A stretch of DNA of 64,000 nt from Bacteriovoracaceae bacterium (GTDB lineage: Bacteria; Bdellovibrionota; Bacteriovoracia; Bacteriovoracales; Bacteriovoracaceae). The translations under genes were made by a program, and so were the position numbers. The first letter of the stretch is position 1; the number at the start of each line of letters is the position of its first letter. Positions 1 to 64,000 of the stretch are shown in pieces. The stretch lies in contig JBKJPL010000036.1 in the NCBI GenBank assembly GCA_046595005.1, positions 35,140 to 99,139 on the forward strand, read 5' to 3'. Under the pieces are notes generated by a model. It had not been told where the DNA came from, made no database searches, and worked only from the letters and a program-made list of their open reading frames with translations.

Positions 1-60
1 TGACGTAATATCCACGTCAATCTGTTCATTATTACGTTTTCTTGCGAATCTCTTCTTCAT
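1..60 (-). CDS. Second ExbD/TolR-family protein (AglS/AglV-like), 5' fragment running off the window edge
   Basis: Reverse complement of 1-60 reads MKKRFARKRNNEQIDVDITS; the ATG overlaps the TGA of the upstream ExbD; basic N-terminus then D-I-T-S, as at the start of the ExbD TM segment. Not in the ORF track. Confidence 0.7.
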   Translation of the reverse strand, partial: MKKRFARKRNNEQIDVDITS

Positions 61-518
61 TTGCCGACTCCTGAGTTATCAAATACGATCTGCTCGAAGA
101 TTTTTTCTTTCTTCAGACGATCACCCTGAGTGTTATCAATAAAGGTGATGAGATACTGGAAAGAAATCTTCGGATCGGCTTTGACGATCATGGTATTTTC
201 TTTCGGATTAGTTGCTTTCAACTCACGAAGATAGTTAGTCAGGTCCGGTCCTTGTGTTGACGCAAATGAGCGTGAACGAAGATTCTTGATACCAGTCTTC
301 ACCACCACCTGATCCTTACTAACTTCTAAAGTCAAATTCAGAGGATCTTTGTCCTTCTTGTCTTCAATTTCTTGTGTCATCGGAAGGGAGGAACCGATTT
401 CATAGACATCAACAAACTGAGCAGACATCAGAAGGAAGAAGATGAAGATGAACACTGAATCCAGGATGGGAACCAGGTTCAGTTTTTCAATTTTTTTAAT
501 CTTGCGACCTGTTTTCAT
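57..518 (-). CDS. exbD: ExbD/TolR-family biopolymer transport protein (AglS-like)
   Basis: LNLVPILDSVFIFIFFLLM TM segment with the conserved Asp; C-terminal IVKADPKISF periplasmic motif; directly follows a TolQ/ExbB gene. Confidence 0.9.
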   Translation of the reverse strand: MKTGRKIKKIEKLNLVPILDSVFIFIFFLLMSAQFVDVYEIGSSLPMTQEIEDKKDKDPLNLTLEVSKDQVVVKTGIKNLRSRSFASTQGPDLTNYLRELKATNPKENTMIVKADPKISFQYLITFIDNTQGDRLKKEKIFEQIVFDNSGVGK

Positions 519-540
519 AACAACCTCTGAGAAAACTTAA

Positions 541-1260
541 TTAAGCAGCTTTATCTTCTTTCGAAATTCCCTGCTTCTTAGTCGACAGGAGATCGAGAAG
601 CTTCACTGAATTCTCTTCAATTTCCTGGATCATCTTCTCACCACGGGCCATGAGGAAAGCGTGAACCACCATGAGAGAAATCGCAGATAAGAGACCAAGA
701 GCTGTAGTGTTCATCGCTACCGCAATACCTTCAGCGAGGAGCTGGGCTTTTTGAGAAGCTTCAGCACCGGCAACTGCTGCGAATGACTGAATCAGACCCT
801 GAATGGTTCCGAGAAGTCCGAGGAGTGTTGAAAGGTTCGCGCAGAGAGCGAGATATGAAAGTCGTTTTTCGATTTTCGGAACTGTTTCGAGGATTGATGC
901 CTCGAGAGCGTCCTGAATTTGTTCTTTTGATTGATTCGCGCGCTTGAGACCATTTTTCATCACGAACGCGAGAAGTGATGGAGACTCAGAACAAGACTGG
1001 ATGGCGTCCTGAACCTGATTTCCGATTACCCATTTTTTAATTGAGGCCATGAGACTTGTACCATCAATGTCATACTTGAAGAAGCACTTGAGCCTCTCAA
1101 AGCAGATCGCGATACCGATCGCCCATATGACGGCGATAACCCACATGAAGATACCACCCTCGACCATGAATCGGGCAGACCACTGTAGCATTGTTTCCTG
1201 GACGATTGGTGATGCTGCTACTGCGGCAGCAGCGGTTTGTGTAGCTGTAACTGGATCCAT
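541..1260 (-). CDS. MotA/TolQ/ExbB proton channel subunit (AglR-like)
   Basis: LLGLLGTIQGLIQSF and GIAVAMNTTALGL TM motifs typical of the MotA/TolQ/ExbB family. Confidence 0.92.
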   Translation of the reverse strand: MDPVTATQTAAAAVAASPIVQETMLQWSARFMVEGGIFMWVIAVIWAIGIAICFERLKCFFKYDIDGTSLMASIKKWVIGNQVQDAIQSCSESPSLLAFVMKNGLKRANQSKEQIQDALEASILETVPKIEKRLSYLALCANLSTLLGLLGTIQGLIQSFAAVAGAEASQKAQLLAEGIAVAMNTTALGLLSAISLMVVHAFLMARGEKMIQEIEENSVKLLDLLSTKKQGISKEDKAA

Positions 1261-1435
1261 TAGTTCCCCCCTATTGAGATAGACTCAAAGCTTGCTTTTA
1301 AATTGTGTATTAATGATGGAAGCATCAATGAACGTCGTTCACTGAATGCGATTGAAATTAAAATATTTCGTTTCATTAAAAAGCCAGAACAGACCTTTGG
1401 GCCTTATTCTTTTTCAGTCCGGAACGTATCAGCAG

Positions 1436-1463
1436 ACGTGCAGCGTGGAGTAACGTTCAACAA
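1436..1463 (-). promoter_or_regulatory. Conserved 28-bp motif, copy 1, upstream of tolQ/exbD/exbD
   Basis: ACGTGCAGCGTGGAGTAACGTTCAACAA matches 5612-5639 at 25/28 positions; the sense strand reads TGAAC-N16-CGTC (ECF-promoter-like). Confidence 0.6.
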
Positions 1464-1611
1464 GTATACCGGACTAAAACAATCGAAACTGGTTCATTCT
1501 ATATGTTAAAAAACCAATATCAAGCCAACGTATCGGCAAAAAAAGCCGGAACCCAAGGGTTAAAGTGACTTAAAAATATGTGGGGGGCGAAAAGTTTCTG
1601 AAGGGAGAGGA

Positions 1612-1637
1612 AAATCGCCAACAAAAGTTGGCGATTT
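1612..1637 (-). terminator. Hairpin, probable intrinsic terminator after cglF
   Basis: Perfect 11-bp stem AAATCGCCAAC / GTTGGCGATTT with a 4-nt loop, 5 nt after the stop at 1643; the U-tract is short. Confidence 0.65.
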
Positions 1638-1642
1638 GCAGA

Positions 1643-1906
1643 TTATCTCAAGGAATCAACATCTTTCTTCTGGAAGGTATCGAAGTTCTTGCGGGTATAG
1701 AGATCAAGTTCGAAGCGCTTGCGCTCTCTTTCCCGAACTGAGATATCACCGGGGGCTATGAGCTGCCCTTTTACCTCAAGATTTCCTAGGTCGAACTTCT
1801 CATACTTCTTATACTGATAAATCACTTTAGGCTCGGTTTTTGGAGCTTCCTGGGCCATCGCCGGAGTAAGCACAAGGAGACTAAGTGATAACAACAAATA
1901 TTTCAT
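1643..1906 (-). CDS. cglF: CglF/GltF-like small secreted gliding-motility protein
   Basis: Signal peptide, then YKKYEKFDLGNLEVKGQLIAPG...RERKRF...RKNF...DVDSL, matching from memory the myxobacterial CglF pattern (Y.KK..IDF....EGEL.KP.G...RK...F...R.NF). Confidence 0.7.
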   Translation of the reverse strand: MKYLLLSLSLLVLTPAMAQEAPKTEPKVIYQYKKYEKFDLGNLEVKGQLIAPGDISVRERERKRFELDLYTRKNFDTFQKKDVDSLR

Positions 1907-1915
1907 AGACCCTTC

Positions 1916-3370
1916 CTATTCTTTCTTATCGGCACTTTCTTCGGAATTACTTTCTTCGGTACTGTCTTCGTTCGAGAGAGTCTCTGTTCTGTAGGTCTGG
2001 CAGTTTGATTTAAGACCAAAGGAATAATCCCCCAACTCATCGGCCCAGAAAGCACCATGAAATTTCCAGAACTCTTCGAAGCGTGTTCTTGTCACGTTCG
2101 AGAAGTCACCGCGACCTCGGTCAGCTACGAGCTTCTTACCGCTATAGACGAGATCCTTCTTCCGCGAAAGAACTTCAAGGTTCACCTTAAAGAGCTCGGA
2201 CGAGAAGAATGGAACACTCTCCAGGAACTGGAAGATATCGGTCTTAGCGTTGTAGTTAATTTTAGTAATCATGTTCTCTCTCACCGAAGCGAGGTGAGGA
2301 ATGAGCTTGTGCTGGATTTCTTTTTTCTCACTCAGAATCCGCTTCATTTCCTGATTGATTTTATAGATCGAATTGAAGTCGAGGCTGAAGCGGGTCTGCT
2401 TCTTCATCCTGGTTACAATCTGACGGGTGAAGGTTTCATGTTTCTTTAATTCTTCGCCCGGACGGAACATGAGATTGTAAAAATAGTTCGGGGTGCTGTT
2501 ATGTTTTCTCATCACTGCTTCCAGGGCCTGGAAACGCGGACGATAAAACTGATAGTACTGATTAATGATCGTCAGTGAGTCGTCGTAGAGACACAAACGG
2601 AAATATGCCAGTGCTGTAAGATACTCTGCTTCCGGAAAGAAGTAAGTATCAAGTAGTGGCGACTTATAAGTAACAAGAAGTCCCAATGTACGGTTGAAAT
2701 CCCCTAACTGATAGTAGGCCCATGCCTTTTCCAGAATAATATACGGCCACTTGTAAGAGCGCTTAGGAACTTTATTATAAGAATCAATTGAGGCCTGATA
2801 ATTACCGACCTTGTAATGGTGACGAGCGCGGTTAATGAGACAGATCTCGTAAACCATGCGGAAGTAGCGTCCGATTTTCTCACTCGCCGCTTTCTTCTCC
2901 TGCTTTTCAGCACTCACCTGACAGCGGTCGTATGCCGCAAATTCCATATCCTTATTCTTCAGACCATCATGGACCTGGGCCAGAAGTAACTGGGACTCAG
3001 GATAATAACGGTGATCAGGATGGACCTTGTCCATGAGATCAAATGCTTTCTTTAAATCTTTTTTCTGAATAGCCTGACGTCCAAGAATGAAGCGCGTGGA
3101 TGAAGTCGGAAAACGCGCGAGCATGGTTGGTTCGTAATCTTCGAGAATCTCGATACCAGTGAAGTAAAGAAGCTCCTCAAGTCTGGTAAGATCATTTTTG
3201 GTTACTTCACGGAAATATGTTTCCTTGAAGAACTCGTTAAGTGCTGAGTAGTAATATTTTTTCTCTTCCAGCTTCTGAGAAAACAATTCTTTTGGTTGCG
3301 CCACACCTGGTTGGGTCTGTGCGAATGCCGAAAAACTGTAAAGAAGGAAAAGAGCGATTAGTATTTTCAT
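1916..3370 (-). CDS. gltC: Secreted TPR protein, GltC-like gliding-motility component
   Basis: Signal peptide, TPR-like helices, LEKAWAYYQLGDFNRTLG..VTYKSP...FFPEAEYLTALAYFRLCLYDD motif resembling GltC; lies between an OM barrel and CglF. Confidence 0.7.
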   Translation of the reverse strand: MKILIALFLLYSFSAFAQTQPGVAQPKELFSQKLEEKKYYYSALNEFFKETYFREVTKNDLTRLEELLYFTGIEILEDYEPTMLARFPTSSTRFILGRQAIQKKDLKKAFDLMDKVHPDHRYYPESQLLLAQVHDGLKNKDMEFAAYDRCQVSAEKQEKKAASEKIGRYFRMVYEICLINRARHHYKVGNYQASIDSYNKVPKRSYKWPYIILEKAWAYYQLGDFNRTLGLLVTYKSPLLDTYFFPEAEYLTALAYFRLCLYDDSLTIINQYYQFYRPRFQALEAVMRKHNSTPNYFYNLMFRPGEELKKHETFTRQIVTRMKKQTRFSLDFNSIYKINQEMKRILSEKKEIQHKLIPHLASVRENMITKINYNAKTDIFQFLESVPFFSSELFKVNLEVLSRKKDLVYSGKKLVADRGRGDFSNVTRTRFEEFWKFHGAFWADELGDYSFGLKSNCQTYRTETLSNEDSTEESNSEESADKKE

Positions 3371-3379
3371 GTCCGGACC

Positions 3380-4075
3380 TTAAAATGAAAAGCCGACAGA
3401 GATAATCACGTCGGTATTCACGCGCAGTTTTTTAGTTGGAGATCTTGGTCCTGCGGCAGTCCAGTATGTATTGAAGTATTCCGCTGATACGTGCCAGTTT
3501 TCTGTCAGGTGGAACTTCAAATTGGTCTTAAGGGTTGCACCAGTGAACGACTCATTCTTGAAGTAAGTTTTAACATTCCCCTTCTTCACAGATTCGAGGT
3601 TCGATTCAGCATTGATCTTTGCAAGACCAGCTCCGAACGACCAGTCAAAATAGAAGATTTGATTGAACGTATTAATTTTTCCATAGAACGGAGACCAGAT
3701 GATATTTGCACCGTAAGTGCTGTTAAGCCTTCTGATGAAGGGCTCCTGAGAGTTAATCAATCTGACGTTTCTAAAGTCATCGTTATTCTGGTTTGTGTAT
3801 CCATGATAGAAGCCCTCTATCCCCCACTCTTCGTGGAAATAAAATCCTGCTTTCGCTGCATACCCGTAAGTATCCTGGAACTTCGAAGTGAAGTTACTCA
3901 AGTAACCCAGATCGAAATAGCCAGTGTGTTCTTTTTTGTAGAGTTTGTTCTGGAGAACGTAAACTTTCTTATCAGGATCCAGCCAGAGGAAGTCGTATAA
4001 CGACTTCTCTCCGGCGTGGACTTTATTTGTCATCATGAGAGCTGTAAAAAGAGCAAGCAGTGTCAGCTTAAGCAT
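3380..4075 (-). CDS. Outer-membrane beta-barrel protein (GltA/GltB/GltH-like)
   Basis: Signal peptide, amphipathic strands, WSPFYGKIN motif, C-terminal aromatic ending VGFSF; gliding-cluster context. Confidence 0.8.
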   Translation of the reverse strand: MLKLTLLALFTALMMTNKVHAGEKSLYDFLWLDPDKKVYVLQNKLYKKEHTGYFDLGYLSNFTSKFQDTYGYAAKAGFYFHEEWGIEGFYHGYTNQNNDDFRNVRLINSQEPFIRRLNSTYGANIIWSPFYGKINTFNQIFYFDWSFGAGLAKINAESNLESVKKGNVKTYFKNESFTGATLKTNLKFHLTENWHVSAEYFNTYWTAAGPRSPTKKLRVNTDVIISVGFSF

Positions 4076-4091
4076 AGAATCAATCCTTCGA

Positions 4092-5552
4092 TTACTTAAC
4101 TTTTATATACTTCACTGTAACCTGAGCCCCGATTGGAGGCAAGTTTCCTGCATGAAACTTGATCGAACGGGAAGCTGAATCGTATGAATAAGCTGAAGAT
4201 TCAACACCATTTACAAAAACCTTCAGAGAACCGTCCGCTGGCTTACCAGCAAGAGCAAATGAATCCAGTAGATCGATTATAGAATCACCCATTTCCAAAA
4301 GAACGTTATCGAAACGATCCATGATGTCTGACATCTTACCGGCAGTAAGTTTTGAAGCTTCTTCGTAACGAACGTGACCGATTGTATTACCACCAGTATT
4401 AACGTCATTAGCATTTACGATCGTATAGACTTTAACGAGACCTTCCTGTGACTTTTGCGCTTTGAGGTTATCGACATAAAATTTAACAGCCTCAGAAGAC
4501 TGATCTTCCTCGTCGGATAAAATAACCACGGCTAAGTAGGCTTCAGGACGGATCCAGTTTGAATACTTGCTTACGAATCCTTCTGTAGCAGCGAGCCCTT
4601 TCTCATAACCTGAACCTTTAATTCCAACCTGAACCATAGATAAAAAGTTTTCATAGAACTTCTGCTCATCTGCTTTCGCAGCTGCAGAAGTAAGTGCTGT
4701 AGTTGAGCCTGGGACGATCGCCCCTTTTTTAGCTTCTGAGCTTGTATCGGTTGTTGTAATCGCCATTTTGAAATCAACATTCTTAGAGATAAAACCTTTG
4801 ATAAAAGAATCGAAATTCTCACCAAGTGCTTTCTGCTCATCGGCCATTGAGCCGGAATTGTCGATTACCCAAAGGATATCGATTTTCTTAGTCTGTTCAG
4901 CAGTTTGCTGAAATTTTTCCTCAGCGTAACAAACTTCAGTTGCATTAGGATCTTTTGAAGCGTTTGGTCCGCCATTACCCTGACCAGGATTTGAATCGTC
5001 TACGCCGTCATCATCGTTACCGTGACCATTGTTACAGTCACCGATACCGCCAGTAGTTGAACCTGTTGTTGATCCACCAGTAGTAGAACCTGTTGTTGAT
5101 CCACCAGTAGTAGAACCAGTTGTTGATCCACCAGTAGTTGAACCTGTAGTTGATCCACCAACAGTTCCGCCAGATGTAGAACCACCAGTTGTATCTCCAG
5201 TAGTAGAACCACCGGTTGTAGATCCACCAACTGTACCGCCAGAAGTAGAACCACCGGTTGTAGATCCACCAACTGTACTGCCAGAAGTCGAATCACCAGT
5301 AGTAGAACCACCAGCAGTTGTTCCGTCAGTAGAACCGCTGGTTACTCCTGAGTCCACCCCCGCAGTTTCGCCACCAGTTGTTTCAGAGGTGTCATCCGCG
5401 TATGGATTATCGAGATAATCTTTTTGATAGAACTCTTCTTTGTTACAAGCTGTAACGCTGGCAACGAAGAGAAGAGTCATTGCAAGACGGTTAAAGTTAA
5501 AATGAACCGAATTTTTGGCGAACCAAAATCCATTTGTAAGTGAGTGTTTCAT
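4092..5552 (-). CDS. Lipoprotein with Gly/Thr/Ser-rich stalk and C-terminal vWA-like domain
   Basis: Lipobox VTAC; about 120-aa GSTT-rich linker; DILWVIDNSGSM MIDAS (DxSxS) motif and VILSDEED. Confidence 0.8.
   Translation of the reverse strand: MKHSLTNGFWFAKNSVHFNFNRLAMTLLFVASVTACNKEEFYQKDYLDNPYADDTSETTGGETAGVDSGVTSGSTDGTTAGGSTTGDSTSGSTVGGSTTGGSTSGGTVGGSTTGGSTTGDTTGGSTSGGTVGGSTTGSTTGGSTTGSTTGGSTTGSTTGGSTTGSTTGGIGDCNNGHGNDDDGVDDSNPGQGNGGPNASKDPNATEVCYAEEKFQQTAEQTKKIDILWVIDNSGSMADEQKALGENFDSFIKGFISKNVDFKMAITTTDTSSEAKKGAIVPGSTTALTSAAAKADEQKFYENFLSMVQVGIKGSGYEKGLAATEGFVSKYSNWIRPEAYLAVVILSDEEDQSSEAVKFYVDNLKAQKSQEGLVKVYTIVNANDVNTGGNTIGHVRYEEASKLTAGKMSDIMDRFDNVLLEMGDSIIDLLDSFALAGKPADGSLKVFVNGVESSAYSYDSASRSIKFHAGNLPPIGAQVTVKYIKVK
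5047..5330 (-). repeat. Coding tandem repeats encoding (G)STTGGSTTG and GGTVGGSTT
   Basis: Four near-identical 27-bp units at 5047-5154 (e.g. CCACCAGTAGTAGAACCTGTTGTTGAT), plus a duplicated GTAGAACCACCGGTTGTAGATCCACCAACTGTA; variation falls at wobble positions. Confidence 0.9.
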
Positions 5553-5611
5553 GGTTTTCCCAGAAACAGACTGTTAAGCCATGCGGTTCTTTCTAATTTC
5601 GGGATCAACAA

Positions 5612-5639
5612 ACGTGCAGCGTGAATTAACGTCCAACAA
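5612..5639 (-). promoter_or_regulatory. Conserved 28-bp motif, copy 2, upstream of the vWA-barrel-gltC-cglF operon
   Basis: ACGTGCAGCGTGAATTAACGTCCAACAA, 25/28 identical to 1436-1463, same orientation relative to the downstream genes. Confidence 0.6.
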
Positions 5640-5819
5640 CAAAATTAGAAAAAAAGAATTTATTACTTAAAACGGATTCTACTCTCCTCATTACCGAATT
5701 CAACTGGTATGCAGCCGAAAAATCGAGAAACGCCGGGAGTATAAACCTTTAGAAGTTTGTAGCCTCTAATCGGTGACAGGCCAGAAAACTCAAGCCAAAT
5801 GTTGTTGGCAGTGGAAGTA

Positions 5820-6404
5820 TCAGAAACCTAACAGGAGTTTTGAACCAGGCTTCTTCTCGATTTTGGACCAGGCCCCGCGGACATTATCAAGATCGTTCCC
5901 TACTATCATCTCGCAGGCACCATTATTCCCGGTGAAATTGAGACGGTTGAAGAACTTCATCTTTTTGAGCTCAGTAAAGTGAAGGGTTCCCACTTTAGGA
6001 CATTCAACGACAAAGGAACCTATATAGGTGGGGGATTTCTTTTTGATTTCAAACTGAAAGAGTTCCTGACCTTCGAGCGCATCGTACTTTTCAGCACCGA
6101 CGGCGACGGACTCAATATTATAGTGGCCGGCCGGAAGCTCGATATCCGAGAGAGTTGTTTCTACCCTGATGTACTCTTTCTTCCCGGATTCCCGGTGATA
6201 AAGGGCAAATTCTATATCAGCGGGATAAATGAGATGCCAGACTGCCCGACTTTTTCGGATGGACTTCTCAGCCTTTTTCACTGGGTTCGTAACCCGCTTC
6301 ACTTTATCCGCATGAACAGGACCTGGTTTCACAGGTTCAGTCTTCCGGAAAGAAGCACAGCTGGAGAGGAAAATAACAAGTGCCAAGACAATCATAGTTC
6401 GCAT
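5820..6404 (-). CDS. Hypothetical lipoprotein
   Basis: MRTMIVLALVIFLSSC lipoprotein signal; TATAGT 6 nt upstream of the ATG. Confidence 0.75.
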   Translation of the reverse strand: MRTMIVLALVIFLSSCASFRKTEPVKPGPVHADKVKRVTNPVKKAEKSIRKSRAVWHLIYPADIEFALYHRESGKKEYIRVETTLSDIELPAGHYNIESVAVGAEKYDALEGQELFQFEIKKKSPTYIGSFVVECPKVGTLHFTELKKMKFFNRLNFTGNNGACEMIVGNDLDNVRGAWSKIEKKPGSKLLLGF

Positions 6405-6421
6405 GTCTATACTATATCACC
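6405..6421. promoter_or_regulatory. Overlapping back-to-back -10 hexamers between divergent start codons
   Basis: TATACT (+, 6408-6413) is 8 nt before ATG 6422; TATAGT (-, 6416-6411) is 6 nt before ATG 6404. Confidence 0.55.
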
Positions 6422-7453
6422 ATGACGTCAGTGTATTCAATGACTTCTCAAAAATGGAAAGACTTTCTTCTGGAAAACGGAGCATCGCTCCCCACTCTTC
6501 CCTATTGGCTCGAGGGTCTCTACCGAAATGCGGATCTGTGGAAGAAACATATTTCCCCGGATTTCGTGGCGCGCGCCCGCGGAAAACTTGATTTCTCGCT
6601 GCCAGAAATTACAAAAACTCATGAAGCTTCTGACGGAACAACTAAGTTTCAGATGAAAATGTCCGATGGCCTTGAAGTTGAGACTGTACTCATCCCCTTT
6701 CATAAACGTTTTACGGTTTGTCTTTCTACTCAGGTCGGTTGCGGAATGAATTGTTCATTCTGCTACACGGGGACGATGGGCCTCCGTAGAAATCTCACTG
6801 CCGGTGAGATAGTAGGACAGTATCTGAAGGCGCGCGAGTTTTTGAGACAAAAAAATCCCAAGGCGCTTAATCCCAGTGTGGTTTTCATGGGCCAGGGTGA
6901 GCCACTCCACAATGTGACTGAAGTTAAGAGTTCTGTTGAAATACTCAATGATCCACATATGTGCGATGTGGGCTTAAGACAAATGACCTTATCGACGGTC
7001 GGATATTTACCCGGCATGGAGGAGCTGAAATCATTTCCCCGGATCAATATTGCCTTATCACTTCATTCACCTTTTGATGAAGAAAGAAATCTCCTCATCC
7101 CTGTTAATCAGAAATATAATCTCAAAGAAGTCCTCGCAAAACTTGATGAGCTTTCAAGACAGTTCATCACGTTTGAATATCTTCTGGTGAAAGACTTCAA
7201 CATGTCCGAACAGCATGCAGATGAGCTCGCTACCCTTCTGGGTCACAGGAACGCCATCATGAATCTCATTCCCATGAATCCCTTCCCCGGTTCCCGTTGG
7301 GAGCGTCCGGATGCTGATGATGTGGAAAAATTCAAAGAGCTTCTGGTGAAAAGAAAGCTCAGAGTGATGGTAAGAGAAACTAAGGGCGATGATATCCTTG
7401 CTGCCTGCGGACAACTCAGGGTAGAAAGTAGTGCGAGGAGAAAACATGTCTGA
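6422..7453 (+). CDS. rlmN: Dual-specificity RNA methyltransferase RlmN (radical SAM)
   Basis: CLSTQVGCGMNCSFC (CxxxCxxC), MGQGEP, ISLHSP-like ALSLHSP, and DILAACGQL with the methyl-carrying Cys. Confidence 0.92.
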   Translation: MTSVYSMTSQKWKDFLLENGASLPTLPYWLEGLYRNADLWKKHISPDFVARARGKLDFSLPEITKTHEASDGTTKFQMKMSDGLEVETVLIPFHKRFTVCLSTQVGCGMNCSFCYTGTMGLRRNLTAGEIVGQYLKAREFLRQKNPKALNPSVVFMGQGEPLHNVTEVKSSVEILNDPHMCDVGLRQMTLSTVGYLPGMEELKSFPRINIALSLHSPFDEERNLLIPVNQKYNLKEVLAKLDELSRQFITFEYLLVKDFNMSEQHADELATLLGHRNAIMNLIPMNPFPGSRWERPDADDVEKFKELLVKRKLRVMVRETKGDDILAACGQLRVESSARRKHV

Positions 7454-8246
7454 TTCTACTTATGATGCCCGCTTCTCCGGAATCGCCAGGCTCTATGGGC
7501 TAAGGGCCCAGGAGAGAATCAGAACCGCTAGTGTACTGGTAGTCGGAATTGGTGGCGTGGGCTCCTGGATTGCAGAATCACTTGCCCGTACCGGAATTGG
7601 TGCCTTGACCCTCGTTGATCTTGATGACGTTTGTGTGACGAATGTGAATCGTCAGATTCATGCGGTATCAAGCACCGTCGGACGCTTTAAAGTCGAAGTC
7701 ATGAAAGAAAGACTAATGGATATTCATCCTTACTGCGATATTGATATCAAGCAGTGTTTCTTCAGTCCGAAAAATATCGAAAAAGTTTTTGATAAAAAAT
7801 ATGATTTTGTCATCGATGCCTGTGATGACTTCAATAATAAATGTTACCTGATTGATTACTGCCGGAAGAATAGTATTCCCATGATCGTCATGGGAGGTGC
7901 CGGTGGAAAGGTTGATCCACTCCAGATACGTGTTTCTGATATGTCTTTTTCTCAGAATGACAAATTACTTTCACGAATCAGAAAAATTCTGCGCCAGGAA
8001 TTTGCTTTCCCCAGGCAAAACGAGGGTGAATTCGGAATAACAGCAGTGTGGTCGCATGAGCGCGCGGTTTACCCAACTGCCAACGGATGTACAACCCACA
8101 GGCCTCAGGGGATTTCAAAAAATATGGATTGTAGTGAAGGTTTTGGTTCAGCGAGTTTTTTGACAGGATCATTTGCATTCGTCGCGGCTTCAATTGTTAT
8201 TCGTGAACTTACGAAAGGATTTGTAGATGTTGAAATTTCTGAATGA
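7446..8246 (+). CDS. tcdA: tRNA threonylcarbamoyladenosine dehydratase (ThiF/E1-like)
   Basis: RFSGIARLYG, GIGGVGSW, DLDDVCVTNVNRQ, GGAGGKVDP, GFGSASFLTGSF; start re-called at ATG 7446, overlapping the rlmN stop. Confidence 0.9.
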   Translation: MSDSTYDARFSGIARLYGLRAQERIRTASVLVVGIGGVGSWIAESLARTGIGALTLVDLDDVCVTNVNRQIHAVSSTVGRFKVEVMKERLMDIHPYCDIDIKQCFFSPKNIEKVFDKKYDFVIDACDDFNNKCYLIDYCRKNSIPMIVMGGAGGKVDPLQIRVSDMSFSQNDKLLSRIRKILRQEFAFPRQNEGEFGITAVWSHERAVYPTANGCTTHRPQGISKNMDCSEGFGSASFLTGSFAFVAASIVIRELTKGFVDVEISE

Positions 8247-8577
8247 TGTAAAAGATTTCCTGACAAATACGGCGAAAGATTCCCGTATTCCCGACCGGGA
8301 TAAGAAAATTCTTCTCGCGATGATTGCTCTTCTTATTTCTCCGTTCGATATCATTCCAGACTGGATTCCCATCTTCGGAGTTCTCGACGACTTGATTATT
8401 CTTTCCGTTGTTCTCGATTACTTTTTTTCAGTTCTTGATCAGAACATAATCTTGTCCCATTTTCCGTGGGGCATGAAGAGTTATGTGCGCTTAAAATCCA
8501 TCACGCATGTTACACAGTATTTTGTTCCAAGAATTATCAAGAAGAAGCTCTGGAAGTACGTCGGGTCGCCGTATTGA
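8227..8577 (+). CDS. YkvA/DUF1232 family membrane protein
   Basis: LISPFDIIPDWIPIFGVLDDL signature. Confidence 0.88.
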   Translation: MLKFLNDVKDFLTNTAKDSRIPDRDKKILLAMIALLISPFDIIPDWIPIFGVLDDLIILSVVLDYFFSVLDQNIILSHFPWGMKSYVRLKSITHVTQYFVPRIIKKKLWKYVGSPY

Positions 8578-8895
8578 TTACATTCCGAAAAATTCGGTCA
8601 CAGATTTTTGTGGAACATGAGTATAGTGTGGAGCAATCACACTGAGATCACTTTCAATTGCGGAGAGTTGTTCTTTAGCGAGATCTGTTGAAGTTTCGGA
8701 CATTGTTACTGAAGCTGGAGATCTGTCGTTCTTTTCAATCTGAACAGGAATGCGTGCCTTGGTCTTCTCAGCTTCTTCAGCTGAAATCATATTCGACTTC
8801 ACCATCTCATCAATCAGAATAACTGCTTCATCCCGTGACACCTGGGCATTGGCAGTTGCAGAGAAGACTAGAAGAAGAGTTATGAGTAATCGCAT
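8578..8895 (-). CDS. Hypothetical secreted protein
   Basis: Signal peptide (SATANA); GAGG SD upstream. Confidence 0.65.
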   Translation of the reverse strand: MRLLITLLLVFSATANAQVSRDEAVILIDEMVKSNMISAEEAEKTKARIPVQIEKNDRSPASVTMSETSTDLAKEQLSAIESDLSVIAPHYTHVPQKSVTEFFGM

Positions 8896-9031
8896 ACGTT
8901 CACCTCGTTAGAGATTATCGGTGAACAACGCTGGGTACTTGACTAATTCCGGCGGTTTACTGGAGTTACAGTTATTTAGACTTACTTAATCTGACCAGGA
9001 ATGGTGGTAGCGACTTAGGAAATGCCCATTA

Positions 9032-9532
9032 TTAGTGGAAGCTCAGGATTTCGTATGAGCGGGTTTCCTTGGGAGTTTCGACTTCAAATTTTTCGCCGGA
9101 CTTGAGACCCAGCATGGCGTCTCCGATGGGAGAGAAAACGGAAACGACCACAACAGCATCGTCTTTGATTTTAAGAAGTGTTCCACCTGCAGTGGGAATA
9201 AGAAAATAAAGCATTTTTCTTTCGCTGTATGAGAGCTCAACCAGTGCACCGATACTTATTTCACCCATTCTCGAGCTTACATTGAGATCTACTTCTTCGA
9301 GAATTTGAATTTCAAGTTTCAACTCTTCAACCCGCTTGGCCTCAGCACTCGCGAGATATGAAGCTTCCAGAGCTCGGGTGTCGTATTTACTCTCGGCCTT
9401 GAATTCGGGATCAGTCGCAAAGCTTTTTTGCTCAAGGGCAGAACGAGTGAGGTCAACGAGCTCCTCGCGGGACTTTTTCAGGAGCTCATCTAAGAGTGAA
9501 CGTTTAAGAGTAATGGCAGACTTCGTATTCAA
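9032..9532 (-). CDS. GreA/GreB-family domain protein
   Basis: ESKYDTRALEASYLA and VVSVFSPIGDAMLGLKSGEKFEV C-terminal Gre fold; start re-called at TTG 9532, just after the ychJ stop (the track start at 9610 overlaps ychJ). Confidence 0.8.
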   Translation of the reverse strand: MNTKSAITLKRSLLDELLKKSREELVDLTRSALEQKSFATDPEFKAESKYDTRALEASYLASAEAKRVEELKLEIQILEEVDLNVSSRMGEISIGALVELSYSERKMLYFLIPTAGGTLLKIKDDAVVVVSVFSPIGDAMLGLKSGEKFEVETPKETRSYEILSFH

Positions 9533-9533
9533 A

Positions 9534-10043
9534 TCAGGCGCCACAACATTTTTTGTATTTTTTCCCTGAGCCGCAAGAGCAGATGTCATTGCGCCCAAGT
9601 TTTGGTTCAAGACGCTTCACCGGCTGAGCGCCGTGAATCTGACCTTCTTTAAATTTCCAGTCTCCACCATCTTTCTGGAAAAGAGATGTTTCATGGTGAC
9701 GGAGTTCAGTTCCTGAAGCCTTGTCTTTATAATGAGCAATGAATTCTACGATACCAGTATTATCTGCTGGCTCACCTTTCTGAGTTTTCTTGATTTCAAG
9801 ACCCTGCCACTCAGAGCTCTCCGCCCACTTCAGAGCTTCTTCTTTATCAAAAGTTTCCTGAGAGAGTGAGATCTGAGTCTGGTCGATGTAATCAATCGCT
9901 TTCACCACATAAGCAGCGTAACGGGCGCGCATGAGTGATTCAGCAGTCGGGGCTTTTTTCTTTCCGGTGATATAAGGGGCACAGCAAGCTTCGTAATTAA
10001 GCGGGTGTTCCTTATCAAGGGTACGGCATGGACAAAGTGACAT
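9534..10043 (-). CDS. ychJ: YchJ family protein with SEC-C metal-binding motifs
   Basis: N-terminal CPC...[24 protein letters not shown], and C-terminal [18 protein letters not shown]. Confidence 0.92.
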
Positions 10044-10113
10044 GAATGGCTCCTGTGAATTTCCCTATTATCGAGGTAAGATGAAAAAGATTCAAATCAA
10101 ATGTTAAGGCCCT

Positions 10114-12411
10114 ATGAATCATAAAAAACGGATTACCCTTCCCATAGATGCCCATGTGGAAGATATTCTCGCGGCCGGGAAAAATCATCCGACTCTTCTT
10201 GTTAGGGCCTCCCCTGGCTCCGGTAAAACCACCCGCCTACCCTGGGCATTGACTGCTTTAACCTCAAAAAAGGTCATTGTTCTTGAACCCAGACGTCTTG
10301 CTGCCAAGCTCGCTGCAGAAAGAATTGCCTATGAGGAAGATTTCGCTCCGGGAAAAGAAGTCGGCTATCACTTTCGCTTTGAAAGAAAAATCTCGGAAGA
10401 TACACGGCTGATATTTTATACCGAAGGGACTTTTCTAAAACTCCTTACGGGAAATCCTGATCTCTCTGATGTTGGTGTCGTTATCCTCGATGAATTTCAT
10501 GAAAGGCATATTGAAACTGATCTCGCTTTTGCCTATCTCAGAACTCTCCAGGAAAAAAGAAGAGATCTGAAACTTGTGGTGATGTCAGCAACTCTTGATA
10601 CCGGTATCTCGCATGTCTTCAAGGATCCAAAACTATTTGATATCGAAGCTCCCCGTTTTCCGGTAGAAATTCATTATCTCGCCAACCAGCCGAGTGTTCT
10701 CAATCAGCCGCTTGAAACAAAAATTAAAAACACGCTCACTTCTATCAAAAATGATGGAGACATTCTGGTTTTTGTTCCAGGTATGCGGGAGATGTTTCAG
10801 GTGCAGGAAAGAATTGGTTCTGAATTCGGTGAAGTTCATCTTCTTCATGCCGAACTTCCTAAAGAAGATCAGGACCGTGCTCTGGGAAAATCTTCCCGCA
10901 GAAAAATTATCCTTTCGACAAATATTGCTGAAAGTTCCGTGACTATTCCCGGTATCAGGATCGTAATCGACAGCGGAATACAGAGAGAAGCCCAGTTCTC
11001 CCCCTGGACGGGGCTTAAAATTCTTTCTGATAAACCAGTCACCCAAAGCTCTGCCATTCAGAGAACAGGTCGCGCGGGCCGTGAAGCTGCTGGCGAATGC
11101 TATCGCCTTTACAGTAAGCAGGATTACGACGAGCGGGAAGCTTACACAATTCCGGAAATCATGCGTGCCGATCTGCTCGATACAGTTCTTCTCTCGAGAA
11201 AACTTTCAACATCTCTGCAGTGGCCATCGCCTCCTCCAATTGAGAGATGGAAAAAAGCTGAAGAGCTTGCAAAACTGCTTGGACTTCTGGATGAAAATGG
11301 AAAACTTACTTCGACTGGAGTTGAAGTAGAAAAGATTCCCCTCGATTCGCGACTTGGGAGAGCATTCCTCGCGGCAAAAAATCTATCGGCCGATGAACAA
11401 AAAAAATTAGTCCGCGCTATTGCTGTCGATATTGAAGGCGACCGCTCAGGAAATCTCCAGCGAAGACTCACACCCCTTCTTCCACCGGCAATTGGCAAAG
11501 ATCCATGGGAAAAAGCACTCCTTTCGGGTTTTGTGGATCAGCTCGCCCGTTACCGTTCCAAACAAAACGACTTCATTCATTTTTCTGGAAAGACTCTTAA
11601 GGCGCACAAGGATCTCACGACTCTCCAATATGATTTTTATCTCATCTTAGATGTAACAGCTCGTGGAGAAGCGATTCAGGTTATTCCAGTGCTGGAAGAA
11701 TGGATCATGGAGCTTGAACCGTTTCCGTTTCATGAAGAGAATGTTTTTAATCTTGAGAAGCTCAGAAAGAAAACCCGGACGATGCTCGGAAGTATCGTGA
11801 TGGATGAATCTGAGAAGCCGCTTGAGTTTAATGGACTGTCTGCGGAATCCAGGGCGAAATTTCTTGAACTTGCTGAGACACCGTTTAAAAAGCAGCTCGA
11901 TAGTCTTTCAACTGATTCTCAATGGGAAAAGCTGCATTTCTGGGCAAGAACGAAGAATCAGAAGCTGGAAGATATAAAGATTGAGCCATCATTGTTTTTT
12001 GAAACGCATTCATCATGGGAAAAGTTTCCTGGGTTCATTTATTCATTTCTCGAAGAGAAGCTCGAGGCCGGTGATCTTCAGAGAAATCTTCCTTCGAAAT
12101 TAGATCTTGGCGGACGAAGAGAACTCCCGATCCACTATCCAATGAATCTTGATCCCTATGTAGAAGCTCCACTGCAGGATTTCTACGGACAAAAGAGTGT
12201 TCCAGCTCTCCTTCAGGGAAAATTCCCCTTACAGGTAAAACTTCTCGGACCTAACAGAATGCCTATTCAAGTGACGAAGGACCTGGCAGGTTTCTGGACG
12301 CGAATGTATCCGGAAATGAAGAAAGTCTGGTTAAGAGAGTATCCGAGACATTACTGGCCGGATGATCCTGTGAACGCAAAGCCGTTTCTACTAAAGAGAC
12401 AGGTTATATAA
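10114..12411 (+). CDS. hrpB: ATP-dependent helicase HrpB
   Basis: GSGKTT, EPRRLAA, DEFHER, SAT, STNIAESSVTIPG, QRTGRAGR; C-terminal LLGPNRMPIQVTKDLAGFW and YPRHYWPDDP. Confidence 0.93.
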   Translation: MNHKKRITLPIDAHVEDILAAGKNHPTLLVRASPGSGKTTRLPWALTALTSKKVIVLEPRRLAAKLAAERIAYEEDFAPGKEVGYHFRFERKISEDTRLIFYTEGTFLKLLTGNPDLSDVGVVILDEFHERHIETDLAFAYLRTLQEKRRDLKLVVMSATLDTGISHVFKDPKLFDIEAPRFPVEIHYLANQPSVLNQPLETKIKNTLTSIKNDGDILVFVPGMREMFQVQERIGSEFGEVHLLHAELPKEDQDRALGKSSRRKIILSTNIAESSVTIPGIRIVIDSGIQREAQFSPWTGLKILSDKPVTQSSAIQRTGRAGREAAGECYRLYSKQDYDEREAYTIPEIMRADLLDTVLLSRKLSTSLQWPSPPPIERWKKAEELAKLLGLLDENGKLTSTGVEVEKIPLDSRLGRAFLAAKNLSADEQKKLVRAIAVDIEGDRSGNLQRRLTPLLPPAIGKDPWEKALLSGFVDQLARYRSKQNDFIHFSGKTLKAHKDLTTLQYDFYLILDVTARGEAIQVIPVLEEWIMELEPFPFHEENVFNLEKLRKKTRTMLGSIVMDESEKPLEFNGLSAESRAKFLELAETPFKKQLDSLSTDSQWEKLHFWARTKNQKLEDIKIEPSLFFETHSSWEKFPGFIYSFLEEKLEAGDLQRNLPSKLDLGGRRELPIHYPMNLDPYVEAPLQDFYGQKSVPALLQGKFPLQVKLLGPNRMPIQVTKDLAGFWTRMYPEMKKVWLREYPRHYWPDDPVNAKPFLLKRQVI

Positions 12412-12415
12412 AGTT

Positions 12416-12433
12416 ACTTCCGCCGGTGGAAGT
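12416..12433. terminator. Short hairpin between convergent hrpB and the DUF1653 gene
   Basis: ACTTCC-GCCGGT-GGAAGT, flanked by AAGTT/AAACTT. Confidence 0.35.
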
Positions 12434-12453
12434 GAAACTTAAGAAACGAAAAC

Positions 12454-12705
12454 CTAAAGACGCTGAGAACCTTTCTGATCGCCGATATATTCAAAACGCT
12501 GAACAGTTTTTCCATCCACTTCAACCGTCTCAAGAAACATAGAAAGTGGTCTGACCCAGATCTTTGCGGCTTCATTCTCATAAAGGCACTCATAAACGAC
12601 CATCCACTCCATCGTCTCCGAGTGGCGTGCGAGTTCGTGAACCTTATAGGTCTTGCCCTTGTAATGACGATAAATTCCACCAAGCTTTAGTTCGTCTTTC
12701 ACCAA
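12454..12705 (-). CDS. DUF1653 domain protein
   Basis: YRHYKGKTYKV...ARHSETMEWMVVYECLY...WVRPLSMF...RF signature. Confidence 0.92.
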   Translation of the reverse strand: MVKDELKLGGIYRHYKGKTYKVHELARHSETMEWMVVYECLYENEAAKIWVRPLSMFLETVEVDGKTVQRFEYIGDQKGSQRL

Positions 12706-14051
12706 GATATTTTCTCCAGAAACATGAATGGGAAGATCCCAATGAAGAACATCATAATCAGGATGATGAGATATGGGAACATCTCGAAGAGCGACATATC
12801 GAGAATTTTGGTCTTCGTCCGCGAAGGATTGGTTCCGAGAAAGAGCTTTGAGAAAAGTAAGAAGAAGAGAATACCGTTAAGGCAGGTCGCAAAGATATGA
12901 CCAAGCCCAAGATAAGGCTGTTGTTCAAGGAGGCCGGTAATAACCAGATCTTCCGCGACAAAAGATGCGAGCAGCGGAACACCAATGAGACAGAAACCGA
13001 AAAGGCAAAAAAGAGTCGCGAGTTTTGGAAAGTCCTGAGCGAGGCCATAGTATGACTGAGATTTTCTGAAGGAGATGTGTCCCTGGATATGAGACATAAT
13101 TGACCAGAGAGCAATTCCTGAGAAAGAAATAACCATCATATGGAGATATGAACCACGGAGAGCAACACTGGTCGCCTGAAGGCCGGTGAGGATGAGAGAG
13201 GCCTGGGCAATATAAAAATAAGTAACCTGCTTTTGAACGTTCTCCTCAAAGATTCCGCGATAAGACCAGTAGATTGAGGAAAAAATTGAAAATCCAAGAA
13301 GCATGATCTTAAATAAATCGGGTTCGGCACTATAGTTTGGGAGCATGAACTGAACAAAGAGAAGTACTCCCGCGCGCGGAAGGAATATTGCCGCGAGCTC
13401 GTACCATCTGACCTCGTCAACAAGATCGTGAACCCATGAATGAAAAGGAAAAATTCCATGCGACTGGTAAACAATAAGAAAACAAAGGAGGAGAACATCG
13501 ACTCTGAAGAACTCAGCAGGATATTCCATCAATGGGTAAAGTAAGTAACCTGCAGAAGAAGATTTAATCATCAATACAACGGCACAGATAAAACATAGAG
13601 AATGCTGAATCAGGTAAGTACCACCTGAATGTGAAGTTCCATCACGCATATTCTTCAGGAAGTTTCGTCCGGGAACTCCACGCTGGAGGAAATAGAAGAA
13701 AAAGAATGTCGGCATATTGTCTGCCATGACAATACCCATTCCACCACCAAGGAGAAGGAGAAAGTCGCGGTTGAATGTGATCTCATTCCTTACCGGAAAC
13801 AGACCCATAAATAAGGCCCCACAGAAGATGGAACCTACAAAGAGACTGGGACGGTTAAAGGAAAAGGAAAGGAGTGAATGAGTGCTGACAGTTGCTTCCG
13901 GTAAAGAAAAAAAGAGCCATGTCATAAGGACAAAGAGAATCATGAGAACAGAAAGAGTGAGTTCCTTAGTCCTGTGAAGTTTCGGCGCAAATATCCAGCC
14001 ACCAAAAGTGAGAAGAAGTGGAAGTGTTTTAAGAGCAGCTTCAAAAGGCAT
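12699..14051 (-). CDS. Proton-conducting membrane transporter subunit (NuoM/MrpD-like, divergent)
   Basis: Highly hydrophobic; GIFPFHSW, YGLAQDFP, LIGVPLLASFVAEDL resemble the PF00361 family; start overlaps the dabB stop (TAATG). Confidence 0.75.
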   Translation of the reverse strand: MPFEAALKTLPLLLTFGGWIFAPKLHRTKELTLSVLMILFVLMTWLFFSLPEATVSTHSLLSFSFNRPSLFVGSIFCGALFMGLFPVRNEITFNRDFLLLLGGGMGIVMADNMPTFFFFYFLQRGVPGRNFLKNMRDGTSHSGGTYLIQHSLCFICAVVLMIKSSSAGYLLYPLMEYPAEFFRVDVLLLCFLIVYQSHGIFPFHSWVHDLVDEVRWYELAAIFLPRAGVLLFVQFMLPNYSAEPDLFKIMLLGFSIFSSIYWSYRGIFEENVQKQVTYFYIAQASLILTGLQATSVALRGSYLHMMVISFSGIALWSIMSHIQGHISFRKSQSYYGLAQDFPKLATLFCLFGFCLIGVPLLASFVAEDLVITGLLEQQPYLGLGHIFATCLNGILFFLLFSKLFLGTNPSRTKTKILDMSLFEMFPYLIILIMMFFIGIFPFMFLEKISW

Positions 14052-15367
14052 TATTTAATCCTCAGAAGTTTAGATAACAAGGCATTATCCCACTTCATCA
14101 TCTTCTTCTCGGTCTGAAAAATTAGTTTCATGGGATAACTCACGCCCCGAAGAAAGCGATGAGTGAAGTGATCAAGATGAAAGGAGTGCAAAGCATGCAC
14201 ATAAATTTTCTTCTGGACCGTTAACGGGAGAAATTGAATAAAGGAAAGTCCACGACGGATACTGACGTCCTGTTTAACAATCGGATTGTCTGTGAAATCC
14301 TGGATAAGAGAAAGTGAACGCAGGAACTGCCATGTTCGAAGAGATGCATGTGCCACCATGTGAAACATAGCAAAGTTTGTGTAACCGAGAGCAATTTCAA
14401 TATAAATGATTCCTACCTGGGTGATGGTTGCAAATCCCAGCATGGTCTTGGCATCAGATCTGGTTCTACCTACAAGTGTTGCCCAGATGGCAGATAGGGC
14501 CCCGATAACTCCGATTGCGATCAGAAGCGATGGAAAATTCTCCAGATAATTGTGAAAACGTATGAGTAGAAATGGTCCGAGATGAACTGAAAGAGCACCA
14601 TAAAAAATTGCACTGGATGGAGTTGGCCCTTCCATCGCTGTCGGAAGCCACGACGACATCGGAAGTTGCCCCGCCTTAGCGAGAGAAGCAAATATGATGA
14701 AAATTCCGATGAAGATAAGACCACTCCCCTCTGCATGATTCAGAAGTTTAGGAAGTTCGGTGAAATCAGTTGAATGCAAATAAAGATGTGCCCATGCACC
14801 TGCCGCGAGAATACCCATATCACAGATCCGGTAGCTCACAATCGCTTTGATCGAATGCCTCACTGGCTGAACCTGAGTATAAAAATAACTGATGAGTAGA
14901 ACTGATGTCGTTCCCACTAGCTCCCACCCTATGAAGAGTAGATCGATAGAGCGGGCAAAGCTTACAATATTGAGACCAAACCAGAGAACGATAAGGAGAA
15001 AGACGAAACGAAAATAACCTTCTTCACGGTGAAGGTAATTTCTTGAGAACCGGAAAATTATCCCAATGAGACATGCTGTGAGTAATGAGTATGTCGCTCC
15101 CAGAAGATCAATAATGAATGGAAGTCCGAAGTAATAATCCCGAACCTCAATCCAGTGCCCATAATCCACAAGAAGTTCTGATGGAGACAGAATCCAGGAA
15201 AGCGTAAAGAGCCAGAATCCAACAGCTACCATCCCCAGCGAAAAAAACTTCACAACCGTCGAGAGAATTCGCTCAGACCAGCGGGTTCGCATGAGGAATG
15301 TCATTCCCAGAACGCACATGAAAATAAATGGAGCTAATAAGGTAGTTAGGAAAAGTTTCTCCATCAT
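14051..15367 (-). CDS. dabB: DabB/MpsA-like NuoL-family membrane subunit of an inorganic-carbon pump
   Basis: GWELVG, AKAGQLPMSSWLPTAMEGPTPSSAIFYGALSVH, KTMLGFATITQVG, HMVAHASLRTWQFL; ATG overlaps the stop of the DUF2309 gene. Confidence 0.85.
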   Translation of the reverse strand: MMEKLFLTTLLAPFIFMCVLGMTFLMRTRWSERILSTVVKFFSLGMVAVGFWLFTLSWILSPSELLVDYGHWIEVRDYYFGLPFIIDLLGATYSLLTACLIGIIFRFSRNYLHREEGYFRFVFLLIVLWFGLNIVSFARSIDLLFIGWELVGTTSVLLISYFYTQVQPVRHSIKAIVSYRICDMGILAAGAWAHLYLHSTDFTELPKLLNHAEGSGLIFIGIFIIFASLAKAGQLPMSSWLPTAMEGPTPSSAIFYGALSVHLGPFLLIRFHNYLENFPSLLIAIGVIGALSAIWATLVGRTRSDAKTMLGFATITQVGIIYIEIALGYTNFAMFHMVAHASLRTWQFLRSLSLIQDFTDNPIVKQDVSIRRGLSFIQFLPLTVQKKIYVHALHSFHLDHFTHRFLRGVSYPMKLIFQTEKKMMKWDNALLSKLLRIK

Positions 15368-18117
15368 GAGGAGATCTCCGCAAAATCCAGAGACTTCACC
15401 AGTGACATAAGTTCAAGAGAACTTCCTACTTTTTTAGAACTTCCGCCTTCGTTATGAAGTTCTTTCCATTTCCCGTGGCCATAAAGAAGCCACTTTCCGG
15501 TTTCTGGATCATGGACCACAAGTCTCAACCAGTGCTGGCGGACAATATTCCGGAGACGAGGGTGTCCATTGAAAAGAATTTCCACTCTTTCAAAAGGTGC
15601 TTCAATGATAGTCATGCAACGAATTGGCTCATGAATCTCAACCATCTGACGGGCAAGCCCTATCCGGAGATCTCCCTGAGATCCGGTCATCACTCCTAAA
15701 AGAGAAGTCAGGTTGAGTGGAAGCTTGGATCCACAGCCAAAGTTTTCATTATCAACGAGGGAGAAATAATAATCCATGTTGATGTTACAAGCGACGGGAA
15801 CGCCACCAATCACAACCTGGGCAAGTATTTTTCCATCCGGATCAATCGTCCAGTCGTACGTATGAAGGAATGATCGGCGATTCAGAAACAGGCCCTTTGT
15901 CAGATCTCTCTTAGCGACAACTGAGAGAGCATTTTTCGAATGCCCATACTCGGGCCGTGGCTGGGCAGGATCCATCGCGCGTTCTCTGACATGCTTGGCA
16001 GCAGCGTCTGCATCAAGCTTTGCTTCACGCAGACTGAAACGCTGGCAACGTTCAAGGGCATTTCTCTTTAGAGCTTCGGTGAGATTTTTCCTGACAGCAT
16101 CCAGGAGTTTGATTTTCTCCGGTGGAACCATATCCAGATCAAAGAAAGATACTTCATCAGCGCAAGTATCATGGTAGCCGGAAATCACCACCGTTGATTC
16201 AGGTATGTGAACTCCTGAAGTTTCAAGCAGAACTCTCACTCTTGGATCATTGGCCATCCTGGCAAATGCTCTTGAGTTCGGAATACCAGCGTTACCGCCG
16301 CATGCTCCGCAACCATAGGCTTGCCTGAATGGATTGTTTGTCGACGAAGATCCATGTGAGAGAAGTACGATCAGAGGAGAGAAGAAACTTCTCATACCAC
16401 ACTGATCAAAAATATTTTTTACAATTCCTGCCATCTCATTGACATCATAACCGTGATACTCGTCCGTCTTTTCGACGTTGATAATAGTTTTTGGTTCTGA
16501 AGACATCAGCGAGAAAAAACCACTCTTTATCTTCTTTGCATTTCCCGGAAAAAATATCTGTAAGAACATCGGAATAATACTCAGAGTGCCCAGGATCAAA
16601 GTCGTGATAATGCCTCTAAAGAGAGTGCGCGACTGATAATAGAATGCCAGATCTGTGAATCCATGAAAGTTATTCAATTTCTTAAAGACTGTACTCTGAG
16701 ATTTATCCACAATGATTTCTGTGACTATTTTCGAAGGTTTCACCACCGGAGGGCATTGAGCAATAAGCCTCTCATTTTTTATAGACGCAAACTTCATATC
16801 AATACCAAAGAAACCCACCACTCCATAGGTAGCGAGTTTCGGGTTCACTTCTTCAGTGTGACGGCGGATAGATTCTTCGCGATCATCGATACAAAAAAGA
16901 ATCTGTGCTTCTGGAGTATTGGTGATGCTCTGGCTACCCTTCCCTATTATCGCTTTTAAGGCCTTCCGGTAATACTCATGTTCAAAAGCTTCATGCCATA
17001 GACGAACATTATGAGTTTTCTCCGCGAGATCTACACCGTCAATGACCTGAAGGGCCTCTTCGCAGGTAAGTTTCTGAACCCAACGGGTGTCAAGCTTCAT
17101 ATCTTTGGTGATCTGATAAAGAGCGAGTGAAAGGTTGAAACTTGAAAGCTTGATTTCTTCTTTCCGCCCACGAATGAGAGTAATGTCGAGAGAATGTAAT
17201 TCGGAGAAGAAAGTATCGACTGAAGATTCAATCAGGAGAAGAGCTGCGATGTACTCAGTGAGCTTGATGACAGGAGCTTTTACAGTAGCTTGCCATGGTT
17301 CAACTTCGAGCTTGTTAACCATTCCGGACCATCCCTTCAGATCGAAGAGAATATCCAGAAGATAACTTTCCCAGATTTCTTCAGGAATTTTCATCTTCTG
17401 AAGCTCATTAACAATTATATCGGCTGGATCAGATCCACCATATGCTTCAATCTTTGCGGCAAAGACTTTCTGCCAGCCAGAAAGAAAACTACCAGTCTGT
17501 TTTATGTCATAGGCGAGAAATTTCCAGAATCCCTCTTGAGTGAAGGGATTACTCCAGAAGCTTTGTCCCTGATCGAGATAGCTTCCAGCGAGCCGGGTAA
17601 TGAGTGGATGAATTGAGAGATTAAAAAGCACGTTGTAATGTTTTTCCCAGTAGCCTTTTGCACGCCACTTAACGGGTGAACGGGACAGGACAAGAGAAGA
17701 GTCTTTTACTTTCTCACGACAGAACATCCATAACCGTTCATCTTCCAGTTCAGGTTGTATTTCATCATCGTTGAAATTTAATTCTGAGAACATGAGGTGA
17801 TAAAAAAAATCTTTTTTTTCTAATCCCATTACATTCAGAAAAGGCAGATCGTGGTAGTAGCCCAGATAATGTTCCAGGGCCTCCATGATATCTTCCTGCC
17901 CGATCTTTTTCTGAGCATGGAGATCTTTGTAACGTTCAACCGGCCAGTAAGTTTTCGCCCGGTAGAGTGGTCCAGCCTCTGAAAGAGCATCATGAAAGTC
18001 GAGATGCTCGAACATCTGGAGGATATTATTGTGAACAAAACTATGCAGTGGATTTTGAAGCGGAAGCTTACTTCTGATGGCGCCCAATAGTTTTTCAAAT
18101 TGAATGTTTGAAGTCAT
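15364..18117 (-). CDS. dabA: DabA/MpsB (DUF2309) beta-carbonic-anhydrase-like subunit
   Basis: LPLQNPLHSFVHNNIL N-terminus; Zn-ligand motifs FCIDDREES, HGSSSTNNP, CGACGG; RPEYGH, LFLNRRSFL, INMDYYFS, HEPIR. Confidence 0.93.
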   Translation of the reverse strand: MTSNIQFEKLLGAIRSKLPLQNPLHSFVHNNILQMFEHLDFHDALSEAGPLYRAKTYWPVERYKDLHAQKKIGQEDIMEALEHYLGYYHDLPFLNVMGLEKKDFFYHLMFSELNFNDDEIQPELEDERLWMFCREKVKDSSLVLSRSPVKWRAKGYWEKHYNVLFNLSIHPLITRLAGSYLDQGQSFWSNPFTQEGFWKFLAYDIKQTGSFLSGWQKVFAAKIEAYGGSDPADIIVNELQKMKIPEEIWESYLLDILFDLKGWSGMVNKLEVEPWQATVKAPVIKLTEYIAALLLIESSVDTFFSELHSLDITLIRGRKEEIKLSSFNLSLALYQITKDMKLDTRWVQKLTCEEALQVIDGVDLAEKTHNVRLWHEAFEHEYYRKALKAIIGKGSQSITNTPEAQILFCIDDREESIRRHTEEVNPKLATYGVVGFFGIDMKFASIKNERLIAQCPPVVKPSKIVTEIIVDKSQSTVFKKLNNFHGFTDLAFYYQSRTLFRGIITTLILGTLSIIPMFLQIFFPGNAKKIKSGFFSLMSSEPKTIINVEKTDEYHGYDVNEMAGIVKNIFDQCGMRSFFSPLIVLLSHGSSSTNNPFRQAYGCGACGGNAGIPNSRAFARMANDPRVRVLLETSGVHIPESTVVISGYHDTCADEVSFFDLDMVPPEKIKLLDAVRKNLTEALKRNALERCQRFSLREAKLDADAAAKHVRERAMDPAQPRPEYGHSKNALSVVAKRDLTKGLFLNRRSFLHTYDWTIDPDGKILAQVVIGGVPVACNINMDYYFSLVDNENFGCGSKLPLNLTSLLGVMTGSQGDLRIGLARQMVEIHEPIRCMTIIEAPFERVEILFNGHPRLRNIVRQHWLRLVVHDPETGKWLLYGHGKWKELHNEGGSSKKVGSSLELMSLVKSLDFAEISS

Positions 18118-18187
18118 TTAATCATTCTATCTCTAAACTGGGTATGAAACCAACTTTTAGTAATCCCTTTTTTGAAAGCAAATTCTC

Positions 18188-18340
18188 CTACAAACCGCCT
18201 GAACTGATCATTTCCACAACCGGGAGATAGATATCTTTCGCCACGGAAGATCTTTCAGCATTACTTAAGAGGTAAATAGATATAGCCACCCATATAGTTA
18301 TTATTACCAGAGCGAAAAGTTTCTTCGATTTATGGCTCAT
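18188..18340 (-). CDS. Unannotated 50-aa single-pass membrane protein between sulP and dabA
   Basis: Hand translation MSHKSKKLFALVIITIWVAISIYLLSNAERSSVAKDIYLPVVEMISSGGL*; basic N-terminus then a hydrophobic helix; starts 13 nt after the sulP stop; weak SD. Confidence 0.55.
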   Translation of the reverse strand: MSHKSKKLFALVIITIWVAISIYLLSNAERSSVAKDIYLPVVEMISSGGL

Positions 18341-18353
18341 TCGTTCTTTCACG

Positions 18354-19865
18354 TTAATGAGCCTTGATAAGCTGAAAAATCTTCCTGAACTTTTCCGGGA
18401 GTTTGATGGTCACTATCTTTCCTTTCTTTTCAAGTTGAGCGCTTGCTTTGGAGAAGAAAGCCAGAGAAGTCGGATCAATGTAGTTAATGTTAGCAAAGTT
18501 AATTTCTATATTCTTATAAGCAGAAACTTCATTTATTATTTCTTCTTGTTTCAAGACAGAAAAGAAAACGAGTGCGCCGTCAAACTCCAGTATTGCTTTG
18601 TCCCCATCACCCTCGATCCTATAACTCGGCTTAAGAAACGAAGATGGACTAGCTCCCTGACACCACGACAAAAACGCTTTCATGATAATTCCCGCAAAGA
18701 TTCCTGCCAGAAGATCAATCCCCAGAGTAACTACGATAGTGGTGATGTAGGAAAGAAAGGGATTCCATCCCAGGTTCTTCATGTCTTTAAATTGTTTCGG
18801 TTGCGCCAGTCTAAACCCTACAAGGATGAGAATTGCAGACAACGAGGACAAAGGTATGGCATTCAGCACTTTAGGAAACAGTAGAAGAAACAACAAAATA
18901 AAAAAACCATGCGAAAAATTTGCGAGTGCCGTACGCGCTCCCTGAGTGATGCTCGCAGATGATCGGACAATTTCCGCAATGATAGGTAAGCCCCCAAGTA
19001 ATCCGCAACAGATGTTTACAACTCCTTTACTCCAGAGCTCGCGGTCAAAATCAGACTCTCTGTTGAGAGGATCAAGTTTATCTACGGCGCTTGCAGACAA
19101 GATCGATTCAAGGCTTGCAACAAAGAACAGCGAGATAATTGAAAGTAGAGATTCTTTTGAAGTGATGAGATCGAAAGATGGGCGTATTAAAAATTGTGAA
19201 ATATCAGTAGGAATGTTTACCAGCTCAATATTCGGCAAAAACCTGGTGAGAAATATACCAGTGCACACCACCACCAGAGGTGCAGGAACATATTTGGTAA
19301 GACTTAATTTCAGGTACGGATAACTCAAAAGCAAAACCAGACAAAGAAGCCCGATGATAGCTGCTTCTGGATTTAATCCGATTATAGAATGTGGTATCTG
19401 GAGAAGTGAATTGATGATAGAGCCAGATGATTTATGTCCCAGGAATACATGAATTTGCTTAATCAAGATGATAAGCCCGATTGATGAAAGCATGCCATGA
19501 ACAACAGAAGACGGAAAAAGAGATACAAATCTTCCGGCCTTCAAAATACCGCTCAGAATCTGAAGAACACCCATTATAATTACACAAGCGAGCATGCGCC
19601 TGAAACCCATGATCGGGTCACCATGAGAAAGGCTTTGAATGGCGCCCAGGACTACGACAATGAGTCCCGCTGCCGGACCATTAATAGTGACATATGATCC
19701 ACCAAGTATGGACCCTATTATTCCTCCTAAAACCGCAGAAACAAGACCAGCGCTGGATGGTGCCCCAGAAGCAATGGATATGCCCAATGACAAAGGCAGT
19801 GCAATTAGAAACACGACTAATCCAGCCTTAATATCTATGGGTGCGGACTCTTTTATGTTTATCAT
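18354..19865 (-). CDS. SulP/SLC26-family anion (probably bicarbonate) transporter with STAS domain
   Basis: DIKAGLVVFLIALPLSLGISIASGAP, TINGPAAGL, GGLPIIAEIVRSS, and C-terminal STAS-like YIDPTSL. Confidence 0.9.
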   Translation of the reverse strand: MINIKESAPIDIKAGLVVFLIALPLSLGISIASGAPSSAGLVSAVLGGIIGSILGGSYVTINGPAAGLIVVVLGAIQSLSHGDPIMGFRRMLACVIIMGVLQILSGILKAGRFVSLFPSSVVHGMLSSIGLIILIKQIHVFLGHKSSGSIINSLLQIPHSIIGLNPEAAIIGLLCLVLLLSYPYLKLSLTKYVPAPLVVVCTGIFLTRFLPNIELVNIPTDISQFLIRPSFDLITSKESLLSIISLFFVASLESILSASAVDKLDPLNRESDFDRELWSKGVVNICCGLLGGLPIIAEIVRSSASITQGARTALANFSHGFFILLFLLLFPKVLNAIPLSSLSAILILVGFRLAQPKQFKDMKNLGWNPFLSYITTIVVTLGIDLLAGIFAGIIMKAFLSWCQGASPSSFLKPSYRIEGDGDKAILEFDGALVFFSVLKQEEIINEVSAYKNIEINFANINYIDPTSLAFFSKASAQLEKKGKIVTIKLPEKFRKIFQLIKAH

Positions 19866-19896
19866 TACGCATTCTCCAAATTGTTCGATTTGAGTT

Positions 19897-19939
19897 AGTA
19901 TAAAGAAGCGTTATGAACGAGAGATGAATTCCTGATGAA
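19897..19939 (-). promoter_or_regulatory. Candidate sulP promoter: -10 TATACT plus three direct repeats at 11-bp period
   Basis: ATGAA at 19913, 19924 and 19935 (+); minus-strand TATACT at 19902-19897, 10 nt from the nearest repeat. Confidence 0.6.
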
Positions 19940-19966
19940 AAAAAATTCATACTGAGAGACATGTGA

Positions 19967-20635
19967 ATGAGAATTTTAGTTGTTGAGGACGAGTTAAAAC
20001 TTGCAAAATATACGGCCCAAACGCTGTCAGAAATGAGCTACATAGCTGAGATAGCTTCGACAGGCATGAAAGCACGGGAGTTATTCAAGTTAATTGATTA
20101 TGACCTTATCATTCTGGATATTAAGTTACCCGATGCTGACGGCATTGATTTATGCAGAGAATTTAAAAATTTAAAGCCAAAAAAACCGGTTCTCATGCTC
20201 ACTACACTCTCGCAAGTCTATGACAAAGTGAAAGGCTTGAACTCAGGGGCGGACGATTATATGACTAAGCCTTTTCACGTAGAGGAATTATCTGCGAGAG
20301 TCCGCGCTCTTCTCAGAAGGCATGATGTACAAGGTCTTCACCTCAAATGTGCAGACCTTGAGCTGGACCTTGTGAGGCGAGAAGCAATCCGAAATGGAAA
20401 AAATATAAAACTTACGACAAAAGAATTCGGGTTACTTGAATATCTTCTCAGAAATGTGGGCAGACCCCTTTCCAGGGCCCAGATTGCAGAGCATGTATGG
20501 GATCTGCATTTTGATCCAGAATCTAATGTCGTTGATGCCTACATTAAACAGCTGCGAAAGAAAATAGACAGCGAAAACTCTAAAAAACTAATTAAGACGA
20601 TAGTTGGTTTAGGCTATGTCATTAGTGATGAGTAA
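19967..20635 (+). CDS. OmpR/PhoB-family response regulator (CusR/CzcR-like)
   Basis: VEDE, LDIKLP, GADDYMTKPF, LTTKEFGLLEYL, SNVVDAYIKQLRKKID, TIVGLGY. Confidence 0.95.
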   Translation: MRILVVEDELKLAKYTAQTLSEMSYIAEIASTGMKARELFKLIDYDLIILDIKLPDADGIDLCREFKNLKPKKPVLMLTTLSQVYDKVKGLNSGADDYMTKPFHVEELSARVRALLRRHDVQGLHLKCADLELDLVRREAIRNGKNIKLTTKEFGLLEYLLRNVGRPLSRAQIAEHVWDLHFDPESNVVDAYIKQLRKKIDSENSKKLIKTIVGLGYVISDE

Positions 20636-22286
20636 TTCATATAAGGATCTAAAGAAAAGTGCTCTAAAATTCGCAGCTATAATTTCCCTGATATTATTTT
20701 CTATCGATTACTTTCTCTACTTTTCACGAATCAACAGCAAAAAATCTGAAATTGTGCTCGATATCCTCCAACGGGATGAGAAGCAGACTAATGAAATCTA
20801 TCGACTTATTAATAGTCTGGAAGATGATCTGAGTTTTCTTGAAAAAGAGATATTTTCCGCTCAAAAGTCTGAAGCAGAAGAGAAAGTTAAACCTCTCATC
20901 TCTTTCATGGAAACGCATCCCCATTATATCAAGCTTCGGCTTGCGACGATTGAGGGCAAAGAGCTTTTTAAGATTGTAAAAAGATCAAAAGTAACTGGAT
21001 TTGAAGAATCAAAAAAATATTTTCACCTTGGCGGTCAGAAGTTTTTCGATGATTTAAAAAAAGCAGGTCATGACTCATATTTCTTCTCGGCAATGGATGC
21101 CAACATCATTGACGGTAAAATAGAAAAACCACTTCGTCCGACGATTCGGGTATCGAAACGAACGAGATTATTTTCCGGGGCAGAAGGAATTCTGATCTTA
21201 AACATTGACGGTCATGACATTCTGAATTTGTTTACCTATGGCAGTGGGATTTCAAAATTTGTTTCAGAAAAAATATTCGTGGATGACTCGGGAAATTTTG
21301 TCGCTTCGTACCCTCTGCTTCCGCTCGAGAAGTATACGATCTCGAAGAAAAAAATAGACGCTGAGATTCTACAGAATCTGAATAAAACTCCGAAGAACTA
21401 TGGATCTTTCGCATTCGAAGATAGAATCGTTATATACACAAAGTTATCATTACCAAGAACCAATGAAAATTGGTTCATGATCTCACTGATATCTGAAAAT
21501 GCTATCAGTAAGTCTTTTCAATCGGAAAGGCTAGCTTGGCTGTTCTGGGAAATGCTGTTTTTTTGTCTTGGCGTGACGTGGTTCTGGAAGTCTGAGAAGA
21601 AAAGATATCATGAACAAGTAGTAAAGGTTCTCCTTCATGAAAGAAGTGAGTTTATAGAAAATGTTTCTCACCAGCTTAAAACACCCCTGGCAATTATAAA
21701 CAATTATCTTTCCCAACCCGAACGAACCTCAGCACACATTTCAGACATCAAGAGTGAGGTCTCTCACCTGATTAAGGTCATAGATGATCTTTTGCTTTTA
21801 TCTCATGTTGAGTCGTTTAAAGATATTTCCTTACAAAAAGAAAGTGTCCTGGAAGTTGTAAGTCAGGCAATTGACCTGGTTGCAGAAAAGGCCAAGGAAA
21901 AGAAAGTTAATCTGAAATTTAATCTTAGGGAAGATCTTCTGGATTCAACCAATTTCCTGGAACGTTATATGATGCCCGAGCTGATAAAATCGGCGATCTC
22001 TAACATCCTGGTGAATGCTATTGATCATGGACCCACCGGATCAGATATAAATATTGAAATGTATCTCGAAGGCTCACGAATTTTCATCACAATAAAGGAT
22101 TCTGGTCCTGGTATTCCAGATTCATTTGTCCCGATGATCTTTAACAGATTCACCCGGGCACAGGGCCAGGAGCGTAAAGGATCAGGCCTTGGACTTGCTA
22201 TTTCCAGGAAGATAATAGAACTCCATGGAGGCTCGATCAGACTATCCTCAAATACAGATGGAGCGACGTTCGAAATTATCCTCTGA
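20616..22286 (+). CDS. Sensor histidine kinase with periplasmic Cache-like domain
   Basis: Two TM segments flanking about 270 aa containing YIKLRL..EGKE and DANIIDGKIEKPLRPTIR; SHQLKTPL H-box, NAIDH, DSGPGI, GSGLGLAI. Confidence 0.9.
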   Translation: MSLVMSNSYKDLKKSALKFAAIISLILFSIDYFLYFSRINSKKSEIVLDILQRDEKQTNEIYRLINSLEDDLSFLEKEIFSAQKSEAEEKVKPLISFMETHPHYIKLRLATIEGKELFKIVKRSKVTGFEESKKYFHLGGQKFFDDLKKAGHDSYFFSAMDANIIDGKIEKPLRPTIRVSKRTRLFSGAEGILILNIDGHDILNLFTYGSGISKFVSEKIFVDDSGNFVASYPLLPLEKYTISKKKIDAEILQNLNKTPKNYGSFAFEDRIVIYTKLSLPRTNENWFMISLISENAISKSFQSERLAWLFWEMLFFCLGVTWFWKSEKKRYHEQVVKVLLHERSEFIENVSHQLKTPLAIINNYLSQPERTSAHISDIKSEVSHLIKVIDDLLLLSHVESFKDISLQKESVLEVVSQAIDLVAEKAKEKKVNLKFNLREDLLDSTNFLERYMMPELIKSAISNILVNAIDHGPTGSDINIEMYLEGSRIFITIKDSGPGIPDSFVPMIFNRFTRAQGQERKGSGLGLAISRKIIELHGGSIRLSSNTDGATFEIIL

Positions 22287-22360
22287 TTGTAAAGCCGATC
22301 GTGAAACTCCAATAACATTCAGCTGCCATACGCGCTGTCCCTGCAGTATGATAAAAGCCT

Positions 22361-22819
22361 ATGGAAAGTAAAACGACATGGATTCGAGGCATGCAGTTCA
22401 AGGCGGAAAATCGCGGACTGGTGTCTCACTTTGATGTCTCAGCGGAACAGGGAGGGGAAAATTCGGCCCCTACTCCGAAAGAAGTACTGCTAAATGCCAT
22501 GTGCGCCTGTTCAGGTATGGATGTGGTAGCGATAGCAAAAAAAATGCGCCTGGAACTTTCTTCGGTGTCGATGACGGCCACGGCCGAAAAAACAAACACC
22601 ATTCCTTCCTATTTTGCTTCGGTCCATATCAAATATTTTATCGAAGGACTGGATCTCGATCGTGAAAAGGTCATTCGCCTCGTAAGTCTTTCCATGACCA
22701 AGTACTGTGGCGTGAGCTACATGGTCGCGAAGGCTTCTCCAATAACCTACGACATCACTCTGAACGGCAAAGTCATTCATCAGGATAAGGCCGAATTTTC
22801 TCTGGAGGTTCTGACGTGA
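22361..22819 (+). CDS. OsmC/YhfA family protein
   Basis: PTPKEVLLNAMCACSGMDV and KYCGVS with two conserved Cys. Confidence 0.9.
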   Translation: MESKTTWIRGMQFKAENRGLVSHFDVSAEQGGENSAPTPKEVLLNAMCACSGMDVVAIAKKMRLELSSVSMTATAEKTNTIPSYFASVHIKYFIEGLDLDREKVIRLVSLSMTKYCGVSYMVAKASPITYDITLNGKVIHQDKAEFSLEVLT

Positions 22820-23517
22820 CTGCAGAAAAACCGGTCATTATTTTTCTTCATGCAGCCCTGAGTACTTCAAAAGAACTCGAGCCCCTGATGAAGATTGTCG
22901 CTGAAAAGGGATACCGCACTCTGACCTTTGATTTCTCCGGGCATGGAAGAACTGCCGCATTACCATCTGATTTCCGTATTGATCATTTTGCCGGTGAACT
23001 TGATAAATTCATCAAGTCACATAAGCTGACTGCTCCCGCAGTTTTCGGCCATTCGCTTGGTGGATATGTAGCACTTTTTCACAAGGCCAATGTAGAAGAT
23101 TCTCCGATCACACATATCATTACCTATGGAACGAAGTTCAACTGGTCAGAGTCATCAGTGGCGAAAGAACTCCCGATGATGATTCCCGAACATATTGAAG
23201 AAAAGTTCCCTGGTTTCCGCGATATTCTGATTGAGAGACATGGCGAACGATGGAAGCATCTTCTCCGCTCCACTGCCCACATGGTGAGAAATCTCGAAAA
23301 GCTTGACGGTCTCACACGGGAAGATATGGCGAGTATCGAGATTCCTGTTTGCCTCTTGTTTGGTGATCAGGACCGGATGGTTGGCATTGAGGAAACGCAA
23401 CTGGCCCACAACCAGCTTCATCATTCAGTTGTTAAGACAATCGGCCACTCTAAACATGATTTAGATAAGGCAAACCTGAAAGAAATAGCCGGCATCATGG
23501 AAAATTTCCTCTTCTGA
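22816..23517 (+). CDS. Alpha/beta hydrolase
   Basis: FDFSGHG, GHSLGG nucleophile elbow, GDQD, and a C-terminal His. Confidence 0.88.
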   Translation: MTAEKPVIIFLHAALSTSKELEPLMKIVAEKGYRTLTFDFSGHGRTAALPSDFRIDHFAGELDKFIKSHKLTAPAVFGHSLGGYVALFHKANVEDSPITHIITYGTKFNWSESSVAKELPMMIPEHIEEKFPGFRDILIERHGERWKHLLRSTAHMVRNLEKLDGLTREDMASIEIPVCLLFGDQDRMVGIEETQLAHNQLHHSVVKTIGHSKHDLDKANLKEIAGIMENFLF

Positions 23518-23576
23518 GGGAAATGAAGAAAGTCTTTAGGTGACCTAGGGGCGGACTTCTCTTAAAAATAGTTCCA

Positions 23577-23978
23577 ATGCAGCCCAAGATAATCGCTATT
23601 ATCGACGATGAGCCCGAGATGGAAGACCTCTATCTTCTGATTCTCGAATCCCTTATTGATCGGGAAGTCGTCGAACTCCAATTCTTCCCGGATGGGCTGA
23701 CCTTTCTGACGTGGTTCCGTAAAAACAGACCCGATCTTCTCCTCTGCGATATCAATCTTCCGGGAATGAATGGAACTGAGCTGGTCCAGGAGATGCGTCG
23801 CCTGGAAATACTTGGCTCAACGCCCTGCATCCCGGTGAGTTTCGTGAGTGGCCACCATCCTGAGAACTATACGGACATCATGAAAGAATGTGCTGTGACC
23901 CGATTTATCACCAAACCCCTTTCGGCGCGGGAAACTCTGGCCCTGATCGAGAAAGATCTGGGATTAGTTTCCCCATAG
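23577..23978 (+). CDS. Single-domain response regulator
   Basis: IIDDE, CDINLPGMNG, VSG, TKP. Confidence 0.9.
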   Translation: MQPKIIAIIDDEPEMEDLYLLILESLIDREVVELQFFPDGLTFLTWFRKNRPDLLLCDINLPGMNGTELVQEMRRLEILGSTPCIPVSFVSGHHPENYTDIMKECAVTRFITKPLSARETLALIEKDLGLVSP

Positions 23979-24011
23979 ATTCAAAGTCCATTCTGAGAGA
24001 AAATATTCCGA

Positions 24012-26822
24012 ATGAGAGAATACGCATGGATCGCAGAGCTGGCCGCTGAGTGCAAAGAGTACTCTGACTCTTTAGGGGCGTACTTCGCCAAGTCTGTATC
24101 AAAAGTTTCATTTGATCCGGTTCCCCAGCATGAGATGAAGCGCTCATGGGCCGTACTCACGCGTGACCTCGTTTATTTTTCATTCGATGAAGATTCGCCT
24201 TACCCGCCCGAGATGCAGGAAACTATCCGCGCGCTCGAGACAATCGGGATTGATAAGTTCAACCAGGATCTCCTGAACGAAGCAAGTCTCGCTCCTATTT
24301 TCTCGGCCAGCTTTGAAAAACTTTTCAATACTCTTGAAGCTCATCCGCAGATTCTGGAAATGTTGGATCAGGCAGATATTATCGAAGATATTCTTGGTGT
24401 CGTAGCAAGAAGATATCTTCCGATTTTTAAACTCTTCCCGGTTTTCAGCACGGAAGCACTTGCTGTTGTTCCTCACCTTCGCGAGCCACTTTTTACCGCT
24501 CTCTATGAGCTCCCTGAATCTGAACATAAGCGCCTCACCTTTCTCACTGAGAAAATCATGCGGAAGTTTTATGGCGAACAGGTAAGACCCAAGCTCTATG
24601 AAATGCTCAAGTCCAACATCAAGGGAAGAAATCTTCTTCTTCCTCTGATCGATGAGGCCGTGAATCACCTTCCACCTGATCGTTGTATGACTTCTCTTAT
24701 TTCTATTCTCTGTACTCCGCGTGAGGAACTCACGCAGGGAAGAATTATTTCCATCGTCCTCCAGGAACTCGGAGGAATGTATGTGAAGCTTGCCCAGGTT
24801 CTCGCAGAACTTGCTCCTCCTTCACTAGCTAAAGAACTTCGACACCAGCAGGATAAGCTCGGTGGTATTTTCGGCTCTCAGGAAAAATCCTGGAAATATG
24901 TTCTGGAAATTCTGAGTCGCCCTGCCTGGGAAAGAATCCGTTCCTATATTCATATTCCCACTCACACGCAGAATGCTTTCGCTGGTGCCTCGGTTGGTGC
25001 CATTTATGAATTCCAGCTCACGGAGCATGGGAAAAGAAAATTAGGTACTGAGAACTCGATACTCCTTAAAGTTCAAAGACCAGGGCTCACGGTACTTTTT
25101 GAGCAGCAGAAAAATACTCTTCTCTCTATTCTCGATCATCTTGACCAGACTCTGCCGGAAACAGAATTATCCGTACAGGAACAGCAGGAAGTGAAGGCGC
25201 TCATCACTGCTTTAAAAAGAACGATTATCAATTACGCCGCTCAATCTATCGGCGAGCTTGATTTCCGGATCGAAAAGAAAAATGCGGAGATGGTAAGAGC
25301 TGCACTGAAAGGGAAATTCGACCTCGAAATTCCCCAGTATTTTCACGTTGAGCCTGATGTCTCGATGATGGAAAGAATTAACGGCGAAAAAATCACTTCG
25401 ATTGTTCAGTCCAGATATCTTGAACGCATGAGTATTTCCGACCTCGTCTCCGATGCTTATCTCTATCTCATGTTCAAGGAAGGTATCATCTGGGCCGATC
25501 CACATGCCGGAAATATACTTTATGATCCTGATCGCCATCAGGTAAAACTCATTGATCTTAATCCGTGTTTCACCTGGGAACGCCATACGATCAAGATTTT
25601 TATCGGCTTCCTCTATCGTCTGATTCTCTCTGACCAGAAAGGAATCATGCATTCCCTTTCGGGTCTAGTCGTAAATCCGGATGACCTGAAATCGGAAAAA
25701 AACCAGAAACTCATTAATGACTTTCTCGCACAGGGAAATTCTGGTGCGTTCATTCGTTATCTTTCTGAGTTCGTGCGTCTCCTCGGAGAAGCAAACATCG
25801 ATCTCCGGATTGAAGTTCAGGCCGCTCTTCGCGGGCTGTCTCAGGTTTACATCACATCTGCAGCGATCTCATCGCGAAATAACTTCGGACAGAATTTCCA
25901 GAAGCAATTTGGCTGGAAAGTTGTAGTTAAGCACGTTCTCTCGATTGGACCTTTAAAAGTTATCCGCGCAGCTCTTCCACTCGCTTTTGATCTTGTGAGA
26001 AATTCTCCCGAGCAGGAAGTCGGTCCTACTCTTGATGAGCGCGATCTCTTAGCAATCCATGAGGCCCTCGAACTTCTCAACCAGGAAAACGTCTGCAACA
26101 TTGAAATGCTCCGCACTTCTCCGGAAGACAATACCAATCTCTCACTCGCGGGTGACGGATCAAGTCTCATCAAAAGTTCGCATCTGAGACTCACGATTCA
26201 GACAGAAACTAAACCCGCATCGGTTCGTTATATTATCGAGATTCCATCAAAAGAATGGCTCAAAGAACGCCAGGAATATGTAAAACTTCAGGGTCTGGGT
26301 TTCACACTATGTATTGTGGAATGCATGGAACAGCTTCGAAGACATTCTCTTGAAGATTACTGGCTCGTGGCCGAATTCTGGAATGCTGTTCCCGGAAAAA
26401 GATCTCTGAAAGCAAACAGTATCATTGGTGACGTTCGGGTTGCCGCGCGCATGCTCTTTACCCGTCGTTATGAAAATATCTGGGTATCGGAATACATGAC
26501 GATCTCAAAAAGGAATCGTTTCCTTTGGAAATTGATGATTCACTTTGAAGAAAGATTCGAGAGAAGAGAGCAAGGCTATTTCTATCTTCTGAGTAAAAAA
26601 ATGGGTGCTGCAGAGAAAGTTGGACAGCTCACTTTCGGAACTCTTCACCGTGTGAAAGTTATTACTTATCGACTCATCATCTCAGGCATCAAGACCCTTA
26701 TACGAAGTGCCCGCTTCGAGATGAATCTCCTTCCCCTGTCTACGGACGACCTCATCAATCGTATGATTCACGGACTTCTGCGCCGTGGGGTGCATTTTGA
26801 ACGCAGAAAGAACGAAAAATAG
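24012..26822 (+). CDS. ABC1/UbiB/AarF-family atypical kinase with long extensions
   Basis: LGGMYVKLAQ, ASVGAIY, LKVQRPG, ELDFRIE, MERING, WADPHAGNI. Confidence 0.85.
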   Translation: MREYAWIAELAAECKEYSDSLGAYFAKSVSKVSFDPVPQHEMKRSWAVLTRDLVYFSFDEDSPYPPEMQETIRALETIGIDKFNQDLLNEASLAPIFSASFEKLFNTLEAHPQILEMLDQADIIEDILGVVARRYLPIFKLFPVFSTEALAVVPHLREPLFTALYELPESEHKRLTFLTEKIMRKFYGEQVRPKLYEMLKSNIKGRNLLLPLIDEAVNHLPPDRCMTSLISILCTPREELTQGRIISIVLQELGGMYVKLAQVLAELAPPSLAKELRHQQDKLGGIFGSQEKSWKYVLEILSRPAWERIRSYIHIPTHTQNAFAGASVGAIYEFQLTEHGKRKLGTENSILLKVQRPGLTVLFEQQKNTLLSILDHLDQTLPETELSVQEQQEVKALITALKRTIINYAAQSIGELDFRIEKKNAEMVRAALKGKFDLEIPQYFHVEPDVSMMERINGEKITSIVQSRYLERMSISDLVSDAYLYLMFKEGIIWADPHAGNILYDPDRHQVKLIDLNPCFTWERHTIKIFIGFLYRLILSDQKGIMHSLSGLVVNPDDLKSEKNQKLINDFLAQGNSGAFIRYLSEFVRLLGEANIDLRIEVQAALRGLSQVYITSAAISSRNNFGQNFQKQFGWKVVVKHVLSIGPLKVIRAALPLAFDLVRNSPEQEVGPTLDERDLLAIHEALELLNQENVCNIEMLRTSPEDNTNLSLAGDGSSLIKSSHLRLTIQTETKPASVRYIIEIPSKEWLKERQEYVKLQGLGFTLCIVECMEQLRRHSLEDYWLVAEFWNAVPGKRSLKANSIIGDVRVAARMLFTRRYENIWVSEYMTISKRNRFLWKLMIHFEERFERREQGYFYLLSKKMGAAEKVGQLTFGTLHRVKVITYRLIISGIKTLIRSARFEMNLLPLSTDDLINRMIHGLLRRGVHFERRKNEK

Positions 26823-26913
26823 CCGAAAACCCTGTAAGTTCTACCCCATAAAAGTAAGCATAAATAATTAGTCAAAGACGGCCATTCCTACTTAGATTAT
26901 AAAGGAGGCCTCT

Positions 26914-27804
26914 ATGATGAACCTGGTTTTTGCCATCCTACTTTCAGTCACTGCTGCTTTCGCGGGCCCCCGTGAAGCTGCCCAGAACTATCTGGATCGC
27001 GCGGCCAATGTCAGCGGTGTAGCTAATCGACTCGAAGTTTTCTCAAAATTGTTTCTCGGTCTTCCCTACGGTGTCGGTGGTCCACTCGGCGAAGGTACGG
27101 ATGGTCGTTACGATCAGGATCCACTTTATCGTTTTGATACTTTTGATTGCACAACATATGTTGAAACTATCGTTTCATTCGCTCTTTCGCGTTCAGCTGG
27201 TGAATTTGAAGAAATGATGAACACCATCCGTTACGAAAACGGTGAGGTTGATTACCTAAAGCGAAGTCACTTTACTGATCTCTGGTGGATTCCCAGAAAT
27301 ATCCAGAATGGTCTTCTCACCGATATCACTCATAACCTCGGTGGAAATCGCGTGCTGATTGCAAGTGCATTGATTAATCTCCCGGGATGGCTCAGGAAAA
27401 TTCATCCGGAAGAAATTCGCGTGCCGAATGCAAGCGTTGAAGAAAGAAACTCGCTCCTCGAAGAATTACGTTCCATGCATGTGAATTACACTACTCATGT
27501 GGCAAAAGTTCCTTACGTGTCCATCAACTGGATTCTGAAGAACCCATCTTTCGTGAATAAAATTCCTCACGGAACGATCGTGAATTTTGTCCGCCCAAAC
27601 TGGGATCTCACTCAGGAGTACGGCTCTCACCAGAATATTTCCCATCAGGCATTTCTCTTTCGTAAGGGAAAGGTGCTCTATCAGCGTCACGCATCGACAT
27701 CAAGTCCTCAGGAAGTCTTTGAACTTCCCTTTCTCGATTACCTCAAGAAGTTTGAGAATCATGCGACAATGAAAGGTGTGCATTTCATGAGAGTGAACGA
27801 GTAA
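26914..27804 (+). CDS. Secreted DUF1460 N-acetylmuramoyl-L-alanine amidase-like protein (NlpC/P60-like)
   Basis: Signal peptide; FLGLPY, LYRFDTFDCTTYVE with the catalytic Cys, RSHFT, SHQAF and RHAS; AGGAGG SD. Confidence 0.85.
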   Translation: MMNLVFAILLSVTAAFAGPREAAQNYLDRAANVSGVANRLEVFSKLFLGLPYGVGGPLGEGTDGRYDQDPLYRFDTFDCTTYVETIVSFALSRSAGEFEEMMNTIRYENGEVDYLKRSHFTDLWWIPRNIQNGLLTDITHNLGGNRVLIASALINLPGWLRKIHPEEIRVPNASVEERNSLLEELRSMHVNYTTHVAKVPYVSINWILKNPSFVNKIPHGTIVNFVRPNWDLTQEYGSHQNISHQAFLFRKGKVLYQRHASTSSPQEVFELPFLDYLKKFENHATMKGVHFMRVNE

Positions 27805-28644
27805 TCAGAATAGATCGTCGAGTTTTTCTGAATTCCCATAAAGAATCTTATCTTTTTCAACTGCGCTCAGTGGAAGTTTCATGAATGCCTTCATCATTTC
27901 TGCCGGATGAAGGATGGGCCAGTCAGATCCATAAATAAAATGCCCAGCTCCCAAAATGCGTATTGTTTTCACGAAACGCGCACGCTCTTCATCGGTCTTC
28001 GTCCAGAATGGCACGATGGATATCTCCACAAAAAAGTTATTGTGACTAAGAAGTGATAGTTCTTCAAACTCTCTGCCGAAAGCGTGCCCAATAATCCACC
28101 TTGTTTCAGGGAAGGCATTGATGAGCTGAATCACCCTGCTTATTTCATTGCCCCTAGTATCCTTCGGGTAATTGCCATGAATGAGTATGGTGAAATTGAA
28201 TTTACGAAGACTATGGAGAAATGCCATCGCTGTCTGATAATCCTCATTCTTTTTGAGATCCAGGCCTGAGGCCATAAGATGGAGTTTTAAAACTTTGACG
28301 CCTTTTTTATGACAGCGTTCAGCTTCTTTGAATGCCCAGGGTTTTAGTGGATTTACAGCACAGGCAGGGGCCAGGCGAGTTTCATCTTTAGCGGCTTCAG
28401 AAATGACGAAATCATTTTCCTGAATTGCATAAATTTCATTCACGTTTTTCGAATAAGAATTTGAGAGGATGAGTGCGCGGTGAAAATCGATACTATCGAC
28501 GGCGATAAGTGCTCTGTCGCCAGTGAATTGAACATCATCTTGCAGGTCCGGTGTGTGGACATGCATGTGGAAGTCGGTTCCCATCTTCCGGTTTTTTGAA
28601 ATGGTTGAACATCCAATCAACAACAGTGCGAGAAGTATTTTCAT
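27805..28644 (-). CDS. Amidohydrolase_2-family metal-dependent hydrolase with lipoprotein-like signal
   Basis: DFHMHVH, VLKLH, ILIHG, IIGHAFG, YGSDWP; start re-called at MKILL (28644), 6 nt after TACAAT. Confidence 0.8.
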   Translation of the reverse strand: MKILLALLLIGCSTISKNRKMGTDFHMHVHTPDLQDDVQFTGDRALIAVDSIDFHRALILSNSYSKNVNEIYAIQENDFVISEAAKDETRLAPACAVNPLKPWAFKEAERCHKKGVKVLKLHLMASGLDLKKNEDYQTAMAFLHSLRKFNFTILIHGNYPKDTRGNEISRVIQLINAFPETRWIIGHAFGREFEELSLLSHNNFFVEISIVPFWTKTDEERARFVKTIRILGAGHFIYGSDWPILHPAEMMKAFMKLPLSAVEKDKILYGNSEKLDDLF

Positions 28645-28699
28645 GTGATTATTGTAACGCAAGGCTTCGCCAAGGTGGCCCCGAACGGCGGCCTAAAAC

Positions 28700-29072
28700 C
28701 TAAGATAAAATTTCAAATCTCTCACACAAGAGTTCAGAGTTTTCAGAAAAGTCTTCATATGCTGAAAAAAATTTCAGATGAACTTCCCGCCAAAGCTTTA
28801 GCGATCGATCACCCTCGCCTTCTTCCCATGCATGCTGCTCATCGATTTCAGAAAACTTCTTCACAAAAGTTTCTATAAGAAAGATGACGGCCTTAGGGTT
28901 ACCTTTGCTATCAAGGAGAAAACTGAAGCTACCAGGCTTTTTTCTTTCCCTGAACAACGAGTTCAACAAGAGAATCGGATGATCCACCAAAGGTCCAGGC
29001 ATCAAAGGTAATGTTAAGCGGAAGCTCCGGATGTTTTCTGAGAAAATCTTCCCAGTATTCCAGAGCGGTCAT
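28700..29072 (-). pseudogene. ASCH-domain (YhfF-like) gene broken by an internal frameshifting deletion
   Basis: ATG 29072 gives MTALEYWEDFLRKHPELPLNITFDAWTFGGSSDSLVELVVQGKKKAW*; a second frame continues KPGSFSFLLDSKGNPK...EGEGDRSLKLWREVH...LLCERF; the roughly 15-residue segment expected between GKKxAT and PxxG is missing. Confidence 0.75.
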
Positions 29073-29073
29073 A

Positions 29074-30054
29074 CTAGACCACTTCAATAATCAAATGATG
29101 AATATCAAAGCTCTTCTGAACTAAATCCCGATAGTAAGAAGACGGCTGACTGGCATTCCTGCGGATAATAATTTCTCCACCCACCTGACCAGGTGAAAGT
29201 TTCCAGAGGTGAATATCAACCACCTTAGAACCATCAAATTCGAGCGTCTTCACAAGATTCCCGCGATCAATACTTTCATCGTGAGCATCCAGAAGATCCA
29301 TTCCACTCTGACGAATGAGTGCCAATGCCCACTTCAAAACAACTACACCACCAACAATTCCCACGAGAGGATCGGCCCAGGTCCAGTTTTTCCACTGAGC
29401 AAGTAAAAGTGCACCGATGGCAAAGACTGAAGTCAAAGCATCCGTCAGGATGTGCATGTAGGCACTCGCGTGGTTGTGATCACTGCCGTGTGAATGTCCA
29501 TGAGAATGACCGTGCGAATGGCCATGATGTTGTTGAGCTTTGGGTGCGAGCTTTCCGGCACCATGATTACAATTCTCGCCGTGCTCATGTTCATGGAGAT
29601 GAGGAATGTCTTCTTTCTGATGAAGGATATAGGCACAGAGAAGATTAATGAATAAACCGAATACTGCTACTGTGAGAGCTTCCGTGTAGTGAATATCCCG
29701 CTGAGAACTAAATCGCTGGAAGGATTCCACAATCATCGAAACGGCAACGACAACCAGGAGAACTGCAGATGTATATCCACCAAGAGAGAGAATTTTTCCG
29801 CCGCCAAAAGTAAAAGATGAACGGAATTTCGGATGACGATAAAGATAATAAACAACCAGTGAAAGAAATAGTGCCAGGGCATGTGAGGCCATGTGCCAGC
29901 CATCAGCAAGAAGTGCCATGGATCCTGACCAGTATCCGACTGCGATTTCCGCAACCATGGTCACAAGCGTGATGACTGTTACCCATTTCGTTTTCTGCTC
30001 ATTAGCGAGAAAAACTGTGGTGTCTCTTTCTTCAATTGTACAGTGCTGCTGCAT
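29074..30054 (-). CDS. dmeF: CDF-family Co/Ni efflux transporter DmeF
   Basis: GSMALLADGWHMASH, FTFGGGK, His-rich loop, AYMHILTDALTS, DPLVGIVG. Confidence 0.9.
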   Translation of the reverse strand: MQQHCTIEERDTTVFLANEQKTKWVTVITLVTMVAEIAVGYWSGSMALLADGWHMASHALALFLSLVVYYLYRHPKFRSSFTFGGGKILSLGGYTSAVLLVVVAVSMIVESFQRFSSQRDIHYTEALTVAVFGLFINLLCAYILHQKEDIPHLHEHEHGENCNHGAGKLAPKAQQHHGHSHGHSHGHSHGSDHNHASAYMHILTDALTSVFAIGALLLAQWKNWTWADPLVGIVGGVVVLKWALALIRQSGMDLLDAHDESIDRGNLVKTLEFDGSKVVDIHLWKLSPGQVGGEIIIRRNASQPSSYYRDLVQKSFDIHHLIIEVV

Positions 30055-30063
30055 AGGAAAAGT

Positions 30064-30909
30064 TTACTGTTTTGGGGACCGGAAGTCGAGTAACCCGAGG
30101 CTTGCTCCGCCGGTAATTAAAACCATGGCAATAAAACTCATCGTGGTGAATTCTTTTCCAGCAAATAAGACGAGTCCCATTGTCGAAATTACCGGAGTGA
30201 GATAGGCCAAAGCACCCAGAACACGTGAATCTCCGGAACGTGTCGCCGTATCCCAGAAATAAAAGGCAAGGCCGAAAGGGCCGAGACCCAGGAAAATAAG
30301 CTTCAGAATATCCGGAATGGTGACTGAAACTGGTGGTTCAATCAGGGCATGAGTAAAAAGACAAAGTATTCCGGAAGACAGACAAATTCCGCCGATTGAC
30401 CAGACAGATGTCGAGGGAAGTTTTTTTCTTCCAAGAGAATAAACCGGCCACGTGAGTGCTGCCAGGAAAGCAAGAATATAGCCCTTATATTCCTCCCCGC
30501 TCAAAGATTCTTTTGGTGCACCGGTCACGAGCAAAATGCAACCGACGATGGAAAGTGTGGCCCCCGTGTAGTGATACCATTTAAGTCGCGCGTGTTTTTC
30601 AAAAAGCGGAGTGAACATCACCATGAGAACCGGCCATAAATAATTAATGAGATTAGCTTCAACTGCCGGAGCAAAACGAAAAGCGTAGAAGAGGAAGAAA
30701 TGATAGCCAAAATATCCCGCGGTCCCGAATGCTAAAAGTTTTAGTGAAGGAAACATCTCTTTCATGTTTCTCAGGGATAAAAGTGATCCGAGAATAAAGG
30801 CAACACCCAGAGTGTAGAACGGAGGAAGGTGGATCAGAAGATTACTGAAAGTTGCGAGACTTCCCCAGAGAATGATCGTTACAATGCCGAATAAGAGATA
30901 AGGTTTCAT
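30064..30909 (-). CDS. EamA/DMT-family transporter
   Basis: APAVEANLINYLWP, GLGPFGLAFYFWD, LAYLTPVIST; start re-called at MKPYL (30909). Confidence 0.88.
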   Translation of the reverse strand: MKPYLLFGIVTIILWGSLATFSNLLIHLPPFYTLGVAFILGSLLSLRNMKEMFPSLKLLAFGTAGYFGYHFFLFYAFRFAPAVEANLINYLWPVLMVMFTPLFEKHARLKWYHYTGATLSIVGCILLVTGAPKESLSGEEYKGYILAFLAALTWPVYSLGRKKLPSTSVWSIGGICLSSGILCLFTHALIEPPVSVTIPDILKLIFLGLGPFGLAFYFWDTATRSGDSRVLGALAYLTPVISTMGLVLFAGKEFTTMSFIAMVLITGGASLGLLDFRSPKQ

Positions 30910-30948
30910 CTTTCTATTATAGGGATTATTTGCCATCATAGAAAGATG
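30907..30948. repeat. 11-bp perfect inverted repeat that includes both divergent start codons
   Basis: CATCTTTCTAT (30907-30917) and ATAGAAAGATG (30938-30948). Confidence 0.8.
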
Positions 30949-31467
30949 AAGATTTCCGAGACCGACCGGCTCATCCTCCGATTGCAGACATATGACGACG
31001 CCCAATCCCTGGTTGAGATGAATTCCGACCCGGAAGTGGTGCGTTTTACCGGTGACTTTTCCATGAAAAACATTGCTGAGGCACGGGCACTACTCGAAGA
31101 AAGAGTTTTTCCTCAATGGCCTGATTTTAAAATGGGAAGATTTGCTGTCACTTTAAAGGATAATACTTTCATCGGCTGGTGCGGCCTCAAATATCATCCG
31201 GAAACCGATGAAGTGGATCTCGGTTACCGCTTCATGAAAAGATTCTGGGGTAAGGGATACGCTACTGAATCTTCCCGCGCCTCGCTCGACTATGGATTTA
31301 AAACTTTGAAGCTCGAAAGGATTATCGCCAAGGCGATGCCTGACAACAAAGACTCTATCAAAGTGATGCAAAAACTTGGAATGACCTTTCGTGGCTATCA
31401 TCACGATCCAACTGATCCCCATCCCTTCATCCTTTACGACCTGAAGAGAAGCGAGTGGAAGGGATGA
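30946..31467 (+). CDS. RimJ/RimL-type GNAT acetyltransferase
   Basis: ETDRLILR, FIGWCGL, VDLGYRF...WGKGYATE, SIKVMQKLGM. Confidence 0.92.
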   Translation: MKISETDRLILRLQTYDDAQSLVEMNSDPEVVRFTGDFSMKNIAEARALLEERVFPQWPDFKMGRFAVTLKDNTFIGWCGLKYHPETDEVDLGYRFMKRFWGKGYATESSRASLDYGFKTLKLERIIAKAMPDNKDSIKVMQKLGMTFRGYHHDPTDPHPFILYDLKRSEWKG

Positions 31468-32141
31468 AACATTTCTTCGCGTTTCTCATCCTGGCGACGG
31501 TGAAAACTCTTTCTCATATCTTCTATCGGCAGGAATTCAAGTGGCTCACAGAAAAACCAGACAATGCATGGGATAAGGCGCGGGTTTTTGTCCTGCTTAA
31601 TCATACTTCTCTCTACGAACCATTATTTATCCAGGGCTGGAGTTATTCTTTCCTCTGGAAGGTCACGAACAATCTTTCAGTCCCAGGGGCAGATATCACT
31701 TTGAAGCGACCGATCGTGGGTTTTTTCTGGAAACTCATGATGCCCAATATTTCTTCTGTATCTCGAAAAAGTGACAATACCTGGAAAAGCTATCTTGATT
31801 CCATCACAGAGAAATCGGTTGTTCTTATTGCACCTGAAGGAAGAATGAAAAGACCCAATGGTCTTGATAAATTCGGAAAAGCGATGACGGTTAAGCCAGG
31901 TATTGCCGATATTATTCTGGAAATTCCTGAGGGCGGAATGATCCTCTGTCTTTCCGGAGGACTTCATCACATTCAGAAACCGGGCCAGCATATTCCGGGC
32001 CTCTTTAAGACTCTCCGGATGAATTTTGTGTATGCTGATCTGAAAGAATATCGCGAAAAGTTTAAAGGCTCTTCTTTTGAGCTGAAGCTCGCCATCACAA
32101 AAGACCTGCAGAAATATCTCGAAACGAGCTGCCCGTCCTAG
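31455..32141 (+). CDS. Glycerolipid acyltransferase-like protein (PlsC superfamily)
   Basis: NHTSLYE (Hx4E variant) and IAPEGRM blocks. Confidence 0.7.
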   Translation: MEGMKHFFAFLILATVKTLSHIFYRQEFKWLTEKPDNAWDKARVFVLLNHTSLYEPLFIQGWSYSFLWKVTNNLSVPGADITLKRPIVGFFWKLMMPNISSVSRKSDNTWKSYLDSITEKSVVLIAPEGRMKRPNGLDKFGKAMTVKPGIADIILEIPEGGMILCLSGGLHHIQKPGQHIPGLFKTLRMNFVYADLKEYREKFKGSSFELKLAITKDLQKYLETSCPS

Positions 32142-32773
32142 AAATTGTAAATTGAGAAATTTTCTTCCTCGTAAACAGGTGTCAGCCAGAGAAACTCATG
32201 CGCGATGAGAGATCTAATTCCCTTGCCCCTTCCGGTAAGAGTAAACTTTTTCCGGTCCGCGATCTGACTCAATTTATTGAGAAGTTGCCTGATGTGCGGG
32301 ACTTTTCCAAAGTCATACACAAAATAATGATCAGCTTCTCCGGGAAAGAAATCCGGAGCGGTGAGATCACCTTCATTCATCACATCCGGACTTATGCCAA
32401 GAAGTGAATATACTCTTTTTGTTTCAATTACCCGCTCTGGCACAAATTCAATTCCCCGGAATTTTATATCCGGATAAACTTTTTGAATAACTATCCCAAG
32501 CCTTCCATAACCCGCGCCCAGATCAATTACCTGGTCATTTTTTTTGAGCGGAAGCTTCTGGCATAATCTTAAAAGCTCCTGATAAGGAGTCTGAATAGTT
32601 TCCGGATCAAGCCCCACCCAGGTCTGATTTCCCCGATGAAGATGCGCTCCCCAGGAATGATGATCACCACCCGGAAGCGTTTCGAGCGCCCGGAAAAGAA
32701 GCATCCTTTCGATTTCGGAAATCCGGAAACCAAGGGTGCGGTCAATTTCTCCTGAATCCAGATTCCAGTCCAT
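32138..32773 (-). CDS. Class I SAM-dependent methyltransferase-like protein
   Basis: VIDLGAGYGRLG, GIEFVPER, QTPYQE. Confidence 0.75.
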   Translation of the reverse strand: MDWNLDSGEIDRTLGFRISEIERMLLFRALETLPGGDHHSWGAHLHRGNQTWVGLDPETIQTPYQELLRLCQKLPLKKNDQVIDLGAGYGRLGIVIQKVYPDIKFRGIEFVPERVIETKRVYSLLGISPDVMNEGDLTAPDFFPGEADHYFVYDFGKVPHIRQLLNKLSQIADRKKFTLTGRGKGIRSLIAHEFLWLTPVYEEENFSIYNF

Positions 32774-32855
32774 ATGGCGGGGGCTTTTACCAAAGAATTA
32801 TTTACAATCCAAGATACCGGGTAAGACTTTTCCCCTATACTCCCAACGGGGTTTC

Positions 32856-33647
32856 ATGGGCACAAAGTACATTTCTAAATACCCGAATAGTTCCGGTCTG
32901 ATCGACTGGACTCCGGATGAAAACCAGATGTGGAATACATTAATCACCCGCCAGGGCGAGATTGTAAAAACTCGTGCGTGTCCGGAATTTCTGGAAGGCC
33001 TTGAAAGAATCGGTTTTTCCAGAGACCGCGTCCCTCAGCACACTGAAATCAACCGGCGCCTTGGAGACTTCACCGGATGGGAAGTGGAAGTTGTTCCCGC
33101 TCTCATTCCGGCCAAAGAATTTTTCTCACTTCTTGCCGGAAAGAAATTTCCCGCAGCAAGTTTCATTCGTATTCCTGAGGAGCTCGATTACATTCAGGAA
33201 CCGGATATTTTTCACGAGTTTTATGGCCACGTTCCGCTTCTGACTTTTCCGGATTACGCCAATTTCATGGAAGAGTTCGGAAAACTTGCTCTCTCAGTTT
33301 CGCCGAAGGATCGCAGTCGCCTCTTCCGGATTTTCTGGTTCACCATTGAGTTCGGATTATTGAACACCAGCAAGGGCATCCGCGCTTACGGCGGGGGAAT
33401 GCTTTCTTCAATTCACGAGACCGTTTACTCAATTGAAAGTGCAGTTCCCGTTAGAAAACCCTTCAATGCCCTGGACGCCCTCCGGACACCGTATCGAATC
33501 GATATCCCCCAGCCGCTTTACTATGTGCTCGAAGACTTCAGGGATCTCTTCAAGATACTCGATCAGGATCTGATCGCTCTCTTGGAAAAATCCAAAGAGA
33601 TGGGAGATTTCGAGGCCCTTTTTGTGCCGGCCGGCGCTGAACTTTAA
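32856..33647 (+). CDS. phhA: Phenylalanine 4-monooxygenase
   Basis: LDYIQEPDIFHEFYGHVPLL, FWFTIEFGL, AYGGGMLSSIHE, TPYRIDIPQPLYY; start re-called at MGTKY (32856). Confidence 0.95.
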   Translation: MGTKYISKYPNSSGLIDWTPDENQMWNTLITRQGEIVKTRACPEFLEGLERIGFSRDRVPQHTEINRRLGDFTGWEVEVVPALIPAKEFFSLLAGKKFPAASFIRIPEELDYIQEPDIFHEFYGHVPLLTFPDYANFMEEFGKLALSVSPKDRSRLFRIFWFTIEFGLLNTSKGIRAYGGGMLSSIHETVYSIESAVPVRKPFNALDALRTPYRIDIPQPLYYVLEDFRDLFKILDQDLIALLEKSKEMGDFEALFVPAGAEL

Positions 33648-33715
33648 GGTAATCTCCACCCTGAATCCCATTCTTGACTTGAGCTTGGCCCTCGACCAGA
33701 GGTAAGTTCTCGCAC

Positions 33716-35200
33716 ATGCAAGCAGTAGCCCAGTATATATATTTTTTCCTAGTCGGAACGACGGTTCTGAATCTGATCATCGCAGTTATATCTCGGGTTA
33801 AGACCCGGCATCGCGATTTTAATTATTTGATCGCCTACTGGATCAGTCTATTCATTACTTTCGTTGCAGTGGCCCTGCTTTCGAAGACTGAAACAGAACT
33901 CGCGTTCGCTTTTTTCTTCCAGTTCATTCCAAACTTTATCATTGCAAACATTCTTCGTAAGAGCCGGGGCCTTCCGCCAAACTGGGCGGTAAGCATTTCG
34001 CTGTATACTCTGGGAGCAGGTTTATCGACCATTATGATCCTGGAAACAGATGTGGGCTTTACCATTTCACTTTTGCCGGTGACTATCGTCACGGTCCTGC
34101 CATTCTTCCCACCTATGTGGAACGCGCTGGTAACAGGCAGAAAGGAATCGAACTGGATCGAAAAGTCCATGGGTATCCTGTTTGCCATAGGATTTTTACA
34201 TAGCTTCAACTATGCCTTCTTCCGGCTAGAAGAAAGCTCCATCTTGTGGGGCTGGTCAATCGGGATCGGTCTGTACCAGTGCCTGTCGATCTTTCTTCCC
34301 CTCCTCATCAATTATAAGCGCCAAGAGAAAGAGAGAAAGAATCTCGAACAGGCGCTCGAAAGAGTATCAGGTAAAAAAAGTTTTTCATCTTCAGATGAAA
34401 TCGACGACCTCTATCGCTCTTTGGAAATCCAGGTCGGCAACAAAGAAGATTACTCGCGCCAGCTCTCAGAAATTAATCGCAATCTTCAGGAAGAGCGCGA
34501 GATTAATGAGATCCTTATCAAGACCATTTCCCACGATCTGGCTAATCCGCTTACGGTAGTAAGTGCGTACATGGATATGATGTCATCCGGAAAAATATCC
34601 TCCGATGATCATGACAAAATCCAGGATCGCATGCGCCAGAATCTCAGATCTGCGATGGAGATGATTCAACGAGTGCGGAAGACAGTTGTCACGCGTTCTG
34701 AAGCTGACCTTGTCAAAGTTGGTCCGGTTGATCTGCAGCTAGCTCTGGAAAGAGCAAAACACCTTTTTGATGAACGTCTGAAGCAGAAAAATCTTCAGCT
34801 CCGGATGAGTACCATCGATGGAAATCTCAAAGTCATTGCCGATGAAAATGCGCTCGTCGAACATGTTTTCGCGAACCTCCTGTCGAATGCAGTGAAATTC
34901 TCCTTTGAGAACTCAGACATCCTGATTGATGTTCGCACTTTGAACGATAAGGTCATTGTCGAAGTCAGAGATTATGGTGTCGGAATGAATCCTGCCCGCA
35001 CTGATAGAAATAGATTTGTTTCCACCCCTGGAACCAAGGGTGAAGAAGGAACCGGCTTTGGACTTTTGGTGATGGGATACTTCATCAGAAAATTCGGAGC
35101 AACGATTGAAGTGATTTCCCATGCCACTCATGGTGGGCGGGGAACGAGCTTCATCGTGACTCTGAAACGGTTGATACCCGATGAGAGTCTTACAGTCTGA
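33716..35200 (+). CDS. Membrane-bound sensor histidine kinase (multi-TM input domain)
   Basis: About 7 hydrophobic segments; SHDLANPL, NLLSNAVKFS, DYGVGM, GTGFGL. Confidence 0.9.
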   Translation: MQAVAQYIYFFLVGTTVLNLIIAVISRVKTRHRDFNYLIAYWISLFITFVAVALLSKTETELAFAFFFQFIPNFIIANILRKSRGLPPNWAVSISLYTLGAGLSTIMILETDVGFTISLLPVTIVTVLPFFPPMWNALVTGRKESNWIEKSMGILFAIGFLHSFNYAFFRLEESSILWGWSIGIGLYQCLSIFLPLLINYKRQEKERKNLEQALERVSGKKSFSSSDEIDDLYRSLEIQVGNKEDYSRQLSEINRNLQEEREINEILIKTISHDLANPLTVVSAYMDMMSSGKISSDDHDKIQDRMRQNLRSAMEMIQRVRKTVVTRSEADLVKVGPVDLQLALERAKHLFDERLKQKNLQLRMSTIDGNLKVIADENALVEHVFANLLSNAVKFSFENSDILIDVRTLNDKVIVEVRDYGVGMNPARTDRNRFVSTPGTKGEEGTGFGLLVMGYFIRKFGATIEVISHATHGGRGTSFIVTLKRLIPDESLTV

Positions 35201-35387
35201 AGTTTGAAAATTTCGGCTTCCCATCTTTGCCCCATAACCTTGCTAGCCCCCCCCCTTTATTAAGAATCCTGTAATAAATTAACCCGACCTTCTTCAACTT
35301 TTCAAATAATTGAACGTGAAACCTTAAGCTAATAATAAGTTTTCGAGGTAGGATTGGTTTAAATCTATTCTTTAGACAGGGGTCAAT

Positions 35388-36050
35388 GTGGATAAAGTCG
35401 TAATCATTGAGGACGAGAAAGAAATTGGAGAAATGTTAAAATTTCTTCTCGAGAAAAATTCGTTCAATGTCGATTTCTATCAATCCGCGGAGGACTTCTT
35501 CCTCGCAAAAAAGTTCTATTCAAGCTGCGTTTATATCATCGATCAAAGTCTCCCGGGAATTCAGGGTGCAGACGTTATCCGGACTATCCGCTCTAAGGAC
35601 AAGCTCTCTCCGGTCTTCATTATCTCCGGGAAATCCGAAGGTGAGGATATCTCCAATGGACTTGCCTGCGGAGCAGATGATTATCTTCCGAAGCCATTTA
35701 ATCCTGATCACCTTGTCCAGAAAGTTAAAAATTCCTTTCATAAGACCAATATCATTCTCGAAAATCTCATGAACGTGGGAATTAAGCTCATCCCGGAAGC
35801 CAACTCTGTCATCCATAATGGTTCTACCGTAAACCTCACCTCGCGCGAGTACCTCATCGTTGAGAGCCTACTCAAGAAGCCAGGCACTATCGTGACCAGA
35901 GAAGAGCTTGTGGTTGATTTTGACGACTCTGAGGTCACTATCCGCACGATTGATGTTCATGTTTCTTCCCTCCGTAAGAAGCTTGAGAAGGCAAAGCTCG
36001 TAATTGATACGGTCCGAGGCAAGGGCTACAAAATCGACCTAAATACCTGA
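35388..36050 (+). CDS. OmpR-family response regulator
   Basis: IEDE, IDQSLPG, GADDYLPKPF, LTSREY, RTIDVHVSSLRKKL, TVRGKGY. Confidence 0.93.
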   Translation: MDKVVIIEDEKEIGEMLKFLLEKNSFNVDFYQSAEDFFLAKKFYSSCVYIIDQSLPGIQGADVIRTIRSKDKLSPVFIISGKSEGEDISNGLACGADDYLPKPFNPDHLVQKVKNSFHKTNIILENLMNVGIKLIPEANSVIHNGSTVNLTSREYLIVESLLKKPGTIVTREELVVDFDDSEVTIRTIDVHVSSLRKKLEKAKLVIDTVRGKGYKIDLNT

Positions 36051-36135
36051 ATATCGCCATGTAAAAAGGTCTCCCTCCGTAGACAAATTTCTCTTCCATT
36101 GTTAGAACTCCGGAACTTAAACTCCCGGAGGTTTC

Positions 36136-36984
36136 ATGAAAGCTCTACTAACGATTGCCCTCGCACTCACATCTGCCGCTGCATTCGCTTTTCCGCGTGC
36201 TCCCCACGACGCTCTGAATGTGAATCTCAAAAGCAATCCGCGAGTATCAGCTGAATATGATTTCGAAGGAATTGTGAAACTCTCCAATTGCTCTGGTTCA
36301 CTCGTTCAATTCGCTGGTCAGCCAGACACTGCTAAGGCAGTTGTTATGACTAATGGTCACTGTATCCAGAAGCCAGGTGGATATCTGAATCCAGGCGAAG
36401 TCTGGGTCAATCGTTCAATCAATCGTGCAATGAAAATCTTTGATAAGGACATGAAGCTCTCTGCGATCAACGCTACTAAAATTCTCTACGCAACAATGAC
36501 TAACACCGATATTGCTTTTTATGAGCTCGCTGAGACATATGCTGATATCGAGTCACGCTTCAATGTAAAATCTTTCGAGCTGGACACAAACCGTCCGGTT
36601 GTCGGGACTTCACTCGAGCTCATTTCTGGTTACTGGGACCGCGGATGGACATGTGACATCGACGGATTCGTTTTCAAAATGCGTGAAGGTGCATGGACCT
36701 TTACAGACTCAATCCGCTACACAGCAAGCTGCGATACTATGGGCGGAACTTCAGGTTCACCACTTATTGCAAGCGGAACTAAAACTGTTATCGGTATCAA
36801 CAATACGTCTAACGAATCAGGCGAAACATGTACTCTGAACAATCCATGTGAAGTTGATGAAGCTGGAAATGTTGAAGTACGCAAAGGTGTTCGCTACGGC
36901 CAACAGACATTCAATGTTTACCCATGTCTGACTCCGGATTTCCGCTTTGACCTTAGTCGTCGCGGATGTTCACTTCCTAAGTAG
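36136..36984 (+). CDS. Secreted trypsin-like serine protease
   Basis: Signal peptide; CSGSL, TNGHC (His), TDIA (Asp), GGTSGSP (Ser). Confidence 0.88.
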   Translation: MKALLTIALALTSAAAFAFPRAPHDALNVNLKSNPRVSAEYDFEGIVKLSNCSGSLVQFAGQPDTAKAVVMTNGHCIQKPGGYLNPGEVWVNRSINRAMKIFDKDMKLSAINATKILYATMTNTDIAFYELAETYADIESRFNVKSFELDTNRPVVGTSLELISGYWDRGWTCDIDGFVFKMREGAWTFTDSIRYTASCDTMGGTSGSPLIASGTKTVIGINNTSNESGETCTLNNPCEVDEAGNVEVRKGVRYGQQTFNVYPCLTPDFRFDLSRRGCSLPK

Positions 36985-36986
36985 TC

Positions 36987-37733
36987 ATGAAGGGAACGTT
37001 TTTTCAAAAGCCTCTCGAATGGAATATCGAAACCCCGGATGAATCCTGGCAACAGGGCGAAAAAGTCCGGGGAATTCTTCGGGTTAAAAATCACGGTAGC
37101 GAACCCGCCTCTTTGAAGTCGTGTGGAGCGGGTCTCGCCTACGCTGACATTAAAAAGGTTCATGCTAAAGCAGCGGGTATACTGAAGCCACAGCCGCAGA
37201 TGACTTTTCCTGAGGGCGATTTGAGTCCCGGAGAGACGAAGGAGCTTCCCTTTGAGCTGGATCTCCCGGCGAACTGCCCGGTCTCTGATAAGAGAGCGAC
37301 TTATTTTTTGACCTACGGGAAAGATTCCAAAGAAAATCATCTTCAGATGAATATCCAGCCGCGAGTCCTGTTTGGAAAACTAGTAAGTCTCCTCGATACT
37401 TTCCAGCGCTTTAAGTTAAAAGAATTCAAGGGAACCAAGAATGGTGTTGAGTACAAGCTCATCCCACCGACCTCCCGGGAAATGGCCAATCTCGACAGCC
37501 TCCTCCTTTCACTCGAGATGGATGGTGAAACCCTCAATCTTTCCTTTGAATTTCAGGTGAGAAAACTCGATACCAGCGGTGTGACAAATTCCATTAAAAA
37601 AGAGACCGCAAAAATCAAAAAGTCCCTCGCTCCCAAGGAATATTCCCTCGGGCGTGACATGATTAATCAGGACGCACTCCTCAAAATTTTTGAAAGTGTC
37701 ATCGGCGAAGTGAAAATCAAGAATGCATTCTGA
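36987..37733 (+). CDS. Hypothetical protein, possibly with a SpoOM/arrestin-like N-terminal fold
   Basis: Long ORF starting 2 nt after the protease stop; W.QGE.V.G and LSPGETKELPFELDLPANCPVS are only suggestive of the fold. Confidence 0.6.
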   Translation: MKGTFFQKPLEWNIETPDESWQQGEKVRGILRVKNHGSEPASLKSCGAGLAYADIKKVHAKAAGILKPQPQMTFPEGDLSPGETKELPFELDLPANCPVSDKRATYFLTYGKDSKENHLQMNIQPRVLFGKLVSLLDTFQRFKLKEFKGTKNGVEYKLIPPTSREMANLDSLLLSLEMDGETLNLSFEFQVRKLDTSGVTNSIKKETAKIKKSLAPKEYSLGRDMINQDALLKIFESVIGEVKIKNAF

Positions 37734-37792
37734 TTCGAATTAAGATTAAAATTGTTTTAACATTTTGGATTTCTGGGGCATGATTAAGGGAA

Positions 37793-39121
37793 ATGCGGAA
37801 CTCCCCAAACCTCGGATGGTATTTTACCCTCTTTGATTTCGTTGCCCGCGAGAGGGTTGCGAAGAAAGATCTGGACCCTCGGGTGATCCATGCTCACCTC
37901 ACGATGGTGCTTTCAACCGGTCTCCTCATGTGGTCCTACACACTTCTCGCTTCAAAAACTTTCAGTACACCTATTCCTTGCATCGTAGGCATAATAGCTT
38001 CCACCATTCATCTTCTTTCGCCCTTTCTTTTCCGTGTGACCGCTAATGGAAAGGTAGTTTGTAGTACCGCACTTGCAGCAGGACTCGCTCATCAAGTGAC
38101 CTTCGCTTATTTCACGGGTGGCTTCGACTCCCATGTTCTTCTGTGGCTCCCGATTCTTCCCCTGCTGGCGGGATTTATCGAGGGAAGAAAGTGTCTTCTC
38201 ATGTGGACAGTCATTACTTCGATTGTTTTTGCGACCTTTTTAACATTGCACCTTACGGGTCATGAATTTCAAAAACTTATTACTGAAGATGGCTGGCACG
38301 TTGCTCAGGCACTTCTCATGTTTGGCTGGCTCTTTTTAATTTTCTGTACCACCTGGGTTCACATTTCCATGAAAGAATATTCAGAAGAAACTCTCAAGAC
38401 TCAGGGACAAAAGATCGATGATCTTTTCCGTGTTCTTTTTCATGATCTCGCAAATTCACTGGGAAGAATCAATATCGGGGTGAATCTCAGTGAAAGAGAA
38501 CAAAACAACCCGGCGACTACCCGGGGAATTCAGATCATCCGCGAAGCTCAGGGTAGTATGAATGAAATTACCCGGAACGTAAGACGCATGTATGCTGTCT
38601 CAAAAGGTAAAGCTGAAGTTGATCTCGAGCTATGTCCGCTGAATTCCAGTATCGAGTATCTGATAGAAATGTACTCAATCGAGATCGAACAGAAAAAGCT
38701 CAAGCTTCACTACGACTTTGAAAAGCATAAGGGTCTTTCTGTTATCGTGGATCCTGTGAGCTTCAATAATCAGGTTCTCGGAAATATTCTTTCCAATGCC
38801 ATCAAATTTTCAGTGCCCGAAAGTGCCATCACTATTTCAAGCTGGCCCGTGAATCAGAATCAAGTGGCAATTGAGATCAAAGATTCAGGAATCGGGATGC
38901 CGGAAGTCCTCATGAACAGTCTCTTTGATATGAACAAGAAAACTTCACGCCCCGGCACTTCCGGTGAAAGCGGAACGGGTTTCGGAATGCATATCATGAA
39001 GTCTTTCGTAGAAATGTATCAGGGTGAAATTCAGATAGAGTCGGTCGACAAAGAAGTATCACAGGATTCAGGAACCAGAATTCGCCTTATTTTGAAAGGC
39101 GGATGGACTCAGAAGAACTGA
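37793..39121 (+). CDS. Membrane-bound sensor histidine kinase
   Basis: 5-6 TM segments; FHDLANSL, NILSNAIKFS, DSGIGM, GTGFGM; C-terminus similar to the kinase at 33716. Confidence 0.9.
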   Translation: MRNSPNLGWYFTLFDFVARERVAKKDLDPRVIHAHLTMVLSTGLLMWSYTLLASKTFSTPIPCIVGIIASTIHLLSPFLFRVTANGKVVCSTALAAGLAHQVTFAYFTGGFDSHVLLWLPILPLLAGFIEGRKCLLMWTVITSIVFATFLTLHLTGHEFQKLITEDGWHVAQALLMFGWLFLIFCTTWVHISMKEYSEETLKTQGQKIDDLFRVLFHDLANSLGRINIGVNLSEREQNNPATTRGIQIIREAQGSMNEITRNVRRMYAVSKGKAEVDLELCPLNSSIEYLIEMYSIEIEQKKLKLHYDFEKHKGLSVIVDPVSFNNQVLGNILSNAIKFSVPESAITISSWPVNQNQVAIEIKDSGIGMPEVLMNSLFDMNKKTSRPGTSGESGTGFGMHIMKSFVEMYQGEIQIESVDKEVSQDSGTRIRLILKGGWTQKN

Positions 39122-39137
39122 GTCCATCCTGCAACGG

Positions 39138-40307
39138 TTAGTGATTAACCGGTTTATAAATGACATTGAGGCCTGCGAGTGGAAACTTCCCGTTCAGGAA
39201 TTTCACATCTCTTTTCTTCGTCCAGAGCATGTCGGGACGGGTTTCAGAAATCCATGATCCACCGATGATTCTTCCGTACACATCGAGCTCAACAATATAC
39301 TCGTAAGTTTTCTGTTTTGTTGTCTGCGCCGGAGTATTTGTCACTGGATCTTTCGAAACAAATCCGAGTGTACCTTCAGCTTCTTCTTTCGGTGTACGGA
39401 ATACGAGCTCTTCACCGTAGATCATAATTGTTTTCATCTGAAGCTTAGTTTTTACACCAGACTTCGCTTCTTTCTCAGTTACCGGAACAGAAGCCACCAT
39501 CTCAGAGGTGTAGGCAGAAACCGGCTGGTTCCACACATCATTAAAGCGGTCAACGTCAGCAACAAATCCCTGCGAATTGATACCGATCATATTTGTAAGA
39601 ACTACGTGGAAGGCACCAGCATTTACGTCAGCGCACTTTGGTGAATTAGCATCACGTTCAGAAGGTGGAGTGATAGGTCCGTCTTCCTCAGACTCTTCGC
39701 CTTTCACTTTGCCTTTCACACCACAACGGTCACCAACACGAACGAAGGTACCTTTCGAATTATAAGCATCGTGCATCGAAAGAAGACCCTTTACATCTGA
39801 TGATCCGAAAGGAACATTTACTCCGTCTTTGTTTCTGATAACTACCGGTGCCGGCTCAGAATAGTTCGAAGCGGCCTGACTCCATCCGTGACAGATCCCT
39901 TCCCACCAGAGATCAGTCGGCTTCACACTGCCCAGAACTTTCTTCGTGAGTGAATAGCTATAGTCACCCATCGCGATGTCATAAAGTTCAGCAGGTGAAA
40001 GTTCAGACAATTGAGCTTCAGAAGCGCTCATTAATTCTGCTTTCGTCAAAAGCTTGTACTTGAATGGCTGAGGGTTCTTGCTGTTCCAGCGATAAGCGAT
40101 CCCGCCCACATTGCTTGGCCAGTAAGTCTCAGACCATGCCAGGGTTGTATCATGGAGTTTCCCTTCAAGCGGAAGTGCAGAAAAATCTGCATTCATAGGA
40201 GACTTTGCTACAGCATTAAAAAACTTCGGATCGTTACTTCCTTTAAATGGAGCAGCGAGAGCTGCTGTCGTCAAAGAGAGTAATGCGAGTGCCACTATTG
40301 GTTTCAT
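39138..40307 (-). CDS. Secreted GP42/TGase_elicitor-family transglutaminase-like protein
   Basis: Signal peptide; WSETYWP, WEGICHGWSQAA, SDVKGLL, DVNAGAFH...N..G, FVAD, VWNQPV, YEYIVELD..G.IIGGSW, PDMLW, colinear with Phytophthora GP42 as recalled. Confidence 0.85.
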   Translation of the reverse strand: MKPIVALALLSLTTAALAAPFKGSNDPKFFNAVAKSPMNADFSALPLEGKLHDTTLAWSETYWPSNVGGIAYRWNSKNPQPFKYKLLTKAELMSASEAQLSELSPAELYDIAMGDYSYSLTKKVLGSVKPTDLWWEGICHGWSQAASNYSEPAPVVIRNKDGVNVPFGSSDVKGLLSMHDAYNSKGTFVRVGDRCGVKGKVKGEESEEDGPITPPSERDANSPKCADVNAGAFHVVLTNMIGINSQGFVADVDRFNDVWNQPVSAYTSEMVASVPVTEKEAKSGVKTKLQMKTIMIYGEELVFRTPKEEAEGTLGFVSKDPVTNTPAQTTKQKTYEYIVELDVYGRIIGGSWISETRPDMLWTKKRDVKFLNGKFPLAGLNVIYKPVNH

Positions 40308-40390
40308 TGTTCGAATCCTTTTTACGTATTTAGTGGCGTCCTTATATCAGAGAACGGCCAGCGCCATGAGAAATGTGGTAAATTTTATAT

Positions 40391-41203
40391 ATGTTGGACG
40401 TCGTAACCTTAGAAAACATGAATGCGCAAAGAATCTATCAGGTCTTCGAGAATGCCTTCACCGGCCATTTCGTTGATTTTGAAAAGAATCCTGGCGTTCA
40501 TATCCAGCGCTGGCTCTCAATGGGGGTCGACTTTGCACTTTCTTATGGGGTCAAAAGTGATGGGAAGCTTGTCGCTTTTATCCTCCATGCTCCCCGGGAA
40601 GATTTTGTCTTTAACCTGGCGACCGGAGTGATGAAGGAATATCAGGGACAGGGGCTGACCGGGCCCATGTATGAAAGGATAAAAAGAGAACTTCCCGCTA
40701 AAGGCTTTGCCAGAACTCAGCTCGAAGTTATTATCGCGAATCACCAGGCCATCAGGGCCTACGAAAAATCGGGCATGAAAACCCGGAGAAAACTTTTGTC
40801 GTGGAAGGGAGAGCTGAAAAAACTCACTGACTTCCCGGGAACTCATGAGATCAAAAAAGTATCATTCGGAGATGAACATGCAACACTCACACCCTACCCT
40901 TACGCCTTTGAGCAGGGAAATCCGATTGTTTTGAAAAGAAGCGGGATGCTTGAGCTGCATGAGTTGAGACGAGACGGGAAACTTTTTGCCTTCGCGATCT
41001 GGAATCCCTGGCAGATGAATCTCGTTCAGCTCGGTGGCAAAAATTCAGAAGCACTCGAAGGCCTTCTCTTTAAGATGAAGCTCATCGGAGAACACGCCGG
41101 AATGATCAATGTGGATGAGAAAAATGAGCTCGTAAACGACACTCTTAAGAAAGCGGGACTAGTGAACTATCTGTCTCAGTTTGAGATGGAGATGTGCTTC
41201 TGA
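40391..41203 (+). CDS. GNAT-family acetyltransferase
   Basis: ATGVMKEYQGQGLT motif A; LEVIIANHQAIRAYEKSG motif B. Confidence 0.85.
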   Translation: MLDVVTLENMNAQRIYQVFENAFTGHFVDFEKNPGVHIQRWLSMGVDFALSYGVKSDGKLVAFILHAPREDFVFNLATGVMKEYQGQGLTGPMYERIKRELPAKGFARTQLEVIIANHQAIRAYEKSGMKTRRKLLSWKGELKKLTDFPGTHEIKKVSFGDEHATLTPYPYAFEQGNPIVLKRSGMLELHELRRDGKLFAFAIWNPWQMNLVQLGGKNSEALEGLLFKMKLIGEHAGMINVDEKNELVNDTLKKAGLVNYLSQFEMEMCF

Positions 41204-41568
41204 TTTGCTTTAAATATTGCTTCGATGTAATTCCCGTCGGGATCCATCACATTCGCAGTATATATTCCCATCTCAGGAGACTCAACGGGAGAACCAAGGT
41301 CCTTTCCGCCGGCCTTGAGTGCAGTTTCGTGGAAGAGCTTCACTGACCAGGGATGTTCCGCGAGGAACGCCAGATGAACTGACTTGGTAGTTTCTGGATT
41401 CTGTCTTATTTCTAACTCACCAATATAGAAGACATCCTGTGCTTCCTTAGTGATCGAGTGCCCCAGGGTTTCAATAATGGCACTGTAAAATTTTTTACTT
41501 TGGTCAATGTCCTTCACATGAAGGACTACGTGATCAAAAAGACGTCTCTTCCTCTGATGCATGGCCAA
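41176..41568 (-). CDS. VOC/glyoxalase family protein
   Basis: FDHVVLHVKDIDQSKKFY, HLAF, AGGKDLG, DPDGNYIE. Confidence 0.9.
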   Translation of the reverse strand: MAMHQRKRRLFDHVVLHVKDIDQSKKFYSAIIETLGHSITKEAQDVFYIGELEIRQNPETTKSVHLAFLAEHPWSVKLFHETALKAGGKDLGSPVESPEMGIYTANVMDPDGNYIEAIFKANQKHISISN

Positions 41569-41653
41569 TCCCGTTAAAAAATTTCATTTAAAAAATCTTA
41601 AAAGAATTATCACAGAAGAAAAAAAAGAAAAGAAGTTTAGCCTTAACTAAATC

Positions 41654-42739
41654 TTATTTTTTTTGGCAGCGATTGCGATACTTCACATAGTTTTTTTTGC
41701 AGTCCCAGCTTTTACCGTCACTAGAGAGTATGGCGTGCGAAGGAACCTTAATCCGGTCGCAATGAAATCTGCGCTGAACATATCCATCTTTGCAGATCCA
41801 GCCCGGATTACTTGCGGAAGGCTGAGCATGCGTGGGAATTTTCACGCAATTTCCTTCGAAAAGATTAGAACCCTGGGGACACTCCTTCATCTCAACTTGA
41901 GGTATGAGATTTGGATAATCAGTAATTATTCCGTCTACACCCATGCCGATGAGCTTCTTCATGTCCTCAACATTGTTCACAGTCCACGGAATAACTTTCA
42001 TCCCTTGAGCGTGGAAGAGGGGGATATCCTCGTACGACAGAATATTGTAATCAGGTGAATAGATCGCAGGAAAAAATCCCATAAGCTTTTTTAAGCCATC
42101 CGGAGATTCTTTTTTTTCCGAGAGATAGACCAGAGTCACTTCAGGATACTTCCCTCTTATGTAGATAAGAACCCGGGGATCGAAGCTCTGTATGACAAAT
42201 CGATCATCTGAAAGAACGGAGCGGATTTCGGCCACCACGAGGTCTGAGAAATCTGAAACTTTCGGCTGAAATTTCTTCTGTTCCTGCTCCTCATCAGACT
42301 TGATCTCAATATTATAAGAGATAGACCGCTTTTCCGCTTTGAGTTGAGTCTCAATCTCGCTCAGAAGTGCGTGGAGTGAAGGTTTCCCGACACTCATTTT
42401 CTTCTGCTCAGGAAAACGGGCAAACGGAACTGAACCGCAATCAAATCTCAAGATCTCACTGTAGTCCATCCGGAAAAGATTAAACTCTTTGTCCTTAAAC
42501 TTTTTCCCTTTCGGATGCCGGCAGATCAGGGGATTCATCCAGGGTTCGTGGCTTACGACAACCTTGAGATCTTTTGAAATCACCACATCGAGTTCGAGAG
42601 TCTTAATCGGAAAACGAAGTCCCTCCCTCATTGCTTCGATCGTATTTTCCGGCATAAGTCCGCGCGATCCACGGTGTCCTTGCCAGTCAAAAGCATAAGC
42701 GGAAAAAGTGAAGAGAAGAGAAAGGATAAAATATTTCAT
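41654..42739 (-). CDS. Secreted glycerophosphodiester phosphodiesterase with a Cys-rich C-terminal tail
   Basis: Signal peptide; QGHRG, PENT, LELDV, VVSHE, NIEIK, IQSFD, PWTVN, GVDGIITDYP; 6-Cys tail. Confidence 0.9.
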   Translation of the reverse strand: MKYFILSLLFTFSAYAFDWQGHRGSRGLMPENTIEAMREGLRFPIKTLELDVVISKDLKVVVSHEPWMNPLICRHPKGKKFKDKEFNLFRMDYSEILRFDCGSVPFARFPEQKKMSVGKPSLHALLSEIETQLKAEKRSISYNIEIKSDEEQEQKKFQPKVSDFSDLVVAEIRSVLSDDRFVIQSFDPRVLIYIRGKYPEVTLVYLSEKKESPDGLKKLMGFFPAIYSPDYNILSYEDIPLFHAQGMKVIPWTVNNVEDMKKLIGMGVDGIITDYPNLIPQVEMKECPQGSNLFEGNCVKIPTHAQPSASNPGWICKDGYVQRRFHCDRIKVPSHAILSSDGKSWDCKKNYVKYRNRCQKK

Positions 42740-43086
42740 AGGAAGAACCTGATGATAATGGCAATGAGTGCGGGCATTGCCTGGACGTAAATAATGGTGG
42801 GACTTGCAGTAAGTGAACCGTAGATTCCTGCGATGAGAACAAAAACCAGAAAGAGAACTGTGACCTTCATGTCACCGGTAATGAGTCCGTAGATAAGACC
42901 GGCGGAGAGAAATCCATTATAGAGACCCTGGTTCGCTGCTAAAACCTTTGTCATCTGGGCCTGTGCTTCAGTCATGCGGAAGATTTTCATTCCGGTAGGC
43001 GTGGCCCAGAGAAACATCTCTAAGACCAAAAATCCGAAATGAAGGAGAGCAACGAGGGCCGTAAACCCTTTGAAGGCAATAAGCAT
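42736..43086 (-). CDS. DUF1304 family membrane protein
   Basis: LEMFLW, LAANQGLYNGFL, IYVQAMPA. Confidence 0.92.
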   Translation of the reverse strand: MLIAFKGFTALVALLHFGFLVLEMFLWATPTGMKIFRMTEAQAQMTKVLAANQGLYNGFLSAGLIYGLITGDMKVTVLFLVFVLIAGIYGSLTASPTIIYVQAMPALIAIIIRFFL

Positions 43087-43121
43087 AGAAACCTCTCTAT
43101 GCTTATTAGTTTATCACTAAA

Positions 43122-44708
43122 CTAATCCAAGCCAAGGAACTGATCGTATGTAGATTCCTCATCCCTGACGCCCCGGGCCTGAATCTCAATCACCCGACTT
43201 GCGATCGTCTGGATAAACTCGTGATCGTGCGAAGTGAAAAGAAGTGTTCCCTTGAAATCGATGAGCCCTTCGTTCACGGCAGTAATCGTTTCGAGATCGA
43301 GATGGTTTGTAGGATTATCCATCACAAGAACATTCGATCCTGAGAGCATCATCTTCGAGAGCATGCATCTGACCTTCTCTCCACCCGAGAGAACGTTACA
43401 GAACTTGCGGGCCTCTTCTCCTGAGAAGAGCATGCGACCGAGAAATCCGCGAAGGAAAGTTTCCGTCTGGTCTTTTGAGTACTGACGAAGCCAGTTAACG
43501 AGATCGAGTTTTGCGTCTTTAAAATATTGCGAGTTATCGTTCGGAAGATAAGCACGAGTGGTTGTAATTCCCCACTGGATTCTTCCTGAGTCCGGCTGAA
43601 GTTCGCCCATGAGAATCTGGAAAAGCGATGATGTCTTTACTTCCGAGTCAGCGAGGAAAACCACTTTCTGATTTTTTTTGATCGTGAAGCTCACGTTATT
43701 GAGAATCTTCTCACCTTCAAAAGTATAATTGAGTCCTTCCACCGACAAAAGCTGATCTCCAGCTTCACGATCTGCCTTGAATCCGACATAGGGATACTTT
43801 CTTGTCGATGGCTGAATATCTTCAAGAGTGAGTTTATCGAGCATCTTCTTTCGTGATGTAGCCTGAGAAGATTTCGAAGCGTTGGCAGAAAAGCGCTGAA
43901 TGAATTCTTTCAGGTCCTTCATCTTATCTTCGGTCTTCTTGTTCTGATCATTCATCAAACGCTGGGCAAGCTGACTCGATTTGACCCAGAAGTCGTAGTT
44001 ACCAACGTAAAGTTTGATCTTATTGAAATCGATATCACAGATGTGAGTGCAGACTTTATTCAGAAAATGTCGATCATGGGAAACAACGAGAACAGTTGTA
44101 TCCTGCTGGTCCATGATGAATTTCTCGAGCCACTGAATCGCCTTGAGATCAAGATCGTTTGTCGGCTCATCGAGAAGAAGAATTTCTGGTTTTCCAAAAA
44201 GCGCCTGAGCGAGGAGAATTTTTACTTTCTCACCACCAGTGAGTTCTTTCATCTTCTTCTGGTGAAGGTCTTCCTTAATTCCGAGACCAGCAAGTAGTGA
44301 AGCAGCGTTTGCTTCCGCTTCCCAGCCATTAAGCTCACCAAATCTTCCTTCAAGTTCCGCTGCCCGCTCACCGTCTTTGTCTGAGAAGTCTTCCTTGGCG
44401 TAAAGAGCATCTTTCTCTTTCATGATGGCGACAAGTTCATTGTGACCGAGAATCACTGTGGTCAGGACTTCTTCTTCATCAAAGGCAAAGTGGTTCTGCT
44501 TTAAGACTGCCATCCGTTCGCCGGGACTGATATCCACCCCACCCGCAGTGGGAGAAATCTCACCTGACAGGATCTTCAGGAAAGTAGATTTACCGGCACC
44601 ATTGGCACCAATAATCCCGTAGCAGTTACCGGGTGCGAATTTGAGGTTAACGTCTTCGAATAGTGTGCGGCCACCGAACTGGAGGCGCAGATCATGAACT
44701 GCGAGCAT
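43122..44708 (-). CDS. ybiT: ABC-F family ATPase (YbiT-like)
   Basis: GANGAGKST, LTGGEKVKILLAQALFGKPEILLLDEPTN, and a second cassette LSGGEKVRCMLS with a degenerate Walker A. Confidence 0.85.
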   Translation of the reverse strand: MLAVHDLRLQFGGRTLFEDVNLKFAPGNCYGIIGANGAGKSTFLKILSGEISPTAGGVDISPGERMAVLKQNHFAFDEEEVLTTVILGHNELVAIMKEKDALYAKEDFSDKDGERAAELEGRFGELNGWEAEANAASLLAGLGIKEDLHQKKMKELTGGEKVKILLAQALFGKPEILLLDEPTNDLDLKAIQWLEKFIMDQQDTTVLVVSHDRHFLNKVCTHICDIDFNKIKLYVGNYDFWVKSSQLAQRLMNDQNKKTEDKMKDLKEFIQRFSANASKSSQATSRKKMLDKLTLEDIQPSTRKYPYVGFKADREAGDQLLSVEGLNYTFEGEKILNNVSFTIKKNQKVVFLADSEVKTSSLFQILMGELQPDSGRIQWGITTTRAYLPNDNSQYFKDAKLDLVNWLRQYSKDQTETFLRGFLGRMLFSGEEARKFCNVLSGGEKVRCMLSKMMLSGSNVLVMDNPTNHLDLETITAVNEGLIDFKGTLLFTSHDHEFIQTIASRVIEIQARGVRDEESTYDQFLGLD

Positions 44709-44766
44709 AATAATTGACCTGTGAATAAAGTTTGGGATTTTTTAGCACGACTAACGCGGAAAGACT

Positions 44767-44889
44767 AGAAATCGTTTAATGAACCCAGATCCGAGGCGAC
44801 TAAAAGTGACGACTGAGACGTACGAACAAGTACGTCGCAAGGAGGAACTTTGCAGTCAACGAAGGAGATGGGTTTAGAAAACGATTTCT
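44767..44889. mobile_element. MITE/REP-like 123-bp structured element
   Basis: 11-bp perfect terminal inverted repeats AGAAATCGTTT / AAACGATTTCT with imperfect extension to about 25 bp; internal hairpin GACGTAC-GAACAA-GTACGTC (44817-44836). Confidence 0.65.
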
Positions 44890-45500
44890 TAGAGAGAGAC
44901 GCCTACGAGGTCGGCGTCTGAACGATTAAGATATTGAATCGAGGTGTTGTACTGCTGATGGCGATCAGTAACTTCAGAATAATAATTCCCGAGAATTTCT
45001 TTGAGTTTTTCCTCATGACGGACTTCGAGCTGGCCAATCACATTCTCAAAATCCTGCTTGGCCTCTTTGCCGGCCTTTTCGGACTCTTTAGCGAGGGCAT
45101 CGACCTCAGACTCAAACGACTCTGCTTCTTCCATGTAGGCATTGAAGATCTCTTCTCCGCGCTCAGAATCAGCATCGATCAGAAAATCTCGGAGGTCATT
45201 TCTCCAGCCGGTCTTGATATCTTCCCAGGGAACTTCTTCGGTATGGGCGAGTTCAGAGCTATCTGGCTCAAGTTCGGCCGTGACGGCACTATTGGAAATA
45301 ACATTCACTTCTTTGGAGATTTGATCATCCACCAGTGCCGCGGTGATACGATGAATTGAGGGTTTAATCTCATCGGGGCGCGAGCGAGCGGCCGCCATTT
45401 TGGTGCGGATTTCGTCAATTTGAGGCCCTCCTTCCGACTGCGGAAGGATTTGATAAATAAAGCCTGCGGAGATTAAACACACGACGGTGAGTCTCTTCAT
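44889..45500 (-). CDS. Hypothetical protein with N-terminal anchor and acidic helical region
   Basis: Start re-called at MKRLTVV (45500), 6 nt after TATCAT. Confidence 0.65.
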   Translation of the reverse strand: MKRLTVVCLISAGFIYQILPQSEGGPQIDEIRTKMAAARSRPDEIKPSIHRITAALVDDQISKEVNVISNSAVTAELEPDSSELAHTEEVPWEDIKTGWRNDLRDFLIDADSERGEEIFNAYMEEAESFESEVDALAKESEKAGKEAKQDFENVIGQLEVRHEEKLKEILGNYYSEVTDRHQQYNTSIQYLNRSDADLVGVSL

Positions 45501-45578
45501 GCTTAGATGATAGGACCGAAAACTAAACCGTCCTAGATAGGTAAAAATGCCCATCACCTGACTCTTGCGATCAGGTAC

Positions 45579-46286
45579 CTATTTCCTTCTCCCCGTCATC
45601 CGGAGAATGAAGAGAAAGAGGTTAATGAAATCAAGATAGAGTTTGAGAGCACCCATAATGGCACCACGGGCAACATGATCCCCAGTTCCAACTGGTGCCA
45701 TGTTCTTAATCGCCTGTGTATCGTAGGCCGTGAGCCCTGCGAAGACGACAATCCCCACCAGACCATAGATCTGACCTGCCATTCCGCCCATCATCGAAGG
45801 GAAGAAAATGGAAAGGATCGAAAATCCTACCAGACCAAAAAGTCCCATCGTGCAGAAACTTCCGACCGGGCCCAGATCTTTTTTCGTGAGATATCCGAAT
45901 GCAGAAAGACCTCCGAAAGCAAAAGTCGTAGTGAAGAATGCTGACTGGATACTTTCCTGAGTATAGATGAGTGAGAAAATAGAAAGAGTTGCGCCATTAA
46001 GGGAAGCATAAAGAAGAAACATGCCCGTTGCCATCATTGGAGACATTTTATTGATTCCGGCCGAAAGCCAGATCACGAGACCGAATTCAGCAATCAGCAT
46101 TCCGTAGAAAACAAATTTGTTTCCCAGAATAAGATTCAGCGCCTCAGGAGAATTGGCAATGGAGAAAGCTACCATGCCGGTAAGAAGGATACCGATAGTC
46201 ATCCACATATACACTTTAGACATGTACTGGCTCACGGCAAGCTGAGCTGTAGGACTTACATAAGCATTACGGGTTTCCATCATCAT
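45579..46286 (-). CDS. Bax inhibitor-1/YccA family membrane protein
   Basis: YMSKVYMWM, FLLYASLNG, FAGLTAYDTQ, GALKLYLDFINLF. Confidence 0.93.
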   Translation of the reverse strand: MMMETRNAYVSPTAQLAVSQYMSKVYMWMTIGILLTGMVAFSIANSPEALNLILGNKFVFYGMLIAEFGLVIWLSAGINKMSPMMATGMFLLYASLNGATLSIFSLIYTQESIQSAFFTTTFAFGGLSAFGYLTKKDLGPVGSFCTMGLFGLVGFSILSIFFPSMMGGMAGQIYGLVGIVVFAGLTAYDTQAIKNMAPVGTGDHVARGAIMGALKLYLDFINLFLFILRMTGRRK

Positions 46287-46348
46287 TCCTTTGACGAGAA
46301 ATTTATATGATTGATGGTCTCAGACTCTTATCGTGACGTCAAAGAGAG

Positions 46349-47641
46349 CTATTTGTTGGGGATTCTCATGATGAATGAGGTCTGTCGATTCTGCGTATCC
46401 AGTTCAAAAGTCCCTTTATGTTGTTCAATAATTCCTTTCACTATTGATAATCCGAGGCCTGTCCCCTTGCCTACAGGCTTAGTCGTGAAAAATGGCTGCA
46501 TGATCTTATCCCGCAGCTCTGACGAAACACCCGGGCCTGAATCATTGATCCGGATTGTGACGGCCTTGGAATTTCCTTCTGCCAGAATCTCAATCACTTT
46601 TATCTCACTGTCTTCTACTGCATCAATTGCATTCGATAGAAGGTTCAGGACAGCGAGAGAAATACCCACAGGATGACAAAATATTTTCAGATCCGGGGGG
46701 ATTCTTAAATTAAGAGTGACTTCTTTTGCAACCAGCTTGGTTTGGCAAAGGGCGACGGTGTCCTCAACGATACTAAGAACGGAAGAATTAGTTTTATCAT
46801 CCAGGCTCCCTTCGCGCGCAAAGAATCTCAGGCCTTTGACAATTTTCTCCATTCGAAGAGACGTCTCCTGAATGTTATCAATAATTCTGCTTAGTGATTG
46901 AGGATCAAGAGTGCCGGTTTCGTCTCGTTTTTTTGCCTCATAGGAAAGTCCAAGTATGATCGCCAGGGGATTATTAATTTCATGGGCAATTGATCCCGCC
47001 ATTTCACCGAGACTTGCCATCTTTGAAGCATAAGCGGCCCGCGCTCTTTGCTCTTCAAGTTCCTGCGTGCGCTTTTCAACGAGATTCTCGAGATTTTGAT
47101 TCATCTCTTCCAGTGCCTTCAGCGCTTCAATTCTATCCCGCGCCATGAGGGCCCTGGATATGATATCAGAAACGTTACCGGCAAATAACTCGTCGGAGCC
47201 TTCCCATTCCAGAGAAGCGCCCACAGATTCACAACAGATAACACCTATCGTTTTTCCCTGAAGCCGAACGGGGGCATCCAGCATCGAAAAAATGTTATTT
47301 GGGATAAGGTAGCTTTCTGTAAATTCAAATGTCGCAGAATTTGTTCGGGCATTATTCGCGGGAAGAGTTCTCTCTTCAGAAAGATATTTGAAATAAGCAG
47401 GAAAATCTTTAGCAAAAAGTTCTCCACCCGCAGAGTGCGACCTGGTACTCAGCTGGTAAAGATTTTTGCAGATGATGGAATCTTCCTGAGGTCCGTAAAG
47501 CCAGATACTGGTCCTGTCAACTCCGAGGCCTTCAGCAAGTGCCTCAGTAACTTCACGAAAAGTTTCCGGAAGATCACCATTATCCACACAGGAAAGTTTT
47601 GAGAGTTGTAGAAGAATAAGATTACGGTTGTCCCTGTTCAA
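46349..47641 (-). CDS. Cytoplasmic GAF-domain sensor histidine kinase
   Basis: GVDRTSIWL, SMLDAPV, GVICCE GAF motifs; IAHEINNPL, NLLSNAIDA, PFFTTKPVGKGTGLGL. Confidence 0.93.
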   Translation of the reverse strand: MNRDNRNLILLQLSKLSCVDNGDLPETFREVTEALAEGLGVDRTSIWLYGPQEDSIICKNLYQLSTRSHSAGGELFAKDFPAYFKYLSEERTLPANNARTNSATFEFTESYLIPNNIFSMLDAPVRLQGKTIGVICCESVGASLEWEGSDELFAGNVSDIISRALMARDRIEALKALEEMNQNLENLVEKRTQELEEQRARAAYASKMASLGEMAGSIAHEINNPLAIILGLSYEAKKRDETGTLDPQSLSRIIDNIQETSLRMEKIVKGLRFFAREGSLDDKTNSSVLSIVEDTVALCQTKLVAKEVTLNLRIPPDLKIFCHPVGISLAVLNLLSNAIDAVEDSEIKVIEILAEGNSKAVTIRINDSGPGVSSELRDKIMQPFFTTKPVGKGTGLGLSIVKGIIEQHKGTFELDTQNRQTSFIMRIPNK

Positions 47642-47817
47642 ATGCTCTCCGAGTTCTTGTTCCAGTCACTGTAGATAAGATATCGCAGGATTGGTAAAAT
47701 TTTATTTAAGAAACCTTATTATGTAGATAACTGCACAAATCCTCCAAAATTACTTGGCAGTTCGACTTATGTATTGATAATTCTTATCCTAACGCAACTT
47801 TAGTTAGGGGATTACCT

Positions 47818-48633
47818 ATGAGTATTACGTTTAAGGACCTGGAAAACTTCATCACTGTCGCAAAGTCCCGGACTTTGTCTGAAGCCTCCGAAAAGCTTGA
47901 AATGGCGCAGCCTTCTTTGTCACTGGGAATAAAGAAAATGGAAACTGAACTTGGAATTTCACTCTTTACCCGTGGAAGAAGCGGCATCAAGCTGACGCCG
48001 CAGGGAAAAACAATTCTTCCTGAAGCGGAAATGGCACTGCAGATACTTAATCGAATTAAAGGTGCGCCAAAAAATCTTCGCTTCAGAATCGGATGTCACC
48101 CGTCAGTAGGAATGTTTCTTCTGGGAGAATTTCTCAGATCTTTAAACAAGATTGCTCCGGCACTTGATGTTGATATCGTGAACGGATCTTCACATGACAT
48201 AAACAAGCGAGTCGCACTTGGGGAAATTGATTTCGGAATCGTCATGAACCCTCTACCTATCCCGGGGCTTGTGACAAAGTTCATCGGTGAAGATGAGGTC
48301 TTTGTCTGGGAATCAAAAAATCGTTACAGCGATCGACTCATTTATAACCCTGATATGATCCAGGCAAATTCCATTCTTTCCAGATGGAAAGACTCACCGG
48401 CAACAAGAGTTGAAGTTCCTAATCTTGAGCTGATTGCAAATCTGGTAGAAGCCGGTGGAGGATACGGGATTATCCCCTCTCAGGTCGTGAAAGCACAAAG
48501 ACTTGTACTCAAGAAAGTTCCGTCAACTCCGGTTTACAAAGATCGCCTCGCAGTCGTCTGTTTTCCGGAAATGCTGAAAGCGCCTGAAGGAAAAATTATT
48601 TTTGAAGAGCTGAAAAAATCTTATAAGGGCTAA
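47818..48633 (+). CDS. LysR-family transcriptional regulator
   Basis: LSEASEKLEMAQPSLSLGIKKMETELG..LFTR...LTPQG HTH. Confidence 0.93.
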   Translation: MSITFKDLENFITVAKSRTLSEASEKLEMAQPSLSLGIKKMETELGISLFTRGRSGIKLTPQGKTILPEAEMALQILNRIKGAPKNLRFRIGCHPSVGMFLLGEFLRSLNKIAPALDVDIVNGSSHDINKRVALGEIDFGIVMNPLPIPGLVTKFIGEDEVFVWESKNRYSDRLIYNPDMIQANSILSRWKDSPATRVEVPNLELIANLVEAGGGYGIIPSQVVKAQRLVLKKVPSTPVYKDRLAVVCFPEMLKAPEGKIIFEELKKSYKG

Positions 48634-49061
48634 GATTTGTAAGTGAGAAGAATTTTTCCAAATTCACTGGATGGTTCCACTTCATAGTGTTCATCATTAA
48701 GAGCAGCTTTGATGGCCCTATCGATACCAGTAAACTGAGGCTTGAAAAAAAAATCCATCGCTCCGAGTTTTACAGCTTCATGAATGGTCTTAGGACTATT
48801 TTCGGCAGAAAAGAAAATGAAAGCGGTATTCATGCCCCTTAAACGCATCATCCTCAGCACTTCGAGTCCACTCATTCGGGGGAGATTCATGTCACAGAGG
48901 ATACAATCAGGTTTTTCTGAATCTAATATCTTTAGAGCTTCCGGAGCAGTCTCAACAACAGTGATCTTTTCAGCAAGGCCTGCGAACATGAATGAGAGGA
49001 CATTCAAAAGATGAGATTCGTCGTCAATGATAAGCAGATGACCTTTTTTCATATCACTCAA
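48630..49061 (-). CDS. Single-domain response regulator
   Basis: IIDDE, CDMNLPRMSG, FSA, FKP. Confidence 0.88.
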   Translation of the reverse strand: MSDMKKGHLLIIDDESHLLNVLSFMFAGLAEKITVVETAPEALKILDSEKPDCILCDMNLPRMSGLEVLRMMRLRGMNTAFIFFSAENSPKTIHEAVKLGAMDFFFKPQFTGIDRAIKAALNDEHYEVEPSSEFGKILLTYKS

Positions 49062-50968
49062 AGCTTAGTTTCAAGCTCCGCCCATTCTTCAAAAAGACCT
49101 TCAAGCCGCTTCTCGAGGGAATCGAGCAAGGTTTGTGATTCCTGAACTTTCTTTTTGTCGTAGTTCTTAGAATAGTCTACGGCACCGAGTTCAGCTTTTA
49201 CTTTCGAAATTCTTGCCTCAAGTTTTTCAATCTCTGGTCCCAATTCATTGTAACGATTTCTTTCCTTGTTACTCATGCGACTGGAATCTGCTTTCTTCAT
49301 TTCGGGCGGCGGAGTTTTCTTCTTCAACTCTTCTTCAAGATGAATCGCCTCAAGGAACAACTGCGCCTGAGAGAATCCTGCTTCGAATTTCTCGAGCTGA
49401 CCCTCATGAAGAACCCAGCACTTTTCAGTAACGTTATCAATGAAACTTCTATCGTGACCTACGATAATAAGAGCACCTTCATAGGTACGTAATTCCTCTT
49501 CCAGAATACCGATGGTCTCAAGATCGAGATCGTTGGTCGGCTCATCGAAAATCCAGATGTCTCGCGCGTGCTTCATGAACTGAGCGAGCTGAAGGCGGTT
49601 CTTCTCTCCACCGGAGAAAGTATGGATCGGACGCTTGATCTCATCTGATGAAAAGAGGAAGTTCTCGAGGTAACTGGCCACATGGCGCTTTTCACCGGTA
49701 TTCGAGATAACAAAATCAATCCCCTCTCCGATCATCGTCCATGGAGTCTCGTTATCTTTCAGCGCCTCACGTTTTTGTGAGAAATAGCCAACATCAAGGG
49801 TCTCGGGTGTGGTTACTTTGCCTGAAGTCTGCTCGAGTTCTCCCAGGATAATTTTCAGGAGAGAACTTTTCCCGGTACCATTTCTTCCCATGAGTGCAAT
49901 CTTATCACCCTTGGCAATTGAGAAGTTCAGATCTTTAAAGAGCTCACGATCTCCGAACTTAAGTCCCAGGTCTTCGGCCTTCACCAGTATCTTGGTCTTT
50001 CTTCCTGATGCCTGAAGATTCAGAGACACTGATTTATGCGCCTGGGCCTTGAGATCCTGAATGGCCTTATTAAGAGTGCCGTAATCTTCGATACGCTTTT
50101 TAGATTTCGTTCTTCGCGCTTTCGCCCCTCTTCTGATCCAGGCGGTTTCGCGGCGATTGTAGTTTGAAAGTTTATCGAGTTCTTTTTCACGGCGCTTCTG
50201 ATCATCAATCAGAAAATCCAGATAACCTTCATAGGTTCCTGTGAATGAACGGAGCTTTCCCTGCTGAATATGAATTATCCGGTCAACGACATTGCTCAGT
50301 AAGCTTCTGTCGTGAGAGATGATCATGAAGGTCTTTCTTGATCCGGTAAGCTCATCTTCAAAATCTTCGATCGTTTCAAGATCAAGGTGGTTGGTAGGCT
50401 CATCCCAGAGTATAAGTTCCTGCGGAGCAGATAATCCCAGCGAGAGAGCAACTTTTCTTTGCTCACCACCTGAGAGAGTTATCATCTGGCGATCAAGATT
50501 CACGACACCGAAAAACTTGAGATAACTCACATACTGGGCATGAACTTTATCTTCACCAAGCTTTGTGAGCTCATCATAAATATGGGACTGCTGAACCACG
50601 AGCTTCTCGAAATCACCTTCTCCCGTTGAAAGCTTCGTATCAATGACGATAAGCTTTTTCTTGAGCTCGCGCATGACGGGGTAGAATTCGTAAAAATAAT
50701 TCTCAATATCCCAGTCCCCGAGTGCCGGAAGTTCCTGTGGTACGTAGAAATAGGAAAAATCCTTATTTTTGTCGTAGATAAAGGGAGGAACCGATTTATC
50801 AGGAGTCACAACTCCCGCAATCACTTTGAAAAGCGATGATTTACCGTGTCCATTAAGACCAAGAACACCAATTTTGTCGCCCTGATTGAGCGTAAAGGTG
50901 ACATCTTTAAAGATCGTCTTATGGGGATAATGGAGATTGAGATTTTGAAGAGTGAGAAGAGTTGTCAT
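49058..50968 (-). CDS. uup: ABC-F family ATPase Uup
   Basis: Two ABC cassettes (GLNGHGKSS, GRNGTGKSS), ETAWIRRGAKARRTKSKKRI linker, C-terminal coiled coil ending EEWAELE. Confidence 0.88.
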   Translation of the reverse strand: MTTLLTLQNLNLHYPHKTIFKDVTFTLNQGDKIGVLGLNGHGKSSLFKVIAGVVTPDKSVPPFIYDKNKDFSYFYVPQELPALGDWDIENYFYEFYPVMRELKKKLIVIDTKLSTGEGDFEKLVVQQSHIYDELTKLGEDKVHAQYVSYLKFFGVVNLDRQMITLSGGEQRKVALSLGLSAPQELILWDEPTNHLDLETIEDFEDELTGSRKTFMIISHDRSLLSNVVDRIIHIQQGKLRSFTGTYEGYLDFLIDDQKRREKELDKLSNYNRRETAWIRRGAKARRTKSKKRIEDYGTLNKAIQDLKAQAHKSVSLNLQASGRKTKILVKAEDLGLKFGDRELFKDLNFSIAKGDKIALMGRNGTGKSSLLKIILGELEQTSGKVTTPETLDVGYFSQKREALKDNETPWTMIGEGIDFVISNTGEKRHVASYLENFLFSSDEIKRPIHTFSGGEKNRLQLAQFMKHARDIWIFDEPTNDLDLETIGILEEELRTYEGALIIVGHDRSFIDNVTEKCWVLHEGQLEKFEAGFSQAQLFLEAIHLEEELKKKTPPPEMKKADSSRMSNKERNRYNELGPEIEKLEARISKVKAELGAVDYSKNYDKKKVQESQTLLDSLEKRLEGLFEEWAELETKL

Positions 50969-51008
50969 ATTCTGGGACTATAACTCTTCTCACCCGATGT
51001 GTTAAGGA

Positions 51009-51338
51009 TTACTGAGCTTCTGAAATATCTACTTTTGTCTGATACACCGCCGGTCCGTCCGCATAAGTCGGAGTGAGATCTTCAAGAACCGTCACTATAG
51101 CATTGGCCGGGAGACAATGGCAGTGACGCCCATAACGAAGCACATACTTCGTAACACCCGGTCTGATGGTTTTAGCAGTCATGTCATTCAGACCCATAAT
51201 GTTGGCGTTGCTGAGCTTAGTGACAACCTCGGGATTGTTCATAAGAATACGGTTCAGGGTAGCAACTTCATCTGAAATCGGTGCCGCAAAGACAGAAAAA
51301 GCAGAAAGCATGAGGGTAGCGATAATAAAGTTTTTCAT
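51009..51338 (-). CDS. Small secreted hypothetical protein with an HCHC motif
   Basis: Start re-called at MKNF (51338) behind an AGGAGG SD; signal peptide; RHCHCLPA. Confidence 0.75.
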   Translation of the reverse strand: MKNFIIATLMLSAFSVFAAPISDEVATLNRILMNNPEVVTKLSNANIMGLNDMTAKTIRPGVTKYVLRYGRHCHCLPANAIVTVLEDLTPTYADGPAVYQTKVDISEAQ

Positions 51339-51358
51339 AAGTCCTCCTGGATTAATAA

Positions 51359-51679
51359 GTGCCCGGTCTAGCATGGTTCCTGATTCCCTGGATGGTTTCG
51401 TGTGGAAGTGTGAAAAAAGCTCCCTCTCAAAATATGGAAATTTGGACGGGCGAAAGCCGGGAAGAGGTTAAATCAGCGTTTTCCCACCTGACTCCCAAAA
51501 CCGAAGATAACAAAATCACCTATCGGGACACTGATCCCATCCCATCATCAAGCAGATGCGCTGTGTTTGATTGTTATCCGTGGACTTTCGGCCTTCGGAT
51601 AAACTGCACTTATGTCTTTAAATTTGAGGATGAGAAAGTTGTGAAAGCAACCAGAGAGGGTAATTGTAGGGAGAAATGA
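51359..51679 (+). CDS. Small hypothetical lipoprotein
   Basis: VSC lipobox-like site; C-terminal CTYVFKFEDEKVVKATREGNC. Confidence 0.6.
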   Translation: MPGLAWFLIPWMVSCGSVKKAPSQNMEIWTGESREEVKSAFSHLTPKTEDNKITYRDTDPIPSSSRCAVFDCYPWTFGLRINCTYVFKFEDEKVVKATREGNCREK

Positions 51680-51708
51680 GAATTGCCCTTTTCAAGTTTA
51701 GTATCGGG

Positions 51709-52134
51709 CTAACTGCCGTAATAATTGAACTTGGGAACCAAAGTGCTTAGACAAGATTTGTAGTCTGCAACGGTAATAGGTTTTTCAAGATACTTTTTGA
51801 ACAACCCGTCAGGCTTCAGTTCTGAAAGGAAACTTTGTAACGGGCATAGAAATAAATTTGTATCAAATCGTCTGCCTGTTTGATCATGAACCATGTCACA
51901 TGATTTATTCAGAACAGACCAATACTTAGAAGCGTATTTTTTTTCCGACAAGTACTGATTAATAAGGGGTTCAAAAGATGGAAAGTTTCGGAGGATCGAT
52001 TTAAAATCTGCTTTTCCTAAGCGAACAATATCACCTGTCCTCAGACCAGCATTATCGCCCTCGAAGTTTCTATACATAATAGAGCTATAATTTGAGAGTT
52101 GCTCAAAACGGGGATCGCCCGACTGAAATGACAT
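51709..52134 (-). CDS. Hypothetical protein, possibly truncated
   Basis: 141-aa ORF in a visibly AT-richer patch; GDIVR...VLNKSCDM...LFLCPL pattern. Confidence 0.6.
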   Translation of the reverse strand: MSFQSGDPRFEQLSNYSSIMYRNFEGDNAGLRTGDIVRLGKADFKSILRNFPSFEPLINQYLSEKKYASKYWSVLNKSCDMVHDQTGRRFDTNLFLCPLQSFLSELKPDGLFKKYLEKPITVADYKSCLSTLVPKFNYYGS

Positions 52135-52137
52135 TCT

Positions 52138-52329
52138 CTATTTTGACTTAGAGGCTTTGTAATCAGCCCAGAAAGTAGAAAAAGATTCTTTTGACTTAAA
52201 AGATGAGATCGAAGTCTTGAGTTCTTTGATTTGCTTAGTGATGACCTCAGCTTTAGCTGAAGGCTGCTGCTTTTGAGGCTTAGAAGATTCTTTAACTTCT
52301 TTTTTCATAGGTAACTTCCTATTAGCCAA
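52138..52329 (-). CDS. Small Lys-rich hypothetical protein
   Basis: 63-aa ORF ending 3 nt before the start at 52134. Confidence 0.5.
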   Translation of the reverse strand: MANRKLPMKKEVKESSKPQKQQPSAKAEVITKQIKELKTSISSFKSKESFSTFWADYKASKSK

Positions 52330-52372
52330 TTCAAGCTTCTAGACAACAGATACATTAACCCGACGCTTATTA

Positions 52373-54205
52373 TCAACCGAAGAGATCTTTCATCGTATCG
52401 AACATTTTCATTTTAGACAGATGATTACGGATGAAGGCTTTATTCTCCGGCTTGTACCAGAAAAAGAAGTTCCGCTGCCTGGTCTTTTCATCGAGAGTAA
52501 TTGCCGTTTTTACTGGTTTGAGCGTGTAAGGATGGAAGCCCGAATAATAAATCTCGGTCGCCACTGTCATTGGTGTCGGTGTGAAATCCTGAATTTGCTC
52601 AAGCTTATATCCAAGAGACTTAGTCTTCACGGCGAGCTTCGCCATATCTTCAGGGGTGCAACCCGGGTGGCTTGAGATGAAGTACGGGATAATTTCCTGC
52701 CTCAAATTCTTTTTCTTCGACACTTCTTCAAATCGCTTCTTGAAAGTCTCAAAATAATGGAAAGCTGGCTTACGCATGAACTTCAGTACTTCATCTTCTG
52801 TATGCTCTGGAGCAACCTTGAGTCGTCCCGATACGTGATGGGTCACAAGCTGTTCAACGTAGGTTTCATCTTCTTTACTATGAGTAGAGCGCGGATCAAA
52901 CATGAGATCATAACGAAGGCCCGAAGATACAAAAGCTTTCTTCACTTTCGGATGCTTTGAAACATCCTTGTAAAGCTCAGTCATTTTCTGTGGACTGGTA
53001 TCGAGGTTATGGCAAATTTGCGGGAAGACGCACGAGGGAGCGGCACACTTATCACAGGTACTCTGATCAATCCCTTTCATCTGATACATATTTGCTGAAG
53101 GACCGCCAAGATCTGAAAGATATCCCTTGAAGTCAGGCATCTTCACTATCTCATCAACTTCTTTCATGATGGATGTTTTAGAACGTGAAGCGATCATCTT
53201 ACCCTGGTGGGCAGAGATCGTGCAGAAGCTGCAACCTCCGAAACAACCCCGGTGTGTATTCACTGAAAACTTAATCATCTCAAAGGCCGCGATCGGTCCC
53301 CTGTCTTTATACTTCGGATGCGGCAGACGCGTATACGGAAGATCAAACGAGGCATCGATCTCTTTTTCCGTCATCGTCTGATAAGGAGGATTAATAACGA
53401 GAGTCTTTCCTTCTACTTTTTGAGTGAGGCGCTTGGCAAACTGCTTATTACTCTCCACTTCAACATGCATGAAGTTTCTGGAGTATTTTTTTTTGTCTTC
53501 AAGACACTCTTCATGGCTAGTAAGCTCAAAAGTGTCCCACTGCTTGTTCTTCGGAAGGTCATCGCTTTCCAGGAGAAAAGCTGTCTGCGGAATAGTTTTT
53601 AGACTGTTGAACGGAGTTCCGCGCATAAGATACTTAACGATATCGCGGATAGGCTGCTCACCCATTCCGTAAACCAGCAGATCAGCTCCACTTGTGGAGA
53701 GAATATTTGGCATGAGCTTATCGGCCCAGAAATCATAATGAGTCACTCTCCGGAGAGAGGCCTCGATTCCACCAATCAGAACCGGGACATCAGGATAAAG
53801 TCTTTTCAGAGTCTGGGTGTAAACAGTTGTTGCGTAATCCGGGCGAAAATCAGGCGAGCCTCCCGGAGTGTAAGCATCTTCTGAGCGGAGACGTTTTCCC
53901 GCGGTGTACTTATTCACCATCGAGTCCATGTTACCGGAGGTCACACCGAAGAAATATTTCGGCTTACCAAATTTTTTGAAATCACGAAGATCATCGCGCC
54001 AGTTTGGCTGAGCGATGATAGCTACCTTGAGACCCAGTGATTCGAAGATCCGGCCCATGACAGCAGCACCAAATGCAGGATGATCCACATAAGCATCACC
54101 CGTAATCAAAACGACATCGAGCTCGTCCCAGCCGCGCTTCTCTGCTTCTTTTTTAGTAGTGGGGAGCCAGGCCGTTATCGGCAGCTCTCGGGGGTCGAAA
54201 GTCAT
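52373..54205 (-). CDS. ygiQ: YgiQ family (UPF0313) radical SAM protein
   Basis: GDAYVDHP, GGIEASLRR, HRGCFGGCSFC, DLGGPSANMY, LKVAPEH, PYFISSHPG, QDFTPTP. Confidence 0.95.
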   Translation of the reverse strand: MTFDPRELPITAWLPTTKKEAEKRGWDELDVVLITGDAYVDHPAFGAAVMGRIFESLGLKVAIIAQPNWRDDLRDFKKFGKPKYFFGVTSGNMDSMVNKYTAGKRLRSEDAYTPGGSPDFRPDYATTVYTQTLKRLYPDVPVLIGGIEASLRRVTHYDFWADKLMPNILSTSGADLLVYGMGEQPIRDIVKYLMRGTPFNSLKTIPQTAFLLESDDLPKNKQWDTFELTSHEECLEDKKKYSRNFMHVEVESNKQFAKRLTQKVEGKTLVINPPYQTMTEKEIDASFDLPYTRLPHPKYKDRGPIAAFEMIKFSVNTHRGCFGGCSFCTISAHQGKMIASRSKTSIMKEVDEIVKMPDFKGYLSDLGGPSANMYQMKGIDQSTCDKCAAPSCVFPQICHNLDTSPQKMTELYKDVSKHPKVKKAFVSSGLRYDLMFDPRSTHSKEDETYVEQLVTHHVSGRLKVAPEHTEDEVLKFMRKPAFHYFETFKKRFEEVSKKKNLRQEIIPYFISSHPGCTPEDMAKLAVKTKSLGYKLEQIQDFTPTPMTVATEIYYSGFHPYTLKPVKTAITLDEKTRQRNFFFWYKPENKAFIRNHLSKMKMFDTMKDLFG

Positions 54206-54269
54206 ATTGGGGGGAATTTAATCCTACATTTGGACTATGACAATGAAAGGGTATTTCTTACAGAGATAA

Positions 54270-55589
54270 TCAGGCCGGTTCTTTCACGTAGGTCAGGAAA
54301 CTTCCCTCGTAAATCGCCAGATACTCGGATAGTGGAGTCCCTTTATGGGTCCGGGAAACGTCCTGGAATACTTTCCAGAGATTATCCTTGGGATGGGTCA
54401 GAAGAGCGTAGGCAAGCTCCTGACTGGCAAATAGGCACTTAGAAAGATCGAGGAGGTCAGCATGAATCCCAACCGGGACATCAGTTCCGAAAAGGTCACC
54501 GTGATGCTGGCGGATGATGACGACCGACTCAGGAGTTCCGATCTTGTTAAGCTCAACCATTGAAGCAGAAAGCGAAGCATGCCCCTGGATCTCTTTGCGC
54601 TCTTCTTCGGGAAGAAGAGCAATGTCCTGATGATGACGGTAATGAAGGTGTTCAGGATTTCTCAAAGACATATCGCTGAAGAAAGCTGAGGTGATGACAT
54701 TTTTAATTTCATCCTGCTTGTGAGCACGCGAACGTCCATCAAGAATCTGAGTCGCAAGAAATGAAGTTAGCTGGATCATCCGGTAATTAAGATCAAGTTC
54801 CGGTTTCGACCTCAGATTCTGAAGGTAGCCGATAGCCTGAGCACCCTTCCCTTTCTGAACATCATCCATTACCTGGCCCATGAGGGTTTCACAGAGCTCG
54901 ATCACCCGGGTCTTGAGACCAATAGAAGCAACAATATCTCTGACCGTGCCAAAGACTTCGCTAGTTGCCTTCTCTTTCGCTTTAGGGGAATCGTAATCCA
55001 TCTCCACACGATTAATCATATTGTTCATGAGGATATTGGCAAAATCTTTTCCGAATCTTCTTTCAAAGAATAGCTCTTTCACGCCGCGAGTGCGGTAACT
55101 TTCAAGAACGTTCACATCAATTGCTTCAAAAGCAGGAATGCGCTTCACGAATTTTCCGACTGAAAGTTGAAGGAATAGTGAAAAAGGCATCACTTTAAAA
55201 TGGATGAGGCAATCAAGAGGAATACCGACATATCCGTCTTTTGAGACTTCTTTTTCTCCGAGAATATCTTTCAGATGCTTAAGTAGTGAGGGCCAGTCAG
55301 AAGATTGAAAAACCCTGGAGAAGCCCGGGGTATCTTTATCTGAAACTAAGAGCATGTGCGTGATCTGATCTTTTCTTTCCTCAACAAAACCAGAGAGTTT
55401 TTTGAGATCAGATAAGTCTTCCGGAGCATCAATCACAAGAACATCAATCTTGGGAAAAATATCGAGCATCGTCTCAAGTTCATCAACCGTATCGTAAAAA
55501 ACTGGAAAGCATTCCTTGATCTTAAGACATTCAACATCGAGGTATGAGCGGAACTCCGCCCGCTGGGTATAGACTAGAACCTGATTCAT
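54270..55589 (-). CDS. Degenerate HD-GYP-like signalling protein
   Basis: Receiver-like N-terminus lacking canonical residues; AFFSDM at the HD position, H...S, IRQHHG; no GYP. Confidence 0.65.
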   Translation of the reverse strand: MNQVLVYTQRAEFRSYLDVECLKIKECFPVFYDTVDELETMLDIFPKIDVLVIDAPEDLSDLKKLSGFVEERKDQITHMLLVSDKDTPGFSRVFQSSDWPSLLKHLKDILGEKEVSKDGYVGIPLDCLIHFKVMPFSLFLQLSVGKFVKRIPAFEAIDVNVLESYRTRGVKELFFERRFGKDFANILMNNMINRVEMDYDSPKAKEKATSEVFGTVRDIVASIGLKTRVIELCETLMGQVMDDVQKGKGAQAIGYLQNLRSKPELDLNYRMIQLTSFLATQILDGRSRAHKQDEIKNVITSAFFSDMSLRNPEHLHYRHHQDIALLPEEERKEIQGHASLSASMVELNKIGTPESVVIIRQHHGDLFGTDVPVGIHADLLDLSKCLFASQELAYALLTHPKDNLWKVFQDVSRTHKGTPLSEYLAIYEGSFLTYVKEPA

Positions 55590-55632
55590 AAGGAATTTTA
55601 TCGACCGTTTTGGTCCGAAACTTAAGGCGGAC

Positions 55633-55899
55633 TCAGCTAGGCTTCACAATACCCAGATATTGGAGCTTTTCTTTCCGGGTCAGTGACTTAAATGAGGCCT
55701 CGAATTTTGAAGCTTCCGAGCGGTTCTTAAAGCGTTTTTTAAAGATCATTTCCAAAGGAGCACTGGTCCTGAAAAACTTCGCTCCTTTTTTGCCCGAAGT
55801 ATGTTCACGCATCCGTCGTTCCAGATCAGTAGTGATGCCGGTGTAGAAATGCCCCTTCTCGGTCTTGATCACGTAGGCATACCAGGTCGATGTCTTCAT
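55633..55899 (-). CDS. GIY-YIG nuclease family protein (UPF0213)
   Basis: WYAYVI...FYTGITTDLERRMREH...GAKF, RSEASKFE. Confidence 0.92.
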   Translation of the reverse strand: MKTSTWYAYVIKTEKGHFYTGITTDLERRMREHTSGKKGAKFFRTSAPLEMIFKKRFKNRSEASKFEASFKSLTRKEKLQYLGIVKPS

Positions 55900-55915
55900 G
55901 TTATGATCTTACTCA

Positions 55916-56323
55916 ATGAGAGAGAAATTTGTTATTCCTTTTTCCGAGTTCACATTCAGCTATGCCCGGTCCGGTGGGGCCGGTGGGCAGAATGTGAATA
56001 AAGTAAATTCAAAGGTAAATCTCACATGGGATCTTCGTAACTCCCCTTCACTTCCCTGGGACGTAAAACTCAGATTCCGGGATCAATTCCGGAATTCGAT
56101 GAATGAAGAAGGTATTGTTCATATAACTTCAGAAAAAGAGCGGTCTCAGAAGGCCAACATCGATGATTGCATCAGGAAGCTTCACGAGATGATCGACAAA
56201 GTCGCCGTTCCTCCAAAGCCGAGGAAGAAAACCAAGCCGACTAAAAGTTCAGTGAAAAAACGCCTCGATTCCAAAAAACTTAATTCAAGCAAGAAGGAAT
56301 CGAGACGGAAGATTTCAGACTAA
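55916..56323 (+). CDS. arfB: Alternative ribosome rescue peptidyl-tRNA hydrolase ArfB
   Basis: RSGGAGGQNVNKVNSKV, ERSQKAN, and a basic tail RKKTKPTKSSVKKRLDSKK. Confidence 0.95.
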   Translation: MREKFVIPFSEFTFSYARSGGAGGQNVNKVNSKVNLTWDLRNSPSLPWDVKLRFRDQFRNSMNEEGIVHITSEKERSQKANIDDCIRKLHEMIDKVAVPPKPRKKTKPTKSSVKKRLDSKKLNSSKKESRRKISD

Positions 56324-57417
56324 GGTTTTTTACTTACACATTCCATGTTCGAAGTCCCGGCCGGAAGCTTATAGTTCTTGTGCTTAATAATGCTCCAGGG
56401 AACTGCACGTTTTGCAGGATCAAAGAGATCCAGATATTCCATTTGTGGATGAGAATCGGAATCAGAATCGAAGAAGAATTTGTTACCAGCAATACCACAT
56501 CTGGTTTCTTTTACCGGGTTTTTCAGCTGAGACTTCATCAGTGGATCCTCAGAGCTTGAAAGAGATTCGACCTTTCTCCACATCATGATGAGTGCAATAT
56601 GATAACGCGGTCCCTGGAACCAGCGGAGTCTGATAGGAACAAGCTTATCTTTTTCCATACGAACAAGGAGTTTCGAGCAGAAGAATTTAGTTGGTGTCTG
56701 GTGGTCACCATCAATCAGACTCTTATCGTCCTCCTGTTTCAGTATATCAAGCGTTACACCGTCGTCAGCAATGATACCAATCTCATAATATCCCGGCTCA
56801 TCACCATCTGAGAGCTGGAGGTTACCGGTAAACTCAATTCCGAAATTCTCCATGAGAACCTGTCCCATGGAATTCATAACCATTGTGCCGTTTTGACGGG
56901 GAAAACCTTTCTCAAATTTCTTAGTCGGGATATTGAGCTTACTCATATAGATCGTCCCTTCAATAACTCTTCCCTTTGCAAGAAGCTCTTTGAAGTGCTG
57001 GATCTTTTCAGGGGCCCCATCATAGATTTTACCGGCGAGACCATGGCCGTGAGCTATTTCTTCGCCGTCATCCTTCAGAACTTCGCACATATCTTTTTCA
57101 GAAGGAGGAAGCGGAGGATAAGTCACAACTCCACCGTCAGCTCCACCACTTGCAGCAGCTCCACCACTTGCAGCAGCTCCGCCACTTGCAGCAGCCCCGC
57201 CGCTTGCAGCAGCCCCGCCGCTGGTGAGTGAACCACTTTCTTCACCGGAAGTTTCTCCGCCTGCGGATCCGCCGGAAAGAACAACTTCGTTCACTCCGCC
57301 CTTGGCAGAATCAACACTTGAAAAGAAATCACTACCTTTTTCACTGCTACATCCACATGAAGTAAGAATCATACTTATAGCGATGACAGGCAGGTTAAGT
57401 GAATTAAATCTCTTCAT
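56320..57417 (-). CDS. Lipoprotein with Gly/Ala/Ser linker and PA14-like domain
   Basis: LTSC lipobox; (SGGAAA)4; ENFGIEFTG, IIADDG, DGDHQT, IRLRWFQGPRYHIALIMMW. Confidence 0.8.
   Translation of the reverse strand: MKRFNSLNLPVIAISMILTSCGCSSEKGSDFFSSVDSAKGGVNEVVLSGGSAGGETSGEESGSLTSGGAAASGGAAASGGAAASGGAAASGGADGGVVTYPPLPPSEKDMCEVLKDDGEEIAHGHGLAGKIYDGAPEKIQHFKELLAKGRVIEGTIYMSKLNIPTKKFEKGFPRQNGTMVMNSMGQVLMENFGIEFTGNLQLSDGDEPGYYEIGIIADDGVTLDILKQEDDKSLIDGDHQTPTKFFCSKLLVRMEKDKLVPIRLRWFQGPRYHIALIMMWRKVESLSSSEDPLMKSQLKNPVKETRCGIAGNKFFFDSDSDSHPQMEYLDLFDPAKRAVPWSIIKHKNYKLPAGTSNMECVSKKP
57140..57222 (-). repeat. 18-bp coding tandem repeat (SGGAAA, 4 full units plus a partial one)
   Basis: Units GCTCCACCACTTGCAGCA with graded substitutions at 57140, 57158, 57176 and 57194. 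Confidence 0.92.
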
Positions 57418-57606
57418 ACGAACTCCGATTAGTTTTGCATGCGGACCATATTAATGGCTGGTGATACTTCGCTTAAAAATTTGGTCAAGAGAAATTGTAA
57501 CACTGAAAAGAATCAGGAGTTTAAGCGGAGATAAGTTTTCTTAAAATTTGGATTGATGGGGAATTTCGCCAAATATAGATGTCACACGTCCTCTAAGTTC
57601 TGATGA

Positions 57607-57954
57607 TTATGGGCCGTAATTCAGACCACAGTCGGGGCATTCTTTCAGACTTGGTTGAAATTTAGTTCCACACGCCTGGCAAATTACGAATTCCTGAGAA
57701 GGATCAAATACCTGAGCAAGAATTTCATGATTGGGAACATGACCTTTCACGTGTTTCATATAATCGTTTTGAAAATATGTCGATAGCTTCTCGCTGTCTT
57801 CTTCTTTGCCCCAAACTTCAACCGTCACTGTGCAACCCGTGGTGCACGTATGACCGTTGGTTTTGAATTCAACAAAAACACCTGCATCTTTTAGTTTCTG
57901 CTGATGTGTTCTGGCTTCGTTGATGTTCATGACTCCCAGGAATATTCCTTCCAC
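57607..57954 (-). CDS. Hypothetical protein with C-terminal zinc ribbon
   Basis: CQACG...CPDCG, plus CTTGC; GTG start behind AGGAG. Confidence 0.8.
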   Translation of the reverse strand: MEGIFLGVMNINEARTHQQKLKDAGVFVEFKTNGHTCTTGCTVTVEVWGKEEDSEKLSTYFQNDYMKHVKGHVPNHEILAQVFDPSQEFVICQACGTKFQPSLKECPDCGLNYGP

Positions 57955-57956
57955 GC

Positions 57957-59411
57957 TTAACTCCTGAACTTTTTATCTAGATACGCTAAATAATCTTTCA
58001 CCTGGATCTCTCCGACAACGTCGTTTGCTGAAATACTCCGTCCATGCTGGTGGATATTCTGTTTGAGCCAGGATCGTATGGGAGCGAAATCTCCCTTCCT
58101 GATGAGAGTATCAAAGTTTTTCATTTCTTCTTTCATAATCCGGGAAAGACTCCCGGAGATGAGATTTCCTAAAGTATAAGTGGGAAAGTATCCAAAGGCG
58201 GCACTTGCCCAATGGGAGTCCTGAAGAATTCCTTCGGCATAAGACTTTGGCCGAAGTCCCAGGTACGACTCATACTTGTCATTCCAGAGTTCAGGAAGAT
58301 CGTGAACATCGATATTACCGTTGAATATGGCTTCTTCAATTTCAAAACGGATTATAACATGAAGATTGTAATAGAGTTCCGGACTTTCAACACGGATCAG
58401 TCCCGGAACGGATTTATTAAACACCTTATATAAAGTCTCTTCATCAATTCCCTTCATCGCATGAGGAAAGGTCTTCACCATCTCTGGATGAATGAATTCT
58501 GAGAACTCACGTGACCGACCAACAACATTTTCCCAGAAACGAGACTGTGATTCATGGACAGAAAGGGAAATGGCTTCCTGGAAAGGTGTTCCTTCCCATT
58601 CTGCCGGCAGCTGATGCTCATAAAGAGCGTGCCCAACTTCATGCATGGTACTTGATAGGGAATCAATATTCTCTGTTACGTAGCGGGTAGTGATCCGCTG
58701 ATCCTTCGGAGAAATATTGATACTGAATGGATGAGTGGAAATATCGAGACGGGAAAATTCCGGTGGAAGTCCAAAGAGACCTGCCACTTTTTCAGAAATC
58801 GCTTTCTGAGCATCAATTGCAAAGGGACCTTTAAGGTCTTTGACCCGGACGAAGCTCCCCTCTTTTTCAACCTTGTTCCTTAGTTTGATAAGACCGGTTT
58901 TCAACTCCTGAAAGAGACCAGTTATTCTGGCCGAATCAAATTCGCGATCATGAAGTTTTATCAGGGCATCGTACGGTTTTTTCTCATTATAAAATTTAGT
59001 CTCAGTCTTTTTAAGATTAATGAGCTTTTCGAGATGTGGGGCAAATCTCTTCCAGTCATTATTCTTTCTCGCCTCGGCCCATTCATGATTCGCGATGGCC
59101 GTCGCATGAGAAAGTTCCACCACATGTTTCAGGGGTAGGACGGCCTGCATTTCATAATCATAGAGAAGTTCTTTTGCGAGCTTTTTCTCCAGAGGTTTCA
59201 GTTTTTGATTTTTAAGATCATCAAGAAGAGATTTGTATTTCTTGCCGGTGATATGAGAATGAAGTTTTCCCTGAATGTAAGAGAGTCTTTTTGCCCGGTC
59301 TTCAATGGCACCCTTGGGCATCATGGTTTCCATGTCCCAATATAGTAATGAATGAATGGATTTCAGTTGGGAGTATTCTTCGAGATAGTTCCGGATTTTT
59401 TCGATGCTCAT
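57957..59411 (-). CDS. Carboxypeptidase M32 (Taq-like)
   Basis: HPF, HEVGH, VHESQSRFWEN, YNLHVIIRFEIE, GILQDSHW, FGYFPTYTLG. Confidence 0.95.
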   Translation of the reverse strand: MSIEKIRNYLEEYSQLKSIHSLLYWDMETMMPKGAIEDRAKRLSYIQGKLHSHITGKKYKSLLDDLKNQKLKPLEKKLAKELLYDYEMQAVLPLKHVVELSHATAIANHEWAEARKNNDWKRFAPHLEKLINLKKTETKFYNEKKPYDALIKLHDREFDSARITGLFQELKTGLIKLRNKVEKEGSFVRVKDLKGPFAIDAQKAISEKVAGLFGLPPEFSRLDISTHPFSINISPKDQRITTRYVTENIDSLSSTMHEVGHALYEHQLPAEWEGTPFQEAISLSVHESQSRFWENVVGRSREFSEFIHPEMVKTFPHAMKGIDEETLYKVFNKSVPGLIRVESPELYYNLHVIIRFEIEEAIFNGNIDVHDLPELWNDKYESYLGLRPKSYAEGILQDSHWASAAFGYFPTYTLGNLISGSLSRIMKEEMKNFDTLIRKGDFAPIRSWLKQNIHQHGRSISANDVVGEIQVKDYLAYLDKKFRS

Positions 59412-59425
59412 CCGGAGATTATAAC

Positions 59426-59764
59426 TTAATTAAGGAGAGCTTTGTATTGATCTTCGTCAAAACCGAAGGCAAGAACCTTTCCGTTTTTCTCCAGAATAGG
59501 ACGTTTAATCATTGAGCTATTGCTGCAGATGAAATCAATCTTTGCTTTTTCAGAAAGCTTCTCAAACGTGTCTTTATGTTTTTTGTAAGTGAGACCCGAT
59601 TTATTCACAGGGAGACCACCAAAGGCTTCTGACCAGCGCTTGATATCCTCAGCTTTCGGTGCAGACTTTTTGAAATCTACAAAATCAAAGTCAGCTTTCT
59701 TCTTCTCGAGAAAAGTGCGGGCCTTCTTAACAGTGTCGCAATTGGGGATGCCGAAGAGTTTCAT
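59426..59764 (-). CDS. ArsC/Spx/YffB family protein
   Basis: FGIPNCDTVKKA, MIKRPIL, FGFD. Confidence 0.92.
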   Translation of the reverse strand: MKLFGIPNCDTVKKARTFLEKKKADFDFVDFKKSAPKAEDIKRWSEAFGGLPVNKSGLTYKKHKDTFEKLSEKAKIDFICSNSSMIKRPILEKNGKVLAFGFDEDQYKALLN

Positions 59765-59771
59765 AGATTAT

Positions 59772-60131
59772 TCAGATGAAGCGGGAAACGGTCTTAAGAA
59801 TTGTCTCAAGCTCAACAGGCTTACTGAGAAAAGCGGAAATATTAAAACTCCTCATCTTTTCTTTCGCGTTTGCTTCGGCCGACATGACCACTGTCGGGAT
59901 CTTGGACCAGATCTCATGCTTTAATTGCTCAGTACGGAAAGCGTAGCCATCCATTACGGGCATCATGAGATCGATTAGTATGAGGTCAGGTGATGGATTG
60001 GCCTGAAGATATCGGATGCCCTCAAGTCCATTAACCGCAGAGGCAACGCCATAGCCTTCGCTTTCCAGAAGCTCTACGAGCAACTCCCGGATCGAAGTAT
60101 CGTCCTCTACAACTAATATTCTCTTGGTCAT
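59772..60131 (-). CDS. Single-domain response regulator
   Basis: VEDD, IDLMMPVMDG, MSA, SKP. Confidence 0.93.
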   Translation of the reverse strand: MTKRILVVEDDTSIRELLVELLESEGYGVASAVNGLEGIRYLQANPSPDLILIDLMMPVMDGYAFRTEQLKHEIWSKIPTVVMSAEANAKEKMRSFNISAFLSKPVELETILKTVSRFI

Positions 60132-60244
60132 TATTATAAAGGTATAATTTCATGAAGAGAAAGTCAATAACCCATGAAAATTATAGAAGATTGTCTATTT
60201 CGTGCTACGCATTAGCGACTTCGGATTTCTAACATAAGAAAAAC

Positions 60245-60829
60245 TTAACCCAAAGTTTCATTAAACGCCTTCTGGTAGCTTTTCAGGATGAATTCATAAG
60301 TTGGACTTAGGGGGTTTCTTTTACGCCAGATTTTGAATTTTTCGCTGCCTCCCAAGGCCCGTGCGCTTTGCGCCGAAGGAGAGATGAGTGTGATCGCTTC
60401 AATATCCCGGGCATCAGGAAACAGACGGTAGAACCATTTCTCAACTCCGCTTGATGTGAAATAAAGTTTTTGAATTCTCTTATTCCTTATCACTTTCAAT
60501 AGATCAGTATTCCATTCGATTTCAAGAAGGTCTTTGTCTGAAGCTCGTCCCTCGAGCCTCACGCAGGACTGAATTACATCTCCCACGCCGATATGTTTTT
60601 CAGTAAGAAGTCTCACAATATCTTTTTTAGTTTTTAATCTTACGCCGAAAGTATCACCGATCAATCGCCACAGAAGATTCTTCTCACCGCCGAAGAAAAA
60701 ATCGATATCATTTTCCTTGATCTCATGTTTTCTCAATGGATCGCTGAATTTACCAATAGGAAATGAGCCGATTAGAAGATAACGGCAACCTTTCGGGAAG
60801 AAAGTTCCGTAGGGATGAAACTCTCTCAA
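60245..60829 (-). CDS. Uracil-DNA glycosylase superfamily protein (family 6, HDG-like)
   Basis: HP..., LLIGSFP, N.LW, GVGDV..SC.R....D, and LISPSA. Confidence 0.8.
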   Translation of the reverse strand: MREFHPYGTFFPKGCRYLLIGSFPIGKFSDPLRKHEIKENDIDFFFGGEKNLLWRLIGDTFGVRLKTKKDIVRLLTEKHIGVGDVIQSCVRLEGRASDKDLLEIEWNTDLLKVIRNKRIQKLYFTSSGVEKWFYRLFPDARDIEAITLISPSAQSARALGGSEKFKIWRKRNPLSPTYEFILKSYQKAFNETLG

Positions 60830-61155
60830 AGTCGACAGTTACCACTGAGTTTTTTGCCATCACGTGAGAGAACGGCTTCATGATTACGACCGGTACTTAA
60901 AGTGACAGTGAGTTCACCCGTTTTAGTACGAAACACAAGTGGAGTTGGACCTTCTTCGACTTCCAGGTGGTAGGCCATTTCGACAGATTCGTTATCCAAT
61001 ATATATGTACCATTACTACAGCTAAGGCCGATCTTCTCTCTTTGGAAAGTGCACTCCAGGGCCTGGGGCGAATCAGAAATCCCATAAACTTCGCAGAGAT
61101 TTGCCGCATATGCATTGAATGAAAGAAATGAAAGAGCAAAAATAATTTTCATCAT
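60826..61155 (-). CDS. Small secreted hypothetical protein
   Basis: Signal peptide, four Cys; start and stop overlap both neighbouring genes. Confidence 0.7.
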   Translation of the reverse strand: MMKIIFALSFLSFNAYAANLCEVYGISDSPQALECTFQREKIGLSCSNGTYILDNESVEMAYHLEVEEGPTPLVFRTKTGELTVTLSTGRNHEAVLSRDGKKLSGNCRL

Positions 61156-61943
61156 CGTCCCATTCCAATCAGGCTCAAAAACTCGCCTCTTAATTTATTG
61201 TCTTCACGAAATTTCCCATCAAGAGCAGATGTGATCATTGAAGCATTTGCCTTCTTCGCGCTTCTGCAGGTGAGGCAACCATGAGAACCTTCTACAACGA
61301 CCATTACACCTGCGGGCTTCAATTCTTCCTTGATTGATTCCATGATCCCATAACACATTCTTTCCTGAAGCTGGGGCCTCTGGGCATGGCAATCAACAAT
61401 ATGAGCAAGTTTTGAAAGACCAACCACACGTGATTCATTGCCTTTCGTTGTATCAGGAAGATAACCAACGTGAGCAACACCTTTGAACGGGAAAAAATGA
61501 TGGCTGCAAAGTGAGGTGTAATCAATATCCTTCAGGATGATAACTTCGTTATAGTTTTCGGCCGGAAAAGTAGTGCTGAAAATTTCTTTCTGATCAGTTC
61601 CGAGTCCTGAGCAGATTTCAATCAGCGAGCGGGCCATACGATTTGGTGAACCAATAAGATTCTTATCGTTCAAGTCAATCTGTGGAAATGCGAGCTTAAG
61701 TCCCTGCAGAACTTTTTCATAACCCTCGGCCATCATTGCACGGGCAGCATTCAACTGAAGAGCGCGCTGTTTAATTTTTCCCAGTTCAGTATCCAGAAAC
61801 TGAACGGGGTCTTTTGACCGGGCCATTGAGCGGGCAAGATCTTTATTGAAAGTCGTTTCGAAGGGCATAAATCCACCTGGTTGATGACCGCAATATAGCG
61901 GAACCGGGACAGCTTGAACATCCGGACAGGGTAGTTTTTCCAT
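61152..61943 (-). CDS. folE: GTP cyclohydrolase I with N-terminal extension
   Basis: SLCSHHFFPF.G.AHVGY, VGLSKL, RPQLQER, HGCLTCR, TSA..G.F; start may be at 61943 or at MPFE (61868). Confidence 0.92.
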   Translation of the reverse strand: MEKLPCPDVQAVPVPLYCGHQPGGFMPFETTFNKDLARSMARSKDPVQFLDTELGKIKQRALQLNAARAMMAEGYEKVLQGLKLAFPQIDLNDKNLIGSPNRMARSLIEICSGLGTDQKEIFSTTFPAENYNEVIILKDIDYTSLCSHHFFPFKGVAHVGYLPDTTKGNESRVVGLSKLAHIVDCHAQRPQLQERMCYGIMESIKEELKPAGVMVVVEGSHGCLTCRSAKKANASMITSALDGKFREDNKLRGEFLSLIGMGR

Positions 61944-62034
61944 GGTTCAAGACCCCTTTTTATGCTTTGTAGAGACCGAAAACGGACTTAGTCGCCACAA
62001 GCGGCCTTTAATATGAAGATTATTGCGCCACCGG

Positions 62035-62073
62035 AAAAAAAAAGGGGCCTCTTCTTGAGGGAGCCCCTTTTTT
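62035..62073 (-). terminator. Strong intrinsic terminator hairpin
   Basis: Minus strand AAAAAAGGGGCTCCCTCAAGAAGAGGCCCCTTTTTTTTT. Confidence 0.85.
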
Positions 62074-62391
62074 GATCCTCTTTCGAGAAAACTTCCGGTA
62101 ATCACTGCAGGATCTTTGAACAGAATCACCCGTATCGCCGATCCTTTCCGTGAGGAGAGACCATATGATGGGGGTCTCGTCCGGAAACATCCAGTTCTTC
62201 ATCGGCCTCTTTTTTCATTTGGTCGAGACCAATGCCCCCGGATGTAAATATTTTATCAAAGCACGCGATGCGGGTGAAGATCTTCATTCCAAAAGTTCCC
62301 GCAAGAATCCTGAGAACAATACTTCACTCACGATTCAGTATTAAGTCTGTGGCCCTGAACTTGCTCATTGGATTGGCAACAGGAGTTTCCT

Positions 62392-62511
62392 ATGAAACAC
62401 ATGACCTATCTGCTTTTTCTCATGATGATCTCTTCTCTAAGTGCAGTTGCGGGAACTTTCGGTGATGAAGAAGAAGGTGGCGAAGAAGAAGAAGTGGCTA
62501 GACTCTCCTAA
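62392..62511 (+). CDS. Unannotated 39-aa secreted acidic peptide
   Basis: AGGAG SD at 62381-62385; MKHMTYLLFLMMISSLSAVA-GTFGDEEEGGEEEEVARLS*. Confidence 0.65.
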   Translation: MKHMTYLLFLMMISSLSAVAGTFGDEEEGGEEEEVARLS

Positions 62512-62960
62512 AATTCTCCCCAATCACACTGAAGACAAACCAGACCAGCATCTCTCCACATTTTTACAACCTTGGCCCGGTCATCAATGACAAATAAAAC
62601 CTCATAGAACGGCTTAATCTTCCCTTCGTAAATTTCTCTCTTCACAACCGTATCATCCCGATAGTCTTTATCACTTCTCATGAGAAGATCAGTATATGGA
62701 ACATCATGCTTCTTCAGCCATTCCATGGTTTCGCTTTTCAATTCATCTGTGCGGCCGGAAACAAGAAGAACATGATGATCATGGATCATTCTGCGGATGA
62801 TCTCGCGGCACCAACCGTTAATTTCATCTTTAATAATGTTCTTATTAAAATTTTTCCAATCTTTCTTTTGCCCTTCAACATATTTCCGCCGGTGCGTAAT
62901 ATCTGCGAGCGTCCCGTCGAGGTCTACGATAATGGCCTTCTTCATCTTTTCACTCTCCAC
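62508..62960 (-). CDS. HAD-family phosphatase, T4 PNKP 3'-phosphatase-like
   Basis: VDLDGTLAD, VSGR, LLMR...D.R.D..VK, IDDR..VV.MW...GL.C.Q. Confidence 0.85.
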   Translation of the reverse strand: MESEKMKKAIIVDLDGTLADITHRRKYVEGQKKDWKNFNKNIIKDEINGWCREIIRRMIHDHHVLLVSGRTDELKSETMEWLKKHDVPYTDLLMRSDKDYRDDTVVKREIYEGKIKPFYEVLFVIDDRAKVVKMWRDAGLVCLQCDWGEF

Positions 62961-62991
62961 TCTTCATCCTATCCTGAAAAGGGAGCTTGTC

Positions 62992-63490
62992 ATGTCACTA
63001 CGAATTTCAGAGCACTTTGGTTTTCTTCTTGGTTATCCGGCAGGGTTATTGTGATCACATTATCAAATCTGTTCATCCCGGAAAATCAGATTGCGATCTC
63101 CTCTTTGCGAGCTTCAGGCATACCTGGCACATAGCTACTTTGCCATGGCGAGATTTTTCACAGAATGAAACTGATCCCAATCCCGTTCGCGGTCACAGCA
63201 CCGACGGATCACGAGAAGAAAAACTTTTAGGTAATGTTTATGGAGGAAAGGTCGTTCTAAGAATCATGGTGAAAGAAACATCAATGAAGGCATGGAGAAT
63301 GCTGGGAAGAATACTCGTCAAGGAAGAATCAGGGATGGACCAGGAAGCTCTCAGATTTCATCCCTTCCACTCGGGTGCAGAAATGAGACCTTATGGATTT
63401 ATTCAACATCTGAGATTGGGAGCATATAAGATGAGTCAAAGGGTGAGGCCCGGAAGCGAACTTGCTTCCGGAGAACTTTCTATAGACTGA
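62992..63490 (+). pseudogene. Probable disrupted gene of a catalase-like-fold family
   Basis: GGAG SD then ATG 62992 gives MSLRISEHFGFLLGYPAGLL*; a different frame carries DLLFASF and LRFHPFHSG..RPYGF..HLRLGAY..SQRVRP. Confidence 0.5.
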
Positions 63491-63878
63491 GATAATCTTC
63501 AGGACCTATAAAATGTTTCACCATTTTAACTACTGTTTCATAGTCCATGGGCTTAGACATATATCCACCGGCAGTTTCCACATTATCCATGACATTCATT
63601 AGATTTCCGTTTGCCGTCATCATCACGACCGGAATACTTGCCAGTCTTAAATGCTTTTCCTTCTCATGGTAAAAATCTTTTCCATTCATCACAGGCATCA
63701 TGTAGTCGAGAAGAACAAGATCAGGAAGTTCTCTATCAGGGATGGCCATCAGATAATCGATTGCAACTCTGCCATTCTTGGCCCAGACAGCTTCAAAACC
63801 TTCAAGCTCAAGCATGTCTGTTACTGACTGACGGATTGATTCATCATCGTCAACAGTAAGGATCTTTTTCATTTTCAT
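63480..63878 (-). CDS. Single-domain response regulator
   Basis: VDDD, LDYMMPVMNG, MTA, SKP; GGAGG SD. Confidence 0.92.
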   Translation of the reverse strand: MKMKKILTVDDDESIRQSVTDMLELEGFEAVWAKNGRVAIDYLMAIPDRELPDLVLLDYMMPVMNGKDFYHEKEKHLRLASIPVVMMTANGNLMNVMDNVETAGGYMSKPMDYETVVKMVKHFIGPEDYLSL

Positions 63879-64000
63879 CAGCGGCCTCCGGAAAGGGAAA
63901 ATAGAACTCTAGAGGCAGATGAGCAACTGTGAATGAGTTAATTTCCTTTTAACGTTTCGCAACCCTTCTTCTGCCTGAAGGCAGAGTAAATTCTCTCCCC

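What the first reader, a model, noticed from the sequence alone, without database searches (positions are those of the whole stretch)
1436..5639. 28-bp motif shared upstream of both gliding transcription units
Seen: ACGTGCAGCGTG(GAG/AAT)TAACGT(T/C)CAACAA at 1436-1463 and 5612-5639, 25/28 identical, both in otherwise unrelated intergenic DNA and in the same orientation. The sense strand reads TG(A/G)AC-N16-CGT(C/T), resembling an ECF-sigma promoter, but the spacer is also conserved, which points to a protein-binding site. Inference: a dedicated regulon signal that co-ordinates motor and OM genes.
Basis: partly seen in the sequence, partly recalled or inferred. Interest (0 to 1): 0.7.

Follow-up and report, generated by a model that had tools for sequence, protein, structure and literature searches.

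The report
Shared leader RNA on gliding operons
The repeated 28-base motif is real, but it is most likely not a promoter: it looks like the conserved core of a previously undescribed folded RNA leader that sits after ordinary promoters on the gliding-motor, outer-membrane and surface-lipoprotein genes of a family of predatory bacteria, and probably lets one factor control them together.

Summary
Observation confirmed: the two 28-mers (25/28 identical) exist as described, and none is expected by chance. The genes lie on the minus strand, so the sense reading is two tandem 9-mers (GYTGNACGT, 17 nt apart) plus a third GTTG box.

The genome, a soil Bacteriovoracaceae MAG, holds exactly five such sites. 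They precede:
- the aglR/TolQ-ExbD-ExbD-TPR-TPR-GltG motor operon;
- the MIDAS-lipoprotein / OM-barrel / GltC operon;
- three single lipoprotein genes.

The motif is conserved at orthologous loci in 46 of 50 other genomes of the genus. About 137 matches occur in 82 of 237 family genomes, against 4 control hits.

The ECF-promoter reading is not supported:
- Every site lies 24-42 nt downstream of a conserved sigma-70-type promoter (TTGnnn-16/17-TAGAAT).
- In a second family it follows a sigma-54 promoter and begins a small RNA with no ORF.
- The two "-35/-10" blocks are copies of each other.
- The core is enclosed by a stem whose sequence differs between sites but stays complementary: 15 of 15 pairs show compensatory changes.
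- A second covarying hairpin sits next to the ribosome-binding site.
- No sigma gene belongs to the regulon.

Best reading (about 0.7): a new cis-regulatory 5' leader RNA, absent from Rfam 15. Its effector is unknown; I favour a dimeric RNA-binding protein over a small-molecule ligand. No transcript data were available.

The parts
5698..5703 (-). site 2: -35-like hexamer TTGAAT
   Evidence: Lies 16 nt upstream of the -10 box. Function inferred.
5676..5681 (-). site 2: -10 box TAGAAT; predicted transcription start near 5669
   Evidence: TA..AT is invariant or near-invariant in 55 aligned instances. The start site is inferred, not measured.
5640..5654 (-). site 2: P1 5' arm (15 nt, U-rich)
   Evidence: the MFE fold reproduces it.
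5602..5611 (-). site 2: third GTTG box (TTGTTGATCC) inside the P1 loop
   Evidence: G79 and G82 near-invariant.
5587..5601 (-). site 2: P1 3' arm (purine-rich)
5569..5580 (-). site 2: hairpin P2 (GGCU-UAAC-AGUC). The Shine-Dalgarno GGGA at 5558-5561 and the ATG at 5550-5552 follow.
1643..5552 (-). outer-membrane gliding operon: MIDAS/vWA lipoprotein (4092-5552), OMP_myx_plus beta-barrel (3380-4075), GltC-like TPR protein (1916-3370), secreted 87-aa protein (1643-1906)
1518..1523 (-). site 1: -35-like hexamer TTGATA
   Evidence: 10 of 12 matches together with the -10 box.
1496..1501 (-). site 1: -10 box TAGAAT
1466..1475 (-). site 1: P1 5' arm (AGUCCGGUAU)
   Evidence: Its sequence is entirely different from the site 2 arm, yet it is complementary to its own partner.
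1436..1461 (-). site 1: conserved core (GTTGAACGT and GCTGCACGT)
1416..1429 (-). site 1: P1 3' arm (AUA, a 4-nt bulge, then CCGGACU)
1391..1404 (-). site 1: hairpin P2 (AGGCC-CAAA-GGUCU)
57..1260 (-). start of the motor/inner-membrane gliding operon: AglR-like MotA/TolQ channel (541-1260) and ExbD/TolR-like protein (57-518). It continues beyond the window with a second ExbD, two TPR proteins and a GltG-like protein.
1613..1638 (-). hairpin after the stop codon of the 87-aa ORF; a likely terminator that separates the two transcription units
   Evidence: Read. The scan did not call it. Inferred.

Best explanation
The 28-mer is the single-stranded core of a cis-acting 5' leader RNA. Transcription starts at an ordinary sigma-70-type promoter 24-42 nt upstream of the core. 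The nascent leader forms a 10-16-bp stem, P1. P1's sequence is free to vary, and it presents a loop of about 40 nt. That loop carries two tandem GUUGNACGU boxes 17 nt apart and a third GUUG box. A short hairpin, P2, follows and abuts the Shine-Dalgarno sequence; in most instances the core-to-ATG distance is fixed at 44-60 nt. A trans-acting factor recognises the repeated boxes and so sets translation initiation or mRNA stability for all carriers at once. In this genome the carriers are five units: the Agl motor/inner-membrane Glt operon, the outer-membrane Glt/adhesin operon and three lipoprotein genes. Shown: motif conservation, its position behind promoter-like sequences, P1 and P2 covariation, and the gene set. 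Inferred: the transcription start, the output (translation or stability) and the effector. My odds for the effector, within an overall 0.75 for an RNA-level element: about 0.4 for a dimeric or tandem-domain RNA-binding protein, because the architecture is a simple hairpin loop with repeated boxes and the same boxes head a small RNA in another family; about 0.2 for a small-molecule or second-messenger ligand (riboswitch); about 0.15 for base-pairing with another RNA, or a pure stability element.
For: Conservation: the strict pattern is found in 42 of 51 genomes of the genus, with 0 control hits, typically as two copies 4.0-4.2 kb apart as in the window. The relaxed pattern gives about 137 hits in 82 of 237 family genomes against 4 control hits. 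It is also in 5 of 9 genomes of a second family.

Promoters upstream: GAGTAGAAT is conserved 24-42 nt upstream. Full -35/-10 pairs are visible in many loci. A promoter score of 10 or more occurs in 28% of instances, against 2.8% of shuffles and 0% of downstream controls. The window promoters are at 5703-5676 and 1523-1496. In the second family a TGGCAC-N5-TTGC sigma-54 promoter abuts the core in 5 of 5 loci.

P1: on 97 distinct sequences, 87.6% of cells are paired against 62.7% in shuffles (0 of 500 reach the observed value). All 15 pairs show compensatory changes. The covariation score is 0.608, against at most 0.154 for slid controls. The top mutual-information column pairs are the P1 pairs. 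Without any alignment, cognate arms pair at -12.65 kcal/mol and non-cognate arms at -6.41.

P2: on a sequence-only alignment, 93.3% of cells are paired against 79.3% (0 of 500).

Strand: under scoring that treats G.U and A.C alike, stringent helices hold 65 G.U against 20 A.C. 102 of 111 instances have a same-strand ORF within 200 nt, and 69 of 105 downstream ORFs have a lipobox.

Family and copy number: no Rfam 15 family matches. The genome holds exactly five sites, with 0.08 expected by chance.
Against: There is no transcript evidence: only DNA metagenome runs hold this sequence, so the start site is predicted. The P1 pair counts come from an alignment fitted to the model. Single-sequence folding energies are not better than shuffles (z from -1.9 to +0.1). 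The G.U excess is partly compositional, since the 5' arm is U-rich and the 3' arm purine-rich; a lenient scoring gave no asymmetry (227 against 219). No further helix or pseudoknot was found inside the 40-nt loop. No mutually exclusive structure involving the Shine-Dalgarno sequence was found, so the output mechanism is open. No candidate binding protein was identified. In the second family the sequence corresponding to the P1 3' arm pairs instead with the 3' end of the small RNA, so P1 is not universal.
Confidence: 0.7

Rival explanations
1. Riboswitch variant of the RNA reading: the P1-closed core is an aptamer for a small molecule. Given the gene set (motility, adhesins, surface lipoproteins), the most attractive candidate is a cyclic-dinucleotide second messenger such as c-di-GMP or 3'3'-cGAMP. 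Ligand binding would stabilise P1 and change access to the nearby Shine-Dalgarno sequence.
For: About 17 core positions are invariant and lie outside Watson-Crick helices, between covarying stems. The element occurs in several copies per genome, on functionally linked motility and adhesin genes. An ORF-less small-RNA version exists, as with the c-di-GMP-riboswitch-derived merRNA of Bdellovibrio (Karunker et al. 2013, PMC3627812, recalled from my own knowledge, not re-read here). In Bdellovibrio, gliding is controlled by the cGAMP/c-di-GMP synthase Bd0367 (PMC9140294, title and abstract); that paper's text mentions riboswitches only for Geobacter.
Against: The architecture is very simple: one stem and a loop with repeated boxes. 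No junction or pseudoknot is detectable. No alternative expression-platform pairing was found. There is no similarity to any known riboswitch. The element was not found in 31 genomes of genus g95, an unnamed genus of another family in the phylum.
Confidence: 0.2
2. Double-stranded-DNA operator: a transcription factor, for example a response regulator that binds head-to-tail, recognises the two GTTGNACGT direct repeats just downstream of the promoter and represses the five units.
For: The motif consists of direct repeats of a 9-mer at a nearly fixed spacing (16-18 bp). Its position from about +17 to +60 suits a repressor. The repeat resembles the LytTR-type 9-mer consensus (own knowledge, not tested). 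In a genome of another phylum, an array of six such 9-mers follows a histidine-kinase gene.
Against: It does not explain why P1 encloses the core in the great majority of instances at a fixed offset (0-4 nt on the 5' side in 84 of 111, 9-13 nt on the 3' side in 87 of 111) with compensatory changes. It does not explain P2 or the fixed distance to the ATG. A 17-bp period puts the two sites on different faces of the helix. In the second family the core is the 5' end of a conserved small RNA.
Confidence: 0.12
3. ECF-sigma promoter: TG[G/A]AC is the -35 element, CGT is the -10 element 16 nt later, and transcription starts a few bases after the motif.
For: The letter pattern TGRAC-N16-CGT is present in all copies. 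The two blocks are conserved while the 7 nt between them vary. The spacer tolerates a change of 1 nt. A 35-50-nt untranslated region would result.
Against: Most copies read GGAC, not the AAC that typifies ECF -35 elements (own knowledge). The two blocks are the same 9-mer, identical in several lineages, whereas the -35 and -10 elements are read by different sigma domains. Conservation extends a further 7 nt past the '-10' block. A canonical sigma-70 or sigma-54 promoter is conserved upstream. The P1 5' arm, which would then be untranscribed, covaries with the 3' arm. None of the five units holds a sigma or anti-sigma gene, and the 4-5 ECF-type sigma genes lie elsewhere.
Confidence: 0.05

Closest known systems
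CsrA/RsmA-binding mRNA leaders and CsrB/RsmZ-type decoy small RNAs
   Same: Short repeated boxes are displayed in single-stranded loops of 5' leaders close to the Shine-Dalgarno sequence. Two boxes are spaced about 17-18 nt apart, which suits a dimer. The same boxes are also carried by a small RNA without an ORF. The targets include motility and surface genes.
   Different: The box is GUUGNACGU, not A(N)GGA. GGA is absent from one or both boxes in most lineages. The genome has one csrA gene, but nothing links it to these sites.
Second-messenger riboswitches (c-di-GMP-I/II, cGAMP GEMM-Ib) and the Bdellovibrio merRNA
   Same: Several copies per genome lie upstream of motility, adhesin and surface-protein genes. 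An ORF-less version exists. Conserved unpaired nucleotides lie between covarying stems.
   Different: There is no sequence or structure match (Rfam 15, E up to 10). The fold is much simpler, and no ligand is known.
ECF-sigma promoters (GGAAC-N16/17-CGT type)
   Same: The letter pattern and the spacing.
   Different: See the rival explanation: the blocks are repeats of each other, they lie inside a covarying hairpin downstream of another promoter, and no cognate sigma gene belongs to the regulon.
Guanidine-II (mini-ykkC) riboswitch
   Same: Two tandem units, each with an invariant ACG-containing tetranucleotide that could pair with its twin.
   Different: In that riboswitch each ACGR is the tetraloop of its own small hairpin. 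Here the boxes have no local stems and sit together in one large loop. Rfam gives no hit.

Membership tests
ECF-sigma-dependent promoter | -35 (GGAAC-like) and -10 (CGT-like) elements 16-17 nt apart | tested here: met
   TGRAC-N16-CGT is present in all window copies. Most copies, however, read GGAC rather than AAC.
ECF-sigma-dependent promoter | -35 and -10 are different elements, read by sigma regions 4 and 2 | tested here: not met
   The two blocks are copies of one 9-mer (GYTGNACGT) and are identical in several lineages.
ECF-sigma-dependent promoter | The same motif stands in front of the cognate sigma/anti-sigma operon (autoregulation, usual for ECF groups) | tested here: not met
   The five sites head lipoprotein or gliding units only. 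The Sigma70_r4_2 genes lie elsewhere.
ECF-sigma-dependent promoter | Transcription starts 5-9 nt downstream of the -10 element | not testable with these tools
   No RNA run holds this sequence.
Structured cis-regulatory 5' leader RNA (riboswitch or protein-binding leader) | Lies between a promoter and the start codon, in sense orientation | tested here: met
   The promoters are predicted, not mapped.
Structured cis-regulatory 5' leader RNA (riboswitch or protein-binding leader) | Helices supported by compensatory changes | tested here: met
   P1. P2.
Structured cis-regulatory 5' leader RNA (riboswitch or protein-binding leader) | Strand-specific pairing (G.U tolerated, A.C not) | tested here: inconclusive
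   65 G.U against 20 A.C under stringent symmetric scoring, but 227 against 219 under lenient scoring. Base composition alone predicts some excess.
Structured cis-regulatory 5' leader RNA (riboswitch or protein-binding leader) | Binds a ligand or protein and changes expression | not testable with these tools
   Needs probing, pull-down and reporter assays.
Any Rfam 15 family | Covariance-model match | tested here: not met
   No hit on either site at E up to 10 in window 1-9000.
CsrA-binding site | GGA in each bound box | tested here: not met
   The variable fifth base of each box means that many instances lack GGA in one or both boxes.

The most novel reading that the evidence does not exclude
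The element is a new riboswitch class that senses a cyclic-dinucleotide second messenger (c-di-GMP or 3'3'-cGAMP). It would switch on the whole gliding apparatus, its adhesins and its surface lipoproteins in Bacteriovoracaceae. The sigma-54-driven small RNA of the second family would then be a free-standing aptamer or sponge.
Probability: 0.12. Interest if true: 0.9.

Novelty: new member of a known kind. Interest (0 to 1): 0.6.

Why it matters
Little is known about how predatory Bdellovibrionota coordinate the genes of the Agl-Glt gliding machine with its adhesins. This element marks a compact, conserved regulon: the motor, the outer-membrane platform and several unassigned surface lipoproteins. 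It points to post-transcriptional control rather than promoter-level control. It gives a defined RNA of about 75-110 nt that can be used directly for pull-downs or ligand screens. It also nominates the uncharacterised lipoproteins as parts or cargo of the gliding system. And it is a caution: an ECF-like letter pattern can be a by-product of a repeated RNA box.

Tried and rejected
- One search used a pattern with one N too many. It found only +1-spacer variants and missed the window's own sites; one search corrected this.
- RNAalifold on the plain MAFFT alignment of 55 instances returned only the invariant ACGU:ACGU pairing, because the variable arms were misaligned. P1 was recovered only with a covariance-model alignment and with alignment-free duplex tests.
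- The ACGU:ACGU helix has no covariation for or against it, and the flanking positions do not pair consistently.
- Mutual information found no further pairs inside the loop.
- Alternative pairings gave no clear signal over non-cognate controls. Tested were the 5' arm with the SD, the core with the SD, the core with P2, and the arms with P2.
- Single-sequence folding z-scores are not significant.
- No RNA holder is listed for this DNA, so no read-based start site could be obtained.
- Neighbouring genes were checked for an RNA-binding protein: the 87-aa and 194-aa ORFs, a DsbA-like protein, a Zn-peptidase, and a DUF4423 protein next to the small RNA. None is a candidate.
- Hfq was not found in the genome.
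- A leader-peptide reading of the core was rejected: all three codon positions are invariant, and spacer indels shift the frame.
- Two literature searches found no description of the motif.
- With model R2 there was no significant hit in 31 genomes of genus g95 of another family.
- With the pattern, 301 genomes of the phylum that holds a Nannocystaceae MAG gave 9 hits against 14 control hits.
Full report
**Observation.** The window holds the 28-mer at 1436-1463 and 5612-5639 on the + strand. The copies are 25/28 identical, and none appears in 100 shuffles. All flanking genes are on the minus strand. The motif must therefore be read as its reverse complement: 59 nt upstream of ORF 4092-5552 and 175 nt upstream of ORF 541-1260.

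**Gene context.**
- ORF 4092-5552 is a lipoprotein with weak MIDAS-adhesin and CglD matches.
- ORF 3380-4075 is an OMP_myx_plus beta-barrel (88.7 bits, above its cut-off).
- ORF 1916-3370 is GltC-like (E 3.7e-35).
- ORF 541-1260 is a MotA/TolQ/ExbB channel, and ORF 57-518 is ExbD/TolR-like.
- Beyond the window edge the second unit continues with another ExbD, two TPR proteins and a GltG-like protein.

Contig titles of relatives place the genome in Bacteriovoracaceae. It is a soil MAG, found only in DNA metagenome runs.

**Copy number and conservation.**
- The whole genome has three strict copies.
- It has five copies by covariance model.
- Clustering of paired 9-mers gives exactly the same five places, with 0.08 expected by chance.
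- The three extra sites head monocistronic lipoprotein genes.
- In the genus, 42 of 51 genomes match the strict pattern, with no hit to the reversed control. The usual layout is two copies 4.0-4.2 kb apart, as in the window, and often a third elsewhere.
- A relaxed pattern (two 9-mers with a free fifth base and a free 7-nt spacer) gives about 137 hits in 82 of 237 family genomes, against 4 control hits.
- The relaxed pattern also hits 5 of 9 genomes of a second family of the phylum.
- It was not found in 31 genomes of genus g95 of another family, using the model.
- It is not above control in 301 genomes of the phylum that contains a Nannocystaceae MAG.

**What the wider alignment shows.**

*Conserved blocks.* The conserved parts are a 10-nt block and a 9-nt block, which are copies of one 9-mer. 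In several lineages the two copies are identical. The 7 nt between them vary, so the "conserved spacer" is a property of the two window copies only. A third GTTG box follows.

*Promoter upstream.* A GAGTAGAAT block lies 24-42 nt upstream, with TA..AT invariant or nearly so.
- Many loci show a complete -35/17 nt/-10 arrangement.
- Promoter scores of 10 or more occur in 28% of 111 instances, against 2.8% of shuffled flanks and 0% of downstream controls.
- The window sites have TTGAAT-16-TAGAAT (5703-5676) and TTGATA-16-TAGAAT (1523-1496).
- In the second family, a textbook sigma-54 promoter (TGGCAC-N5-TTGC) abuts the core in all five loci. There the conserved stretch runs about 140 nt to a U-tract, with no ORF: it is a small RNA whose 5' end is the motif.

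*Stem P1.* The core is bracketed by an inverted repeat whose sequence differs completely between sites but remains complementary.
- A covariance model seeded on 13 sequences aligned 98 instances.
- On these, 87.6% of cells pair, against 62.7% in shuffles (0 of 500 reach the observed value).
- All 15 pairs have changes on both sides.
- The covariation score is 0.608, against at most 0.154 when partners are slid by 1-3 columns.
- The highest mutual-information column pairs are the P1 pairs.
- That alignment is fitted to the model, so I also compared arms without any alignment. Cognate arms pair at -12.65 kcal/mol, non-cognate arms at -6.41 and shuffled arms at -5.83 (sd 2.55).
- In most instances the 5' arm ends 0-4 nt before the core (84 of 111) and the 3' arm starts 9-13 nt after it (87 of 111).

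*Hairpin P2 and the start codon.* A second small hairpin, P2, lies just before the Shine-Dalgarno sequence. In most instances the core-to-ATG distance is 44-60 nt. On a sequence-only MAFFT alignment, P2 is 93.3% paired against 79.3% in shuffles (0 of 500), and all five pairs show compensatory changes.

*Orientation and downstream genes.* 102 of 111 instances have a same-strand ORF within 200 nt. 69 of 105 downstream ORFs carry a lipobox. Most of the remainder are, by their length (about 228-239 aa), probably the AglR-type channel; only the window's copy was checked against a family library.

**Interpretation.** Three things belong to a transcribed, folded RNA rather than a promoter or a duplex-DNA site:
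- covarying stems at a fixed offset around an invariant core;
- a conserved promoter upstream;
- a fixed distance to the start codon.

The ECF resemblance (TGRAC-N16-CGT) arises because each 9-mer ends in ACGT and the two lie 17 nt apart. The ECF reading fails three tests:
- the two blocks are the same element;
- the supposedly untranscribed upstream arm covaries with the downstream arm;
- no sigma or anti-sigma gene is in the regulon, and the ECF-type sigma genes lie elsewhere.

Rfam 15 has no match, and two literature searches found no description. I therefore read the motif as a new cis-regulatory leader RNA.

**Mechanism: how far it goes.** The effector is not known.
- Features that favour a dimeric RNA-binding protein, on the model of CsrA leaders and CsrB-type decoys:
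  - a simple hairpin displaying repeated boxes;
  - no further helices in the loop;
  - no mutually exclusive pairing with the Shine-Dalgarno region;
  - the same boxes at the 5' end of a small RNA.
- The box is not a CsrA box, however: GGA is not conserved.
- The gene set (motility, adhesin, surface lipoproteins) would also suit a second-messenger riboswitch. This is the most novel reading that remains open.
- A duplex-DNA operator cannot be excluded as an additional role, but it does not explain P1 or P2.

**Caveats.**
- There are no RNA data.
- The promoters are predictions.
- Folding energies of single leaders are not better than shuffles.
- The G.U over A.C excess (65 against 20) is partly compositional and vanished under lenient scoring.
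- In the second family the sequence corresponding to the P1 3' arm is predicted to pair with the 3' end of the small RNA.

**Verdict.** The "regulon signal" idea is supported. The ECF-promoter and DNA-site mechanism is not supported. The motif is a new family of structured leader RNA, and I rate it of moderate to good interest.

Noticed in passing
L073:1470-1640 (also L072, L074-L076): In a second family of the phylum the same tandem-box core directly follows a sigma-54 promoter (TGGCAC-N5-TTGC) and starts a conserved transcript of about 140 nt without an ORF. The transcript has a hairpin whose loop is a run of 7-8 C, then a long terminal hairpin and a U-tract. It is probably a sigma-54-dependent small RNA: a possible decoy for the factor that binds the boxes, or an anti-Shine-Dalgarno regulator.
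   Followed up: partly
L151:1470-1720: In a 4.6-Mb genome of another phylum (46% GC locally), six GTTGNACGT 9-mers (0.16 expected) lie in three roughly 88-nt tandem units, in the ORF-free stretch right after a histidine-kinase gene. This could be a multi-site decoy RNA or a DNA binding array. Its relation to the leader element is unknown.
   Followed up: partly
G000:C52:23874-24398, C41:31462-32088, window 4092-5552 and many L-loci: Many motif-controlled lipoproteins share a short acidic-aromatic motif right after the lipid-modified Cys (C-N-K/P-D/E-D/E-F/Y-F/Y). It resembles the surface-export signals of Bacteroidota lipoproteins and may mark surface-exposed lipoproteins.
   Followed up: no
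window 1330-1342 (minus strand): The long aglR leader contains a further hairpin, UGAAC-GAC-GUUCA, of the same type as the P2 hairpins of the lipoprotein leaders (RRAC-NNC-GUYY). It lies about 95 nt after the core.
   Followed up: no
window 5907-5973 (minus strand): A weak fluoride-riboswitch-like match (22.3 bits, gathering score 34, E 0.011) lies inside the 194-aa lipoprotein ORF 5820-6404. Probably chance.
   Followed up: no
L155, L156 (G701): One 70%-GC genome of the other phylum carries five identical copies of a 26-mer that fits the pattern, partly as inverted pairs. It looks like an unrelated dispersed repeat.
   Followed up: no
G000:C52:23784-23856 and L001-L003: The spacer between the two boxes is 6 nt in one site of this genome and 8 nt in three sites of relatives, against 7 elsewhere. 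The element tolerates a change of 1 nt.
   Followed up: partly

Follow-up and report, generated by a model that had tools for sequence, protein, structure and literature searches.

The DAB complexes are vectorial carbonic anhydrases, and the DabC of DAB1 is an essential, non-pumping, NuoM-like subunit (PMC13684180, PMC13144422, bioRxiv 10.1101/476713). A leucine of DabA is said to prevent the stable binding of bicarbonate (PMC13684180). For autotrophs, regulators of the LysR and Crp/Fnr types, which are not two-component systems, are reported to govern the uptake of inorganic carbon (bioRxiv 10.1101/476713).

The window analysed here, a stretch of 64,000 nucleotides from the genome of a predatory-type bacterium of the Bacteriovoracaceae, carries a DAB-type locus (Table 1) that the original prediction described as a single sensor-controlled module. 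Its five co-oriented genes on the minus strand, sulP, a micro-ORF, dabA, dabB and dabC, are all real and lie where they had been placed, and the overlap claimed for the last three was found as ATGA (dabA/dabB) and TAATG (dabB/dabC). The OmpR regulator and Cache-domain kinase genes are indeed divergent from sulP and overlap each other by 20 nt. The regulator belongs to the OmpR family by Pfam; the Cache-type match of the kinase is just under the cut-off (PF21623, 25.8 bits against 27), and kinase homologues at 41-48% identity match dCache_1 (PF02743). The gene list was incomplete, a sixth coupled gene, encoding a DUF1653 protein, having been overlooked. The single module itself did not hold, because sulP, the micro-ORF, the regulator and the kinase are missing from 13 congeneric dab loci. 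The locus is quite probably a composite of two units of different age and not one co-evolved five-gene system; this estimate covers the explanation as a whole, that is, both units, the SulP substrate, the regulation and the purpose.

Table 1. Features of the locus, in positions of the window
Feature	Position	Strand	Remarks
Old unit dabA-dabB-dabC(-DUF1653)	12454-18117	-	Same site in 13/13 other congeneric loci examined
DUF1653 small protein, 83 aa	12454..12705	-	PF07866, E 1e-28; GTGA/TTG overlap with dabC stop
Third DAB subunit (dabC), 450 aa	12699..14051	-	Full-length degenerate NuoM-like; PF00361, E 2e-16
Short DabB, 438 aa	14051..15367	-	PF00361 + PF00662; NuoL-like TM1-11 + C-terminal helical tail
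DabA, 917 aa	15364..18117	-	Beta-carbonic-anhydrase-like catalytic subunit; PF10070, E 3e-200
Native dabA promoter (predicted)	18124..18153	-	-35 TTGGTT (18148-18153), 18-nt spacer, -10 TAGAAT (18124-18129)
Inserted cassette (sulP, micro-ORF, regulator, kinase)	18160..22330, approximate		~4.2 kb
Micro-ORF, 54 aa from GTG (50 aa from ATG 18340)	18188..18352	-	Basic N-terminus, one TM helix, polar tail
SulP-family anion transporter, 503 aa	18354..19865	-	PF00916, E 4e-63
sulP promoter/operator (predicted)	19897..19939		Minus-strand -10-like TATACT (19897-19902), 10-nt gap, ATGAA at 19913, 19924, 19935
OmpR/PhoB-family response regulator, 222 aa	19967..20635	+	PF00072 + PF00486
Sensor histidine kinase, 556 aa	20616..22286	+	HisKA + HATPase_c; periplasmic Cache-type domain ~265 aa

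The difference in age rests on the comparison of related loci. The arrangement in the 13 congeneric loci is HrpB / DabC-DabB-DabA / OsmC or hydrolase, without the cassette. A synteny search had been proposed as a check of co-occurrence; the five genes and the two-component system proved not to be co-inherited, and osmC directly faces dabA in the 13 loci, which include the closest relatives (DabC identity 84% and 75%). Of the 13 other congeneric loci searched, 10 have the DUF1653 gene directly 3' of dabC, and the gene is also found behind dabC in a sister MAG, GCA_002059065.1 (L119); in a second genus it is near the dab locus, but on the opposite strand. At the dab site, the cassette is confined to the window genome and this sister MAG, in which it occupies the same position and a second contig carries DabB-DabC-DUF1653-HrpB. 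The GC content of the cassette is 0.401 versus 0.435-0.477 in the flanking genes, and no repeats were found flanking it. The sulP/regulator unit also occurs on two further contigs, in other surroundings. L087, L088 and L090 each have a regulator orthologue (68-94% identity) transcribed away from sulP; in L087 and L088 the kinase gene comes next, and the L090 contig ends inside the regulator gene. In L088, a different gene from that of the window lies 3' of the kinase. The cassette is an independent unit, and the two-component system moves together with sulP rather than with dab. It was probably inserted just upstream of the dabA promoter in the lineage of the window genome and its sister MAG, and the insertion would have re-created a SulP-DAB adjacency found in other lineages.

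That SulP carries bicarbonate, as originally proposed, is plausible, and bicarbonate is its likely substrate because the subfamily repeatedly adjoins DAB operons or is fused to beta-carbonic anhydrase. The former occurs in Bdellovibrionota, Bacteroidota and Verrucomicrobiota and the latter in Legionella and Gemmatales, where the fused relatives have 35-39% identity; a SulP paralogue in the same genome adjoins a beta-carbonic anhydrase. Another anion, such as sulfate, a C4-dicarboxylate or molybdate, sensed by the Cache kinase and carried by a SulP that lies next to dabABC by accident, is an unlikely alternative, albeit one to be taken seriously. The SulP family is functionally mixed, and the score of BicA, the best NCBIfam model (NF050096, 170.6 bits against a cut-off of 880), is nearly equalled by that of DauA, both being far under the cut-off. 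About half of the closest relatives of this SulP adjoin no inorganic-carbon gene, and organic acids or amino acids are the usual ligands of dCache domains. Against this reading, DAB-adjacent members and fusions to beta-carbonic anhydrase abound, across five phyla, in the subfamily as recovered by N-terminal motifs; the DAB label shows clustering on its tree (0 of 500 shuffles were as low), and the insertion point lies exactly at the dabA promoter. The C-terminal part of SulP, about 100 aa after the core, gave no match to STAS (PF01740) at E 0.001; two relatives have weak STAS matches.

The micro-ORF has a single hydrophobic segment, residues 12-30, predicted to span the membrane, and matched no family in Pfam and NCBIfam profile searches. 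Among the other sulP loci linked to a regulator, only L090 has downstream DNA, and conservation of the micro-ORF hence rests on it; there, a 50-aa ORF of like build lies 5 nt beyond the stop of sulP. No such ORF was found in four sulP loci that have no adjacent OmpR-type regulator.

The Pho-box-like repeat array said to face sulP was confirmed as three ATGAA repeats at exact 11-bp spacing (19913-19939), of which about 0.04 are expected per window; it is the sole such site in the 3.64-Mb genome. The build of the operator, a -10 hexamer, 10 nt and three ATGAR repeats at 11 bp, is kept in all four copies (the window, L087, L088 and L090), with differing spacers. The phosphorylated regulator, whose nearest NCBIfam model is of the CopR/CztR type and under cut-off, most likely binds the three repeats, which would stand in for a -35 box, and so activates sulP; the same repeats may also autoregulate the regulator gene. 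In the kinase, the first transmembrane helix is predicted at about residues 16-38, and a second hydrophobic stretch was judged by eye to lie at about 305-325. No kinase orthologue was found among 150 genomes of the family.

The evidence supports a CO2-hydrating pump of the DAB type that has an additional antiporter-like subunit. Judged by its residues and fold, the variant encoded here comprises a DabA with intact zinc-site residues, a short DabB and a degenerate NuoM-like subunit. DabA scores 667.6 bits with PF10070 (cut-off 25), and the zinc/active-site Cys, Asp, His and Cys are kept in 23 of the 23 DabAs compared. DabB aligns with NuoL residues 6-354; about 360 columns of its model can be superposed on NuoL (2.2-2.9 A), after which comes a 41-residue helix at 395-435. 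NuoL residues E144, D178, K229, H334 and H338 are retained and K342 is replaced by Arg. The third-subunit gene invariably comes after a short dabB, and the two proteins always occur together. DabB measures 434-457 aa in the three-subunit loci versus 583-625 aa in the two-subunit loci, one upstream-extended ORF call of 705 aa being left aside, and a single branch of the tree sets the DabAs of three-subunit loci apart from the others (84/76 support). This old, vertically inherited operon would thus encode a three-subunit vectorial carbonic anhydrase in which cytoplasmic DabA hydrates CO2 that has diffused in, giving bicarbonate, and cation flow through the shortened, NuoL-like DabB drives the hydration.

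The third subunit is probably a scaffold or an allosteric partner, like the small DabC of DAB1. It seems rather improbable that it is instead a second working ion channel which alters the stoichiometry or ion specificity. Such a channel would accord with its complete 14-helix fold, in which the usual helices are broken (AlphaFold pLDDT 86.6; best Foldseek matches NuoM, NdhD and MrpD, TM-score 0.80-0.84), with the TM12 Glu, the equivalent of NuoM E407, being kept as an invariant Glu-Asp pair (E367/D368), and with the conserved H198 and R226 that adjoin the lost lysines. The channel is, however, difficult to reconcile with the replacement of NuoM E144, K234, K265, H322 and H348, since the TM5 Glu, TM7 Lys, TM8 Lys and both TM11 His are replaced in all lineages examined, and the published small DabC is likewise hydrophobic there, without a water chain (PMC13684180).

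The two units appear to have separate promoters. Hexamers like those of the predicted dabA promoter (TTGGTT and TA[AG]A[ACG]T, 17-18 nt apart) lie 5' of dabA in six cassette-less congeneric loci (L017, L019, L023, L025, L027 and L084); in the window the -10 is only 6 nt before the ATG. The promoter scan flagged neither this site nor the proposed sulP promoter. Kinase control of dabABC would not be required, because dabA, on this evidence, retains its own conserved promoter. Still, the cassette may add kinase-dependent read-through into dabABC, which is possible because no terminator-like site was found in the 70-nt gap between the micro-ORF and dabA. The absence of a terminator, the co-orientation of the genes, an operator that faces sulP and the SulP-dabA-dabB-dabC operons known in another genus would all suit a single co-evolved operon, from sulP through the micro-ORF to dabABC, that depends on the two-component system. 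Such an operon is nevertheless quite improbable, given the 13 congeneric loci without the cassette, the retained dabA promoter and a two-component system that accompanies sulP; moreover, the SulP of the other genus falls in a different SulP clade.

DabA carries RPEYGH where the solved DABs read RPEWGL, and YGCGAC for LDCGAC. The bicarbonate-excluding Leu is replaced by His in all 23 DabAs compared, and the Asp beside the catalytic Cys has become Gly in the clade of the window. Because DabA departs from both solved DABs in motifs that are said to underlie coupling to DabB and one-directional catalysis, its direction and coupling may differ from theirs. A reversible or reversed DabABC, working with SulP in pH or ion-gradient homeostasis in the manner of the membrane-potential role first proposed for MpsAB, could draw on these substitutions, on the bicarbonate that two beta-carbonic anhydrases already give and on the recurrence of the SulP-DAB linkage, but is very doubtful in view of the intact zinc ligands and DabB channel residues and of the finding that all DAB homologues tested to date rescue carbonic-anhydrase-free E. 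coli via CO2 hydration (PMC13684180).

For the forward pump of the composite locus, the purpose would be the supply of bicarbonate to carboxylases in a heterotroph. The organism belongs to the Bacteriovoracaceae and lacks RuBisCO, in line with the original prediction: the absence of RuBisCO, noted for the window, extends to the genome (99.6% complete), which encodes PEP carboxylase. The suggestion that carbonic anhydrase might also be lacking was not borne out, as two beta-carbonic anhydrases are encoded outside the window, and with these already in the cell, the purpose of a pump appears less evident. A bolder proposal, in which the Cache kinase senses bicarbonate, CO2 or pH in the periplasm and SulP forms an obligate pair with the His-type DAB, is a long shot. 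If the first part is true, control of an inorganic-carbon transporter by a two-component system would be shown here for the first time. Separately, the re-created adjacency and its recurrence in three phyla would mean that SulP and the His-type DAB are more than two parallel supply routes and run a CO2/bicarbonate cycle by which ion gradients are interconverted or pH is buffered.

Of the known systems, DAB1 (DabA1-DabB1-DabC; cryo-EM structure from Thermocrinis albus, and Halothiobacillus neapolitanus; PMC13684180) is likewise a heterotrimer: it combines a beta-carbonic-anhydrase-like DabA and a NuoL-like DabB, in which the channel residues are conserved, with a third, NuoM-like membrane subunit whose proton-path residues have been lost. 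The originally claimed novelty of the combination therefore does not extend to a DAB with a NuoM-like third subunit. The DabC of DAB1, compared here by its description and not its sequence, is half-size and Pfam-free, whereas that of the window has the full NuoM fold with PF00361. DabB of DAB1 has about 550 aa (559 aa in H. neapolitanus), with TM12-15 displaced by the DabA elbow; window DabB is some 110-120 aa shorter and has no TM12-15, its NuoL match stopping at about residue 360. The strictly conserved DabA1 motif NNPYESALDCGACGG (PMC13684180) corresponds to NNPFRQAYGCGACGG in the window DabA, RPEWGL to RPEYGH, and the carboxysome/RuBisCO context is absent from the window. We found no published description of a three-subunit DAB with a short DabB and a full-length NuoM-like subunit.

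To DabA2 of DAB2 (DabA2-DabB2, H. neapolitanus, PDB 9rd0; PMC13144422) the window DabA aligns with E 2e-68 and agrees in 4/4 zinc/active-site residues (C409, D411, H588 and C603 for C351, D353, H524 and C539 of chain 9rd0_A), but DW(xxx)RPEWGL, with Leu at the bicarbonate position, is replaced by DPAQPRPEYGH. DAB2 and MpsAB are two-subunit systems with a long, 15-helix DabB, in contrast to the three coupled genes, short DabB and other coupling motifs of the window; MpsAB of Staphylococcus aureus is similar in its role in a heterotroph. Cyanobacterial NDH-1MS (CupA + NdhF3 + NdhD3; PDB 6tjv) also places a CO2-hydrating protein atop a NuoL-like/NuoM-like pair, and the model of the third subunit has a TM-score of 0.74-0.84 with NdhD chains, NdhD3 of 6tjv among them. 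The window has no CupA homologue, redox module or other NDH subunits, and its NuoM-like subunit is degenerate; the likeness is one of analogy, not of membership.

The cassette shares the SulP core with BicA-type transporters and with the SulP-beta-carbonic-anhydrase fusions, and differs in its distance from BicA, in the trailing micro-ORF and in the dedicated two-component system. The predicted operator resembles class II activation by PhoB/OmpR at Pho boxes, with 11-bp direct repeats 10 nt upstream of the -10 and an adjacent regulator gene, but it has ATGAA half-sites in three repeats, a Cache-type sensor kinase and no phosphate genes. The part of the claimed novelty that stands is the kinase-controlled sulP cassette, which is the feature particular to the window.

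Six tightly packed genes occupy the minus strand of the window from 12454 to 19865, and a two-component pair diverges from them on the plus strand. Neighbouring genes overlap at the dabA/dabB (ATGA), dabB/dabC (TAATG) and dabC/DUF1653 (GTGA) junctions. The genes and the repeat array of the original prediction were confirmed at this locus, and its accompanying remarks on a -10 hexamer 10 nt from the repeats, a 50-aa ORF and a Cache kinase all hold as observations. The DUF1653 gene is an additional member of the minus-strand array which had been overlooked. Ten of the 13 other congeneric loci searched have it downstream of dabC, and in the window it is translationally coupled to dabC. A role for DUF1653 as a general fourth DAB subunit was rejected, because it was not found in the other three-subunit DAB lineages. 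On the far side of the locus, a hydrolase gene is followed on the plus strand (23577-26822) by genes for a stand-alone receiver-domain protein and an ABC1 atypical-kinase protein of 936 aa, an order that is the same in relatives with and without the sulP cassette.

Genes of the inorganic-carbon locus, with positions in the window
Feature	Position	Strand	Product and family
sulP	18354-19865	-	503 aa; PF00916
micro-ORF	18188-18352	-	54 aa (50 aa from ATG 18340); no family, one predicted TM
dabA	15364-18117	-	917 aa; PF10070, E 3e-200
dabB	14051-15367	-	438 aa; PF00361 + PF00662
dabC, second PF00361 gene	12699-14051	-	450 aa; PF00361
DUF1653 gene	12454-12705	-	83 aa; PF07866
response regulator	19967-20635	+	222 aa; OmpR family
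histidine kinase	20616-22286	+	556 aa; HisKA + HATPase_c

The host is placed in the Bacteriovoracaceae, phylum Bdellovibrionota. Its genome, 99.6% complete, encodes one DabA, two beta-carbonic anhydrases and a PEP carboxylase; no RuBisCO, alpha-carbonic anhydrase or pyruvate-carboxylase domain was found in it.

The locus is assembled from two units of different age. In 10 congeneric genomes the gene order is HrpB / dabC-dabB-dabA / (OsmC) hydrolase, with nothing separating dabA from its divergent neighbour. The insert is likewise absent from the closest relatives found, in which DabC identity is 84% (GCA_036675045.1), 74% (an ENA scaffold) and 75% (the relative genome G152). Only in the sister MAG GCA_002059065.1 do sulP and the divergent regulator, kinase, OsmC and hydrolase genes stand in the same order (SulP 91%, regulator 94% and kinase 86.5% identical to the window); a second contig of this MAG carries dabB-dabC-DUF1653-HrpB. 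No orthologue of the kinase was found across 150 genomes of the family, and the GC content of ~18160-22330 is 0.401 as against 0.435-0.477 in the flanking genes. The cassette-free congeners, the synteny with the sister MAG, the missing kinase orthologue and the low GC content together indicate that a cassette of ~4.2 kb was inserted between osmC and dabA in this lineage. Its ends carry no mobile-element signature in the form of direct or inverted flanking repeats. The original prediction is upheld in part: this is an inorganic-carbon locus, but the single regulated module that it proposed is a recent juxtaposition.

The cassette forms a self-contained unit. Divergent sulP and regulator genes are present on an ENA contig (L088; SulP 65%, regulator 68% and kinase 44% identical to the window) and on a Bacteriovoracaceae MAG contig (L090; SulP 60%, regulator 69%). 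In L088 the regulator is followed by the kinase, and the gene beyond the kinase is unlike that of the window; the L090 contig stops inside the regulator gene. The 101 bp separating sulP from the regulator contain ATGAA three times at an exact 11-bp spacing (19913-19939), an array expected ~0.04 times per window and occurring only here in the 3.64-Mb genome. On the sulP strand of all four cassette loci, a -10-like hexamer (TATACT, TATACT, GATAAT and CATAAT) is separated by a 10-nt gap from three ATGAR repeats 11 bp apart, and the bases between the repeats vary. A -10 hexamer, a 10-nt gap and 11-bp repeats constitute the geometry of PhoB-type class II activation. The array is read as the putative operator by which the regulator would control sulP.

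For the kinase, one TM helix is predicted at the N-terminus and a second hydrophobic stretch, judged by eye from the sequence, lies at ~305-325; the ~265 aa between the two hydrophobic segments are predicted to be periplasmic. The kinase's own Cache-type match lies just below the cut-off, and its homologues match dCache_1. A counterpart of the micro-ORF, of the same size and build, is found 5 nt past the sulP stop in L090, and none is present in four sulP loci that have no adjacent OmpR-type regulator. This distribution hints that the micro-ORF is real and a part of the cassette rather than of DAB. A sister SulP subclade without the OmpR/Cache pair (L040, L089 and L091) has a kinase-like gene convergent with, and just downstream of, sulP. 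In one of these loci it encodes a 361-aa cytoplasmic PAS histidine kinase (L040:7229-8314), and in L089 and L091 tblastn gave weak matches to the kinase core and nothing stronger. The compact sulP/regulator/kinase cassette offers a simple system in which to seek the signal by which a heterotroph, here a likely predator, would control inorganic-carbon uptake.

The dabA gene appears to have kept a promoter of its own. Six cassette-free relatives (L017, L019, L023, L025, L027 and L084) have TTGGTT, a spacer of 17-18 nt and TA[AG]A[ACG]T upstream of dabA. Both hexamers are retained in the window (TTGGTT at 18148-18153, TAGAAT at 18124-18129), which suggests that the cassette ends just upstream of the -35 and that dabABC would be expressible without the kinase. 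A consensus scan, which missed both conservation-supported promoters as well, found no terminator in the 70 nt that separate the micro-ORF from dabA, so that transcription from the regulated sulP promoter could read through; the chances that it would continue into dabABC seem about even. In the window and its two closest relatives the dabA -10 hexamer stands just 6 nt before the ATG (18115-18129), and more distant congeners have a 30-nt dabA leader that includes a ribosome-binding site. In this subclade dabA may be transcribed without a leader. Cassette-free congeners (L016-L025) have an A/T-rich element, ATTAA-N6-8-T(T/A)CAT, which lies ~5-25 nt before the dabA -35. At its end this element reads TTCAT, which is the ATGAA half-site in reverse complement, and in the window the cassette stands in its place.

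A scan that started from two motifs of the SulP N-terminus yielded 29 SulP loci. Ten adjoin DabA (plus DabB where the contig permits), in Bacteroidota and Verrucomicrobiota, and four are fusions of SulP with a beta-carbonic anhydrase, in Legionellales and Gemmatales. The DAB-adjacent label requires 5 changes on the SulP tree, and none of 500 label shuffles gave a value as low. Among the Bacteriovoracaceae, SulPs of this clade are located downstream of a two-subunit dabAB in three genera, and in a fourth genus upstream of dabABC. The SulP of the window belongs to a clade of seven whose basal members are the regulator-linked ones, and the SulP of the other SulP-dabABC genus falls in a separate clade; the SulP-DAB adjacency of the window therefore arose independently. 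The window-specific features are this re-created adjacency and the sulP cassette with its presumed kinase control and conserved putative operator. Bicarbonate is the best-supported substrate of the SulP, by association only. The protein scores far under the BicA equivalog cut-off, and a metagenome scan with it returned no relatives. The recurrent, here independently re-created, linkage to DAB provides a testable substrate for this SulP subfamily.

The fusion proteins (L098, L099, L102 and L115, in MAGs) are ~640-764 aa long, and the SulPs of L092, L095 and L116 have a C-terminal extension of ~200 aa with no family assigned. The genome of the window also encodes a SulP paralogue of 39% identity whose immediate neighbour is a beta-carbonic anhydrase gene (L002, C30:147895-149968), and a third SulP paralogue on contig C19, ~13 kb from the PEP carboxylase.

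DabA can be aligned with DabA2 of PDB 9rd0, and the four zinc/active-site residues all match. DabB is collinear with residues 6-354 of NuoL, and superposing the DabB model on NuoL covers ~360 columns at 2.2-2.9 A. Past this match the model is disordered for a stretch and closes with a C-terminal helix of 41 residues (395-435); TM12-15 are missing. The NuoL channel residues E144, D178, K229, H334 and H338 are retained, and K342 is replaced by Arg.

The third subunit is collinear with full-length NuoM, and its model (pLDDT 86.6) has the complete NuoM/NdhD/MrpD fold (TM-score 0.80-0.84). The Glu of TM5, the Lys of TM7 and of TM8 and both His of TM11 are replaced, leaving the Glu of TM12 as the sole survivor, and the pattern of loss is identical across all lineages examined. 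An exhaustive search through 1.84 billion representatives yielded only 1508 matches at E 0.001, six of them below 1e-30; so few and mostly weak matches show that the third subunit is very divergent. When the phylum was searched by profile, ordinary NuoM exceeded the threshold too, and the true third subunits were separated only by a clear score gap. The third subunit is always paired with a short DabB (434-457 aa), and DabB of the two-subunit loci has 583-625 aa, except for one upstream-extended ORF call of 705 aa. Its origin as the detached C-terminus of a long DabB was rejected, since phmmer against ten long DabBs found no similarity (E up to 10). Four short matches (225-289 aa) to its C-terminal half, considered as candidates for the published small DabC, were uninformative, three of them being fragments on ~1-kb contigs. 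Beyond this genus, the three-gene form is present in three more genera of the family, in another Bdellovibrionota family and in one Verrucomicrobiota MAG. In the DabA tree all 14 three-subunit rows fall to the same side of one branch, whose support is moderate (84/76).

DAB2, as published, is a dimer of DabA with a 15-helix DabB (PMC13144422). DAB1 contains DabC in addition to DabA-DabB, and this DabC is essential (PMC13684180). DabB1 and DabB2 of H. neapolitanus are 559 and 551 aa long (bioRxiv 10.1101/476713). The system of the window would work like DAB1 but departs from it in three features: the third subunit in its size and Pfam status, the length of DabB, and the DabA1 motif that is strictly conserved in DAB1. 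RPE[YFLC]GH stands in each of the 23 DabAs compared (Bdellovibrionota, Bacteroidota and Verrucomicrobiota) at the place of RPEWGL in DabA1 and DabA2, His (H726 in the window's RPEYGH) replacing the Leu to which the prevention of stable bicarbonate binding is assigned (PMC13684180). Because this Leu is replaced, direction and coupling in this DabA branch may differ. The DabA clade of the window has Gly (G602 in the window) where DabA1 and DabA2 have Asp preceding the catalytic Cys (both motifs were read at residues 595-603 and 715-726 of the window DabA). The basal three-subunit members L117 and L082 have NNPH[EK]SAYDCGACGG, which is nearer to the DabA1 motif than the window version is.

The literature coverage was incomplete and included few subscription journals. 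Within it, no description of a DabA with two PF00361 genes was found beyond DAB1/DAB2, nor any account of a SulP-DAB linkage or of a two-component system controlling an inorganic-carbon transporter, and on inorganic-carbon uptake in Bdellovibrionota it yielded nothing beyond DAB1 and DAB2. Cyanobacterial NdhF3/NdhD3/CupA is mirrored, as an analogy only, by the L-like and M-like pair under a CO2-hydrating subunit. DAB pumps are under study for their structure and as parts for engineered carbon fixation, and a lineage whose third subunit is a complete NuoM-like protein and whose DabB is truncated provides an evolutionary and structural comparison for the role of DabC.

Follow-up and report, generated by a model that had tools for sequence, protein, structure and literature searches.

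A conserved array of phased TTCAT half-sites as the probable control region of a sulP promoter in a Bacteriovoracaceae bacterium

The window analysed here, a stretch of 64,000 nucleotides of a Bacteriovoracaceae genome, contains an array of four half-sites in the 101-bp intergenic region at 19866-19966, between sulP on the minus strand and an OmpR-family response regulator gene on the plus strand, and we are nearly certain that this array is a functional protein-binding site. It is probable that the neighbouring regulator, in its phosphorylated form, binds to the array and activates a -35-less sulP promoter, from which transcription is predicted to start at approximately 19890. On the sulP strand, array and -10 together read ATGAA-N6-TTCAT-N6-TTCAT-N6-TTCAT-N10-TATACT, covering 55 bp at 19897-19951, and the region contains the following elements:

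19873 to 19877, minus strand: Shine-Dalgarno sequence GGAGA of sulP as read off the sequence, 7 nt before the ATG at 19865
19890, minus strand: predicted sulP transcription start, an A located 7 nt past the TATACT hexamer (alignment column 8, invariant)
19897 to 19902, minus strand: -10-like hexamer TATACT of the sulP promoter (AGTATA on the plus strand), 10 nt (19903-19912) from R1
19913 to 19917, minus strand: R1, promoter-proximal half-site, TTCAT on the sulP sense strand, approximately -27 to -23 from the predicted start; ATGA invariant in 11 loci
19924 to 19928, minus strand: R2, TTCAT, approximately -38 to -34; all five bases invariant in 11 loci
19935 to 19939, minus strand: R3, TTCAT, approximately -49 to -45; TGAA invariant and first base A or G in 11 loci
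19947 to 19951, plus strand: R4, inverted half-site, TTCAT on the plus strand and ATGAA on the sulP strand, approximately -61 to -57; TCAT invariant in 11 loci

The first-pass annotation had described ATGAA at 19913, 19924 and 19935, and the exact 11-bp period of this triple is present in the sequence, as is the minus-strand TATACT, which lies exactly 10 nt from the nearest repeat. The fourth, inverted copy R4, which forms the palindrome ATGAA-N6-TTCAT together with R3, was absent from that description. We searched related genomes and metagenomes and found the regulator-kinase pair in 7 of the 51 species of the genus, the kinase likewise occurring in 7/51 genomes, and on five metagenome contigs; at every locus with assembled upstream DNA, sulP is divergent from the regulator gene. 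Eleven control regions, derived from six GTDB species and the five metagenome contigs and representing approximately seven lineages, were aligned with zero gaps over 80 alignment columns. Invariant columns are found at three positions of the -10 hexamer (A2, T3 and T6), in the ATGA, ATGAA, TGAA and TCAT cores of the four sites and at column 8, which corresponds to position 19890. Among the seven lineages, the mean pairwise identity is 0.93 for the sites and 0.76 for the -10, as compared to 0.26 for the N10 spacer, 0.44 for the 6-nt spacers between the sites and 0.33-0.39 for the flanks, and the length of the spacer between R1 and the hexamer is fixed at 10 nt in 11/11 loci. The repeats, their 11-bp phase and their 10-nt distance to the minus-strand -10 are thus conserved without gaps in about seven lineages, while the intervening sequence is randomised. 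Because sites, phase and distance are all constrained, this is the pattern expected of a protein-binding array that is coupled to the sulP promoter.

The minus-strand hexamers of the seven lineages (TATACT and CATAAT and TATAAT twice each, TATTGT once) match TATAAT at 5.1 of six positions on average. No -35-like hexamer or complete sigma-70 promoter was found on either strand of the intergenic region, nor an extended -10, and the place of the sulP -35 is filled by R2 and a variable spacer. A plus-strand TAnnAT hexamer, shifted by one base relative to the minus-strand -10, is conserved as well, and one could propose that the array is mainly an operator through which the regulator-kinase operon controls itself, by positive or negative feedback, and that sulP is not a real target. 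Autoregulation is common among two-component systems. The array ends only 16 nt before the regulator start codon and, as a Shine-Dalgarno sequence follows R4 in every regulator orthologue, the regulator transcript has to start within or upstream of the array; in the aligned orthologues, we looked downstream of R4 for a promoter of the regulator operon, and also for one with the repeats serving as its -35, and found no conserved -10 at any fixed distance. However, it is the minus strand that agrees with the constant 10-nt spacing and with the invariant +1. Among the six GTDB species, the plus-strand register matches TATAAT at 4.3/6 positions versus 5.2/6 for the minus strand, and neither a conserved start base nor a -35 was found for it in the aligned orthologues. 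Furthermore, orthologues differ in the distance between R4 and the regulator start codon (12 to 42 nt), and part of the array persists in front of sulP in species from which the regulator genes are gone. We therefore regard an array that serves autoregulation instead of sulP as improbable. The two functions are compatible and a dual role is likely: since the array falls within the leader of the regulator operon or immediately upstream of it, it probably sets the expression of this operon as well.

The presumed binder of the array and its kinase are encoded directly next to it:

19967 to 20635, plus strand: OmpR/PhoB-family response regulator, 222 aa, presumed to bind the array (PF00072 and PF00486)
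20616 to 22286, plus strand: histidine kinase, 556 aa, with an extracytoplasmic double-Cache sensor (HisKA and HATPase_c); 20-nt overlap with the regulator gene

The regulator has the receiver domain, the winged-helix Trans_reg_C domain and the phospho-acceptor aspartate of the OmpR/PhoB family, and residues D8, D51, T79 and K101 are invariant in four aligned orthologues. Its best NCBIfam model is cztR_silR_copR (TIGR01387), with a score of 231 bits that lies below the 279-bit cut-off. The kinase scores 94 bits against the heavy-metal kinase model (cut-off 293). An AlphaFold2 model of kinase residues 1-330 (pLDDT 86.6) contains a membrane-flanked double-Cache domain, for which the top Foldseek matches are the dCache domains 3lid, 2p7j, Tlp3 and PctD; the nearest solved structures are ligand-binding domains of putative kinases and of chemoreceptors. 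A profile of the kinase sensor gave only weak dCache matches outside the genus when run against 401 sampled genomes of the phylum. Downstream of the kinase, the plus strand (22361-23517 and 23577-26822) carries OsmC-like and alpha/beta hydrolase genes and, after these, a gene for a stand-alone receiver and an ORF of 936 aa; the OsmC gene is present at locus L103 too.

The array and this two-component system occur together. The four-site pattern was found exactly once in each of the six genomes (6/6) that have the system and assembled upstream DNA and in 0/45 others, and a control pattern gave 0 matches; because these six genomes also served to define the pattern, the informative part of this count is its absence elsewhere and, as the counted species are kin, the difference may stem from no more than one or two gains or losses. 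In one genome (G050), the full array is present and the first codons of the regulator lie at the contig edge. A scan of the genome contigs with the regulator alignment returned mostly paralogues and one true orthologue. The genome encodes approximately 15 full-length OmpR-type regulators, and the assignment of the array to its neighbour therefore rests on adjacency and co-occurrence. A competing reading is that another transcription factor, such as the conserved OmpR-family paralogue of contig C56, occupies the array or the palindrome at its distal end in place of the neighbouring regulator. Five species of the genus (G051, G062, G055, G048 and G053) have a sulP orthologue with 62-68% identity and neither a regulator nor a kinase orthologue. 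Their sulP gene faces a FAN1/VRR-NUC exonuclease gene, and their best match to the regulator is a paralogue with 46-51% identity and a similar recognition helix; the same paralogue is encoded in the genome under study (G000) on contig C56, with 85% identity. In all five promoters (L111, L112, L113, L114 and L117), TATACT and the distal ATGAA-N6-TTCAT are kept, and two retain a second TTCAT, which could mean that another factor binds there or could reflect recent common descent. R1, by contrast, is randomised in all five (GTTAC, GGAGC, GAAGA, CCTGC or CTTGC). The complete direct-repeat array occurs only where the neighbouring system is present, the palindrome alone is at chance level in the genome (15 occurrences versus 23.6 expected), and no array was found near the C56-type paralogue. 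In addition, distant homologues of the regulator have the same arrays beside their own genes, as described below. Taken together, it seems unlikely that a factor other than the neighbouring regulator binds the array in its place.

In three of the five promoters that lack the regulator-kinase pair, a better -35-like sequence, TTCACC, is located at a spacing of 16 nt from the -10. These promoters may represent a natural case in which an activator-dependent promoter has turned constitutive. They belong to close kin and thus probably go back to a single evolutionary event.

Among 79 loci from other phyla with regulator homologues of 39-54% identity, three were found to have a triple array with at most one mismatch, as compared to 0.003 expected. 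The layout repeat-N6-repeat-N10-TAnnnT recurs in L024, in L041 and, in both directions, in L027, and the regulator gene is the only feature that these loci share with the window. At L027:2807-3000 (Dehalococcoidales), two TTCAT arrays point in opposite directions, each separated by 10 nt from a -10-like hexamer; one faces the gene for an HtrA-like protease and the other that for the 46% identical regulator homologue. A comparison of recognition helices was tried as a discriminator and rejected, as many homologues have a helix of the DVYI type whether or not they have an array. Within the genome under study, no second convincing site was detected, neither three repeats with at most two mismatches nor two repeats followed by N10 and a -10, which points to a local regulon.

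The first-pass annotation had called the array Pho-box-like, and this holds for its geometry. At the pstS and phoA promoters, the repeats run toward the gene, the last of them ends 10 bp before the -10 and there is no -35. PhoB of E. coli recognises tandem repeats with an 11-bp period, located 10 bp upstream of a TAN3T/A -10 (PMC1906773). Similarly, the sulP array consists of 11-bp tandem direct repeats whose proximal copy lies 10 bp from a TAnnnT -10 without a -35, its presumed regulator belongs to the OmpR/PhoB family, and the half-sites have a 3' TCAT in common. However, the half-site is TTCAT and not CTGTCAT, the direct copies number three and are joined by an inverted one, and the target is an anion or carbon transporter and not a set of phosphate genes. 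Both proteins also lie far below the cut-offs of the phosphate system (regulator against PhoB TIGR02154, 173 bits with a cut-off of 296; kinase against PhoR TIGR02966, 127 bits with a cut-off of 334), the regulator being nearest to the CusR/CopR/CzcR subfamily, and the sensor of the kinase is of the dCache type. By sequence, by its predicted regulator and by its predicted target, the array is not a Pho box.

We propose that 19897-19951 is the control region of an activator-dependent sulP promoter. The dCache histidine kinase would phosphorylate the OmpR-family regulator, which would then assemble head to tail, as oligomers, on the TTCAT half-sites that are in phase with the DNA helix; R4, inverted and distal, might add a further protomer or stabilise the array. 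The promoter-proximal protomer, positioned at the missing -35, would recruit RNA polymerase in the manner of PhoB at a Pho box, presumably via sigma region 4. Transcripts starting at about 19890 would cover sulP and the gene for a small membrane protein of 50 aa and, in this organism, also dabA, dabB and a second antiporter-like gene. Conversely, the neighbouring regulator could bind to the array and repress sulP by covering the -35 region. The sites span approximately -61 to -23, where a bound protein can block RNA polymerase, and phosphorylated ArcA is reported to repress icdA through three direct repeats (PMC4173790). On the other hand, a promoter with neither a -35 nor an extended -10 offers little to sustain basal activity, and a strict spacing of 10 nt from the repeat to the -10 marks activation of the PhoB type (PMC1906773). 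The TTCACC sequence in three of the five genomes with a decayed R1 is likewise what would be expected if an activator had been lost. We thus consider repression to be rather less plausible still than the two preceding alternatives, and activation by the neighbouring regulator remains our preferred reading. The first-pass inference is supported to this extent, as all that it predicts at the level of the sequence holds up in the comparisons.

The least plausible explanation is that the array is a chance repeat or a by-product. The exact ATGAA triple occurs once in the window, as compared to 0.00 in 100 shuffles, and once in the 3.64-Mb genome, where 0.02-0.12 are expected. To allow for the post-hoc choice of the word, we counted triples of any 5-mer: with a period of 11, there are 20 genome-wide, corresponding to about 0.35 expected per 64-kb window, and shuffles of the 101-bp intergenic region gave P = 2.9e-4 for any 5-mer triple with a period of 10 or 11. 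The triple repeat is rare, yet taken alone it is within what a reading of the whole window might turn up, and chance is ruled out by the conservation of the array in orthologous loci. The other 19 period-11 triples of the genome could be further regulator arrays. On the plus strand at 19913-19955, each ATGAA starts a short frame, of 3-6 sense codons, which is closed by a TGA within the next repeat, the last of these small frames ending at the TGA at 19953-19955; the overlap of ATG and TGA follows automatically from the 11-nt period and, as none of the frames is preceded by a Shine-Dalgarno sequence, we take them as a by-product of the spacing. Although the region is AT-rich, a repeat that arose by chance or as a by-product of such tiny upstream ORFs is effectively refuted by the conservation data, since the footprint is conserved around randomised spacers and the triple is unique in the genome, and the arrays of L027 in both orientations and the lack of any Rfam match for the array region also argue against it.

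The genes that would be expressed from the sulP promoter form a co-oriented run on the minus strand:

18354 to 19865, minus strand: sulP, SulP-family anion transporter, 503 aa, first gene of the unit (PF00916, 214 bits)
18188 to 18340, minus strand: single-pass membrane ORF, 50 aa, between sulP and dabA, no Pfam match
15364 to 18117, minus strand: dabA, 917 aa (PF10070, 668 bits)
14051 to 15367, minus strand: dabB-like NuoL/Mrp-type subunit, 438 aa, overlapping the dabA stop (PF00361, 126 bits, and PF00662)
12699 to 14051, minus strand: second antiporter-like subunit, 450 aa, last gene of the run (PF00361)

The gaps or overlaps along this run are 13, 70, -4 and -1 nt, and no terminator-like site was found between sulP and dabA. 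The adjacency of a PF10070 DabA to a PF00361 NuoL/Mrp-like subunit predicts a DAB inorganic-carbon pump. The SulP protein is a member of the SulP family (PF00916) only, as its score against the nearest NCBIfam model, BicA, is 171 bits with a cut-off of 880. The proposal that the whole sulP-dab unit is the target stands in part: across species the conserved target appears to be sulP, accompanied by the small ORF, whereas, judging from gene order, dabAB is next to sulP only in some lineages. In G045 and L106, dabAB genes of another type follow sulP (DabA of 810-817 aa, 27-28% identical). In G008, a 771-aa dabA and its dabB are found on the far side of the kinase, in convergent orientation, and no array precedes this dabA. 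Only in G009 is sulP followed by a small ORF and then a heavy-metal P-type ATPase gene (L102:3-776, minus strand, with a heavy-metal-associated domain), which deserves mention because the regulator is nearest to a heavy-metal subfamily, and in L107 unrelated genes lie farther 3' of sulP. A membrane ORF of 50-51 aa is located directly 3' of sulP in three lineages, always on the minus strand (window 18188-18340, L102:874-1026 and L107:3320-3475); the three products are weakly alike, with 24-27% identity and a common end motif, and have no Pfam match. DabA is encoded in 42 of the 51 genomes of the genus, mostly unlinked to the regulator-linked sulP. Three DabA size classes, of 917, 810-817 and 771 aa, are found at the regulator-sulP module in different species; the 917-aa class is that of the window (12699-18117), and the loci of the other two are L100:1999-6260 and L124:817-4922. 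The second antiporter-like subunit is present only in the dab version of the window.

The linkage of the module to three types of dabA suggests a recurrent functional link, and such a repeated but varied association supports, and does not prove, a role related to inorganic carbon. One might speculate that the dCache kinase and the regulator form a dedicated sensor of inorganic-carbon status, responding to CO2 or bicarbonate or to a substitute cue, for instance pH or an organic acid, and inducing SulP/DAB uptake; we put this forward as a tentative possibility. No RuBisCO was found in the genome, which is 99.6% complete.

The arrangement of the locus resembles known two-component systems. The cusRS regulator-kinase operon is divergent from the transporter operon cusCFBA, which it controls, and the outer spacing of the distal palindrome, ATGA-N8-TCAT, is presumably the same as that of the CusR box. 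As in the Cus system and in AdeRS-adeABC, where the AdeR site is reported to lie in the intergenic region between the divergent regulator and transporter operons (PMC5766154), the array is located in the common intergenic region. The CusR/CopR/CzcR subfamily, including the CopRS, CzcRS and AgrRS systems, also provides the best family match of the regulator. In contrast to these systems, the regulator scores below the subfamily cut-off, the sensor is a dCache domain and not a metal sensor of the CusS type, the operon in the window contains no efflux or metal genes, and the array consists mainly of direct repeats. With at least three tandem half-sites one helical turn apart, the array is also similar to the ArcA sites and to those of SphR from Synechocystis, which binds at least three 11-bp-phased direct repeats (PMC1906773), but consensus, regulon and signal differ in both cases, and ArcA acts as a repressor at icdA. 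With regard to the presumed target, inorganic-carbon uptake genes, the closest comparison is to the LysR-type and Crp/Fnr-type regulators of the DAB and carbon-concentrating genes of Halothiobacillus neapolitanus (10.1101/476713) and to CcmR and CmpR, regulators of inorganic-carbon uptake genes in cyanobacteria. These known regulators are cytoplasmic one-component proteins of autotrophs, whereas the system described here is a two-component system with a membrane sensor in an organism in which no RuBisCO was found. Our literature search returned no published regulator box of the TTCAT type and no two-component regulator of DAB, and the DAB regulators named there are all from autotrophs.

Activation by an OmpR/PhoB-type protein bound to phased repeats is a textbook mechanism, and the switch itself is of a type that is ordinary in bacteria; the interest lies in the genes that are regulated and in the signal to which they respond. 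If the proposed sensing of inorganic-carbon status is correct, DAB pumps, whose known regulators are the cytoplasmic LysR and Crp/Fnr proteins, would here be under the control of a membrane two-component system. DAB pumps and SulP transporters are widespread in non-autotrophs, and the conditions under which these express them are little known. The array and its regulator might also provide an orthogonal promoter/regulator pair. With one dCache kinase, one regulator, four half-sites, one promoter and no other good site in the genome, the switch is compact, and for this reason it would be a clean system in which to find out what signal governs the uptake of inorganic carbon by a heterotroph.
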